Below the pieces are notes generated by a model, which saw only the letters and a list, made by a program, of their open reading frames with translations, was not told where the DNA came from and did not search any database. A stretch of 63,135 nucleotides of DNA, counting the filler, from Perkinsus chesapeaki ATCC PRA-425 (taxonomy: Eukaryota; Protista; Perkinsozoa), in the NCBI GenBank assembly GCA_013115145.1. It is 3 parts of 3 records of this genome, joined end to end, with 100 filler letters (N's around TTAATTAATTAA, not from the genome) between each part and the next. Parts side by side here need not be neighbours in the genome. Positions count along the whole stretch, not along the records: positions 25,733 to 54,685 come from JAAPAO010000462.1; 2 more parts are not named here. One strand, 5' to 3'. The position numbers and the translations under genes are program-made. Positions 1 to 63,135 of this stretch are shown here, one piece after another (within the stretch, counting starts at the first letter, position 1; every line of letters starts with the position of its first letter).

Positions 1-821
1 TGTGCGTGCGGTACTCCCTTAATCTCTGGAGATTTCACAGCCGCTACATTCGCAAGCTCAATCCGCTTATCAGGAAAAGATTTTGCTATTCGAGCGCTGC
101 ACGTGTCTAACAGTATGCGCACGCCCGGATAATAGATCGGTCTGAGCATTTAAAGAATGTGAACTGTTCACAGATGTGTTCCTGTCCGATCGCCCAGGGT
201 CGTATACAGTGCGGACGGTGACATGTGTACTGGCGCACAATGATGTTTATGCGTACGCCTACTAAGGAGTCACGCGCTGATAAAGGAATGAAAGAGGATG
301 GACACGGAGCTGGAATCTCGTTCAATATTATTTTCCCCTTCCCAGTCCCTCCTGGCATCGTAATTAGGGAGGAAACTCATCTCGGTAATCCGTAGGGATG
401 CGCGGATAAGAGACTGCTAAATGCGAGATGAGATTCGGCTGAGACAGTCCGTGGCGAGCGACCGCTCGCGAGAGGGGTCAACTCTCTAGGAGACAGCTGC
501 CCAGGCAGAAGTGGTGTCCTCATTCACGGAGTCCCAACTTGCATTCACTCTGGGTACATTCCTAACCTAGTTACCGAGTTTCCACGCAACAAGGCTGACG
601 TCAGAAAATTTTTGAGGTTGTTATCAACTGGTTTTGCCAAAGCTATAAGAAGCATCTGCGGATACTGTAAAAAGTGCAATGAACGCTACAGAACTCTTTC
701 TATAGAACATGGTTACACGACACCGCCGCCGGTAGATGGCTACGTCAGATGCGATGAACGGTCCAAAGCATAATGAAAGATTTGGTATACCAATGTGATC
801 TTGGAGCACCAGCGGCCGATT

Positions 822-2895
822 TCAACGTAACCTGTTATTCACGAAATCCTTCATTAGCTGCAGACCGGCCTTAGGCTGGTCTTCCGCAGTGTTGTGCCCA
901 GCGTTAAAGACCTGAAGCAAATGATACGAAGTATGACGTTTCGTTATTTCACTTTGAGGAATGTGAGTTGGCCGCCTGTGGAGCGCAGCGTGAAGCTTTT
1001 TGAACTGCCAACTGTTTCTCCTGTCGTGAGCTGAAAGTGACACACCGTGGATAGCAGGCATCACAGATCCTATCGATTGAAAACAATCTCACCTTGTATG
1101 GCTGAGTTGAGGCCTTGTTGAAGCCATCGTGACCTTTCCATTGCAGTTCACGTGTCCATGCACGATTTCCTAGCCAGTTACATATATAGTCTTGATCGCC
1201 GGCGTAAATAAGAACCTTTAATAAAGACAAGACAACATATTCAGAACATGCGGAGATCATATCGACTATTCTTATGCGAACTCTCAAGAAGGAGTAGAGA
1301 AATTAATGGGCACAGATGACGGCAGTTAGCAATATTGACAATAACCTACACGGAGGCCGCCATCCATGAGGGTCGTGAGGGAGGCATTGAAGTTACGCAT
1401 GTAGTCAACGGCGAAAGCCTCATATACCTGTCATGGCCAACTCAACCGTACATATGTTGCAGTTTACGGATATACTAAACTATTCTACTCACCCCTCGGT
1501 TATGGAATATCCACGGTATATCATCAATGTTGAGATATTCTTGAAGCTTTGGGTTATTGAAATAACGCTCGAACTACATCAGGATCCGCACATAAAGCAA
1601 TGCTAGCAATCGAAATGGTTACCTTCATATAGCTTCTACATGGAGCCGGAGGTTTGGGACAGTGCCGGCGCAAATCAAAGCTGAAAATACTAGACTTTTC
1701 AGGCTGTCATCCGACAGGGCTTGCTACGTATCAACTCCCTTCTTTACAATAGGTACGACGAGGTCGTTCAAACACTGGTCTCGCGCCTGCTTGCATACCT
1801 GAGCTTGCCAAGGTTGCTTGTTGCAGTCTCTAATCTTCTTGACGCAGCTGGAAGCCTTCATTTCCATATCGGTGTACCTAAATATCCCTAGCTATACAAC
1901 TATACTCCACCGAATCCAGACTCACTCTTCCTTAGTGATGACGCTTGGTGCGTTTCCGCTATCGAATGCCATTTGAGGTAGATATCCGAACCTGAGCATG
2001 TTTAATCACTTGATGTCCCCTCGGGTTGTACGCACTGAGTCTCGGGTGAAACCAAACCATTCCCTATCGCGATACCCTGCAATCTCAGCTCCGACTTTTT
2101 AGCGTGCATCTGCTCTGCCAAAGCTGGTATGTAATGGCCTGGAGACGGAATCGGAGTTGGAGCGACCAGATGAGGTGAGCCTTACCTGCATAGGACTGCC
2201 CGATCAGAAAGACTTGAGTGTTGTACTGTGGATTTTTAGTAAAGAACTGCTCCAGTACCGATAAGCTGAAAAGAAAGAGCATGGCGCGTTGATTATCGCG
2301 GCATTCGCTTACGTCGATTTTGCTGTGTCTATCGAGTTGGTCGGTGGAGTGCCTTCACTGAAACCAGCCAATGCTGGTTGGTCCAAATACAACACATTAG
2401 CAAAAGTGTTGTAGGAGTATCTATTGAATACACCTAATTGAGTGAGGAATCTATTGGCGATGCTTACTTGTTTGGAGTGGTACCAGTACCGGTATCATTA
2501 ACTATGCAAGGTCCGCCATTACCAGATATTATCGAGTACATGCTGCTGGCACCGGGGCCGCCTTGAAGGTAAATCAGAGTTGGGCTGCTGCGAGGATTTG
2601 ATCGGGATTCAAAGAACCAATAGAATAACCTGAAGGGGTTATGGCAGGCCTAAGGCTGGACCAACTTCGCCTAACCTCGAGTCGTCGGTTCCTTTCAAAT
2701 ACCCGAATAGTCTCGCAACCTTGAATTCGCATAGGGCAGCTGCCTCTAGCGAGATAGGAGAGCCTAGGCACAATGTAACGTGTATTTGGCACTAGCAAAC
2801 TCACCGGGTGAAGCTTCCAAGTGGGTCTCGTCAAATATCGACTGAGTTACTGCAACTATCGTAACAGCATATTTTGCGAGGTTGAAAGCAATCAT
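822..2895 (-). CDS. Serine carboxypeptidase, peptidase family S10 (multi-exon, signal-peptide-like N-terminus)
   Basis: Spliced exons give [26 protein letters not shown]...[17 protein letters not shown] (nucleophile motif), [20 protein letters not shown] and VFNAGH (catalytic His), ending ...DFVNNRLR* at 822. Confidence 0.9.
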
Positions 2896-4207
2896 AAAAA
2901 TGTAAGCCTCCCAGCGACTGACAAATCGGGGTGACGCCACTGGCGTCACGCGAGAAGAACCAGCGCAGTCTTCCGTTTGCCATAACCAGTTTGCGCCGCA
3001 AACTTTGCGGCAAATGTCTTCTTCAGCCGTTGTGCGTGTATTTCGTTCCTTTGGGGTCAACGGAATTCTTTTTTCCGATTTTACGCGTATAAACACAAAT
3101 CGGCCTTGTGAGTAATTTGAGGCATGTATGAAAAACGTTGTACCCACTACGCGCCGCCTACTCCATCATCCGGTGCACGTGAGCACAATTAATCCTTGGC
3201 GAGAGCGAGTTTAGAAGAAGCATTTACTGAGTCCTTCAGTTGTGTACTATTGTCTTCTTGAACGAAGAGCAACCCACATCAGACCTTCTCCGCTGAATAG
3301 TCCACCTCATCTTTCATGCGAAAAAACCAGGAAAGTTGATCAGTAGCTTTCCTATGTCGATCGCTTGCAAACTGCTGTATGCATCTGATGATGTTCAGCT
3401 ATGCGGCAAGGCGAAACGACGATCTCACCGTCGCACGCAATTGTCGCCACAAGTAGCCTCGCCAGAGGACCCCATGTTACGGCAAATACGTCAACTTGCC
3501 TCTCGACACCGAAGGCTATGACGGTCTTCGCAACCTCTGTGAACTCAAAAAGCCTTCCAGTGCTGTACGGCACCATGTCTAAGTACGAAAAGCTCTTCGC
3601 GGAAGGCTCCATTACCAACGTCGGACCTTCCGGTGTTACATAAACTTGATTAGCTCTAGTAAAAGGCCAGAAGTGCGATACTCCCTCAACTGTTATGTTT
3701 CGTATAGGGTGGGCGATTGACAGCCTCGGCGATACTAGTAGGACGCTACGGCCAGCGAAAACTCGTTCCCAGCGATCACGAAACCTGGTCGGTGAGAATC
3801 TCTCTTGGCAAAGCCATATACCAACCTGCTCAGAGGCATTGTACCTGGCCTCGGAGGATAGTTAACAAATTGGCAGAAGGTGGCGCCTCCGGGTGTATAT
3901 CGCTCATACGCCTCACGGAAGTAACCGCCACTTTGGCCGTACCTGAAGGTATTGCAACATCAGCTGCATCGACTGCTAACGTCACCAGAAGGCAGCGTGC
4001 TCGCTGTGAGGAAATGCGGGCTCATGGTCCCAGAGATTGACGGCGGAGATGCACAATCTCTTTGAACAGGCGTCCGACCCAGAATGCGGCGAGGACAGAC
4101 GAGCGATACCCTCGAAGGCCAGGCCGAAATCGCTGGGCCTGGAAGAGCGATGAAAAGGCTACCAAAAAGAGAATTCCAGACAGTGAGCGCAGTTGCTATC
4201 AGCAGCT

Positions 4208-5038
4208 TTACCTCACATGTGGAGCTGATACGCGTCTATCCATTATTGAGAGTTCTCCATCGCCAATACGGAGAAGGCTTCCACCTCGAACCAGCCACAG
4301 GAAAGTATCTTCGTAACTCATAAAGCGAATGCTCTTTGGCAATGGAGACCGCCCCGGCAGTCCCAGGGCACATTGCTGCAGGAATTCAAGGGCCAGGAAC
4401 GATGAATGTCCCTCGGTCAATCGTCTATCCCACAGAGCAGTCGATGGTGTTTTATTCGCTCTCTGTGATAATCGTCTATACCTTAGGCACAAGCGATGTG
4501 CGCAAGCGTCAAAGCTTCTATTCTCTTTGCCAGTGACGACCATAGAAAGGGTCATAGCTGTTATGCTTACTGCATCACAAGCTATGTCGCATTCTCCAGA
4601 TGCTACCGAAGAGTGCCATATCGCCCTCCACATGTTGGATATACGCGGCGAGTTGGTCGCATCAATGCAGGCTAGCTGGTCGTTTGGTTCCTCGCGGTCC
4701 CAATCGAAAGCGTTCCAATCCTCTAGATGATGACTCAGAGTCTCTATACTTTGCCTCCAGGCGTAGACCAAGAAGGACGGATGTGCCAGACCCATAGACT
4801 GCATAGAGGCAACTTGGAGAGCATGTAGTGCTGATCCGGGTTCGATAAGTAGTTCTTGAGGCATCGGCCAGGATACAGAGGTGTATTGCCACTCGGTGGG
4901 TAATGAGAACTCTAGCACCCTTGCCAGAGTATGGATGATCGCGTGCAGCCAGTCGCTGCGCCCTAACGAGAGCCAATCAGGGCAGAGAAGCAAACATGCT
5001 GCACAGATCTGAGAGAAAATTTGTCGCGGAAAAAGCAA
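4208..5038 (-). CDS. Hypothetical protein (276-aa ORF, no recognised family)
   Basis: Long uninterrupted ORF only; no motif recognised. Confidence 0.3.
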   Translation of the reverse strand: MLFPRQIFSQICAACLLLCPDWLSLGRSDWLHAIIHTLARVLEFSLPTEWQYTSVSWPMPQELLIEPGSALHALQVASMQSMGLAHPSFLVYAWRQSIETLSHHLEDWNAFDWDREEPNDQLACIDATNSPRISNMWRAIWHSSVASGECDIACDAVSITAMTLSMVVTGKENRSFDACAHRLCLRYRRLSQRANKTPSTALWDRRLTEGHSSFLALEFLQQCALGLPGRSPLPKSIRFMSYEDTFLWLVRGGSLLRIGDGELSIMDRRVSAPHVR

Positions 5039-5784
5039 GATGAGCTGAAAAGTCCTACAAGAACATGCTCATGCTCTACCATACCATGGCAGCTAAAGTA
5101 TGTTTTGCAGAGCCCGAGACCATCCTCCCCGATTCCACCACACGTATTAGACAGGAGAGATACCTTGGGAAAGTGAATGCTGAGATAAGAAATATGGAGT
5201 GGGCTAAAACCGTTAAGCTATCATTCCTCCAAGAAGCATCCTCGGTCGCAGCTCTCGGCGGAGGCCTGAACAATAAAATCAAAATGTTGAGGTGATCTCG
5301 GCATTACCAAACACGAAGGACAAACAGAGCCAGGCTGACAGCTAGACCACCCACCGAACACCCGTCATCGGACTCGGGCAAGGTGCGCACGGCTTGCTCG
5401 CAAGCCTGGGTTAGATTTATGAAATGTTTTAAATACCCTCACCAGTGGAAGATCCCAGACGTCGACCCGGAACTCCTTCATGCACTGTGAGAGCAGCTGA
5501 TCCGTTCGATGCCACTCCTCGGCGAGAGGACCAAGATCGCCTGATCCGATCGAAAGAGAGATGGCCCTTTGCGGTAAACACTGCGAGTCTCAAAGGCTGG
5601 AGGCAAAGCAGTGGCTTTTCTTTGAGATAACACCTACACTGGTAACGTGCAAAAATTGCATCTGTAAGTTTGGCAAAAGCGCAGCAAGTAGTTGGATCCA
5701 TGCTACCATCCCAGCACGTCGGGTTGAATGAGGCGGCATCGTCGGGAAGGGCCTGCCAAAGAGGAGGGCTGTTTTACTAGGGAA

Positions 5785-6300
5785 TTATATGGACGCCCTC
5801 TTCTCCAGTCCCACCAGCCCGTAGAAACAACAACTTTCCCACTTGAATCGTCCAGACCAACAAAGAGCTTCCGCCGCTCGTGCTCGGCTAATATTCCGCA
5901 CACTTATGGTCACATTACATACAGAACTGCAACCGCTGCTGTAGACCGTAATCAATGAGTCTGGCATGTAGACGATCTTATGTGCTTTCGTATTTATTCG
6001 ACGGCCTTCGAATGTATAGCTTTGTGGAGGCATCTGTTCGTGCGCAATCTTCAAAGTTAGCTCGTTGTGTTCTATTGTGGTGGGAGGATTGATTGCGACG
6101 CTTAGAAGCTGGCCGTACGAGTCAGCTAACCACCCAGCCGAGGCTTCGTGTACTGTGTATTCTTCAATCATGTCTCGGCTGAAGTATGGTTCGAGTAAAA
6201 GAGTGCTGATGGTAAATCCTAGCAGCTTAATCATTGGTGCCATTTGGCATCGAAATGAGAATAACCCTAAGAGAGGTTCCCTCCACTCAAGCAGTTTCAA
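5785..6300 (-). CDS. Hypothetical protein with possible hydrophobic leader (MAPMIKLLGFTISTLLL)
   Basis: 171-aa ORF; an internal Met is followed by a hydrophobic stretch; no family recognised. Confidence 0.25.
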   Translation of the reverse strand: MKLLEWREPLLGLFSFRCQMAPMIKLLGFTISTLLLEPYFSRDMIEEYTVHEASAGWLADSYGQLLSVAINPPTTIEHNELTLKIAHEQMPPQSYTFEGRRINTKAHKIVYMPDSLITVYSSGCSSVCNVTISVRNISRARAAEALCWSGRFKWESCCFYGLVGLEKRASI

Positions 6301-6921
6301 GCCAAGGTTCTCAGTGGCTACGAGATACTATTCCAGGACCTGGAATTCAGGTACACTGATGGTTGTAGGAAGCCGGTACGAAGTACGGAGCATTTCGCGG
6401 AATATTCGTCTCGCGGCATAGTCTCCGAATATAGTATAAACCGGGTTTATTCAACCCTATATGCCACGAATAACTTATTCGACCTAGCCACGGAGGTCTT
6501 AGGAGACTTCTATTCATTAAAAGGAATATCCACCAAAGATGTGCTCGCAATGCTACCCTATTCCAACCGTTAGAATAGGAAAGTCTCCCAGGATTTCTGG
6601 GTATGCCTAGGCGGGCCTTGGAAGAAGAATCTACGAACTTCTTCACTCAGAACAACGGGTTCTCGAGTCGCAAAGGAATATCCGCAGACATCACTACTAC
6701 TCGCAGGCATAACTCACGCAGCACAGCCGACTGACTGGCATCTGGCATTCTATGCTCTTCATTAGAGAGAGGAATGAGAGCGACAAATCCGCGGAAAAGC
6801 GACACTGAGATTATGATCCAACTGTCATCAGCGTAGTCTACAACAAAGTTTACTCTACATAAAAGCGTTCTAGGAATAGACCACAGAATGATTATAATCG
6901 TTGATAAGTCATTGTTCCTCA

Positions 6922-7657
6922 TCAGGAATAATGTAAGGAGTTGTCCAAGAAATCTTTGATCATTTGATGACCCGCCACTGGGGCGTTCTCGGCAACATTG
7001 TGTCCAGCTCCGAAGACCTACAAATGAGACTGTCAAGGCAGTTAAGAGCACCGTGATTTCACCTGAATAAATGTTAGTTGGCCGCCTGATTCCTCCAGCG
7101 TGAAGCTTGTTAAAGTGCCAGCTGTTTCTCCTGTCTGAAGCTAAACGCCACAAGCTACTGTGAATTACGGGAACCCTACGTACTATCCACAACCAATCTT
7201 GTGAGGAGCTCACCTTATATGGCTTAGCCGGGGCCTTGTTGAACCCATCGTGGCCTTTCCATTGCAGTTCACGTGTCCATGCACGATTTCCTAGTCAGTT
7301 ACATATATAGTCTTGATCGCCGGCGTAAATAAGAACCTTTAATAAAGATAAGACAACACATTCAGAACATGCGGAGATCATATCAACTATTCTTATGCGA
7401 ACTCTCAAGAACGAGTAGAGAAATTAATGGGCACAGATGAAGGCAGTTAGCGATGTTGACAATAACCTACACGGAGGCCGCCATCCATGAGGGTCGTGAG
7501 GGAGGCATTGAAGTTGCGCATGTAGTCACCGGCGAAAACCTCATATACCTGTCATGGCTAACTCAACCGTACATATGTTGCAGTTCACGGATATACTAAA
7601 CTATTCTACTCACCCCTCGGTTATGGAATATCCACGGTATATCATCAATGTTGAGGT
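6922..7657 (-). pseudogene. 5'-truncated second copy of the S10 carboxypeptidase (C-terminal exons only)
   Basis: About 7210-7657 is near-identical to about 1085-1537, introns included. The last exon reads VFGAGHNVAENAPVAGHQMIKDFLDNSLHYS*. Homology stops mid-exon at about 7657, and no GxSxG exon is seen upstream. Confidence 0.75.
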
Positions 7658-8492
7658 CTGCTTTGCGACTCCAGTTTCGCCCTCGTCGCTTGACCAGTCT
7701 CTTAGAGACTCTGGCAGGCCTCCGGGGACTCGACGGTGGAAGTCTATGGGATGCTTCTTCCTGCTCGTTGCCTGTGTTGCACTCAAAGTAGGCGAAAGTA
7801 AGCGCACTCCAAGTGTACTGATGAGACTGTTCGTTCGGTGTTCCACGTCTGTTGCAGCGCCGCTATTTACACTTAGCTACCATTGCTATGCGTTCTCATC
7901 AGAGTATCCATCTCGGCTCTAGAATGGTGTCACCGAACGTTTTCTATTGCTTGTGGCTAATGCGTTCTTGGTCAATGCATAATCATTGGAGTTCGAGGGA
8001 TAGGCTACTGTAGCCACAACAAGCGGGACAAGTGACGCTTATACCAACTTCTCAATCTAGCCTCTCTTTTTAATGGTGGCTTTATTGCTCCATCTTAACG
8101 CAAAGTTGAGGAGGCCTCAATAATGCCTTTGGCGATTGAAGGTCTTAGCTGTTATGATGTTCCACAAACGAATAACAATGTCATTGTCACAATGATACCG
8201 CAACCCGACCTCTGAGAATCAGAGGACAGTCGCTTTATATTATTCATCGCGTGACTTGGGAGATAACGCCCTTATAGATAAGTCTTTTAACTATGCTGTA
8301 AACACAATGGACCTCAGGATTCCAGAAACATGGGGAAACAATCTGAGCTAATCCATATCTTTTCCGTGCTCATCTGCCATACCAACTTGCCCTAACTTCG
8401 CTTCTGTTACGGCCTGATTTCGGCGGGCTTTCTGTTCCCACAGCTTCAAATAAGACTGATATCGCGGAGCCTAAAAATCAACAATATTCCGG

Positions 8493-8891
8493 CTACTTAA
8501 AGTTCGCAGGGCCGGTCACCAGTCGCTCGAGCTCTGCTAGTTCCTCCTCGTTGAAAAACACAAGTCGCCGGCCGCCTCGGCTAACCACGGCCAGAGTCGG
8601 TTCCAGCGACCCATCCTCATCAGACTTCCCAGCGAAAACAAAGAACTGCTTCCGGCCGCCCGGCATCTGACACTTCGACATACATGTTAACATCCGACAT
8701 TGCCCAACCTGGACAACATCACTGGTGTCCTCTGGCGGCCAGTAAAACGGATTTGTCTTCTCGTAGTTCTGCCCGACCGGCCCGAATGGTCTCATGTGGG
8801 TCGGCTTGGCTCCCTCACGGAATACTTGTACTGTTGACTTAGTACTAGATCGTATTGATCTACGGCATTCTCTGGTAAGCGCCACTAGCAT
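8493..8891 (-). CDS. Hypothetical protein, possible mitochondrial-type leader; may contain a short intron
   Basis: 132-aa ORF with an Arg/Ser/Thr-rich, acid-poor N-terminus and a globular-looking C-terminus; lies just downstream of UBA3. Confidence 0.4.
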   Translation of the reverse strand: MLVALTRECRRSIRSSTKSTVQVFREGAKPTHMRPFGPVGQNYEKTNPFYWPPEDTSDVVQVGQCRMLTCMSKCQMPGGRKQFFVFAGKSDEDGSLEPTLAVVSRGGRRLVFFNEEELAELERLVTGPANFK

Positions 8892-9153
8892 GAGTGCAAC
8901 TGAAAGGCACTAGCTTCATCTCGCCAGCTAAGCCCCCTTCGTTGAGGGATACAACGGCGATAAAAGTAAATTCCGAGTAGATATCGCGCAGCTCCTACCG
9001 GCCGCGTACAACTCGTTTTAGGAAATCCGTCAACGCTGCCGCCAATACCGCTCCTTCCACATCAATGTGAACTTCACACTATACCTCTTACTCAAAGGAA
9101 ACGTTAAATGACACAAAAATACAAATACCGATGCTGCCGATGGCCGATCATCA

Positions 9154-11600
9154 TCACTCAAGATACTTCATTCGAAGGATCAATCTCGCTGGAAAAGAAA
9201 CAATAGCTTTGCTGTGTTATCTAAAACACCTACTAGGAAGGGTTGGATCGGTTACTGTGGCCTCATCGCCTTCCCGAAGTACACCACTGTCGTTCAGCTC
9301 CTTCAAAGACTTTGTCAGTTTCCATTCGTGCTCGGCACGCAGGGCCAACGGCTGAGAGAAGCTCTCCGTTATACTCCCGGGGAGACTATCAAGACTTTCT
9401 CCAGCAAGCGAAATCACACGCGAGACGGTTCGACCGTCATGAAATAATGAAAATCTAGTACAAGGGTCATGCAAGGTGCAATATGAGTGCAAATTCCCTA
9501 CATCTCTAAACCCTTTCCAAGCTAGCACCATAAAGTAGACGTAGTCCGATTAAAATAAAAAGGCAGTCTTGTAGGCGCCAACCGGACTCGATTCTCTGAC
9601 ATACCCGTTGGATGAAAACAACTCCTGATGCTGTTGAGATACTAGGTCGCTGAAGTCTGAATTTCCCCGCCGGATCGCACAGTACCTGAAAATAAAAGTC
9701 CAATGCCAGACCAACAACTTGCACCGAAGACTTACATTAAGTAGGTCCTGTAGAGTATTGCGCTCCGGATTGAGGGAGTCGATGACAGCCTCCCCGCCGC
9801 TACAAACCTAGTAAGGCGGTTTAGCATAGACTACGTCTCAACCTGGCTACCAGACATGTGTCACTTCTTTCCCATTCAAACGTTTGGGTATTAACTCCTG
9901 TTTGACCCATGTACATAAAGTAGTTGTCGAGGCCTACTGCACACATCCACACACTACATGCACAACAACCTCACTGGGATCGCAATAACTAGCCAGCTTC
10001 AATGCCTCCGACACCAGCACTCCGGAGACCAAAGCATTAGTGGAGGCAACTGCTGGTATGATACGCTTCACCACGCCAAGAGTAAGGCGGTAATCAACGC
10101 CATGAATGCCGAATGTGTCCGCCCTGGCCGCCTGGAAGTCTATCGATACATCGGCGAGCAGTTCCCCCCTACAGCTTGTTCGTAGATCCATTTGATATCG
10201 TGTGCACTGTCTGTATTGACCTTAACCCCAGGGAAGGCCCTCTCCCACAGAACCAGCAAAGCGTACCTGCCGTGGCCACCTAATACGCTTTGGCAGATAG
10301 TATTACTCGATACAATGCTCGGGCAGCCTCGGGGTCTCCGCCAGAGTGCACATAGGGTAGTTGCCCGTGTCCGGCGGGCCGAAGGACTCTAAGGTGCAAT
10401 CGAAACAGGCCGTGTGGTAGGGTACGATGACTCTGGCCTGCCCCCTGCCAGAGAGATTCCCCGGACGGGATGATTGGCTGGGCCTACTTGAGCCCTTCAG
10501 TGCCTCCGTCAAGTAGCGGCTTTAATGAGGAAGGATCTATGTTACCCAAGTCATCACGACGAACCATGCTATGCAGTGTAGAGTTCAACCATCTGAAACA
10601 GATGTTCTTACTTTGAAAACCATAATACTGATTATGATGATTTCAAAACTGCAAGCGTGGAGCTTCGACCGAAATCTCTTAAACGTCCATCCGAAGTTAA
10701 TATTTTTGCCCGCTGAAGAGCCCGAAGAGGCCCACTGTGTCCGGCGTACCCTCCCCTCAGACACCCTAGTACCTTCGAGCCGGGATATTATCAAGTCCAG
10801 CGATGATCAAGAAGAACTGCTCGTAAAAGTCCGGTCCGAAATCCTGGATTTTACCGTTGTAAGGGGTAACATGAACCCCTAGATGGCCACAACGATTGTT
10901 AATAAAAGCTGCCGCTACTTTGGCCTGAGCAACAGGCTGGCTCTTCCTGACCTGGGTCGCTTCACCTTGCTTAAACCAACGTCCGATTCCCGGAAAAGGA
11001 ACTGCCTGTTGAGATTGGTGACGTCCACATTGTCCATATCAATGACGTGGATGTCGGTGAATCTGATACACTAGCAGGGTAGTTCAAGATATCTTCATTT
11101 TCAGGGACCTCCCAAAGCAGGCGAATCGAATTGCAAATCCCAGCGCTTTGAAGCCCGTTCTGCTCACTGTTTCCGCGGAGGGCTCTAGATCAAAAATCTC
11201 GGCTTGGGGTTGGAAGGCATACCAACGACATATGTCCCGTTGGCCACAAAAGCGTCCAGGAAAATGGCCACCTTGGGTTCACTGGACTTGCGTATGTACG
11301 CCACTTACCCGCTCAACGCTAAGTCCTTGAGAATTTCACATCCGAGACCGCCAGCTCCGATAACTAGGATTTTCTAAAAAGATATTTTTGAGGTTGACAT
11401 GGATGCAAATGCTACAGCTTCTCGAACAAACTTCACAGTTTCCATGGAGGGATCATGTACGTCTCTGAGACCTTCGAAAGGGCATCCTCGCGTGAGCACG
11501 GTGTTGCTGAGGAAGACAGTTCTTGAGTCGGTCAAAGATACCCTTACACATCTGCATTTGTCCGGGAAGTTGGACTGGTCAAACCGGTTCGTCCATTCAT
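9154..11600 (-). CDS. UBA3: NEDD8-activating enzyme E1 catalytic subunit (multi-exon)
   Basis: [22 protein letters not shown]; [17 protein letters not shown]; [18 protein letters not shown] (catalytic Cys); [20 protein letters not shown]; C-terminal ...VTDPTLP. The start and stop follow from manual splicing. Confidence 0.92.
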
Positions 11601-12105
11601 TATAATCAGAGCTATCAAATGGTATTAGTTTATTAGGACTATAACACTACAAAGCTGGCGGAAACAAGTACCATACAAATGCGTAGGGAGCAATAGGGTT
11701 AGGCTAAGACCTGCTGTGGTGCCGACAAAACCAATAATGGAGCTTATACGGGTTAAGCCCGAAACATTCAAGCCTGACGGGATGATAGGAAGACTTGGAT
11801 CCAATCAGCGACTTCAAAGTGAGGAATTCAGTCTGAAGTTTTCCTTCCAAACGAGCGATACATGGTACAAGCCACTCAACGTCTTCCTGCTCGAAGGCCG
11901 ACAGGCTTTGCCATGATTCCTGAGCCTTCGACAGCCAGCCAGCTCCTTGCGTCGTCTGGCACTACAGCGGCACCCTAGTCACTACGCTTCACAACAGAGC
12001 ACTTGTGTGCCGAACGACTGGAGCGGCGGCGAGCGCCAAAAAGGTGCGCAGAGGGGCACGAAAGAAGGAAATTTGTAAGCTGCCTAAGTAAAGTCTTTAT
12101 TACTA

Positions 12106-13699
12106 ATGGCAGCCGTGGCAGCACAAAGTCCATCTCGGAAAGGGTCGCTGGAGTCACCGTCCCGGCGAGGATCTCGAAAAGTGATACAAGATGCGCCTTG
12201 GGGGCCTTCGAGTGAGCTCAGGTGTCTGTGGGTCCGACAGAGCAGCATCCTGAGATCCATAAGAATCGTCACGGTGCTGTAGCTGTGTGTTCAAGAGAAG
12301 CAGCGAAGGAGATAATCAGGCTAGGAGCAGAAGAGGAGAACGAGCACGGTGCGAGCTCAGATTCCCGCGGGGTGAGTTTTGAAATGGGTCGTTCAATCAA
12401 CCTATCGGGTATCTTATGTGTTTGTATATAAATGCCGGAATTTTTCCTTCGTGGCATTTTCAGGACTTGCCGAAACGCAGTAATTCCACCCTGACGGCCC
12501 CGGGCGTGTCGACGGACTTCATACAATCCGTGCTGCGTTCCGTACAAGCCAACCGCCGCCGTAAAAAGGAAATTCACGCCAAGGCCATGGAACAGCGGGA
12601 AGCCGATGCCAAGTATATCAGAAACAAAGTCGAACGGTGGGACTGTGGGCAGCGGCCTAGGAGGAGCCAGACCGATACGTTAGGTTTAAAGAGATGAGGG
12701 AAGAGCGATTTCAGCGCTTACTCAAGGCGCTGAACAGCCGCACTGAGCTTAAAGACGAAATTACTAACTTGCTTGATGGACACACTTTGATGGAAGAGAG
12801 CAGGTGGGGAATGTGAACGAGAGCAGGGGATAGAGGAACTTAGACGGTACGACGTGTGGAAGGGATGGACTGAAGGAGTCTGGGATAAAATACAGAGGCA
12901 ATGTGATCATCTCATCAATACGGTGGACAAGAACTTGGAAACACACTTCAGCAAAAGTAAAACAGTCACATTCTCGGTGAGACAGAACCGATGGCAACGG
13001 TTTCGGTAAGGGACGCTCAGATGACCGACGAGCCGAGGACAACCTCGGTTGACGTATCTCGGGACCCGACCAAATGGAGCCTTTACAGCGCGGCGCTTGA
13101 AGACAGGTTTGCAAGGTCGAGCAGGCGGGCTTTGAGCAGCGACGAGTCGAGCAGTAGCTGGTCGGGTCACCCGATGAGGAGTGTCATGCTAGACAGCACT
13201 GAGAGCGAAAGGTATGCTTGAACCTCGGATATGGGTGGAGGGGAATCAGGTATGCTACTGAGGTCCCTCGAGAAGAGCATCTCCATTCCATCGCACCACC
13301 ATCCTTGTTGGATCCATTGAAGAGACAGGGAAGCGTGTTGAGGAAGCATAGAAGTCGACCAGTGTTGGAGCCCATGGAATGGGGCTCTGTTAGATTGAAA
13401 GGTGGGTCGATACTAGTTCGGGTTGCACTGTATCTTCAGCCACCTCTTGCGGCCAGCTGGCAAGGTTAAGCGCTCCTCCGGGAGTCGAGATCCATTCTCG
13501 ACCGCTTAAGCGAATGGACGGTTTTGTCGACGCTGAAGACATGCAGGTAGCAAACATCATCACACAGTCGCTTTTAGCTCTTCCGTCTCCTGCAGGCCTC
13601 CGCAGCAGGGTTGAGGCGGACCAGTGAGCGGCACAGAGACCTCGGTATCCTGGCCCCTGGAAAGCCATTCGTTCGCAAAGAGGGACAGTCTGCTTTGTA
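12106..13699 (+). CDS. Multi-exon hypothetical coiled-coil protein, FAM228-like (approximate ends)
   Basis: Exons flanked by GT/AG read DFIQSVLRSVQANRRRKKEIHAKAMEQRE, EERFQRLLKAL, WKGWTEGVWDKIQ and LLDPLKRQ; the resemblance to FAM228 is from memory only. Confidence 0.45.
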
Positions 13700-14449
13700 A
13701 GCTTCATTTTAGGTCTTGTGTTTTGATCTCGCCATCTCAGGTATAAAGACATGGTGACATATGCCTCCTGCGGTGCACCATGCCAAGGGCACTTCCACTT
13801 CCCCACCTCTAAGGCCTCAGTAGACCGAGAATTCCCTCGTGGAAAGAAGATGTGGGAGACTCCCCCGGGGACAGTGCCCGGGTATCTTATTCGTGGTGAA
13901 AAGAAGGGGAAAAGTTGAATGCATGTGATTGAGCTGTTATGTATCATTTACGGTGTTATTGTATCTGATATTGCGTTATCTCACGGGGCGACCACCCTCG
14001 GCAGAAATGCTGGTGAAGCTGGTCAACTTCCATTCGGCGTAAAGATACTTCGGAGGTTGATAGATAGCATAAGCGGCTGGTCATTAAATTTGGGAACTAA
14101 ACCGTGAGGCATGTTCTACCTCTGAACCCCTCCAAGGTTATTCTATATGTGCTTGAAAGCCAGCCGCAAAAGTCCCGGTTGGGAGGAGGCTCGTAGCATG
14201 TACGCATGCACAAAGGAGTAGCGGGCGCCCATAATGTCTTCATTGTCATCTTCTTCTTCGGCGGTGGACTCTGAACGTCTGATGATTCGACAAAGCGTTT
14301 ATTGTGCGAATATTTAGAGAACGCTGTCCCCTTTTTGTGACTTGTGGTGTTGTTATTGCTAGTGCATCCGATACTACTGCCGCTATAACGGTTAGTCCAA
14401 TTTTTTAGTTCCTTCTTTGTACTTTCGTCGTCGTCGGCTACGGAGTAGA

Positions 14450-15877
14450 ATGCTGAATCAGACTCAGGAAAAGCAGAAGAACGTTCCCTGGCTATATAGG
14501 GGATACCCTCAGGTGGTCATCACAGGCATTATTGCCTTCTGCTGCCCCGGCTTCTTTAATGCCATCCAGGGTCTGGGTGGTGCTGGTAATGCTAACCCAT
14601 CTGCCAATGATCCAGCCAATATTGCACTATACGTATGTTTTGCTATATTCGGTTACTTGGGTGGTTTCTTCTTCAACATTATGGGCCCTAGAATATTAAT
14701 GTGTGTTGGTGGTCTAAGTTATGCTTTCTATGCCGCAGCAGCCTATGTTTCCGGACATGTAGCCGGAACTGGTTGGTTATTTATATTAGCTGGTGCTGTA
14801 TGTGGTCTAGGTGCAGGTTGGTTATGGACTGCCCAAGGTGCATTAATGATGGCATATGCTCCAGAGAACAGGAAGGGCCATTATATTACCACATTCTGGG
14901 TTATATTCAACCTTGGTGGTTTTATCGGTGGTATCCTACAATTTGCTTTGAACTTTAGTGAGAGTTCCGGTGGAGCTAGTTCAGCTTCTTACTTTGTATT
15001 TATTGCTATTATGGCCGTCGGTGGCATAATGTCTCTGTTCTTATTGAAAAGCCCGTCAAAGGTCGTATTGGAGGACGGCAATAAGGCTGTAATGGCCCAA
15101 GCAAAGGGGGCCAAGGAGGAGTTGCTGGACGCTATGTCGGTTATACTGGATAAGAACATGCTCTTGCTTATGCTTCTTTTCTTCGGTTCTAATTTCTTCT
15201 ATACATACGTTTTCAACTGTGTAAATGGTGCGTTGTTTACCATCCGTACTAGAGGCCTTAACTCTGCTCTATACTGGTTAGCTCAGATGGCTGGTGCCTG
15301 GATAAGTGGTATAATACAGGATGACCCAAAGAGAAGTATGGCTCGAAGGGCCAAGAATGGTTTCTGGTTCATGTGTATTACATTCAACATCACATATGCA
15401 CTGGGTTGCTATCTTCAATATGGCTATCATGGTGGTTATGATCGGTACCATAACGTCGTTGAGCCCGAGGACCAGATCGATCTTACCGACTACTACTATT
15501 GGTATCCTCTCATTGTCTACATTCTCTACGGTTTCAGTGATTCAGTAGTGCAGACTTTCTCCTACTGGATCATGGGTGCTATTGCTGGTGATGATGCTGG
15601 TCTAGCTGCCCGATATACTGGCCTCTACAAAGGTGTTCAAAGTGTTGGTGCTGTGATATCGTGGACAATTGATTTACCGCAGCTGAGAGTGCCCTATTCG
15701 GCCCAGTTCTGGATATGCTGGATTCTGTTTATTATATCACTACCAACTACTTATATTATTACTCGTAAGGTTGGTAAGAGATCTGTAGAGATCGTCGATG
15801 CCACCAACTATTCCTCATCCTCTTCTTCGGACGAGGATGGTAGCACCCCGACAAAGATTGAGGGTGGTTTAAACTAA
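14450..15877 (+). CDS. MFS transporter, UNC-93-like (intronless)
   Basis: About 12 hydrophobic segments; FCCPGFFNAIQGLGGAG, GAGWLWTAQGALMMAYAPENRKGHYITTFWVIFNLGGFIGG, RTRGLNSALYWLAQMAG, ARYTGLYKGVQSVGA. First ATG at 14450, after a T-tract/AG acceptor near 14408. Confidence 0.9.
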   Translation: MLNQTQEKQKNVPWLYRGYPQVVITGIIAFCCPGFFNAIQGLGGAGNANPSANDPANIALYVCFAIFGYLGGFFFNIMGPRILMCVGGLSYAFYAAAAYVSGHVAGTGWLFILAGAVCGLGAGWLWTAQGALMMAYAPENRKGHYITTFWVIFNLGGFIGGILQFALNFSESSGGASSASYFVFIAIMAVGGIMSLFLLKSPSKVVLEDGNKAVMAQAKGAKEELLDAMSVILDKNMLLLMLLFFGSNFFYTYVFNCVNGALFTIRTRGLNSALYWLAQMAGAWISGIIQDDPKRSMARRAKNGFWFMCITFNITYALGCYLQYGYHGGYDRYHNVVEPEDQIDLTDYYYWYPLIVYILYGFSDSVVQTFSYWIMGAIAGDDAGLAARYTGLYKGVQSVGAVISWTIDLPQLRVPYSAQFWICWILFIISLPTTYIITRKVGKRSVEIVDATNYSSSSSSDEDGSTPTKIEGGLN

Positions 15878-17803
15878 ACCACGAGTGAACACGACGAGCG
15901 CTATTTTAAAGTAGTTGTGGTATTATCCTCATCATTCAGCAAGAGTGTTGATCTTGTCCCTTCTACAACGGGCTTCCCTGATCTATACAAACTTCTTATA
16001 TTCGTCGACTCTTATACCACTTCTATGGCTATGACTTTGTGGTGATAGCAGCAGCATCATCAGTAGCAACAGCTGAAAGGTGTTCTCTTAGCAACATCGA
16101 TGTTTCGATGATGAGATGAGTTACTCTTTGTTCCTCCTCACTTGGTCGTCGTCTGTTGATATCGGCAGACAAACACTGTCATTTATTTACAACGTGCATC
16201 TTTGGATCCAAATCGGCTATGTGGTTGTTTTGTCCATCGATGATCACGTTGTGAATCCCCACTGCTTCTCCTTATGGAGAGATTGTTTGCGTAGTCATCA
16301 TCATCGTCGTGATTGTGAATCATCGCACACTGCTATACCAACATCATTCCTCGTCACAGAGGTTTGGCTAGTACTACCAACTCATGCTATGTCTTCTTCC
16401 TCAACCTAGGCTGAGAGTCCCGTTTTCTGACCATTATACTTTAGTAGACGAGCTTCGCCTATGATGGTCTTAGTCGTCGTCTTCTTCTCCGTCTTAATCC
16501 AGCCCTTGTTTCATCATCATCAACAACCATAAGCCTTGCTACCATTGTGTGATGCTACCGCTGGTATATTGTATAGGTTAAGTTTCTTGTATAGTTACTG
16601 AGGTTGCAGTTATCTTCTTCGAAATCCACTAAGTGTGGTGGTAGATGATATCACAAGCCATCCAGCCACCGCTTAGTGTGGTAGGCGTTAACCTCGTTAT
16701 CATCATTATTAATACTTAAAATACGATGATTGTACTGTACACTGCGTTAGTCCTTCGTCGTTTGTTGTGCTATTATTAACTTGCAGTGCATATTAAAAGT
16801 AATGTAATAAGTAGTAGTAGTACTATAGACTTCAATGACTTGCTCATTATTCTTACACAGTGTGCATCATCTACATCTGTGTTCCTTCTCCTCTTAGTTT
16901 ATATCTCATTGGATCTTACTGAGTCGGTTCGAAGGTGTCGTGACCGAATCAGAGAGAGCGAGAGGCCAGATGCCAATCACAGGTCATCCCTACCAGTCGA
17001 CCGTTTCCGATTTACTATATCCTTTCACACATAATCAACAGCTTTGTGTTGAATAATAGGTTGGAAATAGTCTACTCGGCTTCGTGAACTTCAAAAGCGG
17101 CCATGCACCGTATCAACTTATTTATCTATACCAGTAAAGTATTCAAAACTTTCATTGTTAGCGTACACCCTCAAGTCGAAAGCCGTAAATTGCAGATGGG
17201 GGATCAAGATACTCTTCAAACTGCCATCGTTTCCACCATTGAGGCCAACAGAGCCCGCTATAGACTACAGAATGTCTTGCGGTAATCAAGGTTGTGGTGT
17301 TCCGACGTTTCAGCGTATTTCTCGCTCGCCTTTTAAAGCGTATCTTTTAATCTCGCTCGCCCAAAATCTTGGTTTCTTCGTCGACCTCGATCGATCCTGT
17401 CTCTGAACGTTGTTGATTTCGTTGTCTCTAATTGAGTTGTTTGAGGTTACTGACTGTATAGAGTAGAATGTTCCCTCTTTTATGGCGTATTTCGTCTCTT
17501 ATATGCACTAGTGTTATCCTATGGCTCCCTTGGGCGAATCATGGCCATTTCTTTCAGTCGTGGTATTGTGTTCGACCGGCGGGGGGGAAATGCCTGTTTG
17601 AGCGATCCCCTTCAACCACTTTATTTATTCTATATCCACTCGTTGTGAGCCTATCCTCCCTTGTAAGCGCGTATGCATACGTTTTACCACGCCTAGTCGG
17701 TCTTGATGCGTTCCTCGAGAAATTTGCTTATTATTTCGAGATTCGTCTCCGGTAACGTTGCTTAGTAGCGTTGCAAGGCTTTCCTCGCATTCCTTCTGCA
17801 CTA

Positions 17804-18688
17804 ATGCGATTCATCGATCTCATCTTCCTTGCTACGATGGCCACCGTTAGCGTGGCTCAAACCACTACCACCGTTGCGGCCACTACCACCGTTGCGGCCA
17901 CTACCACCGTTGCGGCCACCACCACCGTTGCGGCCACTACTACTGCCGCCGCCACCACCACCGCTGCGGCGACTACAACCGCTGCGGCCACTACTACTGC
18001 CGGCGCCACTACTACTGCCGCTGGCACCACCGCCGCCGCCACTACTACTGCTGCTGGCACCACTGCTGCCGCCACTACCACTGCTGCTGGCACCACTGCC
18101 GCCGCCACTACTACTGCTGCTGGCACCACTGCCGCCGCCACTACTACTGCTGCTGGCACCACTGCTGCTGGAGCCACTACTACTGCAGCTGCGACCACTG
18201 CCGCCGGTACCACGGCCGCCGCCACCACTGCCGCCGCCACCACTGCCGCTGGCACCACTGCTGCAGCTACCACTGCCGCTGGCACTACTGCCGCGGCTAC
18301 CACTGCTGCAGCTACTACTGCCGCTGGCACTACTGCCGCGGCTACCACTGCTGCAGCTACTACTGCCGCTGGCACTACTGCCGCGGCTACCACTGCTGCA
18401 GCTACTACTGCCGCTGGCACCACCGCTGCTGGCGCCACTACAACCGCCGCCGCCACCACTACTGCTGCAGGCGCCACTACTACCGCCGCCGGCTCTACGA
18501 CTACAGCTGCTAGCAACACCACCACGGCTGCTAGCAACACTACTACTGCCGAGCCAAGTAAGACATCAGACTTTTTATGTTCTCAGTGTGACTTTTCTCC
18601 TTCAGCTACCACTACAGAGCCAGTCAGCAGTGCCTTCGGCATTTCTGTCGCCGCGGCTACTCTACTTGCGTTGGCCAACCTTGCTTAA
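17804..18688 (+). CDS. Thr/Ala-rich mucin-like surface protein with signal peptide and GPI-type C-terminal signal
   Basis: MRFIDLIFLATMATVSVAQ leader, then more than 200 aa of TTAA/AATTTAAG repeats, ending SSAFGISVAAATLLALANLA*. Probable 48-nt intron at 18558-18605. Confidence 0.85.
   Translation: MRFIDLIFLATMATVSVAQTTTTVAATTTVAATTTVAATTTVAATTTAAATTTAAATTTAAATTTAGATTTAAGTTAAATTTAAGTTAAATTTAAGTTAAATTTAAGTTAAATTTAAGTTAAGATTTAAATTAAGTTAAATTAAATTAAGTTAAATTAAGTTAAATTAAATTAAGTTAAATTAAATTAAGTTAAATTAAATTAAGTTAAGATTTAAATTTAAGATTTAAGSTTTAASNTTTAASNTTTAEPSKTSDFLCSQCDFSPSATTTEPVSSAFGISVAAATLLALANLA
17862..18550 (+). repeat. Coding low-complexity tandem repeat (ACC/ACT/GCC/GCT codons)
   Basis: Directly visible repeats such as accaccgttgcggccact, gccactactactgctgctggcaccactgcc and gcggctaccactgctgcagctactactgccgctggcactactgcc. 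Confidence 0.95.
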
Positions 18689-20175
18689 GGCTTTTATTAA
18701 TTTACGACTACTTCACCAAGTAAGCTTGTTTCTGACTAGTCACGTTCGATATGTGGCTTTTCTTTTTCAGCTGCCAGTACAGAGCCAGTCATCAGTGCTT
18801 GGCGCGGCTCCTCTACTCGGTTGTGCGTAAGCCCCATTAATTTTTGATTCTTATTTCAATGAAGGATGGAGAGTGTGGAGTCATGATGCTCTGACATCGC
18901 GAAGTTCGATGCTCTGGTGTCATGCGGATGAACATGTGTTGAAAGATGTTAAACAATCGACTGCGTCGTGTTGATAGTATGATAAATAGAGTTCACAAGG
19001 GGTCATTCACGAGTGGTACGCCGATCCTAACGTCAAGGATGTACAATATAACTGTGTGCCAACAGTGTTGCCGCAACAGAAACAGGCAAATGAGGAGTCA
19101 ACTCCGGCTCTCCTGCTTTCCCTGTTAAAGCGTATATCGATCAGGCTACTGGTGCGTATAGCAACATACTCTGTACCAGCTCCATACTCGCGCGATGCAG
19201 CGGACTAGTTTCGGATGACGGCTACTTGCCGACGATTCCGCCCGGCCTACTTGGACACTCGCCGACTAACTTAGTTGAACTAAGGGGTTCCAATTCATGT
19301 ATTCGGTACCTTAGCGCTCGACATTAAGACTCGAGTAAGCGAACTCGAGTTAACGGTTGATTCTAGGACTAGTTTTAATCCTAAAACAATATAGCTCGTA
19401 CAGACAATTGATAACCACCGAAACTGTGTGATTCATTTTGGGATGAATTTTCAACTCGTGCAAAATGATTGATCAACGCAACTGCCAAGTACAGTAAAAA
19501 CCTTGCGATACAAGACTTGAAAACTTCGTATGGTGAATCAAGTCAAGGTAAAGTCAAGACTTAAAGCACCACCTTTGTAGATTCGTAGGATGATCGGCGG
19601 CTTCCTATCAGGAGCTTTACGAGTGTACAGCACAAGTTTGGTGAGGATATTTTAAGGCTAGGATCCTTATGGTAAAGACGTTCTAATCCAAGAGCGCTTG
19701 TTAACTCTGTCTATCATCAAGTTAATGGTTGATGATATCAACCATCGTTCATCCGCTCTACACTGTAGGGTCTACACTTGTCCACATTTGTGCACATAGT
19801 TGTAGCTCGAACCGCCATTCGAGGACGGCGACTGGTAAAAATATGCTGTTGATTATGTGGTTGAATTGAGGCTGGGGCTCTCAACCATCACAAAACCTAA
19901 ACTGCGCTACGTGCCTTATCCTATACCTCCATGACTTAATGGTCCAAAGGTTACTGGGCGTGCTCATGCTGCAGACGACCCGGGGTCGATCCTCGGTAGC
20001 TGTACCTCTCCCTATATGGAAGCTGCGCCGTGTTACGGCTTGCTAGTCCAACACCTTAATTCGCGTTAGTATCACTATAGGGTCGCCGGGCAGGACCACA
20101 CTACTACCGAACACGACAACTCATAGATAGAAAAATGATTCTTCAAAAATCCCCGTACATACACGAGATAAGCTA

Positions 20176-21607
20176 TCACAGAGATGATTCACCTGCTGTC
20201 AAGGCAAGGATATTGAAGCGAATCTCGTCGGGATCTCGTTTCATGAACACGTTCTTGACCACATCAACAGTACGTTGCAAGACCTAAACAAGCAAGGAGC
20301 TATATAATAATGCAACACAGCAGCTACTGATTCAGTTGAGGAACTTGAGAGTAATCCAAACGAATACAGTATACCTTACATAAAGGTAGTTCATTCGTGG
20401 TTCTGATAGCCGACAGAAGGCCCGAAGAAACTCTTCGGGTTCAACTTTATTGCTTACTGCTACCATAAGATATATCATTCCAACACCCTCCACACTTTTG
20501 TTAAAAAGACCCCGGGGCGGCCGCCACCCCACATGTGATCCAGCCCGCGGCACCGAGAATAATACGAAATGATGATCAATTGTCACATAGTGATAATCAC
20601 AGCAACGAGCGCACTCAGATGCACAGTGACCGAAATGGTGGTGTTAAAAACGACGATAGAGCCTCGGCAAACTTCGATGATGAAATTGCATCCTCACCTG
20701 ATCCTCACTGCATTTCCCATGTGGGATCGGCGAAGGTTTGCGGCCGTCTAACTCGAGGAGTTTCCCGTCCACAACTACGAATGCCACGAAGTGCGTGTTA
20801 ACCTATAAGTAGAGGACTGGATGCGACAGGCTGCGGTGAGTGCAATGCCTTACAGATTCATCCTCCGCCGGGGGACGACTCTGGCCCTGATGCTCAGCCT
20901 GATTCGGAAACCACACTATCGTAAATGACCTGGTCTGATTGGGCACCTGTCGGTGGGCCTTCTCGAGCTTATCATCCTCTTCTATATAAACTGCCCGCTC
21001 ATCTGGTGTCATTGACTTGGTATTGTTGAGTAATTCAGCGATGTAGGAGTTATCGGCTGCGGCCCAACCCGTCCCAATCTTATCTACATCAACAATCGGC
21101 TCACCATATTCAACTCCAACTTTCCCATTCATGTTCGCCATGCAGTGTATCAGTCCTATTGTGCCACACGCATTACCAACTCGCTGTTTCGTGAAATAAG
21201 CCTGACCGAGAAGCAGTAATAACGGCAGCACCTTCCTCGCACGACTGTACGGCTGCGGGAATCTCCTCTTTTTTAACAGCTTCAATCCGTCCCTTGTCAT
21301 CCTCTTCAGTGGAGTCCTTAATAGGAAACAATAGTACCTGAAACCCGTGCATTCCACAGGCCAGCCGCAAATAGCCTTCGCCGCGCACAACTGCAACAAC
21401 TGGTTGAGGCACCATATCCAGAGCCCAGTCCTCGACCGATAGAACATCCGTGAAGTGTAGAAAGGAGGGCAGGCCTGATGACATTGCCCCAGATACTGCA
21501 GAGGTGCCAACGGTACTACCAAGCCCACGGGCGTAGCTTGTCATCACTTCTGGGTTGGCCTCTAGGGGAAGCCAGCGCTTACCTCTGCCATCGGATGCGT
21601 TAGTCAT
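20176..21607 (-). CDS. Ubiquitin C-terminal hydrolase, peptidase C12 (UCH-L1/L3-like, multi-exon)
   Basis: [35 protein letters not shown] (catalytic Cys), VNTHFVAF (His), LELDGRKP (Asp), last exon [16 protein letters not shown]...*. Confidence 0.92.
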
Positions 21608-21738
21608 TAAAAGGCGATCACGAGCTCTTCCCAATGACAACGTTACTGCAACACAACAAAACCGTTGTCGAACGGTGGTCGTCGAAGAGTCAACTACATC
21701 TTATCATTATTATTCTACATAGATACACAGATACACAG

Positions 21739-22836
21739 TCAATGGCTAAGCTCGATCCACGTCACTTCCCCCGAGCCTCCCTCGGAAACGAGTTGCCTTT
21801 GCAAAACGTCGATCTTCTTGCCTTTACGGCTAAGCAGCGCAACCGGTCTGCCGTGAACCAGCTCTTTCTTAGAGATATCGAAGCGGCCAGTATCACCGAC
21901 GAACTTCACAGACAGTGTACCGTCGATAACATTTTCCGCATCCGCCCACTTCTGAATCCATCCTTTCAGTTCATCATCCTCTCTATCTGCCGGATGCAGG
22001 GCCACTGTTATTCCCGTGACAGGCGTGCAGATATCACCAGGGTGAACTCGAAGGTGCGTCTTGTCAATTACTTCACACCCATCGATAATCGGGTACTCCA
22101 TCTTGCCCACCGGAGACTCTCTTGGCACCGTCAACGAGAGGCTAGCAGTTCGCCACTCGCAGTTCCTCATCCTTCTCAGACGGATCTCGTACAAATCCAA
22201 CAGGGAAAAGAAATGCCGGAGAAAGCTCGCGTGGGAGACAATCACGTACACAACGTCATCGCTCCATTGGTTCTCCTGCAGATCCTCGCGGATCAAAGCC
22301 ACCAAGTTGCGAACCCTTTGGTCAACCTCCTCCCGAGTCTCCCTCGGATGCTCGGCGGTCATAACGTCCATTTCGTGCCCATCGCCTTTCATTTCTATCC
22401 CGATCTCTGGTCCGAAAAACTCCTTGGCATTCGCCTCCACCTGCGAGAGTGACGGCCGAGTATCACAAGTATGCAGACCGCACTGCTCTCTCGCCCAGTC
22501 AGTCACTATCACCGAATCGCCCGCGAGATGCTCACGCCAAGGCTCGCTCACAATAGCTGCCGTCTCTATGGTTCGTCGAAGAGTGCTGCAGATGAGCCTC
22601 ACTTTCTTAGCGCATCGGACCCCGACCGGGGCGCCTGCCATTCGGGCTTGCTGGCGGCCGAAGTCGGTGAGCTCCGCATCTTGATAGCATGGGTCTGTGA
22701 AGATGTCCTCTCTGGAAACATTGGCTGGCCTCGTGCGGGAGGCGACATTATGTGTAGCCTCACCGTGCCGTAAGAAGTATACAGTGACCGACGATCGAGA
22801 CGGAGATGACGCTGTGGGGGGAAGGGAAGACGACAT
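21739..22836 (-). CDS. Histidine phosphatase (phosphoglycerate mutase-like) with an extra C-terminal domain, intronless
   Basis: VYFLRHGEATHN (RHG motif), DAELTDFGRQQA, CSTLRRTIETA, AREQCG, RETREEVDQRV, VIVSHASFLR. Confidence 0.88.
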   Translation of the reverse strand: MSSSLPPTASSPSRSSVTVYFLRHGEATHNVASRTRPANVSREDIFTDPCYQDAELTDFGRQQARMAGAPVGVRCAKKVRLICSTLRRTIETAAIVSEPWREHLAGDSVIVTDWAREQCGLHTCDTRPSLSQVEANAKEFFGPEIGIEMKGDGHEMDVMTAEHPRETREEVDQRVRNLVALIREDLQENQWSDDVVYVIVSHASFLRHFFSLLDLYEIRLRRMRNCEWRTASLSLTVPRESPVGKMEYPIIDGCEVIDKTHLRVHPGDICTPVTGITVALHPADREDDELKGWIQKWADAENVIDGTLSVKFVGDTGRFDISKKELVHGRPVALLSRKGKKIDVLQRQLVSEGGSGEVTWIELSH

Positions 22837-22945
22837 TATAAAACACTCAAACCTACTATGAGGCACTCAATGCTGATGACACTATAAAACGCAGGGGGAC
22901 AGTTCTGCACACAATTGGAGACGTGTGTTCATGGAGTCGCTACTT

Positions 22946-24608
22946 TCACCAGAAGGGTCGATACTGGTAGTACCACACGGTGAGATGCCTCATGGTCGGG
23001 TCGACAATGACATAGCAATAGTTGCTGGGGTGATCATTGGAGTGAAGCTTCGTCCCGCTAACTCCGGTCACTCTGTATGCTCTACACGGGCAGATTATGC
23101 TACCGTCCGGGGCTAGACGAACTGATACGAGATCCTGAAGCACACAAGTGCAGCAGCTACTACTATCAGCGGGATATATTGGCCAAGACACAGCACTTCA
23201 ATTGAGGAGCTGCAGAAGGACAACAAACATCCCCCAAAGGGCAATGTGTCTCAGCCTTTTTATTAATATATTATCTATTGAAAAGCGGCATGACTATGAA
23301 AATAGAAATAGCCGACAGCCTTAAGGGGCCAATCGCCATCTTAGAACCCCTTGAAAGATCAGTCAGGGATAAAGTGAGGAGCATATTACTTTGAACGGTC
23401 CTTCAGGGGCGCATTTTGAGCCCCCGAGTAGCACAGTTGTGCGAGGCTAGAAGAACACCTCAAGAAGCTAGACAAGAAGTTTGGCTTTTCGTAAAGCGCT
23501 GCAAAACAGAGAACACTACGAAGCAACCTATCTAGTGCCTGCCATGAGTGGTATAAATAAGCTACAGATACGAGGGCCCTCCGATGGTCGACCCCTCCGG
23601 TCCGGGACACAGTACCCACAGCAGCAGATGCTGGGTGGGTATTACCTTGAAGATCTGCTTGGTGTGCTCAATGTAAGGGGTGATAACCTCATCATATTGA
23701 TTAGACGCTCCACCGATAACAACATGCCAGAACACTTTAAAGAGGAGTTCTCGACCTGAGATATGTGCTGTAGACGAGGTCCTGGTCATACGCATTGCAG
23801 CCAGGAAAACCGTAGATGTAGTGGCGTGGAAGGGGACGGGAAGAGAGACCCACTCATTACGCGCTTTCTTAGAGAAGACCTCATAGAGCTCAGAATCCTC
23901 ACAAACCAGAGCTTCCCTTAGTGTATCGTAAAGTGGTATCTTTAAGGTGAATAAAATGCAACCTTGAAGCTAAGATACTATCCCCACCCCTTCCCAATCT
24001 TCCTCAAGTCGACCTTGTATGCGTCCAGTCGATGGATTCACAATTCGTTTTTCCGTCAGTACCTGTCCAAGCTCCAATCTATCTGCCAAGAAGCATTTTC
24101 GGCTACATGAAAGATACTCATGTCGGTCTGGCTGATGCTGACCGGGTCGAGCTCTACCTTTGCCTGCGACCCAAGCGAACCAACCCCTGCGCACGCGTGC
24201 GGGAGAATCTAAAGAAGTGCTTTAGGTTTCTCTGTGCCCGGAAATGACAGGGACCTACTCGTTGTGCTTCGGAGCTGGCAAAAAACTGGTTGACCATAAA
24301 CCGAGCCTCGTCCTCGCTGTTAGCTGGGCTATCATACAGAAACCGAATGATGACCTGAGGGACGATGGCCCCTGGTGGGATATTATGAGAACATGGGCAA
24401 AGGAATTGTGATGACGAAGACGACTGGGGAGTACCATATCCTGTCCTAGCCCCCATTTGATGAAGTCTGCCTGGAGCTGTCTGTTGCCAAAGCACTTTGG
24501 TACCGATTCGGGAAGGAACCCGAACTTGTACGACCTCTCCGACTTCTGGTCCACTCCGTTAGGGCCGCCGCCACCGACGCCGACATCCAGTTCGGAGATG
24601 ATGGTCAT
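22946..24608 (-). CDS. CFAP300: Cilia- and flagella-associated protein 300 (C11orf70/DUF4498 family), multi-exon
   Basis: FIKWGLG; ELLFKVFWHVVIGGASNQYDEVITPYIEHTKQIFK; DLVSVR; NYCYVIVDPTMRHLTVWY, all matching conserved CFAP300 blocks. Confidence 0.85.
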
Positions 24609-25035
24609 AAGGTAGTCGGTAGAATGGCCGCTGCATTCGCATCACTGCTGCCAGGCCCCTCCCTCGCTACATAGTGTAAAATACGGTGATATTTAGGAGA
24701 GGATGAATTAATGTTGGCAGTACAAAGAGTTCGTGTAAAGTGTACAAAGTGTTGGGGAACAAAGGGTTAATGGAAATTCTTGTGAAAAGGAAGGTGTTGA
24801 GGTGATGCTTTACTGCATTTCACTAAATGGGCCTGTTGATCATCATCCCAGCTTTGATTCTAGATCCCTAGAGTCTAAAAGAAAAGACATATCGATTGGT
24901 GCAGTTGCGAAATCCCAGTCCCCCCTTGAACTCCTTAGAAAAGCGCGCGTCTCGATAGAAAATTTTCATTCCCTCCACATTGACGACAGTCTCATCACAT
25001 CCACCATCCATACAGGTCCTCGTTGACACTTTAAC

Positions 25036-25631
25036 AGGGGCCTATTTCACAACGCTGCCACCTCACCTTGCTCCTTATAAATAGGTGCGAGGCGCAAGGC
25101 GCCTTAGGGTGAGGTGGGCAAGGTGCACCTAATAGCCAAAATAGTAAGGTTGTGAAAGCGCCTTGCCAAAAAATTGTAAGGCGCCTTACGGTTTTTGCAC
25201 CTTATGCCGCCCGTTCAATAGACAAGGCTTCGCGCGATTCTGGAACCGTTTCTGAGAATCGATTTTAAAAATCGTTTCCGACTTGGTGTTCAACAGACAC
25301 GATTTTGAAATTTCAAAAACGTTTCCAGAAACGATTCCAAAAACGATTCTAGACCCCGTTCAACAGACACGATTTTAAAAAACGATTCCAGAAGCGATTC
25401 CAAAATCGCGATAAAAGTACACGAATACTTCCGCCCCTTGGGATCGAACCCGCGACTAACGTCAGCGCACTTTGATTCCCCATCCACTGTGGATGATGCA
25501 CACCATGCACCATTGTAACGAAACTCTTGCAAGCTTTCCGAACATCCGTAATGGCTGAAATAGGAATCATTCGCCGCGCCATCGCACGTCGTCGCGAACG
25601 AGAAGCAGCCCAACGCAGAGAATTCCGCGTT
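25036..25631. mobile_element. Probable DNA-transposon end(s): MITE-like inverted repeat, subterminal repeats and a possible transposase N-terminus cut by a gap
   Basis: Imperfect inverted repeat ggcctatttcacaac (about 25039) versus gttgtgaaagcgcc (about 25149); gttcaa(c/t)agac x3; multiple aacgattcc; + strand MAEIGIIRRAIARRREREAAQRREFRV runs into the N-gap. Confidence 0.4.
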
Positions 25632-26101
25632 ANNNNNNNNNNNNNNNNNNNNNNNNNNNNNNNNNNNNNNNNNNNNTTAATTAATTAANNNNNNNNNNNN
25701 NNNNNNNNNNNNNNNNNNNNNNNNNNNNNNNNTAGTGCTCCAAGCACACAATACTCTGCGTGATAATTTCGCTAACACTGATTCTACATGTAGAATCGTT
25801 ACCAGTATTCGCATGAGAGAATGCTATGTCAAATTGTGATATGACATATCAGATATGTACTCTCTTTTGTTGTTGCTCAAACCCAAGAAGGAGGCTTTTC
25901 TGATACCGTATAAATAAGTCGATGAAAGAAGATGAGGGGACCAGCAAGCAGCTTCGTGGAACTCTTGATCGGTCCTCATAAGATACTATCCTAATACTAC
26001 CGAGGCACGCACCATGTAAAGGTCCGACAAGGAGGCATGGCATAAAGTCTCAATAGCTCTCTTATACTAGATCTGATAATAAAAGCGATTCATGATCACA
26101 G

Positions 26102-26395
26102 TTATTCTTCGCGAGTGGTACAGCATGGGCAGTCGAAACCGCCGCAATTACAAATGTCTTCTGCGCATCCTGGCAGGTATATAGAGCCGCCGCATTCTCT
26201 GCATTTCTTGCATTTGACGTTTTCCTCCGCGCAACACGGACAACCCGAGCCACCACACTTAAGGAGTTTGAGGAGGCATGATGGAAAGTACGGAACACCT
26301 CCGCAGATCTGGCATTCGACGCATTCATCAGGATGCTTAGATTCGATGAATCCCACGAGAATGAAGCATACGATGGCATAGACAGGAAGCATCAT
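26102..26395 (-). CDS. Small secreted cysteine-rich protein with two internal repeats
   Basis: Signal-peptide-like MMLPVYAIVCFILVGFIES, then two aligned units CxxCxxCGGxxYxPxC...CGGxxCPCC; 17 Cys in the mature part; intronless. Confidence 0.8.
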   Translation of the reverse strand: MMLPVYAIVCFILVGFIESKHPDECVECQICGGVPYFPSCLLKLLKCGGSGCPCCAEENVKCKKCRECGGSIYLPGCAEDICNCGGFDCPCCTTREE

Positions 26396-28213
26396 TTATC
26401 GGGCTTAAAAAAGCAGCCTGAGAGACCAGATGAAGCTTATGCGATATATCGGAGAGAGTCACGCAAAGTCTACAATTTAGACTACATACGACAGCAGTGA
26501 GTGCCAATCGTATAATGTGCGCTCAAGCGCAGTGTAAGCGGCGCACCGTGCTCAAATGTAACCTGGTAGGAATGTACAGAAACCTTTTAGCGATAATGGC
26601 TCTCAAGCGTTCTTACCCGACAGTATTGTTCACTTATTAATGTTATACTACTAAGCGCCGTGACGCAGATTGTGTGACTTACTTGTGCATGCGTGCTAGG
26701 TCTCCTCATAACACTTGCTCAGTGTTTATGAGGTCAGATTAGCCCTTCCCAGAAGTTCCGATTCTTACTGGCCCGGGGCCAGTGGCCCCGAACTTAGGCT
26801 CGAGCTCAGGTTAGTACATTGTGTGGAGTTTGGGCATTTCACTAGGCTTACGGAGGATAAGGATTGTGTCGAGTGTGGGTGGGTACAGGAGGCTACAATG
26901 GAGGCTCCGAGGAGACAACTGGAGCCTGGGACCAATTGAGGTATTCTTTTTTCCAATTTCCCAAAGCTGGGCACTCGTCAAGCTCAGGGGGACGTCTGTC
27001 ATTCCACAGACCGTACGTATTAGCGCCTGTTCGAGCTGCCGTGACGGCAGTGCCGTTGCACCCTGTTACTGGCAGGCTGCCGGGGTCACCTTGGTGTGAT
27101 TTCCATTACGGAATCACACCTCGTGTCCAGCCCTGTGAGTCACAGGGGTGGAGTCACAGGCTGTGACTCCACCCCGAACCCTCTCGGTCAGGAAAGGGAA
27201 AACAAAACACTCAGCCTATTCGGCCGCAGAATTTCGGCTTCCTTAGCCTCGACTGTTTCGGTAAGAAGCCCACCGTTATACGTCCAAAATTTGGACTCCA
27301 AATTCCGGGCTTCGGTAGTCGGATGTTTGCGTGATGAACAGTCAGGCAATGTTTTATATCGATCCGATCGATTCGATCGATACGATTGAATAGTAAATAC
27401 AACAATTATCGTTAGGAAATGTGAGAGCTTTTGATCTAACTACTATTCTGCGTCAGTCATGTTATTGACTTAGTGTTTGGGGTTCTGATAATCTGAACAG
27501 TACCAAAATGTGCAACTAGTGGGTACTCGTCGGTTACAAGTTCTTACTCTCACGAAGTCTCGCTTGCTTTTCTCGTCAATTTCACAGCCGCGACGTCCAC
27601 ACCCAGTCTCTGAACAAAGATGCCGACTCAAGTCGAACGAATGCGTTTTCCCAGTTCGCCTTCTGTTTCTTGAACTAGTTATGATATATCACGAATTCTG
27701 CGAATCAAGTCTCAGTGCTTACCGCACCTTTCGATGACCAATATCGATCTGAGTGTGCTCTATAAACAGCAATGTTGCTTAGATATAGAAGCCACATAAC
27801 AATTGGCAATTCTCACATCAGTGTGCTCCCGAATAGTCCGCAAACGTGCCTGCTCCGCACTTGCTTTACTATTCTTGTCCCCAGCGTCCAGAGGAGCCGA
27901 GCGAAACCTGTCGCGGAACCATAAGCAGCACGCATGGATGGAGGCATCGCTTTCGCCGAGCTCTCATCGAGATAGAGAGAAGCACCATCTGCTAGCTTCT
28001 GTGAACAGGGATAATGATTGCTGCAATCTGGAGCCTGGTTTGCCCAAAGAGCATCGGATTACGGACTACAACAGCCACGACATGGCGGCACTTTGTAGCA
28101 CGGAATAGTCAGCCTTTTTGTTCATTCCGCGGATATTCTAGAACGCGCCGATATCTTGAAATAGTCCAGGTACACAATGCTCGGAATGCGAAACGAAATA
28201 ACCAGTAAAATTC

Positions 28214-31200
28214 CTACCTCGCTGGTTTCATAACAACTTTACCGCTCGTTGAAGAAACCGATCTTTCATAAGCTACTTTCAGTCGTTGTTCGACTTTACG
28301 TTTGTGCTCTTCTGCCTTCTGGAACCGCAGCCTTTCCCGTCGAGATTTCTCTATCTGATACGTCAACATTCGTACCTCTACCAAACGGTCCTTACCGATT
28401 ACCTGCTTGTCTAGGCGGTGAATCATGTTTCCTTCGAGGGTCTCCAGATCGCTGAGTTCTCGAGCGATATGTTCTACTCTGTTTTCGACTTCTTCCAACA
28501 TCTTCAAGGCACCCGGGTGATGGTGGCTATTTCCCGTGACGGAGATGTAAAGCTAGCAACAGACACTTCTCCTCGGAATACTCATGATCGCCGGCTAGCC
28601 AGGAAGACTTTCGAGATACATGCCTACTGAGAGTCTGACACTAGTGGGATTCCCTTGCGAATCAGCGAGATCCTGTCGTGGGAAATCCCTGTGTTGAATT
28701 CACTGCAGCACGCTCCACTGTTCCTAGTCTCATTGTAATAGTATTTTGACGAGACTATCTACAGCTCATGGATATACCTTCATAATGCTAATATAGCTAT
28801 ATAATATACTTCGTAAGCCAGGTGCCAACAGGGACCGTGTAGTACACGTAGTTATTCACCAGTACTTATTGTAGTACGCGCCGTGTACTACAATGAGTAC
28901 TGCTAGATATATTGAAGCCATCCATCAACTATTATTCATAGCTGTTGAACAGTTCCAATACTATGCTGAAAGTATCAATAGTTTATATTATTTTGAACAT
29001 CTTTCCGCTGAAGGTTATGTTGCTGTCGTGATAGCAATCCTGGACTACTGTATTTCGGTTACACCTTTAATTTGCTTGTCGCACCTCGCTGTTGATTGAC
29101 GGTACCTCTTTTGCTCTCTCTTTCACGTGCTCGAATTGTCGGTCGATTTCCGCTGTGTTCGACATGCTGCCAAGGGCCGAGCGTAGCGTTGCGCAGGCTG
29201 CGCGTTCGTCGTCTGCTAGTCGATCCGCGTCCTAAGTGCGAGCCGCCCTATGCATGCCGTTATGAGCCTAGGGTTAATCGGAGCGATGAGCTTCTGGATT
29301 ACAAAAATTGCATAATCTTCGGCTAGGCTAAAGTCTAGACATAGGCTCAAACTAGACTACAATCCGAAGGTTGTTATCGCATGCCCCGTAATAGGCGAGA
29401 CTCGCCTGGCGAGTGATCATAAGCTCTATGCTGCTAATGACTGCGGCACTCTCGACCCGAAAGTCTCGAGCTCCGTAACACGGTGGCCGACAGGAAGAAT
29501 TTTCACGGCTTCAAAGTTCAGGCCAGCGTAGTTGATCTGGTACGAGCTTCTGTCTGCGGAGTTTCTGCTGCTTTTCTTCTGATATTCGCGTGGTCTCTTC
29601 AAACATATGCTTAATACCCCTATGAACCTGTTGGACGTACAATTATACTTTTCGACACTCGGTTCGACCACCTCGTCCGATTCGGCCTCTGACTTTATTG
29701 AAAGTAAGTTAGCCTCCTCTAGGGTTTCCAGCATCCCAAGTAGCTGCCTAGGATGATTGAAGTATCTTTCAACTGTGATGATTCCAGGCCAGCCGGATCG
29801 GACGTTTACAGTGGGACTTCCTCGCCCGAGCTCGTAGAATCGATACTGTTCTCAATATCAACCTTGTTCGGGTATCTCTTCGCAAATTTGTCTCTTGCTG
29901 CCATGATTTTCTATTATGATCATTTTGAGCTCTCTATGGCGCTGCTAGGCGTAAAGGGCCCACTTGCACTAGCTCATGCTCTCCAGCTTGCTTAGCAGTC
30001 TCCTGCTCCTTCATGCTGTTGCCCCGCCTATTCCTATTCTTAGTCTGAGTTATAGTGCTGGCGACCAGGCATCGTGCCGAAGCAGCTACTTTCTGTTTCT
30101 TTTCCCATTCTTCGCGTAACCTTTGCACCTCGGGTTCCAGTGCTTTCTCGATGTTATCACATATCTCATTCCACTTCTCTGTAACCTTGAGCGGGTGAGT
30201 ACTAGTGCGAGTGGTATGGTAGTTCACCGACACGTTCCATTTTCCTGGTTTTCCTTCTCGCTTTTTTTTCGTCGATTCTTGCTTCCAGCCACTCAATCGG
30301 CGTGATTCTCTCAAGGAACTCTCGATATCTGTTTCAACCCATAAAATAGTTTCGTGAAAAATTTATTGCTATGTGCCAAATTGCAGCCTCGTACAAAGCC
30401 AAGGGTCGCCAATTTATTGCTTCGTGACCAGACCGTGAATGTGAGTGACAAATTCAAGACCTGTCTTCGTGAATTTCAAACTTTGAAATTGACCAGGATG
30501 AAAAACTCCAACTCTAAATTTGAAGTTAAGAACCCTGACGGAGACACTCTGATCAACTCCGAGCAACCGTTGCTCAGCAACGAAGTTCGCGGAGGTTCGG
30601 AGTATAGAGGCGACAATTGGTAAACGGATCATCTCTCCGTTCGAAGAAAGCTGGTCGGCAAGATTCTCGCCTGACCTTTTGAGTTCCTTCCTGAGGGATT
30701 CCAACTTCAATTCTTGTTTCTCGAGGGCGCCTACGTGAGCCGTGAGGTGTCGAACCTGTGGTAATAAAAAACGATGATTTGCAACTTCCCGTCATCAGTA
30801 GCCCGTGAAAGTGACAATGAGCAGCGTACATTATCTAATAATGTTATTTGATAGTAAAGGCTATAATGCAAAGGTTGTTGAATAGAATTTGGTTCGCTGA
30901 GACACACTAGTGTAATAGGTGAATTTTCTAATGGCAAATTGCTATGCACATGTTCGCGATGAGTAACGCAACGCTGTATTTCAATGCTGCTCAACAAGCA
31001 ATGCTCTGCTACCTCCAAATTTCAGATCATATAGCTCTATGGCTACGGCACGGTACCCGCTGAATGGTCCGAGGTAACACATGTTACAGATCCACGCTAA
31101 GACCGTTCTGACACGTTGGGCGGATGAACAGTCGCATCGATGATCCGCAAGAGGTTTGCTTCTCCCCTGCACCCTTTACTGACGGGAGGGATGAGGTGGG

Positions 31201-33631
31201 AAGAGAGGAAAGATAGCGAGCTTCCTCCCTCGCTTTCATCTTATTCTTTACATGACTTATCAGCGGCCCTTTAACGCTCGCGTGTTCTTTCAGTGTACGT
31301 GTGCACAAACCTGGTTGTGCTACCAAAAGCTATAGATAAGTTTGCAATCGATAGACAGAGAGTTGATTGAGGCTATTAGTTACCTTCTCAATTTTTTCAT
31401 TCTTCATCGCTGTCGTAGCGTCGCTGAGTGCTGCAGCCTCTTGCCCTCGAGTATCGTTGGACTCAAGAAACGTGCCGAAAATGCTGATATCTTCCTCGGT
31501 GGTTTCTTCTGCCTTCACCAAAGCGTCCTCCTACATAGGAAACATGTGTTCCTATAGTGCTACTGTATACACATTGCACAAGGCGGCATATAAGAGTATT
31601 AAATAGAGAGAACGCGTTTCATGTTTCTTTTTGATCCAGGAACACTGTTTAGCAGTACGTCTATTAAATCTTCACACTAGAAATTTTTTTGACCCTCGAG
31701 AAACACACTTTGAGGACCTGATAACATACAAAAGTATAAGCCAGTCGATGAGCTGTCTCAACTCAACGTACGCATACTTTCGCTTCGATTGGAAGATGCA
31801 AAGGCTATGCTAGACCAGGACCCCTAGTCAGGCAAAACCCCATGATCGGATCGAGCTCCTCGGGGTCGACGAAGCGGGAAATGAATGTGTAATGACGATT
31901 ACGTTGTCATCAGAATTCAGCAATTGGTATTCACTCACTTTGCTCTTGGCCTTCTGCTTGAGTCGTGCTATTTCCATCTTGTGCATATCTGATGCCATAC
32001 GGAGGCACAAGATATTTCTGAAAGTTCTCGGTGCGAGGATACTGATGATCGCGTTTTCTCACTTTCGATTCTCGAGGAAGTCCTGTTTCATTTCTTTCAG
32101 ATATCGCCGTTTCTGGACCGGAATAACGATTTCCTTCTGGAATATGTCCCCTATTCTATCTCTGAGTGCTAGAGGCCTGTCTCTTCTTGAGACATCGTGG
32201 GGTTGTAGATTAGAATCCTGAGGGCCCACGAGTAAGTATCCCAAGGATACTATCGTTTCATTTGGGCTAACAAGTTTTTAGAAAACCATTGTTGGAAAGA
32301 AGAAAATGTCAACACCCTTCTCAGTTCACCAAATTTATCCGATAAACTTCGTCTTACGGTATACTGTAGATCATAGGAAACTGTGGTAGCGCTACATGGG
32401 TCGTCCATACTGCATTTAACAGCAAGGATTTCTACCGTCCATTCACGAGTCCCTGCAAACTTCATTTTTTCATCTCAACTAAAGTTTCAGCAAATTTCTC
32501 GACATTTCAAATCTACTGGCTTTCGAAATGTCTATCTGGAATTCTCGGCTGCGGGAGGGCATGGCCGCGGTATAATGTTACTGTTGGTTGCGTCATGAAA
32601 GTGTTGCCAGCAGCTCGCACTGGGGCGCTCTGTGACGCTAGTGTGCTAGCCGTCATTCTCCGGTGTACCTGAAAAATGGGGGGGGAGGGAAGATGTGTAT
32701 GGCAAAATAAGGCGCAGTACAACAACGACCGCTTTGCGCACAACTATATTTCATTCGCTAACATTCAACCAATATAAGCAACTAACTAGGTAGCTATATT
32801 GACCGCACAGGTGCAGCTGTAGAGGCAGCTGTTGACGTATCGTTAGTGTTTATTCATTCGAGGGATGTGTCACTTCTTTCAGCTCGACTAGTGGGAGTCT
32901 TCCGATCATTCAGGGTCGAATCAACATTCAAGCCGTGGTCTTCTTACGGGGAGCTTTTTTCGTTCGTTCATTATTGCCTGTCTGCGCACTTCCTCTCGCT
33001 CGCCATGACGCCGAATCAACGGGTCTACTGAGGACAGCTTGAAGGGGTTATACCTGCAGCGGTATAGCTACCATACGAGCAACGGATAGATAAGAAAAGC
33101 AGAGAATCGAGAAGGTTTCCGTCACGTTCTTGTGTTACTCCTTTCTTTACTGACTTAATTTGCATAAGCGAGCGTAGTTGATGAGTTGTATGAGTTCTTT
33201 TCTCGGGCTACGAGGATCAAGCCATTCTTCTCATAGAGAAGAACTTCGGCTACTAGCGAGAGCCAGCTTGAGCTGGTATTTGCGTCATAGCCAAGACACT
33301 GGAGGCAACATCGTGATCGTTGCAACAACCCGAAGAGGAATGTCACAACCTCGTAACCTAAGTATTGAACGAGCTCTTCATATGAACCATACCGTGGATT
33401 CCTTGGGGTTAATGACTCGCTACTTGCCACGGATCCAGCGAAGTCCATTGGTGCTAAAAATGTCACTGCCAGAACTTCAAGCTCAAATGCGGCTATCCTA
33501 GTGCGTTCAAGTTCGAGATGGAACCCCGGCATCTTTAAGCGCTTTCGTGCAATATTTCTTGTTTGGTAACTCGTGGCTTCAAACATCATTGCAAAGCGAT
33601 TGGGGGCATTCCACCAGTGTTCTGATCGCAT
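28214..33631 (-). pseudogene. Fragmented, stop-interrupted coding-like remnants with coiled-coil character (possible decayed retroelement gag/ORF1 or decayed host genes)
   Basis: Same-strand fragments EVENRVEHIARELSDLETLE, ALEPEVQRLREEWEKK, KLESLRKELKRS and MEIARLKQKAKSK are separated by in-frame stops; no RT or integrase motif was recognised. Confidence 0.3.
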
Positions 33632-35499
33632 GTCGATAACAGTTTAGTGCATACGTCCATTCGCTTCTGGCACCTGATTTACTACTATAACACAAAGAGC
33701 CCAAAATCGATAGCAGCATGCACACAATGATATCCAGTGGACCGCATAATCTACACTCTTTCACCGCCGAATAAACCATCCTTGGAAACTCGGTGCTTGT
33801 AGCATCATCGATGCCGAAGATTCTGTGACGCGTTGCATTCCCAGTTGTGACGTGTGAAGTACAGGGCCAGACTGCCCACCGACCGGATGACTGTATCTCG
33901 CCGTTATCGGAGCTGCTTGCAGAGAGGGCTGGAAGAAACTGAGTCGCAAAAAACCAATGCGAATTTCGGGGGCGTGACTCGATTTTTTAGAGAGGCCGAG
34001 ACCATGAGACTTGAAACATTTTAATAATAACCTCTGTTAAGGCATGGGACCACAGTATAAGATTCGAACTGAGAAGAAGTAAGTGTTGGGTATGCATAGC
34101 AAAAACAGTCTTGACAGAATATAAGCATAAAGATAACGAAATAGAAATAAGTTATTTCAAATAACGTTTAGTTTGATATTCGCTCTGAGCAATTTCGTTC
34201 ACTTCAAGGAGTAATTCGCCTGCTAGTAATGCAAACGCGTCGCTGCTGGACAAGCGTCGCCAAATCCTGGCGCTTAACGCAGAGCTCAGATACCGATAAC
34301 GAGCTAACGCGGTACACTGCGCCAGGCATAACCAAAATAACTTACCCTTGGCTCGGCCATGGAGCGTCGCTCCACCGGGGCACTGGTCTCGCCGATAAAG
34401 GTGGTTCAGTTGGTATTCTCGAGCTGGTCACCTGTGCCTGAAAGCGCTCCAATTTGTGTGTGGATTTTATATAATCCAACGGCTTTCAATGGAAGGTCAT
34501 TTGCGCTATTGGCTTAGTGCCGTAATAACGTGGCCACTGTCTCGTCTTCAGGGGACAAATTGCACAAACGCTTGAACTCAATTGTCGTTATCAACTTAAA
34601 TACAGGAAAATCTCGAAATGAAGCATCTGCTGTGCGTGAAAAACTTTTAGAGATTATTGCCGCCAAACTCGTTAGAAGAATGCGACCAGATAAACCCACC
34701 CGCTCGGTGCTGTTATCGAAGGTCGTCGAAGATATCGATCGTTCAGGCTGTGCTGGGAGAGCACTGAGAGACAGGTGAGGTATGTTCTGTGTGCCTGACA
34801 GGCAAGGTTTCCAGTTTCAGCTCGCGCTGGCGCACCAATCGGGAGGAGCAGGTGACTCGATGTAGTCGACGAAACCGATGGCCGGCGGGTATCTGTAGAC
34901 GAAATCATACAGGCACTTCGAGCCTCCCCTGATGCTCCCTAGATTTCTCCCGAGCCTAAAACACTTGATAGAAACTAACTAATAGCAGGATAATGAGATA
35001 ACCATATCGGTATAAGACTAGTGCTAATGTTATAAAATATTTTCAACGCATATCGGCATCCTTATTATCTACCTATTTCTACCATGCCTAGCGCTTCACA
35101 TGAGTACCGAATAGTCCTAGTTCATCTTCGAACTAAATCATACAGGCCCTTCGGGGCTCCGCGTACGCCCTCTTAATCTTCCCGAAACCTGGCCCACGTG
35201 AAGGAATTGGCTAGTATCATCTATGCTGATTCAGCGTGGTAATTTGGCGAGTAAATTGTTGCAAGAATAATGCAAAGAGGATATCCTATAGTAAGGTATT
35301 AAATACGTATCGGTATTATCACTACTATTATCTTACCATTCGCCCGAGGCGGAGCGTGCTGCACAATTGAACATGCTATCTATTGTTACTAGTTTATATC
35401 ATTAATGAAATACCACGTAATATATTATATTTTCCAATACCCATATTTTGTGTCAACTGTCCCCTTCCCCTCCAAGGCGAACTAACCTATATATGTGGA

Positions 35500-37460
35500 G
35501 GGTTGATTCAGATTCAGACCCTGCGGCTGATGTTGTAGGACTTGACCTGAATTCGACACGAATCTGTTCAGTCGCTTCCATCAAAGCTGCAGAATACATT
35601 TTGACAGTTCGGGTATATTTAAAAGCAAGGAAGACATTCTGGGGAATTTCACGAATATCCGTTCATTTTTTTACTTATCTCCCCGCCTCTAAAGGTTCTA
35701 TTATCAGGCTAGTAGTATCAATAGGTAGTATTGCGTCAATACTATCAATGTTAATGCAAGGGATGCAAATAGAAGAGATTCTTGCGCACGATGTCCATAC
35801 GATTGACTGACGTGACTGTGCATTAACCGCGCCGAAATCTCGATGGCGTTATTTGTTCGACCAGAAAATCGAACACATATTGTCTTTCCCACTGGCCCAC
35901 CGCCGCCACTGACATGGGTACGAGTAGGATATCCACAGTTATTAATAAGTCCGAAGGCTGACCTGGAGAGTTGTTGGGTCCTTCACTCTCCGGCTTCAGG
36001 GGTGTGAACCGCGTCATCATCCTGCTGTAATCATTATTCTCTTCGTGCTTCGCTTCGACAAACATTCTTTCAAGCTCCAAATAATAGGCGAATCTGAATA
36101 CGCGACAGGTGACAGTGAAAGGTGGGACAACAACGCACAGCGCACAGTGGAGAAATTGGTATCACAGTCTATACAGAATACAACACAGTTAAGAATTGTC
36201 CTTGCATTGACAGGGCTAATCTATTCCATTTCTGCGGGGTATGTCATGAAATGTTGAATGTGTGGAGTTTGTTGGTCGGCTCAAGCGCACTACAAGATAA
36301 GCGAGCTCTTCAAACCCACGGACACTCTTAAAGGTAGTGGGTGATGTCAGGGAAAATAATAATTCTTGTATCATTGGAGGATCATACTATTTATTATATG
36401 AATTCATACTCATTAGCTTTATATAATGTGAATTGATATTCATTACCTACCCATAGAGGAGCGCGGAGACACCGAGTGGTGTACAACAAAGTTGCATTAG
36501 CATCATTCATAAACCTTCATCACACAAGAACACCAGCACCCTTCTAGTGCAAGAGCTCATATAGTCTTCGGTGTGAAAGTTTACGGAAGTGCGGTATGAT
36601 GAATCTTACGTATCTCTCAGCTCCTCAGCCGCCGAGTCCTCTATCTCGCAGTGAGCATTCTCCAATTCCTCAAGCTCGGCCATATCCTCTTCATAGGTCC
36701 GTTCACAGTTTGGAACCGAGCTGGATACCAGTTCATCATAGACTTCGAATAGGTCGCCCTGAACTTTCAGAGTCATTCAATCCCTTGAGGGCCGAAATAG
36801 GTTCACACTGAGGACTCCACAGTACGGAGATATATAACAAAGACTATTGATATAAAATATCTAACATACTTCGTGAAGATATTATATCTTCACGACAGAG
36901 AGATGAAATAAGAATGGTGATCCGAAGTACAGTGCTAGAGAAACTTCAAGTGCGCTCCCAGTGGGAACATTTGTGAAACTCGACCCGGATCTCCCGATAT
37001 TAGAAAAACCGGAAAACCCCAAAATTCCCGTAGCAGATTCAGATGAGTGCGTTTTTCTAATGGAAAATTTCTACACTCCAAAAACACGTTCCAGGCCTCA
37101 CATGCACACATCTCTGCAGCTGCGCCATCACTTCATCCGACAATGGCTCCAAGTCGTCCACACTCTCCTCTGGCATCGACGAAGAAGAGGAAGCGTCATC
37201 GTCGTACGATCCCTCCTGGACCACCGGGCAGTCCTGAGATGAACTGTATTCCCGAACTTCTAGGAATGGCGATTACATGCGCAACCTTGGCTTCATCACG
37301 ACGCCTGTGGTAACCTGAAAATACATTTTTTTCGAAACCGTCCTTGGAGCTTCTTTACACGCCGCATTGCCAATATTGGCGTTCTCGTCTCCAGGAAGAT
37401 GAAGGGCTCCTAATGCAGCTGAGACCTGACAACATCCAGGAACAAGTTGAACTGAGTTGG
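35500..37460 (-). CDS. Multi-exon hypothetical acidic protein (approximate ends)
   Basis: Splice-flanked open segments: SYDDDASSSSSMPEESVDDLEPLSDEVMAQLQR (about 37105-37250), GDLFEVYDELV...EEDMAELEELENAH (about 36606-36760) and ORF 35823-36080. Confidence 0.35.
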
Positions 37461-38785
37461 CCATTAGGGAACGTGGAATTCTTACGGTTCTTATGGTGTC
37501 TACGTTATATCATGTATATCTCATAATAGAATATTATAGATAGTACTTACAACGTACGCAAGGTATCATGTGGTGCATTCAAAGTGCTTTATCACTGCAG
37601 CAGCAGCATAGACGACGACACAGTGCACACCCTCTCATGGAAGCTGATATATAGTAATAACAGAATGGAGATGAACGAATGAAGATACACTGTCTACCAC
37701 TAATATACAGACTACAGTAAGAAAAGTTAAACAAGCGTACATAGAATTTAATACAAAGATGACCGGAAGTTGATAGTAGATCATTTCAATACCAACGCGA
37801 AACTTGATTGATAGTCAACAATAGTAGTTTACTGAGTCCACAGCGATCACTCCTACATATCACTTAACTACTACTTTCCAAATAGTCTAAGCCTATGGCA
37901 TCGAACTTGAGAATCTATATCTAATGTTATTACGATATAATTATACAACATTACTAAGTACCGTCCAAATCACTGATTTAATCAACTTAATCAATTTGAT
38001 CAACTGACAAAAAATGAACGTTAAACTCTTTGTATTAGATGAGCTAGCGCTGGAAAACCGTATGTGATATAATTTTGTGGAGGGGTTTAGTAGAATACAG
38101 AGGTACCCTCTGTATTCTACTAAACCTTCTACTCACATCATCCAGTCCAGCCTCATCAAAGTCAGACCTCATACTCGTAGGGCTGTCGAAAGGAGGGCAT
38201 TCGAACCCCAATGGGCAATTGACCTGATATCACCATCTAAATCAGCCCCGAGCGAAAAGCCATTGCACTAACAATGTTCACTCAACATTGCAATCGTTTC
38301 GCGTTTGGTTCCGGGTCGGACGGATACCCCCACAAACTGAGTGGTATAGTTTGCCTCGCTAACATGTACATACGTTTCGCTGAATGCCCTCAGCGAGTCA
38401 TAACGATCATCATCATCATGCACTTTAAAGTAAGTTCTTCAAGAATAATGAACTCTCAGAGGTCTCACCGGTCCATCTATCCTCGATATATCCACACTTG
38501 GTGCCGGGGTGTGTACCTTCATATAAACAATAACAACTCGAGTTCTTATTTCATATCTACAACTCAATAAAGATGGAAGACCTACTGCATTTCTATAAGC
38601 GTGTTGTCTTCTCCCACCGCCGGCTCCGGCAGCAGCAGCCTCGCGCGCCTTCCCCTTGGGGGTTATCCAAGTATGAGTCTGCCATGGTGTACGATGCTTG
38701 TTGCGATTGTTAGGTGTTCTGGAGGTATGCAGCATTTAATAGTACTCAATTAGACCTCAAAAAGTGTGATAATGCTGGAGAATAA

Positions 38786-38857
38786 TTCCGCGGCCGGGAA
38801 TTGAACCCGGGTCTCCTGCGTGACAGGCAGGAATACTAACCTCTATACTACCGCGGA
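38786..38857 (-). tRNA. tRNA-Asp (GTC)
   Basis: TCCGCGGTAGTATAGAGGTTAGTATTCCTGCCTGTCACGCAGGAGACCCGGGTTCAATTCCCGGCCGCGGAA: 7-bp acceptor stem, CCTGC/GCAGG anticodon stem with GTC, and a canonical T arm. Confidence 0.97.
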
Positions 38858-40279
38858 ACTGAAAGTGAGTGCCATAAATCTAACTCGCAAGATTCTGGAA
38901 GTTTTTAACTTTCCGCACGAAGCTACACTCTCCATCCCCGAAAGTCAGTCCAGCGAACACTATACTTTAAGCCTTGAATCTAATCCACACTAATTTTAGC
39001 AACAACTCGCCAACTATCACCGCCAGAACAGTATTCATCACGCAGAACTCTCAAGCATCCCAGAATTGACACCAACTTCAAACAGCAGAAATCCGTCAGA
39101 TAATAAATTGTAACACAGAGTAATTAACAGTAAACCCGTCACAGTGGCCAAAAAGCGTGTCTTCTATCGCCCATCACACCGTTCGTTCGGCGACCGTGGC
39201 TGTTCGGTGCTTGTAGACAGTGTTACCTGAAAAATACACACCCGTGAGCTTAGTCCGTCATGAAATCTCAAGTTGCCGTTCACTGCTGTTAAAAACTACA
39301 GGCCGAAGAAGTTTTGCCAAATACTAAATTCAATGACAAAAACACTGTCGCTCTGCCTTCACGAAATGCCGAAGCATCAGATATGACATGCGAGCCCTCC
39401 AGCTCTCAATGCGCACTGCCGTGGGTGGCATCCGACATAATTAAGATTTCTAATGAATCCCTCTTGGTAGTGGGAACTCCAATATATTGTATATATTTTC
39501 TTACCGGCATCATTAACAGCAATCATCTCCTGCGCCGCCTTCCCGGTTTCCATACTATCAAGCTTATCGTATCCCTTATTATCCGATGGCTGACATGAAC
39601 AAGCGCATGACCGATCTCACCGGAGCAACTTGCCAATAATCGCAAGCCCCAGCCGATCCACTAAGGATTGGTATAGGTGATGATGGATAATAATAAGATT
39701 TTCAAAAAAACCAATAAGGCCAGGAATAAAGAACCAAACTGGTCGAAAAGATGCATGACGACTGTTGAGTAAGAATTCATTCCATACATGTTGAGTCGTC
39801 CCGAAAAAATGTGCTTCCGACATCGCAAAAATATTCGCCCTCCTCAAAGGCTATTCAGGAGAGCACATTTTTGGGAGGTCACCCTCTGCATGTTTCATCC
39901 CGCTATACGGAAGCAATCAGTGTGAAAAAGAATCCAGTCTTGAGAGTCGCGTTGGTCGCAGCGTTTATGTGGGCTTTGCCGGATTCAGAGGACGATCGGA
40001 TACATCTAAATTCTCGCTTCATCAACTGGAAGCTTCTCCGGCGAGTCCCCGAAAACAGGTGAATTCACAATGGTGATGTTCCAGAGGCTGTTTGTCGGCT
40101 GGGTTTGAATTTCTGACGCTGATTCCAGCGAATCAATTCATATTAGTGAAAGCGGGAGCGCACTTGACGTAGCTGAGCGGTCATACGTCGCGTGACATAG
40201 AATGAAAAAAAATCAAAAGTTAAAAATAACATTATATAAATTAATATAAAATAAATATTGTTAATTCCCAAAATACCTA

Positions 40280-43200
40280 TTAATTGCCATATCTACAACG
40301 CAGAGAGGCCAGAGACTTTTCCGGACTTGATAGAGTACAAGATGAACTCACCTCTGCGGGCTTCGAAGAATACATATATATCGCAACTATGACCAAGACA
40401 GCACCAATGATAAACGTCGGGCGAACTTCAAATCCGAGGAACAGTGCACTGATAGTCGTACCTGAACCAGCGGACTGACGGAAACTATCCGACAGCGACT
40501 TCGCGCCCCGGTGATGGTGAGAACTGCTCACACTGTCAACCTCAATTCCAAAGATACTCCCAAAAACTCACTCGATATAATTGCAGCTGCTGTAGCGAAG
40601 TTCTTCAGTATTGTATCGGCGTATTTGATCACAACGGCGACGATGAGGCCGCCGCCAGCTTCAAGGAAGATTGTCGCTAAGAAGAGGGAAGTAACAAAAA
40701 TACGCGGCTTATAGTTGATTTAAGTTCGCAGCAAAAAATGATGATGACTGATGAAGTCATCCATCTTAGAAAAGTTCCGGCCAAAGACGTTTAGTAAATT
40801 ATACACTCGAGAGACTCCCTTGAAAATATACTATCAATACACAGTAACGCTTAGCCTTAAAAGCAGCATGGGCTATACAGTGATCAATTGCCCTGTGAAA
40901 TACAACCCTACAGCTCACTTGTATTCCTCTCACTGTCAGGGAGATATCCTCGCATGAGATTCCAAGGCGAGATCCAGAGACGCGCAAATTTGGGCCAAAA
41001 ATGGGACAGGGAGATTTTTAGAGAGTTCGGCCTGCGCAACAAGGTTTTCAGAATAATATTGTTATATGACTTACAGTCGAAATTTCAGCTCAAAACTCGC
41101 CATAAGTTAAGGACTTCTCGCACTGAAGAGTTTCGACCTCTCTAGATTGCGCGTACTGTAGCAAATTCGCGCCACACCAAGGAACTTTGCAAAGCCCAGC
41201 GAAGCTCACAATGCTCCAAAAATGAACAGGAATCTCGTAGATTCCCACTATAGTAAAGTCGAGCCGATTGTAGTTCCGGACACTAATAGTGTCACACTAT
41301 CGAGTAAGAGAATACGGAAAGGCATACTAGCGGAATAGTACAGCATTTCCCGGTCATGCTTCCGACACGCGCACTGATATTTCCGAGACCGCGAGCGAAT
41401 ATGCGCGCGTCACAAGTATTTCTGTTTTTTCTGTATTATGGTCATTGCCATCTGAACGTTATCTGTAGTGGAGCCGACTGTTACAAAATTAAATTATCCC
41501 GAAAGTCTCTTGGCACACAACCGAATGCAAGACTTGCCCACTATAGCTTACTCCATGTGAGAGGCGAGTAACCATAGAAAAAGCCATTCTGCCTCAACGC
41601 TGTATGGTCTTTGATAAGCATTGTACCTGACGAACATTGTACCTTAGCGGAGCGAAGCCACGGTCTTACATATAGCGCTCGTGGACGCGAAACTTGCTAG
41701 CTGGAAATTCCGGACCCAAAGTGTGTACGGCTTCTGAACATTCGGTGCACCCTAAAATGACCAAAACTACCCGACGGCATTCCAAAACGATTCACCGACA
41801 CCAGCACACCATTGAACTCGATGAAAGAAGCCTCCTGGAATCTCTTCATGCTTTCTATCACATTGTAGTGTTCTACTAGCGACCTAGGTTATGAAGTGTG
41901 CTGTTGGTGCGGAAACCTGTTATAAAGCTCGTTACTGCTTCGAGAATCACGGAAATGGACTCCTCTAAATTATTCCTATTGCGGAGCTGGTCCACCGATA
42001 AAGATATGTCGCATAACGATGTACCAGTTGCGTTCCTCCTTATGGATACTAACCGAGCTTTCCTCCAGACTTACATCCTTCCCGAAGCTGCCTCTCTTCA
42101 ACATATACTCGAAATAGACAGCTGCAAAACCACTGGTCATACAGGCGAAGAGAATCGCGATGATGCCCACCAGAAGGCCTAAAACGTTGCTTGCAATTGT
42201 CGAGCTAAAAACGTATATCAACCGAGCAACAAAGACACAGTATGAAACCTACCAACTCGATTGTATCAGCAATATTAAACCTAGATAATTATACAACTAC
42301 AATGTGTGACTCACACGCACTTTCCATGAATGCTGAAAAGACACTGGCGAATGGTCTTGTTATGAGTGTCGTTTCACAGATGATCTCGAGTCGGCGTTAG
42401 TTCAAGATTTGAGGTTGAGGGTCTAATAGGAAGTGTGTAGATTTCGAACAGATTTCGATGAGTCTCAACAGCCTCTAGTATGGCTCCACTGTATACCGTT
42501 CGCGTGATCTTGAGCCACAGATCGATTCAGAAACGATAAACGAGCGGAGTGCAAAGAACTTGCCACTCAGGCGAGGATCGACCGAACCGGCAATCAGAGC
42601 AGTAGCTGGAATGAACCGCAGCTTTTATTGAGGAATGTCCTACGGATGCATCCGGGCAAATCGCAACTGACATTTCTAATTCCACTTCACTTTTCTTACT
42701 AGCATTGTCCTTCTGCGAACTGTCGTCCTTTTCCTTCAATTGTGACAGTTGTACGATCGATACACCAATGAGCAATACCTACACTTTAAAGTTCCACCAA
42801 TTCCCTCCAAACGACTTACAATCAAACTTAACACCTGCTTTTGTGAAAGCCTTTTGTGAAGTATCAAAACGGAGAACAACGCGGTCGTCAGAATCTTGCC
42901 CTGACACAAAACACCCGGATTCCGCGGAGTAAAAGTCTGGTCCTGTCCGATGATCAGCAGGACTGCTGCAATATCAATTAGACGGAGAATTCATACTTGA
43001 ATTGATATTCAGTGATTAACAAAACTGAGATCTCCACCAATTTCATTTGGACGTTGATACCCCCACAAATAGCATTAAAAGGCTCTCCCGTTAAGTACTG
43101 CAGGGATGTGTATTCTTCGGCGAGAGTCAGGCGTAGCCGGCGAGAAGTGGGTATGGTGAAATTAAATCAAAGGTTGGCACTACATTGGTGAACGAAATAT

Positions 43201-44660
43201 AGCTAAGCATGACATAATCTGATTTAATGGTTAAACCTGTTAACTCTAGTTCTCGCGTATCGACATTTTAAGGTTATTCTCAATTAATTCGGAGCACTGT
43301 AGTACGATGAGTGGGCGATTCAGAAGCCTACCTGATAGGTGATTTGGAAAACCGCAGCTTGCAGGTGAGTAATAGCGAGATACAAGGCATTCTTTTGTAT
43401 GGCATAACATATCGCTGGAACACTCATCTTCACGTAGTCAGTGAAGCTCGAGAAAACTTCTGTCCTGAAGAGAACCGGGCAAACTTATGTTGGGAATGCT
43501 GAGACGCGACGGGAAATAAGAGTAATTGTAACTATAAGTGAGGAAGAGTTTAACTCTTAGAGTTATCCCCATTATGAATGTGGAAGAGTTATCCCCATTA
43601 TGAATGAGAAAGAGTTATCCCCATTATGAATGAGAAAGAGTTATTTCCATTATGAATTAGGAAGAGTTATTTCCATTATGAATGAGGAAAGGTCATTTTC
43701 GGCGATTTTTTCCGCACTGCTTTTCTCCGACCTACTTCCAGAAAAGCCTCAAATTTCGGAACGACCATCGGATTCTCTTGGTATTCTGAAAGAACGCCAA
43801 CGTAATTAACAATGTACCTGAGAGCAACTATACGTTGAAACAATCAACAGTTAGACATTTGAGCACGGCAGTATTGGCGGGGAGAATATAATATGTATCC
43901 ACCCGCTATTACGGGTACTATACGCAACTAGATCCATTTCGTGTATAAGCTTGCTTAAGCCAGCATTAATTTTCTAGTTTCGTATTACTATACCCTAGCA
44001 TACAGTGTGTTCAATTGTTATAGTCCAGAACCGAAAAATGTAATAATTTTACCATCATCAATATATCATTTTGCAATTAGAATGAATGTATAGTACCGAA
44101 GTATTCTTATTAACCTGCGGTAATTAAAATAAATGTAGAGTACCAAAGTATGCTTTTAACCTGCGGTAATTAAAATAAATGTAANNNNNNNNNNNNNNNN
44201 NNNNNNNNNNNNNNNNNNNNNNNNNNNNNNNNNNNNNNNNNNNNNNNNNNNNNNNNNNNNNNNNNNNNNNNNNNNNNNNNNATAGTACCGAAGTATGCTT
44301 TTAACCTGCGGTAATTAAAATAAATGTATAGTACCGAAGTATGCTTTTAACCTGCGGTAATTAAAATAAATGTATAGTACCGAAGTATGCTTTTAACCTG
44401 CGGTAATTAAAATGAATGTAAAGTACCGAAGTATGCTTTTAACCTGCGGTATAGGAGCTGAAATTCCTTCCACTGTGGCTTACATGTTATCAGCTTCGTC
44501 GTCTCATCACATACCACAGCCGTACTCGCCAGGAACATCGGCCCCGGCCTCGTTCGGGCATACCGCATCGTCAACACCAGTGCTGAGAAACAGGTAACAT
44601 ACCAGAGAGAATACATAGCAGACAAAAGCCTAAATCTTAGCGATGATTTCTCGTCGACTA
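40280..44660 (-). CDS. Nucleotide-sugar transporter, SLC35A family (UDP-Gal/UDP-GlcNAc/CMP-Sia-like), multi-exon; 5' end uncertain
   Basis: LVLTMRYARTRPGPMFLASTAVVCDETTKLITC; GKILTTALFSVLILHKRLS; LIGVSIVQL; SGFAAVYFEYMLK; GGLIVAVVIKYADTILKNFATAAAII; FIIGAVLVIVAIYMYS. Confidence 0.9.
43559..43689. repeat. Intronic minisatellite, about 5 units of 26 nt (aagagttatccccattatgaatgagg-like)
   Basis: Directly visible tandem units with gradual divergence (cccc to ttcc). Confidence 0.9.
44085..44450. repeat. Intronic minisatellite, 46-nt unit, interrupted by an N-gap
   Basis: tatagtaccgaagtatgcttttaacctgcggtaattaaaataaatg is repeated on both sides of the gap at about 44185-44281. Confidence 0.95.
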
Positions 44661-47600
44661 GTAGCCGTGCTGAAAGGTGATAAAGTAATAACTAATCACG
44701 GTATGAACAGACATATACTATACGAAGCACACACCCAAACCACATTAAGCGATTTTAAGATACCCCACAATCGGGAACCGAGTACAGCGATGCACTAAAA
44801 CAACACTCCTCGTTTTCCTAGTAGATGCTTCTTATGCTTGGTAAGACATTAATAATATACCATCACAAACAGAAATGTTCCCTTCGACTTCCCACGGAGT
44901 ATATCCGCCCGACTACGGTGTCAGAGACTCTGACCGCCACAGGCAGCTTATCTCTCAGCCATTCTTCACAGTCAAGTAGCGTGTTTCTCTATATCACCTG
45001 TTACTTCGAATGCGCAGAGGGAAATGATTTCCTTCTCGTGATTCTTCTAGCGCTCACAAGCTTGGTAGTGCCATTCTTATTTGGAAATTACAAAGTAAAG
45101 TAGGTTACCGAGTTGGCACTTTCCAAAACGATGTTTTCCCACTTTAGTGAAGATGGCCAACATTCAATGGTGAAAGGTTCAAGCACCAATAGTATTTTTC
45201 CTTTATGAATATCCAACGCCATTTGCCCTACTTACCAGTATTCTGCACAGTGAGTACCAAAAGTGAAAGATATCTAGGTTGCAAAAGGTGACTAATAGGA
45301 ATCATATCCGAAGTACAATAGAAACGACAATGACAACTGCTGCTAAAGGAATCTTTTCACGTTACCAGATGCATGCTTCAACATCGCTCACTAGCGTGGC
45401 TTCACCGTATGCTTATTTTCTCAACTACTCTCGTTCCGACCCAGTTGTTCATTCGCCAATCAAAGTGTGACTCAATCTGCGCTTTCTCCAAATGTGATAA
45501 TTTTTCAAAATCCAAAAGTCTGCGAATACCATAAACCATTTTACGCAGGATTGTACCGAAGATTTGATGAGATTCTGAATTCTTAACTCACCAACATGAT
45601 CGCCTCAGCTTCCATAAACCATCTTATCGACCTAGCTCGATTTCAAAGATACGCCACCACCGCACTATAAAGAATCTGCATTTAACCTCTTCGTTATCCC
45701 CTCAACAATCACGCCCGTTATCTCCCCATTGAGGAACTGACTCCAACGCAAGCAAGATTAAGGAATATGATAGCACTATCGATACGCCTGGTATCCAATA
45801 ACATTACCGTACTCATCTTTATGAACCACATTTACTGGCCTCCTCCACAGTCTATTCATCAAGGCAAATGCTACCCATACACTGACATACGAGGAATAGA
45901 ATAATGACTATCAAGTAACCGACAACAGGCCTCAGACTCAAAGGCTTGGAGGTGCTACTATTGGACTTCAAGATACAATAAAATGTTAATAGTTGGCAAA
46001 TACATTGCTAAATAGTAAAGCATAGAATGACTAACTGTCATACTAGAATTATTGCCTTACAACAAAACTAATGCAAACGATGCGTACTAAGATATATTAA
46101 AACGCTCTAGCGTTCGCTCGACTGTGCATTTTACCAAGCTGAACACTCTCTGACGAGAGTCTTCAACTCACGGAAATAGATAGATAACGAATCGACGATG
46201 CTTCCCCACTACTACTATCACAACAGAACTAGGCTGTACATTTTGTGTAATTGTTACAAAGTAATATAGTTATATTGTTACAAAGTAATATAATTATAGC
46301 AGTTTTGTTATATAAATGATGTAATCATCCATCAACTGCAGTAACCTGCCCTTACTACCCGAATACACTGGCAAATACAAGACCAAGTTGGCTTGCCCCT
46401 CCACCACCACCGTCAGGAGGAGGAGGAGATCCTCGTCGATGGAAAGTATCCTAAACAGCAGTCTTATGCACGGATCAAGCAATGCGCTGTAACTATATAT
46501 GTAATTGATAAATAAAGTATAAACATGACTATATATTAGTAAATATGAATATATAATTTCACCTATCAACAATAGACATTATCCTTTCCAAAAGGTCCAA
46601 AAAGTATTTTTCTAGACAAAGAGGAGACGTCGAATGCATTCCCTCTGTTCCTAACGTGTGATGTTTTCCAACGCCCATGACTATCATAACGGAAGGCCAT
46701 GCCGCATAACCACAATAGATGGCCCGCCTATTGGGCGTTCCTAGGAAGTAGAGTCGTCTGCCAGAGTTGAACAGTTTTGTCATTAGCTAATAATAATATA
46801 TCGATCAACCGTTTCATTCTCATTTCTGTATCCTTCCCACACCGAACCGACTCCCGCCTCCCGACGCCAAAGTCACGCTGTCATATGCAGACAAAAGAAA
46901 ATTACTTATTACGCAAGCTATTAAATTCGATAGGAATTCTTCAAATTCAAAAAAAAAATCTAACGCTCTTCCCGCTCTGATGAATTTCCGAAGAACATGT
47001 TTTTGTCAGTTGAAGGATACTCCCTCCTGCCTGCGCACGCTAAATATTGTGATAAGTACTATCTTAGTGCATATCTTTGCATTAACGGTTTCATGTACCA
47101 CTCATGTGGACCGATACTAAGTATATAAAGCATTGGATAAGCTGCTCTCAGAGCCTATCCTGTTGGGTTGAGTATCCTAACACAATGAATATTGTCCCCG
47201 TGTGTGCTATAAGCTGCGCTAAGCTAGAAAGCTACTGTGAGCAGTAATAAGTATTAAGTTAGGTGAATTGTATCTTAGAGCCTACTAAGTGTTGTGATTT
47301 ATACCCTAATAAGGTTACACTATCTCTATTCCCCATCCGCTCCACAGTCCATCGATCATCGACACCATCTACCGACTCCCGCCCAATTACCCCCCTCCTC
47401 ATATCACCTGATGAGCCTCGCTCTGTTCCGGCAGGCTTTCCCTTGTTTTCTGTAATGAAGTTCGCCAAAGGCTCTTTCTAGCCCCCAGGTTGATTGTTGA
47501 TCGGCTGAGCATTCGAGTGGTGGGATATAACAGCCATGATGAGGTTCTAGATAACATAACAAAACCACTATTGCACATGAAATCAGATGACAAATTTCGT

Positions 47601-48202
47601 CGGTCAATTTGAAAGAGGGAAAGTTGAATTTAATAGTACTCAACGAAGTACTGTAACGGATTCATAACGTATCGACGCTTTCGTGAAGCGTGACGAGAAT
47701 ACTACTCTTCATTAAATCCTAATTCCCCACCCAACACATTATCATACAACCAACGCCCCAAACTGCGCTCAGGAAGAGCATGCTCCTCGAGCTGAAGATA
47801 ACCTCATCAATTTGGCACGCGTTGTTGGTTGTTACTAATAACCGAATCCCCACTGAAACTACTCCTGGTCGTCGTCACCAGCGCTACTCGGGGCTCCAAG
47901 ACTTCCATCGAATGCAAGAGCTAATCACAGATTCCGTAGATGGATGGAATGCATGCAAAAATATATTAGGAAATCGATTTAAAATATGAGATATAATAAC
48001 GAGTAAATTGATGCAGATCCATAAACTGTATTCCCAATTCTAATAATTAACCCCTCCATTTTGTGAACACAACACTATCCTCAATCACAGACGACATCTC
48101 GACATCACCTTTAACATGCTCTCAACAGCAGCAGCAACAACATATAGCGAAAAGTAAGCCAGAGATAGGGTAAAATACTATCCTCGAAAACTCGTATCGT
48201 TT

Positions 48203-48634
48203 TCACTTCCTCGAGCCAAACATTTTTTTGAAATTAATTCCCTTCTTGAATTCAACAAAGACTTGTTTAATATCCTTATCATCAATAGGAACAGCCTCCT
48301 GCAACCTTCTTGAATCCTCCTTGCTCGGGATCGACACGTGATCCAGACTCCCCCCTCCACAATCTTTACCGAGCGCACAAGCGTAAGTTAAAAACTCACA
48401 GCCACTAACATCTTCCAGAAGACGACCCTTTTCGATACCCCTTTTCGCCCGACCCGATAAGAATCTGTTGCGAATCCTGCTCCACCCACCTCGAACCCGC
48501 CGCGGAGGACCTTCCAAAAGAATGTCGGATAGATACCATGAAGAATACTTCCGCTGGATGTCATCCACCTCCATTGCACTCGTCGAGGAATCGAAGCGTA
48601 ATGAAGAAGAATGATACAATGATTTCCATCGCAT
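48203..48634 (-). CDS. Unknown family 'X', copy 1 (possibly degenerate)
   Basis: C-terminal block FLTYACALGKDCGGGSLDHVSIPSKEDSRRLQEAVP...EFKKGINFKKMF is shared with copies 2 and 3. Confidence 0.45.
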   Translation of the reverse strand: MRWKSLYHSSSLRFDSSTSAMEVDDIQRKYSSWYLSDILLEGPPRRVRGGWSRIRNRFLSGRAKRGIEKGRLLEDVSGCEFLTYACALGKDCGGGSLDHVSIPSKEDSRRLQEAVPIDDKDIKQVFVEFKKGINFKKMFGSRK

Positions 48635-48810
48635 TTTTTTTTTTGCATTAACAACACTAAAAGGTACCTCAGTATTCCCATCAGAGGAACAACCGTCTTA
48701 GAACAATCCTCAATTAAAGCACTGCCCAGCAATCAGAAAAAGCAAAGCACGTTCAAGATACAGTTTTGAAATGCAGTTTCACAAACATCCCTAATCAACT
48801 CTGTTCCTTT

Positions 48811-49615
48811 TTAGTAACACCCAACTTTCCTTAATGACCCCCTACTACCAATATATTTAAATCCAACCGCTTTATACGCCCTTATAGCAAATTCATTGTC
48901 CGAATCAACCCTTAACCAAGCGCCTTTCGCTTCTGGGTGTGCATATTCGACCTGTAGGAAACAATTATGACACGATTGAAACACGCCCTCCCCACGGCGA
49001 TGAAACATGGAAGCGTGGAATCCACAGCTGCCATAGGTGTGCCAAACATCATCATAACTTCAGCGACATACTTACAACTATGATACAGGTGGCGCTGTTG
49101 TATAATTAATTTTAATGTACTACTCATTATAGGAATCAAATAATGGAATTAATCAGTTATATAACTGAGATTTAATAAGTATTCGGTGATGCTTCCATTG
49201 TGCAATTTCCGATCCTCCAGATATCTTACAAGTTTAATAATCCAATAAATCATCCTTCTAGCCACACCTTTCCTCCTCCAATCCTTACGGACATTTACGT
49301 GAGTAATATAAATCCATACCTTATCTTTATCGGCAAATCCAAATTCAACAGATCCGCAAACCGACTAAAGAATATTATCGATCAAATCGTCCGTTTCTGC
49401 ATTACATTATCCTTGGTGTCGATAGCTACAGCCAACAAAGTTTCATTATACCATTTATAGTTAACATCGGGTAGGTCCAAGAATGTGCCGACTCGATCCG
49501 CGGGACGTGATAAACGATAATTGACTTTCGAAATATCCTTCTCCACCGACCGTATTGAAATGGCAGATGAAGTGACAACAAGGATTAGAATGAGAAGGTT
49601 GATGAGCGTCGGCAT
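48811..49615 (-). CDS. Signal-peptide-bearing GNAT-family N-acetyltransferase, copy 1 (3 exons, 161 aa)
   Basis: Exons 49406-49615, 49230-49364 and 48811-48951 join in frame: IYITHVNVRKDWRRKGVARRMIYWII (GNAT motif A) and AWLRVDSDNEFAIRAYKAVGF (motif B). Confidence 0.85.
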
Positions 49616-50952
49616 AATAAATGACTAACTCTAAAATGATAGAGCAGACGAAAGCAACTTGTCATCTACTCCTATGAAAGAGAAAGACATCCCTGAGGGG
49701 GGGGCGATAACCAAGCCCTGGCTCCACGTGAAGAGGGTCATCTTTGTACCCTCAGCTCCACGAGGCATTTCGCCTGGTGACGGGAAAGCCCTTTCCGCTT
49801 GAGAGTCTTCACGCAACACAGATTCTCCGGAGGCGAGCGGCCCATTTTCGCTCATTCTGTAAATAAACTATTTAGTTTCATTATCTCATCGGAACGTCTG
49901 ATTCAGACGTAACTTGGATACAAATCAGAGCGACCGGTTTTTCATTCTTTGTTCTGGAAACAATTTTTATTTTTCCTCGGAAAAATAGCCACTCCGTTAA
50001 CAAGAGGCTTAGAATGGAGGGAGGCTCTTACAGATAGTGCAATACGTTTGTAAAGCTCAGAACGGATCTAGTATTCATGAGGTCGAGAAGAAACCATAAA
50101 AATAGCTAGCTTTTGTATGACCCTACCAGGGATCGAACCCGCTCCTTTCTCGTCTGGGGGCATGCCTCAGTAGCAATTATCTGCCTAGACCTCCAAATGC
50201 ACTACACTTGTACTACTTTATTACCTTATCTCAGCTCTGATAGTATCCATCTCTATGATGCACATAATTTAAGACTTTAACCCTACTTCAGCAAAATTTC
50301 CCTATTTTCACATTTCTCCGTCTTTGTCGTATTCGACAAAGGAATTTTTTCGTATTAGGAATAAAAAATAGGGAACGAAAGAATCGACATTTTTCTTTTA
50401 ATCGGCCACCCTGCATTTGACAACTATTTGCATTACAAGCAGATGCAAAGACGTTACTGAAACACCTATAAATTGCACCAGAATTATACCAATTAACTCC
50501 TTCATTTTTGGAACGAAACATAACCCTCAATCACAGACGACACCTCGACATCTTTAACATGCTCACGCGAACAACAACAGGTAACGTTGAAATACACCAT
50601 ATTGAAATAACAAGAAGAGCATGACGTAAATATAATCATATATAGATGGGAAGGAACGTAATGTTATACACATTAAGATGGCCACGAGATGAAAAATGGA
50701 CATATTGGTAAAGATGATGGACCATGATGATGCGATGAGGGAAATGACGAAAATATAAATCCGATCGAAAGTCAATTACTTATTCCACAAATGACAACTG
50801 CAGATAGGATAGAGCTACGTCATGAAATTAAGTATTCATATAACTGTGATGAACTCAGATTGGTAAGCTTAAACTTCAACAGATTTCGCCTCCATCAAAC
50901 TACTTTATTTTCAAACAGTCCGTCCACCCGTAACTCTAAAGTACATCATCAT

Positions 50953-51210
50953 TCACAATTTTCTTGTTCGTTTTGGGTTCACTTTCCCCACAAAACTCTT
51001 CCCTGACTTCCCCGAGTTGAACATTTTCCTGAAATTAACCCCTCTTTTGAATTCGACCAAGTTTTCTTCAATATCCTCGTTTTTAGTAGGAACAGCCTCC
51101 TTCATCCTTGTCGAATCCTCCTCGCTTGGGACCGAGACGTGATCCAGACTCCCTCCTCCACAATCTTTACCGAGCACACAAGCGTAAGTGCCGAAATAGC
51201 GATTGCCAGT
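50953..51210 (-). CDS. Unknown family 'X', copy 2 (last exon; upstream part degenerate)
   Basis: YFGTYACVLGKDCGGGSLDHVSVPSEEDSTRMKEAVP...EFKRGVNFRKMF. Confidence 0.45.
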   Translation of the reverse strand, partial: TGNRYFGTYACVLGKDCGGGSLDHVSVPSEEDSTRMKEAVPTKNEDIEENLVEFKRGVNFRKMFNSGKSGKSFVGKVNPKRTRKL

Positions 51211-51624
51211 CTCTGGAAAAAATATGAAACATTCTTTAATCTCAATAAAAGTAGATTATTCTCTCTCTTGCATGCGGAAAACGCGTTTCAGAAGATACTT
51301 TCGATGTCCCAATAGGGGAAGACTATTAGTAATAGCTCCGACGCCTTATAGTCCAACGATTATCAAAACATAGATTAGTTGGTTAGAATAGATTAACTCC
51401 TTTTCTCTTTGATCCCTCTATTGTTATCGTCATTATCACTTAAGAAGATAGTGTTGGGTTACTAAGCGTATTACTCATTCCAGTGCTTAAAAGGCAGTGT
51501 AATACACCGTGCTGCTCAAGACTATTCAACGATATTCAACAAGTGCATGTGATAAAGAAATACGATAGTACGATCGTAACGATACAAATGCTCCGTGACA
51601 ATTCTAAATCAAAGCATCCAAGAA

Positions 51625-52593
51625 TTAGGAGAACTGGAATCCCTCAGACTCTTCTGAGGACTTTCCACTGTTCCTTAATGACCCCCTACTACCAATATCT
51701 TTGAATCCAACCGCTTTATACGCCTTTATAGCAAATTCATTGTCCGGTTCAACCCTCAACCAAGCGCCTTTCGCTTCTGGGTGTGCATATTCGACCTGTA
51801 GGAAACAGAAGATACAATATAATAGAACTGAACTCCCCTCTCCCTCGCTTCCCTTCATCATTATGAACAACGAAATCAGATCAGTGGGTATAATTCACTC
51901 GTGACAACTAATTTGAGTATGACTTTTCACGAAAGTGATTATAGAAATGGGATAATGAAATTTTCATACGCGACAAGGGGCAAATACTAATGCTGCCCTT
52001 ATGTAGTATATATATGCTATGAACTTCATAGCACGGTTGAGCTAAGCCATAGTATGAAGCTCAACCGTGATATAATCGATCAAGCTATGGCGTCGGGATC
52101 TCTGGGAACTACTTGCACGTCCAACGAATTTGAGTTTTATATCAACTACTAAGTGATGCTTCCAGATTTGCAATCATGTGCATTTTCCGATCCTCCAGAT
52201 ATATTACAAGTTTAATAATCCAATAAATCATCCTTCTAGCCACACCTTTCCTCCTCCAATCCTTACGGACATTTACGTGAGTAATATAAATCCATACCTT
52301 ATCTTTATCGGCAAATCCAAATTCAGCAGATCCGCAAACCGACTAAAGAATATTATACATCAACTCGTCCATTTCTGCATTACATTATCCTTGGTGTCGA
52401 TAGCTACAGCCAACAGAGATTCATTATACCATTTATAGTTAACTTCGGGTAGGTCCAAGAATTTGCCGAATCGATCCGCGGGACGTGATAAACGATAATC
52501 GACTTTCGAAATATCCTTCTCCACCGACCGTATTGAAATGGCAGATGAAGTGACAACAAGGATTAGAATGAGAAGGTTGATGAGCGTCGGCAT
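51625..52593 (-). CDS. Signal-peptide-bearing GNAT-family N-acetyltransferase, copy 2 (3 exons)
   Basis: Same exon structure as copy 1, with intron 2 at 51796-52207; THVNVRKDWRRKGVA and AWLRVEPDNEFAIKAYKAVGF. Confidence 0.85.
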
Positions 52594-53247
52594 AATAAAT
52601 GACTAACTCTGAAATGATAGAGCAGACGAAAGCAACTTGTCATCTACTCCTATGAAAGAGAAAGACATCCCTGAGGGGAGGGGGCGATAACTAAGCCCTG
52701 GCTCCACGTGAAGAGAAGGAAGTTGTAGTCACCAGAACTCCACAGGGGACACTCGGATTGTGTACTTGCACAATTACAGTGGTCTAGGGCAGGGTAGTAA
52801 AGGTTCGCCATACGTGTTGAACCAACTGATATGTTAATTTATTCAACCTTTCGGCCCACTACGTAATATGTAGTACCGCTTGAAGCCTATAATAATCATA
52901 TTAACAAAATACCATTCCTCATTACAGACACCTCGGCATTGTTAACATGTTCAAGAGAGAAGAAATAAAACTGAAAGTCAAGTAAAGCACAATAAACATA
53001 TCCGATCACATTGTATGGAGCAGCACACCGTTCACATGGGACATGATAAAAGATACCACTTGTGAAGCCAAATGTGATATCTATGATGTTGATAATAACA
53101 GTTAATAAATAATGAACTTGATCCATGATGAATCGAAGCAACCAGGGATTTTCTTGACATCATTCTGATAACAAATGGATTATTTATTCACCATAATTGG
53201 CGGCGAGATAAATCTGCCTCACTTTTATTTGCTCTTCATTTCCACCA

Positions 53248-53520
53248 TCAACTCGAAGGAAAATACTTCTTAAAGTTTTTGCCATTTTTAAATTCGTCGA
53301 GGAAATCTTCAAGATCGCCATCCTCATCCTTTATTTGAGGCGCATCTTTCAGTATTGTCAAGTTCTCATCGCAAGCTGATCCGGACTCCAGATCACGGAC
53401 TATGCGACCTCGATTCAATGGGTAACCGTATGAACAAAAGTACCAAGAATCATTAATATCATCGGCTCCTAAGAAAACAGCATCGATGAAAAAGATAGGC
53501 TCTCGACCATTGAGTGTCAT
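53248..53520 (-). CDS. Unknown family 'X', copy 3 (diverged)
   Basis: WYFCSYGYPL...LKDAPQIKDEDGDLEDFLDEFKNGKNFKKYF aligns to the end of copies 1 and 2. Confidence 0.4.
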   Translation of the reverse strand: MTLNGREPIFFIDAVFLGADDINDSWYFCSYGYPLNRGRIVRDLESGSACDENLTILKDAPQIKDEDGDLEDFLDEFKNGKNFKKYFPSS

Positions 53521-53637
53521 TCACACTGTCGATCTACCGAGTCAGGAAGCCACAAGGGAACATCACATATTCAAGCCAGGAAGAATGCATTTGATTCTCC
53601 CTTCCGGTGTAGGATCGCTTGCTGTGGCGGATTGCTC

Positions 53638-54379
53638 TCAATTGGATCCTAATGTCACCAACACACTTCGATCCCCCGATAAGTTCCCGGCCATAGCCAA
53701 GTTGTGCGAAGTTGTATTCCTTCCCGGCCCAACTACCAAACGCCTATTGATAATAGTTGTTTGGTATTCATAGTAGTACTTACTACCAATATATTTAAAT
53801 CCAACCGCTTTATACGCCTTTATGGCAAATTTATTGTCCGAATCAACCCTTAACCAAGCGCCTTTCGCTTCTGGTCGTGTACATTCGATCTAAACAAACA
53901 AATAATTAATAATAACGTTGGCGTTGCTTCTAGGCTCGACAAATTCCAACCTTTCAAACCCGGCAGGTTCGATTCCACCCGAGGGTATATTACATATTTC
54001 ATAACCCAGTAGAGCATCCTTCTAGCCACACCTTTCCTCCTCCAATCTTTACGGACATCAACGTTAGCAATATAAATCCATACCTTATCTTTATCGGCAA
54101 ATCCAAATTCAGCAGATCCGCAAACCGACTAAAGAATATTATAGATTAAATCGTCCATTTCTGCATTACATTATCCTTGGTGTCGATAGCTACAGCCAAC
54201 AAAGTTTCATTATACCATTTATAGTTCAGCCGGGGAAGGTCTAGATCCTTCCCAATTCGATCCGCGGGACGTGATAAACGATAATCGACTTTCGAAATAT
54301 CCTTCTCCACCGACCGTATTGAAATGGCAGATGAAGTGACAACAAGGATTAGAATGAGAAGGTTGATGAGCGTTGGCAT
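53638..54379 (-). CDS. Signal-peptide-bearing GNAT-family N-acetyltransferase, copy 3 (3 exons; C-terminal end uncertain)
   Basis: Intron 2 at 53890-53993; IYIANVDVRKDWRRKGVARRMLYWVMKY and IECTRPEAKGAWLRVDSDNKFAIKAYKAVGFKYIG. Confidence 0.85.
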
Positions 54380-55087
54380 AATAAATGACTAACTCTGAGG
54401 CACTGCAAATGAGCATGTAACAGAGTGAGGCTTCCAATAAACCAGAATCGTCATTTCTACACCTCCCGACGGCATCGAGGACTCTCTTCGAAAGGGGGGG
54501 GGCGCGTGCTCAGTTACTCAACAGTAGTGCACGGCGGCGTTGGAACCTTCTAGTCAGTGGCAGACGCACTCGTACAAAAGTGCTCCGTCCCTTCCGTCTC
54601 CAAATTCCTCCTCTAAAAATGTGTTCTCGGAACGAGGCATATTTGAGGGAGAACCAACGGGAGAAGTAAATCAGAATTCTGTCAANNNNNNNNNNNNNNN
54701 NNNNNNNNNNNNNNNNNNNNNNNNNNNNNTTAATTAATTAANNNNNNNNNNNNNNNNNNNNNNNNNNNNNNNNNNNNNNNNNNNNTATGTTACTAGTGAT
54801 ACGGAGGAGGAGATATAATAGAAAGGAGTTTGATAGGAAATATGTTACTAGTGATACGTTCAAGTTAATGCTCAATCAGCCTTTGTATCTGTGCGCACGG
54901 GAATGAAACTCTCGGCGAGCAAAGTGTCCAAAAATTTCGGAAAATTTCTCATTTTTCAGTTTTCTGAACATTCACTTTTGCGGTGAAGGAAACCAGGAAA
55001 TTTCCCGACATCAAATCGCATCGATTTCACTTCGATTTAATCATTTTCTTGCGCGCCACAAAACTATTTCAACATTTTTGTTCTCAG

Positions 55088-57611
55088 ATGATTCCACAAT
55101 CACGTCCAGTTGGGGCGAATCCAGGATACTTCGACTGGCTTACGCGGATGAGATGAAGATTCGGTAAGAATATTACCGTGATAAATAATTAATGAACAAT
55201 CGTGCTTCGGCAATCGGCCGGTAATTGAGAAAATTAAACTTATTAATAACATTCCTAGTATTATTATTTTATTATATCGGAATATTTATACCTTCATTGT
55301 CTCCCTCGCTGATACGACATTCTGTTAATTCACGCAAGTCGGGATCGCCTACTCTGGAAACCGGCGGAAAAGTCGTTTTGAGGATCTGGGCCGGTAGATT
55401 GGTGGACCTCTTGTGAAGAGAGGATATCTTGCCTTGGAGGGAATAAAAAATCTAAATTGAAGATGAGGGAAATTGAGAGTTAGTCGGATGGCAAAGGGGC
55501 ATCGAGGCAGTGAAGGTATCACTGAAAAGCTGGCTTGTGGAAATGAAGGTCGTTGGGCAGATGAGGCCAGTGGAGAAGGTGCTCGATTCTTCCTCCCACA
55601 GTTGGAATGTATTCAGTATGATGCGAAGATCCTATGAGCTCTGGTCGACTCTCGAGGGTGTCATCGAACAACGGTTGATGCAACCAACTCCAACATTGAC
55701 AATTTATCACAAACAGACCCAACACTTGGCAAACAATCTTAAAGATGCTTATATCGAGCTGGGAATATCTTATCGGGTGCGATAGCAATAATCGATCAAA
55801 GATATTTTTGAGGTCAGGAAATGACCCCCAAGGAAGTGAAGAAAAACTACCCGATGGTTCGACTCAAAAATGGTTGGGAAATTCCAAAAAATTTTATCCT
55901 AATTTTCTCGCCTTCAGATGACTTGGCGATTGAACAAGTCGATGGTGCCTGCATTTTCGCCATGGAAGCAGTAGAAGGATTGAAGTCAGTATTGAGCGGA
56001 GCGAAGCGTTTCATGAATACCGTTTTTAGAGCTGCAATAGGTGATGACAGAATTGCTGAGGACAAGGCTGTTACATTGGATATTCACAAAAGAACTGTGA
56101 CGTTCGAATCTGGAAAAGTTGTCACATATGGGGTGAGCTCTCGAAGAGTATAAGGAGCTATCTGCTTCAGCTGGAAGGCTCATTTGTTTCTTCTTGAAGG
56201 GTCGGCGGGGTAACTATCTCGCGTTGAACGCACAAGTCCAGTTTGAGGCTCCAGCAGTCGAACCTTCGTAACGTCATTCTGTTTGTTATACGGGAATGTT
56301 TCTCGCTAGCTTTAGGTTAGACTACAAATACAAAATTCCGAAAGATTCGTTTTGGACTCAGGGCCAAAGCCGCTCGACAGTCGTTCATGCTTTGCGTTGA
56401 GTATCATGCCTACTTGAACCGTTCCAGTTTGTCGTCGTCTACCTTATTGGGTTCTCCTCGTGTTTTAGGCATTAGTGTTGGCATGCGGCTCCTGGACCAA
56501 TGAACTGCTTCACAACAGCTATCTTGGCCTGATGAACTATCTTGCTTCAGCCGAGCAGTTTACGTAGGAAACTCACCCGAGGAATCCGTTGAAGATCGTG
56601 TTAGATACTACGAGCCTAAGAAAGGTGAAGAGTTGGGCAATTACGAAACCGGCAAGGTGCCAATATTGCTGAGTAAGACCTTGCTTATGATATTTTTATA
56701 ATGGAATCTCAGCCGTGGAGAGTCGGCCTAATTTCGAGGATATGGAGCTCGGCGTTTACTGCCTTCCGGCGATGGAAGGAGGGGTGAGAGGCTGAGACGA
56801 ACTTGGCAATTTTGGATTGTTGTTCGGATCAGATTGACGCGGTTAAAGTTGGTCATCATCAAAACGGTCAGATTATTCGTAGTGCGGAGCATATCTTGCC
56901 TCTAAAGGCTCAGCTTCCGAGGTTACCATTAACACGGTCACATGAGACCATTCCAGGAGTGAGGATGGGTTTGATGGATTCTGCAGCCCGATGAAATTCT
57001 ATTTCATTGCGTCGGTTCCGCGCGCGCTGAAAACTTTGAACGCCAAGATATCAGTAGATAGGCATGAAACGGTTGATCGATTTAGTGTCATGTTTTTGAT
57101 TCTCATTGTAGTACTCATGCTTGAAATTTCACTTTTAAGGAAAGTACGAATTATTCTATTTTATTGCGTCGCCTGTAGTCTACTGTATAATCTGTTATTA
57201 GGTGCCAGTTGAGAAAGACGCTCTTTTAGAGTCGGCAACGAATGGCTTCATTCAGCAATATCTTCCTGGGCTTCAAGGCGATCATGCCTGCAGCTACGGA
57301 AGGTGTATTTATCAACTCAGTTATATGAAAGATTGTAAGACAACTTATTGAGAATTATCAGATGAGTGTTTTCAGACGATTTTATTATCGGCAACCATTG
57401 GGATTCCCCGGATGGCAGAGTGCAAGTTGCCACTGGATTCTCAGGAGAAGGCTTCAAGTTCGCACCAGTTATCGGTGAGACTACTTTGAGGGATCTCAGA
57501 TATGTGTTAGATGCTTATCGTGCTGCAGCGTCACTGTTATTATTGATCGCTCGCTCCTCAATCGGTGGTCAGTCCTACGCCAATTTCTTTCGATCCGCTC
57601 TCGGCCAATAA
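55088..57611 (+). CDS. Sarcosine oxidase / pipecolate oxidase-like FAD oxidoreductase (DAO family), multi-exon; N-terminal GxGxxG exon not seen (possibly in the gap)
   Basis: SSWGESRILRLAY, LVLACGSWTNELL, GVYCLP, VKVGHH, RCIYQ...DFIIG, VATGFSGEGFKFAPVIG. Confidence 0.8.
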
Positions 57612-58441
57612 TAAGGTTCCTTTTCGGTTGAAGATATGAGAGAATGAGAGCTCCTCTTCCTACACTTACAAACACTAACACATCTAAAAGTGATAGTATT
57701 ATGCTTGAATGGCGTACAGATGGGATACCGTATGAGAAGGACTACCAATTAATAAGTGCTTAGTTAGCACTGCTAACTCTTGGCAACAAAGGCTGGCGGA
57801 TAACCCGGCTTGGATTTAGTTCGATTCTGCGGCAAGATGTGAACAGGAAAAGTTCATCTTGTTTATCTTCAGGGCTTATTTCTGTCACTTTGATGAGTCA
57901 ACGTGCGCTCATTAGGTTGATTTTACGAGGAGTTTTCAGGTGAGTTTCTGGCCACACAAGCAGTCCGGGCGATCGACGGTGACGGCGGCCTTCCACCGAA
58001 GAGCAGACTTTTCAGAGAGATGAAAGCACGGTTTGATCCGTCACGTGATATTACCGCCGATCAAACTGCATCGTCGACATCTTGATAGCGTTTCATGTCA
58101 AATAATGGAGAGTTGGGTTAGACTAGTTGTAAAGGGTAGGAAGCCATGAAGGTTGAATGGACTCCAGCTGAGCGTGGAGAAACCATTCTCCTACCGCTCA
58201 GGAGTTTCCAGTACAAACGAATGTTTCATCGTCCTTGTTATTATCTTTCACACTTGTCACGCGGCTCCCTTATCTAGTTACGTAATTGGATTTGTGTGAA
58301 CGAGCCGAAACAAAGGTCGCGTGAAAATCACAGTCATCCCTTTGTGATTGCTTTGCCTGTTCGGAATGATGGTTTGTAATTCCCACACGGATCGAGTGTC
58401 ACCGACTGAATGATATCGCCTGTCATTAGTTGATATTCAAA

Positions 58442-59680
58442 ATGGTTCGTGAAACATTTCAAGGAGGAAAGTTCGAGTTGCCTTCAACAGGTGAAGTGTT
58501 AGATGAGCTACAAGTATCCTATGAGTGTTGGGGCAGACCACTAGGCTGCGGTGCCAAGACGGTTATTATCAATCAATGTATTGGCATGTCCCCTCACGCG
58601 AAGAGTTCACAATCTGATCCTACCCGAGGCTGGTGGCAATCCTTCGTCGGCCCTGGTTTGGCTGTAGACACTGAGAACTTCACTGTCATCTGCATGGACC
58701 AACTCGGTGGCTGTAACGGGACGACCGGGCCCTCGAGCCAGATGGGAGATGGCAAATTTTACGGCAGATCGTTTCCTCGAATCACAGTGGAAGACATGGC
58801 ACACGCTCAAATCCGTCTTCTAGACCATTTGGATATAGATAAGCTCCATGCTTCGATAGGAGTATCTTTTGGTGGGATGTTAAGCTTATTAATGGCTAAA
58901 AAATATCCAACTCGAGTGGGCAGGATAGCCACGTTGATGTGTCCTGGTAGAAGTCACCCAAGCGCGATAGCATGGCGACATGCACAACGCAGAGCCCTTC
59001 AATCTGATCCAAAATGGTAAGTGAGCATCGAAGGAATCGTTGTAATTGTTCCTATCAGGTTCAACGGCGATTACCTAAATAGTGGCACTTGGCCTACTGA
59101 CGGTATGCGATTGGCCCGACTTATTGGCTTTAATACCCTAAGGAGCACTCAGGAATGGTCTCACCGTTTTGGACACACTAGAGCTGATAGCGGAAAGAAA
59201 CCGTCTATAACAGAAGCCGATTTTGAGATTGAAAAGTATCTTGAGCATAATGCGAATAAGTGGGCTGCAGGATCACGGCGTCACAGATTGGTCGATCCGA
59301 ATACATTTATTTATCACTCGTTGGCAATGGACGCTTTTACTCTTGAAGAAGGCGAACCGCATGGGAAATTAGATGATAAAAATTTAATTGAAGGAATTAA
59401 AGTTGGGGGCCTGAAACAGATTCCAACACTAATAATAGGCAGTACGACTGATATTGTTCATCCTATCGAACAGGTAAGTCTGGAATGATCCATTATTGAT
59501 CGTCAATCACTGATTGATCCTCTGTATGATTAGATACGAGAACTTGCTCGCACACTACAGGAGAGTGGCAATAGCGAAGTCGTTTTCTATGAGATCAATT
59601 CTCCATTTGGTCATGACGCTTTTATTAAGGATGTAAAAGGAATAACACCGGCATTGAAAGGCCATCTTGAGTTTTATTAA
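58442..59680 (+). CDS. MetX-family alpha/beta-hydrolase acyltransferase (homoserine O-acetyltransferase / Cys2-type serine O-acyltransferase), with short introns
   Basis: GWWQSFVGPGLAVDTENFTVICMDQLGGCNGTTGPSS, FPRITVEDM, IGVSFGGM (nucleophile), GMRLARLIG, FEIEKYLEH, INSPFGHDAF (His), ending ...GHLEFY*. Confidence 0.9.
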
Positions 59681-60828
59681 TATGTTGACAAAAAGCCTCC
59701 ATGTAACATCGCGTTGAGTTTATACGGAGTAGTTGTAACAGTTACATAGAAACTGAATAATAAACTGTGGAGGAATTCCACCAATTCCAGACACCAGTCG
59801 TTACCCGTCATGTTTGTGCTGTCTAGATGTTCCTGAGCTGGAGCTCACATAATCGGCTTGTACGCACAGTTGTCGAGCTGAACAAACAAAGCTCGGAGAA
59901 AAAACTGAGGCCAAACCGATTCGGTTTAAGATGGTTATTTTTCATAATTTGTTGAGTCCGGCGATGCTCTTCCTGGTAACTTGGTTTCTTACTGTAACGC
60001 AGGCCGATTCGCAGATCAGTTCGATTCGAGTAACGATCGGCTGCGTATGAGATTTGTCATTGGTGACATAATGTCACTGACATTAAACAGTAACAAGTGG
60101 CCAGGAAAAGCATGTTAGCTGAAATCCGAAACCAACTAAAGCTGGATTAGCCAGATGGACATTTCAGAAGTACTAACAATTTGTGGCACAAATTGTAACC
60201 ACAAATTTTATGCCTGTCGTTGACACTGACGAGAGGGTTGAAGGCAAGGCCGTTGACGTTATACTCTCACCCCCCGAAGTTTGGCATTCATGTCGTAAAC
60301 CTTGCTGAACTGAATACTAAACAGAGCTTAGAACTGAGATGAAACTGCTCCTTTACCAAAAGCGTTCTCCGCTTAGCGGACTGAAGAGATAACAATAAAG
60401 ACTATTGCTTAGGAGGGGTACGGCAACCCGAGTACCCTCGTATGATTATCTTACAGCATGTCTTGTAGCACGCCCGAGAGTATTGGCTCAATACTATTGA
60501 GCCCCTACGGAGGTTAGCTTCAGCACTAACCATACAATAAGCCGACTCTATCTTACAGAACCCACAACAAATTCTCGCAATATTGATCAGACCGCCTGAT
60601 CCGGGTTCGACGTACAGAAGGGAAAAGTCTGGTGAAGGCCGATATGGTGCGAGAAGCACCGGGCGCCAAGCGCTCAGAGAACGTTACAGAGCCTCCTTAA
60701 ACACTACAAGGTACAATTCGACAGGATTTTAGTAGCTTAAAAGACAGAATCGTTTCACATAGAGAACAGCTTCACTGATGACTAAATTGATTCAAGAAAG
60801 AGGGATAAACTGGGATCGCCGGTGGGAG

Positions 60829-62475
60829 CTAGAAAGTAACGGGACCAGCTTTGAATAAAGACCAGGTCCAAGTCCAATCATCACTCCAGAACAAGATATC
60901 CACCCATACCTTAAGGTTGAAGAACGCCTCAAACTCCCAAGTGTTAATCTTGTGGTCTACCGTATTACCGACCACTTCAACCCACATATCGGCGCCAACA
61001 ACTAACAGACTCCTTGAGAGTTTAAGATAAGCAGAGGCTGTTATATCGTTATGGGGAGCACCCTGAACTTTAAGGCCTCCTTCAATTGTTGCACTTATAG
61101 TCGGAACAATGGGTACATCAATATTGAAAGAGACCGAAATTGAGGCTGCACCGCGGTAAGTAGCATTGTCTGGTTGAAGGAGACTTTTACCAGCACCACT
61201 TCCCGAGATGCATACAGCGATATTCAAGTTCGCGAAGGAGACACCCATTTGCCAGACAACGGCACAGCCACCACCATCGAATGAAAAATTCAAAACCGAT
61301 CCTTCACTAGAATAGTAAACAGAGATGTTGAGGTGTGCGTTATTATGCCGTTGGTTAACATCCTGGAAACCCATAAAAAAGTCCAGTGCCAGTGAAGTGT
61401 CGTTGACATTGTAGTTCACATAAAGACAATAGGGTGACTTGCTTATGATAAAATTAGTCGTACATCCTGTTGGTAGCTCAAACTTCGTCGCACCGTTAGC
61501 GCTATAGAAGGCCTTGGCATGGAAGAACTTGTAGCTGGCAGTCCCTGGTAGAATCTTGAAGTAGTCGATCCCACGAGCAGTGCCGTTAGATCCACGAAGT
61601 TGCTTGGGAGAGATCCAGTCAAAATTCCTCACTCCCATGAAGAATTCGCGACTTATCTCACCCGTTATCTCAGAGTCGATAAAGATGGCTTCTGGTACGG
61701 GATCTTCTCTCGGAGAAGGGACTGTTGAAGAGTGCTTCTCAATATCATACATCGAATACACCATTTCAAGACTGTCATTTGCAGTCATGTTTTCATGTAG
61801 CTCTTCCCAATGAGTTACCACAGTCTCTTGGAAGACTGTGTCATTATGTAGATTATTCGTGGCCAACAACTTCACAACTCTAGTGTCATTCTCGTCAGTG
61901 TATAGAATCCAGGAGTTTGGTATGAGTCCAGTCAGGGCCAGAGCGGTGTAATTCATGCCAGTCTCCGAGTCTGTACCATTAAGCTTGGCTAACACCCTTT
62001 TATGTAACTTCTCACCGTCCACGTCTGAAAGCCCATGGTGGACCCAGCCATGGTCATCGAGGGTAAGCTCATAGTTGAGGCTCTTCAGTTGAACCTGCTT
62101 CCGCGAATTGTTAAGGCGGATAGGGAAGGATGTCTTATTGTAGAGCTGTATCATATGGGAATCGTTAGTTGTATGAGCCATGACGATAAACTCATATGGG
62201 CGACCGGGTGAGGCGAGAACCGTCAATTGTCCGTCTTTAGTGAGGAAGATGTCTTGGCGAGTGGTCAACGATTGGCCATCATCCATTCCAGGAAGTACCA
62301 GCCCTCTAGTCTCCAAAGAATCCGATATTTGACAATTAACGGACTTTCCGTCGGCACCAACCAAGTCGGAGTGGCAGTAGCGGGTGACCCTGGTTTGCAT
62401 GCGGATGTTACCCATTTTGAATGCATAACCACCGGAAACATAGAGTAAGACGACCTGCAAGGTTGCGGCTAACAT
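60829..62475 (-). CDS. Secreted hypothetical glycoprotein, about 548 aa from the ATG at 62475, intronless
   Basis: Long clean ORF; hydrophobic leader MLAATLQVVLLYVSGGYA; many NxS/T sequons; beta-strand-rich C-terminal domain with Cys pairs. Confidence 0.8.
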   Translation of the reverse strand: MLAATLQVVLLYVSGGYAFKMGNIRMQTRVTRYCHSDLVGADGKSVNCQISDSLETRGLVLPGMDDGQSLTTRQDIFLTKDGQLTVLASPGRPYEFIVMAHTTNDSHMIQLYNKTSFPIRLNNSRKQVQLKSLNYELTLDDHGWVHHGLSDVDGEKLHKRVLAKLNGTDSETGMNYTALALTGLIPNSWILYTDENDTRVVKLLATNNLHNDTVFQETVVTHWEELHENMTANDSLEMVYSMYDIEKHSSTVPSPREDPVPEAIFIDSEITGEISREFFMGVRNFDWISPKQLRGSNGTARGIDYFKILPGTASYKFFHAKAFYSANGATKFELPTGCTTNFIISKSPYCLYVNYNVNDTSLALDFFMGFQDVNQRHNNAHLNISVYYSSEGSVLNFSFDGGGCAVVWQMGVSFANLNIAVCISGSGAGKSLLQPDNATYRGAASISVSFNIDVPIVPTISATIEGGLKVQGAPHNDITASAYLKLSRSLLVVGADMWVEVVGNTVDHKINTWEFEAFFNLKVWVDILFWSDDWTWTWSLFKAGPVTF

Positions 62476-63135
62476 TAGTAGGAACGATTCCAACAGCTGC
62501 ACTGTAGAAACTTCTGACCGCTTAGGTCGCTAGAAAACGAGGTTGTGTACAGTAGTACACACAAGCCTGCTCACGAGAGTATAAGATAATGTGCGGTATC
62601 ACTCCAAGTGATTCACTCATGAGTTGGGCCCCGAAAATCCCGAGTCGGGAAGGGCGCTGCCCCGTGACGCGTGACCGGATGATTTTGCTCCGCCCGTTTG
62701 CCAATGTAGCAGTGCTACAATAGCACCAAGCTGGACACATGAGCTTATTGCCACATCCAGAAGCCCCCTTTTGTTAACTCGACAAGGCAATGATACCAGT
62801 AAGATGCGCCCATATAAGTTCATCATTCAGAGGTCAGACATATTTGATTTTTCTTTGGTTGTTGTGAGTGGCGCATTATGCGCCCTGTCGTAGGAGCCGG
62901 CTGGGGATGTCTCGACTAAATCCTGGCCACTGATTGAGTTGAGCTACCTAAACTACTAGAATGGATTGCTTCATCCAAACTTTAAAGTCGAGGGTACTAC
63001 GAACTCGAGGCTATTAAGGTCTACGAGCTCTCAGTGAAGACTCACAAAGGAGCAAGCTCACCCTGATGAGATTTGATGAGAAAGCTAGTTGTTCTCTAGG
63101 AGACTGCTGCACGCGACACGGAGCGCCGTGACGCT

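Follow-up and report, generated by a model that had tools for sequence, protein, structure and literature searches.

To our knowledge, acetyltransferases of the GNAT superfamily are nearly always cytosolic or nuclear, and few of them enter the secretory pathway. In Apicomplexa, N-terminal acetylation of secretory-pathway proteins occurs in the ER, and we know of no enzyme so far assigned to this reaction in apicomplexans and their relatives, nor of any soluble signal-peptide GNAT of the ER lumen in the Myzozoa. GNATs of the secretory pathway bear on the modification of host or own secreted proteins by parasites, and on the question of which enzyme carries out ER protein N-terminal acetylation in apicomplexans and relatives. 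The ER GNATs NAT8/camello, TgNAT8 and Pf3D7_1437000 are anchored by transmembrane segments and not, in Apicomplexa, by signal peptides (PMC10038149), and none of the candidate N-acetyltransferases of P. falciparum presents an apparent signal sequence (PMC10038149). Signal-peptide GNATs have been described as candidate effectors in cyst nematodes (Hg-GLAND1/FAM7; PMC4828791), where Hg-GLAND1 is a single-copy gene acquired from actinomycetes (PMC4828791).

The window analysed here (the whole stretch of DNA, 63,135 nucleotides with filler) includes part of Perkinsus chesapeaki contig JAAPAO010000462.1, which harbours three minus-strand paralogs with start codons at 49615 (copy 1), 52593 (copy 2) and 54379 (copy 3). 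All three begin with the common start MPTLINLLILILVVTSSAISIRS reported in the preliminary description, and the tandem expansion proposed there holds. The array comprises three tandem genes encoding small acetyl-CoA-dependent (GNAT) acetyltransferases with a secretion-type leader, and probably a fourth. We favour, as a fairly probable reading, that the trio consists of four-exon genes for signal-peptide GNATs of the secretory pathway, either lumenal or secreted.

The analysis shows the following gene structure, as predicted from the genomic sequence. In copy 1, exon 1 (49406..49615; this and all features below lie on the minus strand) is an open frame from the ATG at 49615 to a GTAATG donor, and encodes the leader (codons 1-18, 49562-49615) and the region from beta1 to beta2. 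It is followed by a 41-nt, phase 0 intron 1 (49365..49405, GTAATG...TTTAG), at a position common to the paralog KAF4649293.1 and a P. olseni homolog, by exon 2 (49230..49364), encoding beta3, beta4, motif A (RRKGVA) and alpha3, by a 278-nt intron 2 (48952-49229) and by exon 3 (48846..48951), encoding beta5, alpha4 (motif B) and beta6. Copy 2 presents exon 1 at 52384..52593 (leader 52540-52593), a 41-nt intron 1 at 52343-52383, exon 2 at 52208..52342, a 412-nt intron 2 at 51796-52207 and exon 3 at 51690..51795. The corresponding elements of copy 3 map to 54170..54379 (leader 54326-54379), 54129-54169 (41 nt), 53994..54128, 53890-53993 (104 nt) and 53784..53889, the latter followed by a GTAAGT donor. 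The 41-nt first intron, with GT..AG ends, and the variable second intron anticipated by the preliminary description are borne out in each copy. Just upstream of the ATG, the three copies share a conserved AG and 15-nt block (49616..49632, 52594-52610 and 54380-54396), and the similarity of copy 3 to copies 1 and 2 starts exactly at this AG. Judging from its sequence, the block could possibly be a spliced-leader acceptor or 5' UTR.

The three-exon products (161-198 aa) end about 12 residues or more past motif B and lack beta7. The product of about 160 aa initially put forward is incomplete, and a fourth exon, corresponding to the "second" ORF repeated downstream of each copy, adds beta7 and a conserved C-terminal helix. 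In copy 3, exon 4 (53248..53468) encodes beta7 (WYFCSYGY), a linker, the C-terminal helix and the stop, and the GenBank model splices to this same exon using the proposed acceptor. The proposed exon 4 of copy 1 (48203..48411) contains beta7, the linker, the C-terminal EFKxGxNFKK helix and the stop; it follows a proposed intron 3 (48412-48845) with a donor off the local consensus, and its phase-1 junction is as in both homologs. In copy 2, intron 3 and exon 4 are proposed at 51213-51689 and 50953..51212. The resulting products span 219, 236 and 223 aa for copies 1, 2 and 3, and copy 1 extends to 48203, beyond the earlier limit of 48811. All three intron positions and phases are common to a 39%-identical P. 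chesapeaki paralog and the P. olseni homolog, exon 4 aligns with the terminal strand of the homologs at family-typical spacing, and the AlphaFold2 (AF2) model of annotated copy 3 places a strand at residues 186-193, within exon 4. We propose from these comparisons that each unit is a four-exon gene. In copy 2, exon 4 cannot be an independent gene, since its frame lacks an ATG ahead of the conserved YFGTYACVLGKDCGGG.

The preliminary description regarded these genes as hidden by splicing. This is accurate for copies 1 and 2, for which GenBank offers no separate GNAT model, but copy 3 was already present in GenBank and UniProt as an "N-acetyltransferase domain-containing protein" (KAF4659213.1), the N-terminus of which is identical to copy 3 exon 1. 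Copies 1 and 2 are unannotated because of a chimeric GenBank gene model that begins at the copy 2 ATG (52593) and joins it to a nucleotide-sugar transporter model, yielding a 489-aa product. The neighbouring transporter gene (40283..44691) lies outside the GNAT family, with six collinear exons matching PF04142 positions 12-315. The GenBank model of copy 3 also contains a 25-aa mini-exon (53657..53734), without counterpart in copies 1 and 2, that constitutes an insertion relative to all homologs, is modelled with pLDDT 33-40 and is probably spurious. The analysis thus corrects the public annotation for two genes without their own model, one GNAT/sugar-transporter chimera and one probably spurious exon.

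Membership of the GNAT family is established. The two motifs (A and B) quoted in the preliminary description were found in the paralogs, and Pfam, AF2 and Foldseek all agree on the GNAT identity it proposed. Annotated copy 3 matches Pfam Acetyltransf_1 (PF00583) with 43.8 bits (E=3.6e-11), and copy 1 exon 2 alone scores 22.9 bits, above the gathering cut-off of 20.7 bits. Motif A (R/Q-x-x-G-x-G/A), located between beta4 and alpha3, reads R100-R-K-G-V-A105 in all three copies, with R100, K102, G103, V104 and A105 invariant in the three aligned proteins (P0001, P0002 and P0006), and the motif-B tyrosine is Tyr141. The fold check suggested earlier was run with AlphaFold2 and Foldseek and recovered the GNAT fold. 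The AF2 models present a complete mixed beta1-beta7 sheet with alpha3 and alpha4, in which beta7 appears only with exon 4; the core of annotated copy 3 is modelled with pLDDT 75-86 and a divergent paralog, with its full beta1-beta7 sheet, reaches a pTM of 0.76. Foldseek returned a probability of 1.00 to RimI, NAA60, SpeG and PAT. As judged by these motifs and models, the trio products are GNAT fold proteins.

Pairwise identity between copies is 89-99% in exons 1-3, which are free of indels, whereas introns 2 and 3 are unalignable; the similarity is therefore not due to chance. Values of dS range from 0.02 to 0.25 in exons 1-3, whereas those of exon 4 start at 0.51 and reach saturation; the sequences suggest that the leader and GNAT core have been homogenized between copies by gene conversion. 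The strong divergence of exon 4 and of the introns points to an old array. Between copies 1 and 2, dN/dS is 0.96 over exons 1-3, a value near 1 that derives from 13 changes only (3 synonymous, 10 non-synonymous), and these two copies could be decaying. Differences between copies map to the alpha1-alpha2 region and to beta6-beta7 and the tail. By analogy with other GNATs, these variable elements would be those shaping the acceptor site, suggesting that the paralogs share one chemistry and may have diversified in their substrates.

The leader (residues 1-18), encoded in frame with beta1 on one exon, has the same sequence in all three copies, which differ there by one synonymous nucleotide change. 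It looks like a cleavable signal peptide, with an 11-residue core (LINLLILILVV, mean Kyte-Doolittle 3.4) followed by TSSA, and hydrophobicity analysis identified no second hydrophobic segment elsewhere in the trio proteins. A plastid transit peptide would not fit into the approximately 12 residues between the predicted cleavage site and beta1. The trio proteins share an N-x-S/T sequon at residue 57. We infer that the pre-protein (about 220-236 aa) would start with a signal peptide (residues 1-18), predicted to be cleaved after Ser-Ser-Ala, and continue with a minimal GNAT domain containing beta1 (near residue 31), the acetyl-CoA pyrophosphate loop at residues 100-105, Tyr141 and the exon-4 beta7; an acidic linker would follow, with a basic amphipathic helix at its end. 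The leader would direct the nascent chain to the ER, and the mature enzyme would act in the secretory-pathway lumen or be released, the latter being conceivable because the trio proteins lack a KDEL/HDEL ER-retention signal. With acetyl-CoA as the donor, it would presumably acetylate an amine on a protein (N-terminus or lysine) or a small amine. Outside the cell, a soluble acetyltransferase would lack an evident source of acetyl-CoA.

The leader that the preliminary description took as cleavable resembles a signal peptide in its hydrophobicity and in agreeing with the -3/-1 rule, but residues 3-21 could also act as an uncleaved anchor. The trio would then encode membrane-tethered ER/Golgi GNATs, a somewhat doubtful alternative in which the domain would point either into the lumen, the type II topology reported for NAT8 and TgNAT8, or into the cytosol, making the proteins functional counterparts of the membrane-associated NAA60. 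The 18-19 mostly apolar residues of the 3-21 segment are sufficiently hydrophobic to cross a membrane (insertion marginally favourable, with a Hessa free energy summing to about -0.65 kcal/mol), and AF2 shows a single helix over residues 2-28; the strictly hydrophobic core, however, encompasses only 8-11 residues, T-S-S-A follows it in the classic -3/-1 layout typical of cleaved signals, and the flanks show no charge asymmetry that would set orientation. NAA60 (NatF) structures are among the top Foldseek matches of the first model and rank first with the second model; SpeG, RimI and ArsN, however, reach the same E-values, which do not set NAA60 apart. The conserved C-terminal helix (hydrophobic moment 0.45-0.53), confidently predicted by AF2 only in the divergent paralog, could rest on the membrane, and apicomplexan ER GNATs are held by transmembrane segments (PMC10038149). 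The same signal-like leader without a retention motif, together with tandem amplification and paralogs differing in putative acceptor-site loops, could also fit host-directed effectors secreted by trophozoites and acetylating host proteins, amines or antimicrobials. This proposal is speculative and we deem it improbable, even though P. chesapeaki is an intracellular parasite of bivalves (PMC2868825) and the nematode Hg-GLAND1 provides a precedent (PMC4828791): Perkinsus proteins have no known route into the host cytosol, acetyl-CoA is not available extracellularly, and dN/dS is 0.34-0.46, rather than above 1. The literature found on Perkinsus and acetyltransferases, signal peptides or secretomes does not treat a secreted Perkinsus acetyltransferase. 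A host-directed role is no more likely than action in the secretory lumen.

It is also unlikely that only copy 3, perhaps with the upstream divergent paralog, is functional, and that copies 1 and 2 are decaying, their products lacking beta7 or not being made. The 12 other donors observed here conform to GT[AG]A, whereas the intron-3 donors of these two copies do not, as opposed to GTAAGT in copy 3, and retention of intron 3 would terminate the reading frame after 11-21 codons. Neither copy has a GenBank GNAT model, but the chimeric gene model accounts for this, and their dN/dS over exons 1-3 reflects very few changes. Furthermore, both retain four intact exons, with no frameshifts or premature stops, and exon 4 has been constrained since they split (dN/dS 0.46, p=0.023). 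In public runs, the locus was absent from both small RNA runs of the species, and all runs containing it are DNA.

The Perkinsus GNAT array is a genuine yet rather ordinary lineage-specific gene family, and searches identified no relatives of the trio proteins beyond Perkinsus. That the trio are soluble GNATs resident in the ER lumen, delivered by a cleavable signal peptide, is very unlikely; if true, it would provide a concrete template for search and testing, as RimI and NAA60, both N-terminal acetyltransferases, are among the structural neighbours. At present a modest family description, the array provides testable perkinsid candidates, and transformation and genome-editing tools exist for the related P. 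marinus.

Within Perkinsus, KAF4649293.1 (P. chesapeaki, 197 aa), KAF4700284.1 (P. olseni, partial) and KAF4668425.1 (a triple-GNAT protein of 452 aa) share the clade-specific VRKDWRRKGVA with the trio, and the first two also share its three intron positions and a similar C-terminal helix. These relatives are 31-39% identical to the trio and, as annotated, lack the leader; in KAF4649293.1, the first in-frame upstream ATG adds a weak 13-residue hydrophobic N-terminus. The nearest solved GNATs (RimI, NAA60, SpeG, ArsN and PAT; 10-26% identity in structural alignments) present the same beta1-alpha1-alpha2-beta2-4-alpha3-beta5-alpha4-beta6-beta7 order and have the acetyl-CoA loop and motif-B tyrosine in common with the trio, whereas the trio proteins have a very short alpha1-alpha2 region, carry a secretion-type leader and extend by a tail of 40-60 residues, with a basic helix at its end. 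Compared by architecture only, Hg-GLAND1 resembles the trio in being a parasite protein in which a signal peptide, predicted in the trio, precedes one GNAT domain, but differs in copy number and actinomycete origin from the Perkinsus genes, which have family-wide introns and for which no bacterial relative was found. Membership in NAT8/camello was rejected, as identity to members of that family over the core (17-22%) does not exceed the identity to unrelated GNATs; structural similarity, too, is no closer than with other GNATs. NAT8/camello, TgNAT8 and Pf3D7_1437000 resemble the trio products in having a GNAT domain proposed to face the secretory-pathway lumen, but in those proteins this domain begins about 100 residues from the N-terminus, whereas in the trio it starts about 12 residues past the leader.

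Comparison of the sequences starting at 49615, 52593 and 54379 on the minus strand outlined one gene present in three copies (copies 1, 2 and 3, respectively), whose products share their first 23 residues (MPTLINLLILILVVTSSAISIRS). In each copy, a 210-nt exon 1 abuts a GTAATG donor, and the 41-nt intron that follows terminates in TTTAG. Exon 2 (135 nt) encodes VRKDWRRKGVA and is separated by a second intron of 278, 412 and 104 nt in copies 1, 2 and 3 from exon 3 (106 nt), which encodes LRV..DN.FAI.AYKAVGF. The preliminary description had proposed three paralogs with a common N-terminus, a 41-nt first intron, a variable second intron and these two motifs, all of which were recovered here, with the first intron at exactly the same position. 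Between copies, exons 1-3 match at 89-99% of positions and contain no indels, but alignments of introns 2 and 3 give identity at a random level and hundreds of gap columns, a contrast that places the trio far beyond chance. The locus was not found in two small RNA runs of P. chesapeaki, and the sequencing runs containing it are all DNA.

Profile and structural comparisons firmly predict that the copies encode GNAT-fold proteins, as had been proposed. The copy 3 protein matches Pfam Acetyltransf_1 with E=3.6e-11 (43.8 bits against a cut-off of 20.7), its paralogs score alike, and exon 2 by itself exceeds the cut-off. Tyr141 of motif B and the acetyl-CoA loop R100-R-K-G-V-A105 do not vary across the family alignment. 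Structures were modelled with AlphaFold2 for the copy 3 database protein and for a divergent P. chesapeaki paralog (KAF4649293.1), standing in for copies 1 and 2, and both models adopt the GNAT fold. Foldseek matched solved GNATs with a probability of 1.00, led by RimI, NAA60, ArsN, phosphinothricin acetyltransferases and SpeG, with E-values too near each other to choose a subfamily. Structural neighbours in Swiss-Prot were likewise mixed (MCC1, Pat, NAT14, NAA40, NAT9, NAT8/camello and NAA60). In AlphaFold DB, the closest clusters have accessions in the A0A7J6 series, as does the copy 3 entry; the name NAA60 is attached to one of them, and several more are GNAT proteins with multiple domains. 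Judging from the accession series, these clusters would be of Perkinsus origin, which suggests that the GNAT set is enriched in this lineage. No relative was returned when 185,579 prokaryotic genomes and JGI metagenomes were scanned with the family motifs.

Read as three exons, the genes would encode products of 161, 171 and 198 aa, with non-homologous sequence directly after ...AVGFK(Y/D)IG. A second conserved ORF is present downstream of each copy on the same strand, and five lines of evidence indicate that it is the last exon (48203-48411, 50953-51212 and 53248-53468 in copies 1, 2 and 3, all on the minus strand) of genes predicted to have four exons, not three. The three intron positions are common to KAF4649293.1 (39% identical) and to the P. 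olseni homolog KAF4700284.1; in both, the third intron splits the Gly codon of ..IG/..KG in phase 1, with the terminal strand and tail supplied by the exon after it. In all three copies, a GT just after ..IG and a phase-matched AG link exon 3 to the downstream ORF, and the proposed copy 3 acceptor is the same as in the GenBank model. The possibility that exon 4 constitutes a gene of its own was discarded, since the downstream frame of copy 2 has no ATG ahead of its conserved part and in the homologs this segment is the final exon. Exon 4 presents, for copy 1 against copy 2, a dS of 0.51 and a dN of 0.23 (ratio 0.46; Fisher p=0.023), consistent with evolution under constraint. Lastly, the paralog model (pLDDT 76.9, pTM 0.76) places beta6 at the exon 3/4 boundary, and beta7 (residues 141-150) and two C-terminal helices (residues 181-197), all at pLDDT 87-88, in the final exon. 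The last strand of the copy 3 model consists of WYFCSYGY, which is encoded by exon 4. The distance from GF to the last strand is 9-12 residues in the proposed gene models, against 11-12 in the homologs. The products of about 160 aa put forward in the preliminary description are hence incomplete, the fourth exon extending them to 219, 236 and 223 aa.

For intron 3, the candidate donors G|GTAGTA and A|GTAGGG (copies 1 and 2) and A|GTAAGT (copy 3) would all keep the reading frame. The GenBank model of copy 3 contains an additional 25-aa mini-exon (approximately 53734-53657), which lacks a counterpart in copies 1 and 2, represents an insertion relative to every homolog and is disordered in the structural model (pLDDT 33-40). 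This mini-exon is probably spurious.

Exon 2, used as the query in a profile-free search across 1.8 billion representative proteins, identified a 249-aa P. chesapeaki protein (KAF4659213.1 / A0A7J6LJ93), encoded on contig JAAPAO010000462.1 (28,953 nt), whose residues 1-151 are identical to copy 3 exons 1-3. Copy 3 is therefore already public, and the earlier claim that the trio is hidden by splicing holds only for copies 1 and 2, which have no GNAT annotation in GenBank. This region of the record has just one further gene call, which begins at the copy 2 ATG (52593) and extends more than 9 kb downstream, engulfing copy 1 in a giant "intron"; its 489-aa product contains nucleotide-sugar-transporter domains only. 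Six collinear exons at 40283-44691 on the minus strand match PF04142 positions 12-315, and since this transporter gene is complete by itself, its fusion to the start of copy 2 is almost certainly a prediction artefact yielding a chimeric model. Copy 1 and this Golgi/ER transporter gene have the same orientation, with the latter some 3.5 kb downstream, and the transporter span includes, just downstream of the first matching exon, an assembly gap (a run of N at approximately 44170-44300) flanked by repeated sequence, with YFNYRRLKAYFGT on either side. Word-indexed protein searches with exons 1 and 4, in a length window that leaves out full-length kin, gave no match, nor did an exact look-up of the 77-aa exon-1 ORF. 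Carboxypeptidase-propeptide clusters returned by a protein-atlas search with exon 1 (scores <=0.73) were discarded as below the tool's own reliability level.

Elsewhere on this contig, a tRNA-Asp (GTC) gene at 38785-38858 on the minus strand, detected by ARAGORN and Rfam (65.7 bits), was the sole RNA family match. Stretches resembling a tRNA T-arm (GGTTCGAWYCC) were noted by eye at 50113-50135, between copies 1 and 2, and at 53960-53990, in copy 3 intron 2; neither has an ARAGORN or Rfam match, and they may be remnants of tRNA-derived repeats. A 97-aa ORF at 26105-26395 on the minus strand combines a hydrophobic N-terminus with about 24 cysteines in a repeated CGG/CPCC-like spacing. This ORF is without a match in Pfam and could be a small cysteine-rich secreted protein.

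The 3' end of contig JAAPAO010001590.1 (positions 2431-2503), which bears the divergent paralog, overlaps the right end of contig JAAPAO010000462.1 (54613-54685) over exactly 73 nt. With this contig-end overlap as the only link, KAF4649293.1 is probably encoded some 1 kb upstream of copy 3, in the same orientation, suggesting a four-gene array broken by the assembler. Within the trio, dS is 0.02-0.25 in exons 1-3; in exon 4 it reaches 0.51 for copy 1 against copy 2 and is saturated in comparisons with copy 3. Together with the unalignable introns 2 and 3, this indicates that the duplications are old, the leader and catalytic core having been homogenised since. Across intron 1, the copies share 90-93% identity. 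Intron 2 (48952-49229, 51796-52207 and 53890-53993) varies fourfold in length and is unalignable, while exons 2 and 3 on either side are 89-99% identical. Gene conversion would be the simplest cause of homogenisation; its tracts would need to skip the long introns, and ordinary contiguous tracts hardly give a pattern limited to exons. Overall dN/dS against copy 3 is 0.34-0.44, and amino-acid differences cluster in residues 32-59 (the alpha1-alpha2 region), at the copy 3 exon 2/3 junction and in exon 4 (beta6-beta7 and tail). The acceptor site of GNATs, N-terminal acetyltransferases included, is bordered by the alpha1-alpha2 and beta6-beta7 loops. The pattern thus fits paralogs that would share their cofactor chemistry and differ in their acceptors.

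The leader differs by a single synonymous change in its first 54 nt across the three copies. It lacks a charged n-region and contains an 11-residue core (LINLLILILVV, mean Kyte-Doolittle 3.4) followed by T-S-S-A, which puts small residues at -3 and -1; the proteins have no further hydrophobic segment. A hydrophobic core and small residues at these positions are the classical rules for a cleavable signal peptide, which is accordingly the predicted nature of the leader, with a cut after Ala18. Leader and beta1 occupy one exon in a single frame, and beta1, which aligns with the extreme N-terminus of homologs annotated as leaderless, starts about 12 residues past the leader. This leaves no space for a transit peptide, and plastid targeting by a signal plus transit peptide was discarded. 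Every copy retains an N-x-S/T sequon at residue 57, and no KDEL or HDEL was present in the proteins. Copy 3 becomes similar to copies 1 and 2 precisely from an AG located 15 nt before the ATG. Since a spliced leader is trans-spliced onto Perkinsus mRNAs (PMC2868825), this AG may be its acceptor, in which case the leader ATG would be the first in the mRNA. The paralog KAF4649293.1 presents the same layout: an in-frame ATG, itself preceded by an AG 8 nt away, lies 13 codons before the annotated start with no intervening stop (128-169 of its contig). This ATG would add a hydrophobic N-terminus (MFIPLSCLLFGLS), signal-like but weaker than the trio leader, and the annotated start may be wrong.

These features make it reasonably probable that the genes encode GNATs that enter the secretory pathway and acetylate an amine there or after release, in either a lumenal or a secreted role. 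That the N-terminal stretch is instead an uncleaved anchor is less likely: residues 3-21 as a whole are hydrophobic enough, if narrowly, to act as one (summed Hessa free energy of approximately -0.65 kcal/mol), but the T-S-S-A following the core conforms to the cleavable layout. Decay of copies 1 and 2, which would be compatible with the other alternatives, is unlikely; their intron-3 donors depart from the GT[AG]A pattern of the twelve other donors read here, but the constraint on exon 4 between them (ratio 0.46, p=0.023) argues against it. A true host-directed effector, as the preliminary description had contemplated, seems more improbable still.

Lumen-facing GNATs have been described in animals (NAT8) and in the Apicomplexa (TgNAT8 and Pf3D7_1437000), and the ER enzyme acetylating secretory proteins is still unidentified (PMC10038149). 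A link between the Perkinsus genes and that enzyme has a low probability. NAT8, TgNAT8 and Pf3D7_1437000 are anchored by transmembrane segments, whereas the Perkinsus copies present a signal-like leader. In cyst nematodes, GNATs with signal peptides have been reported as candidate effectors, and one of them, Hg-GLAND1, combines a signal peptide with a GNAT domain, the same arrangement predicted here for the Perkinsus copies (PMC4828791).
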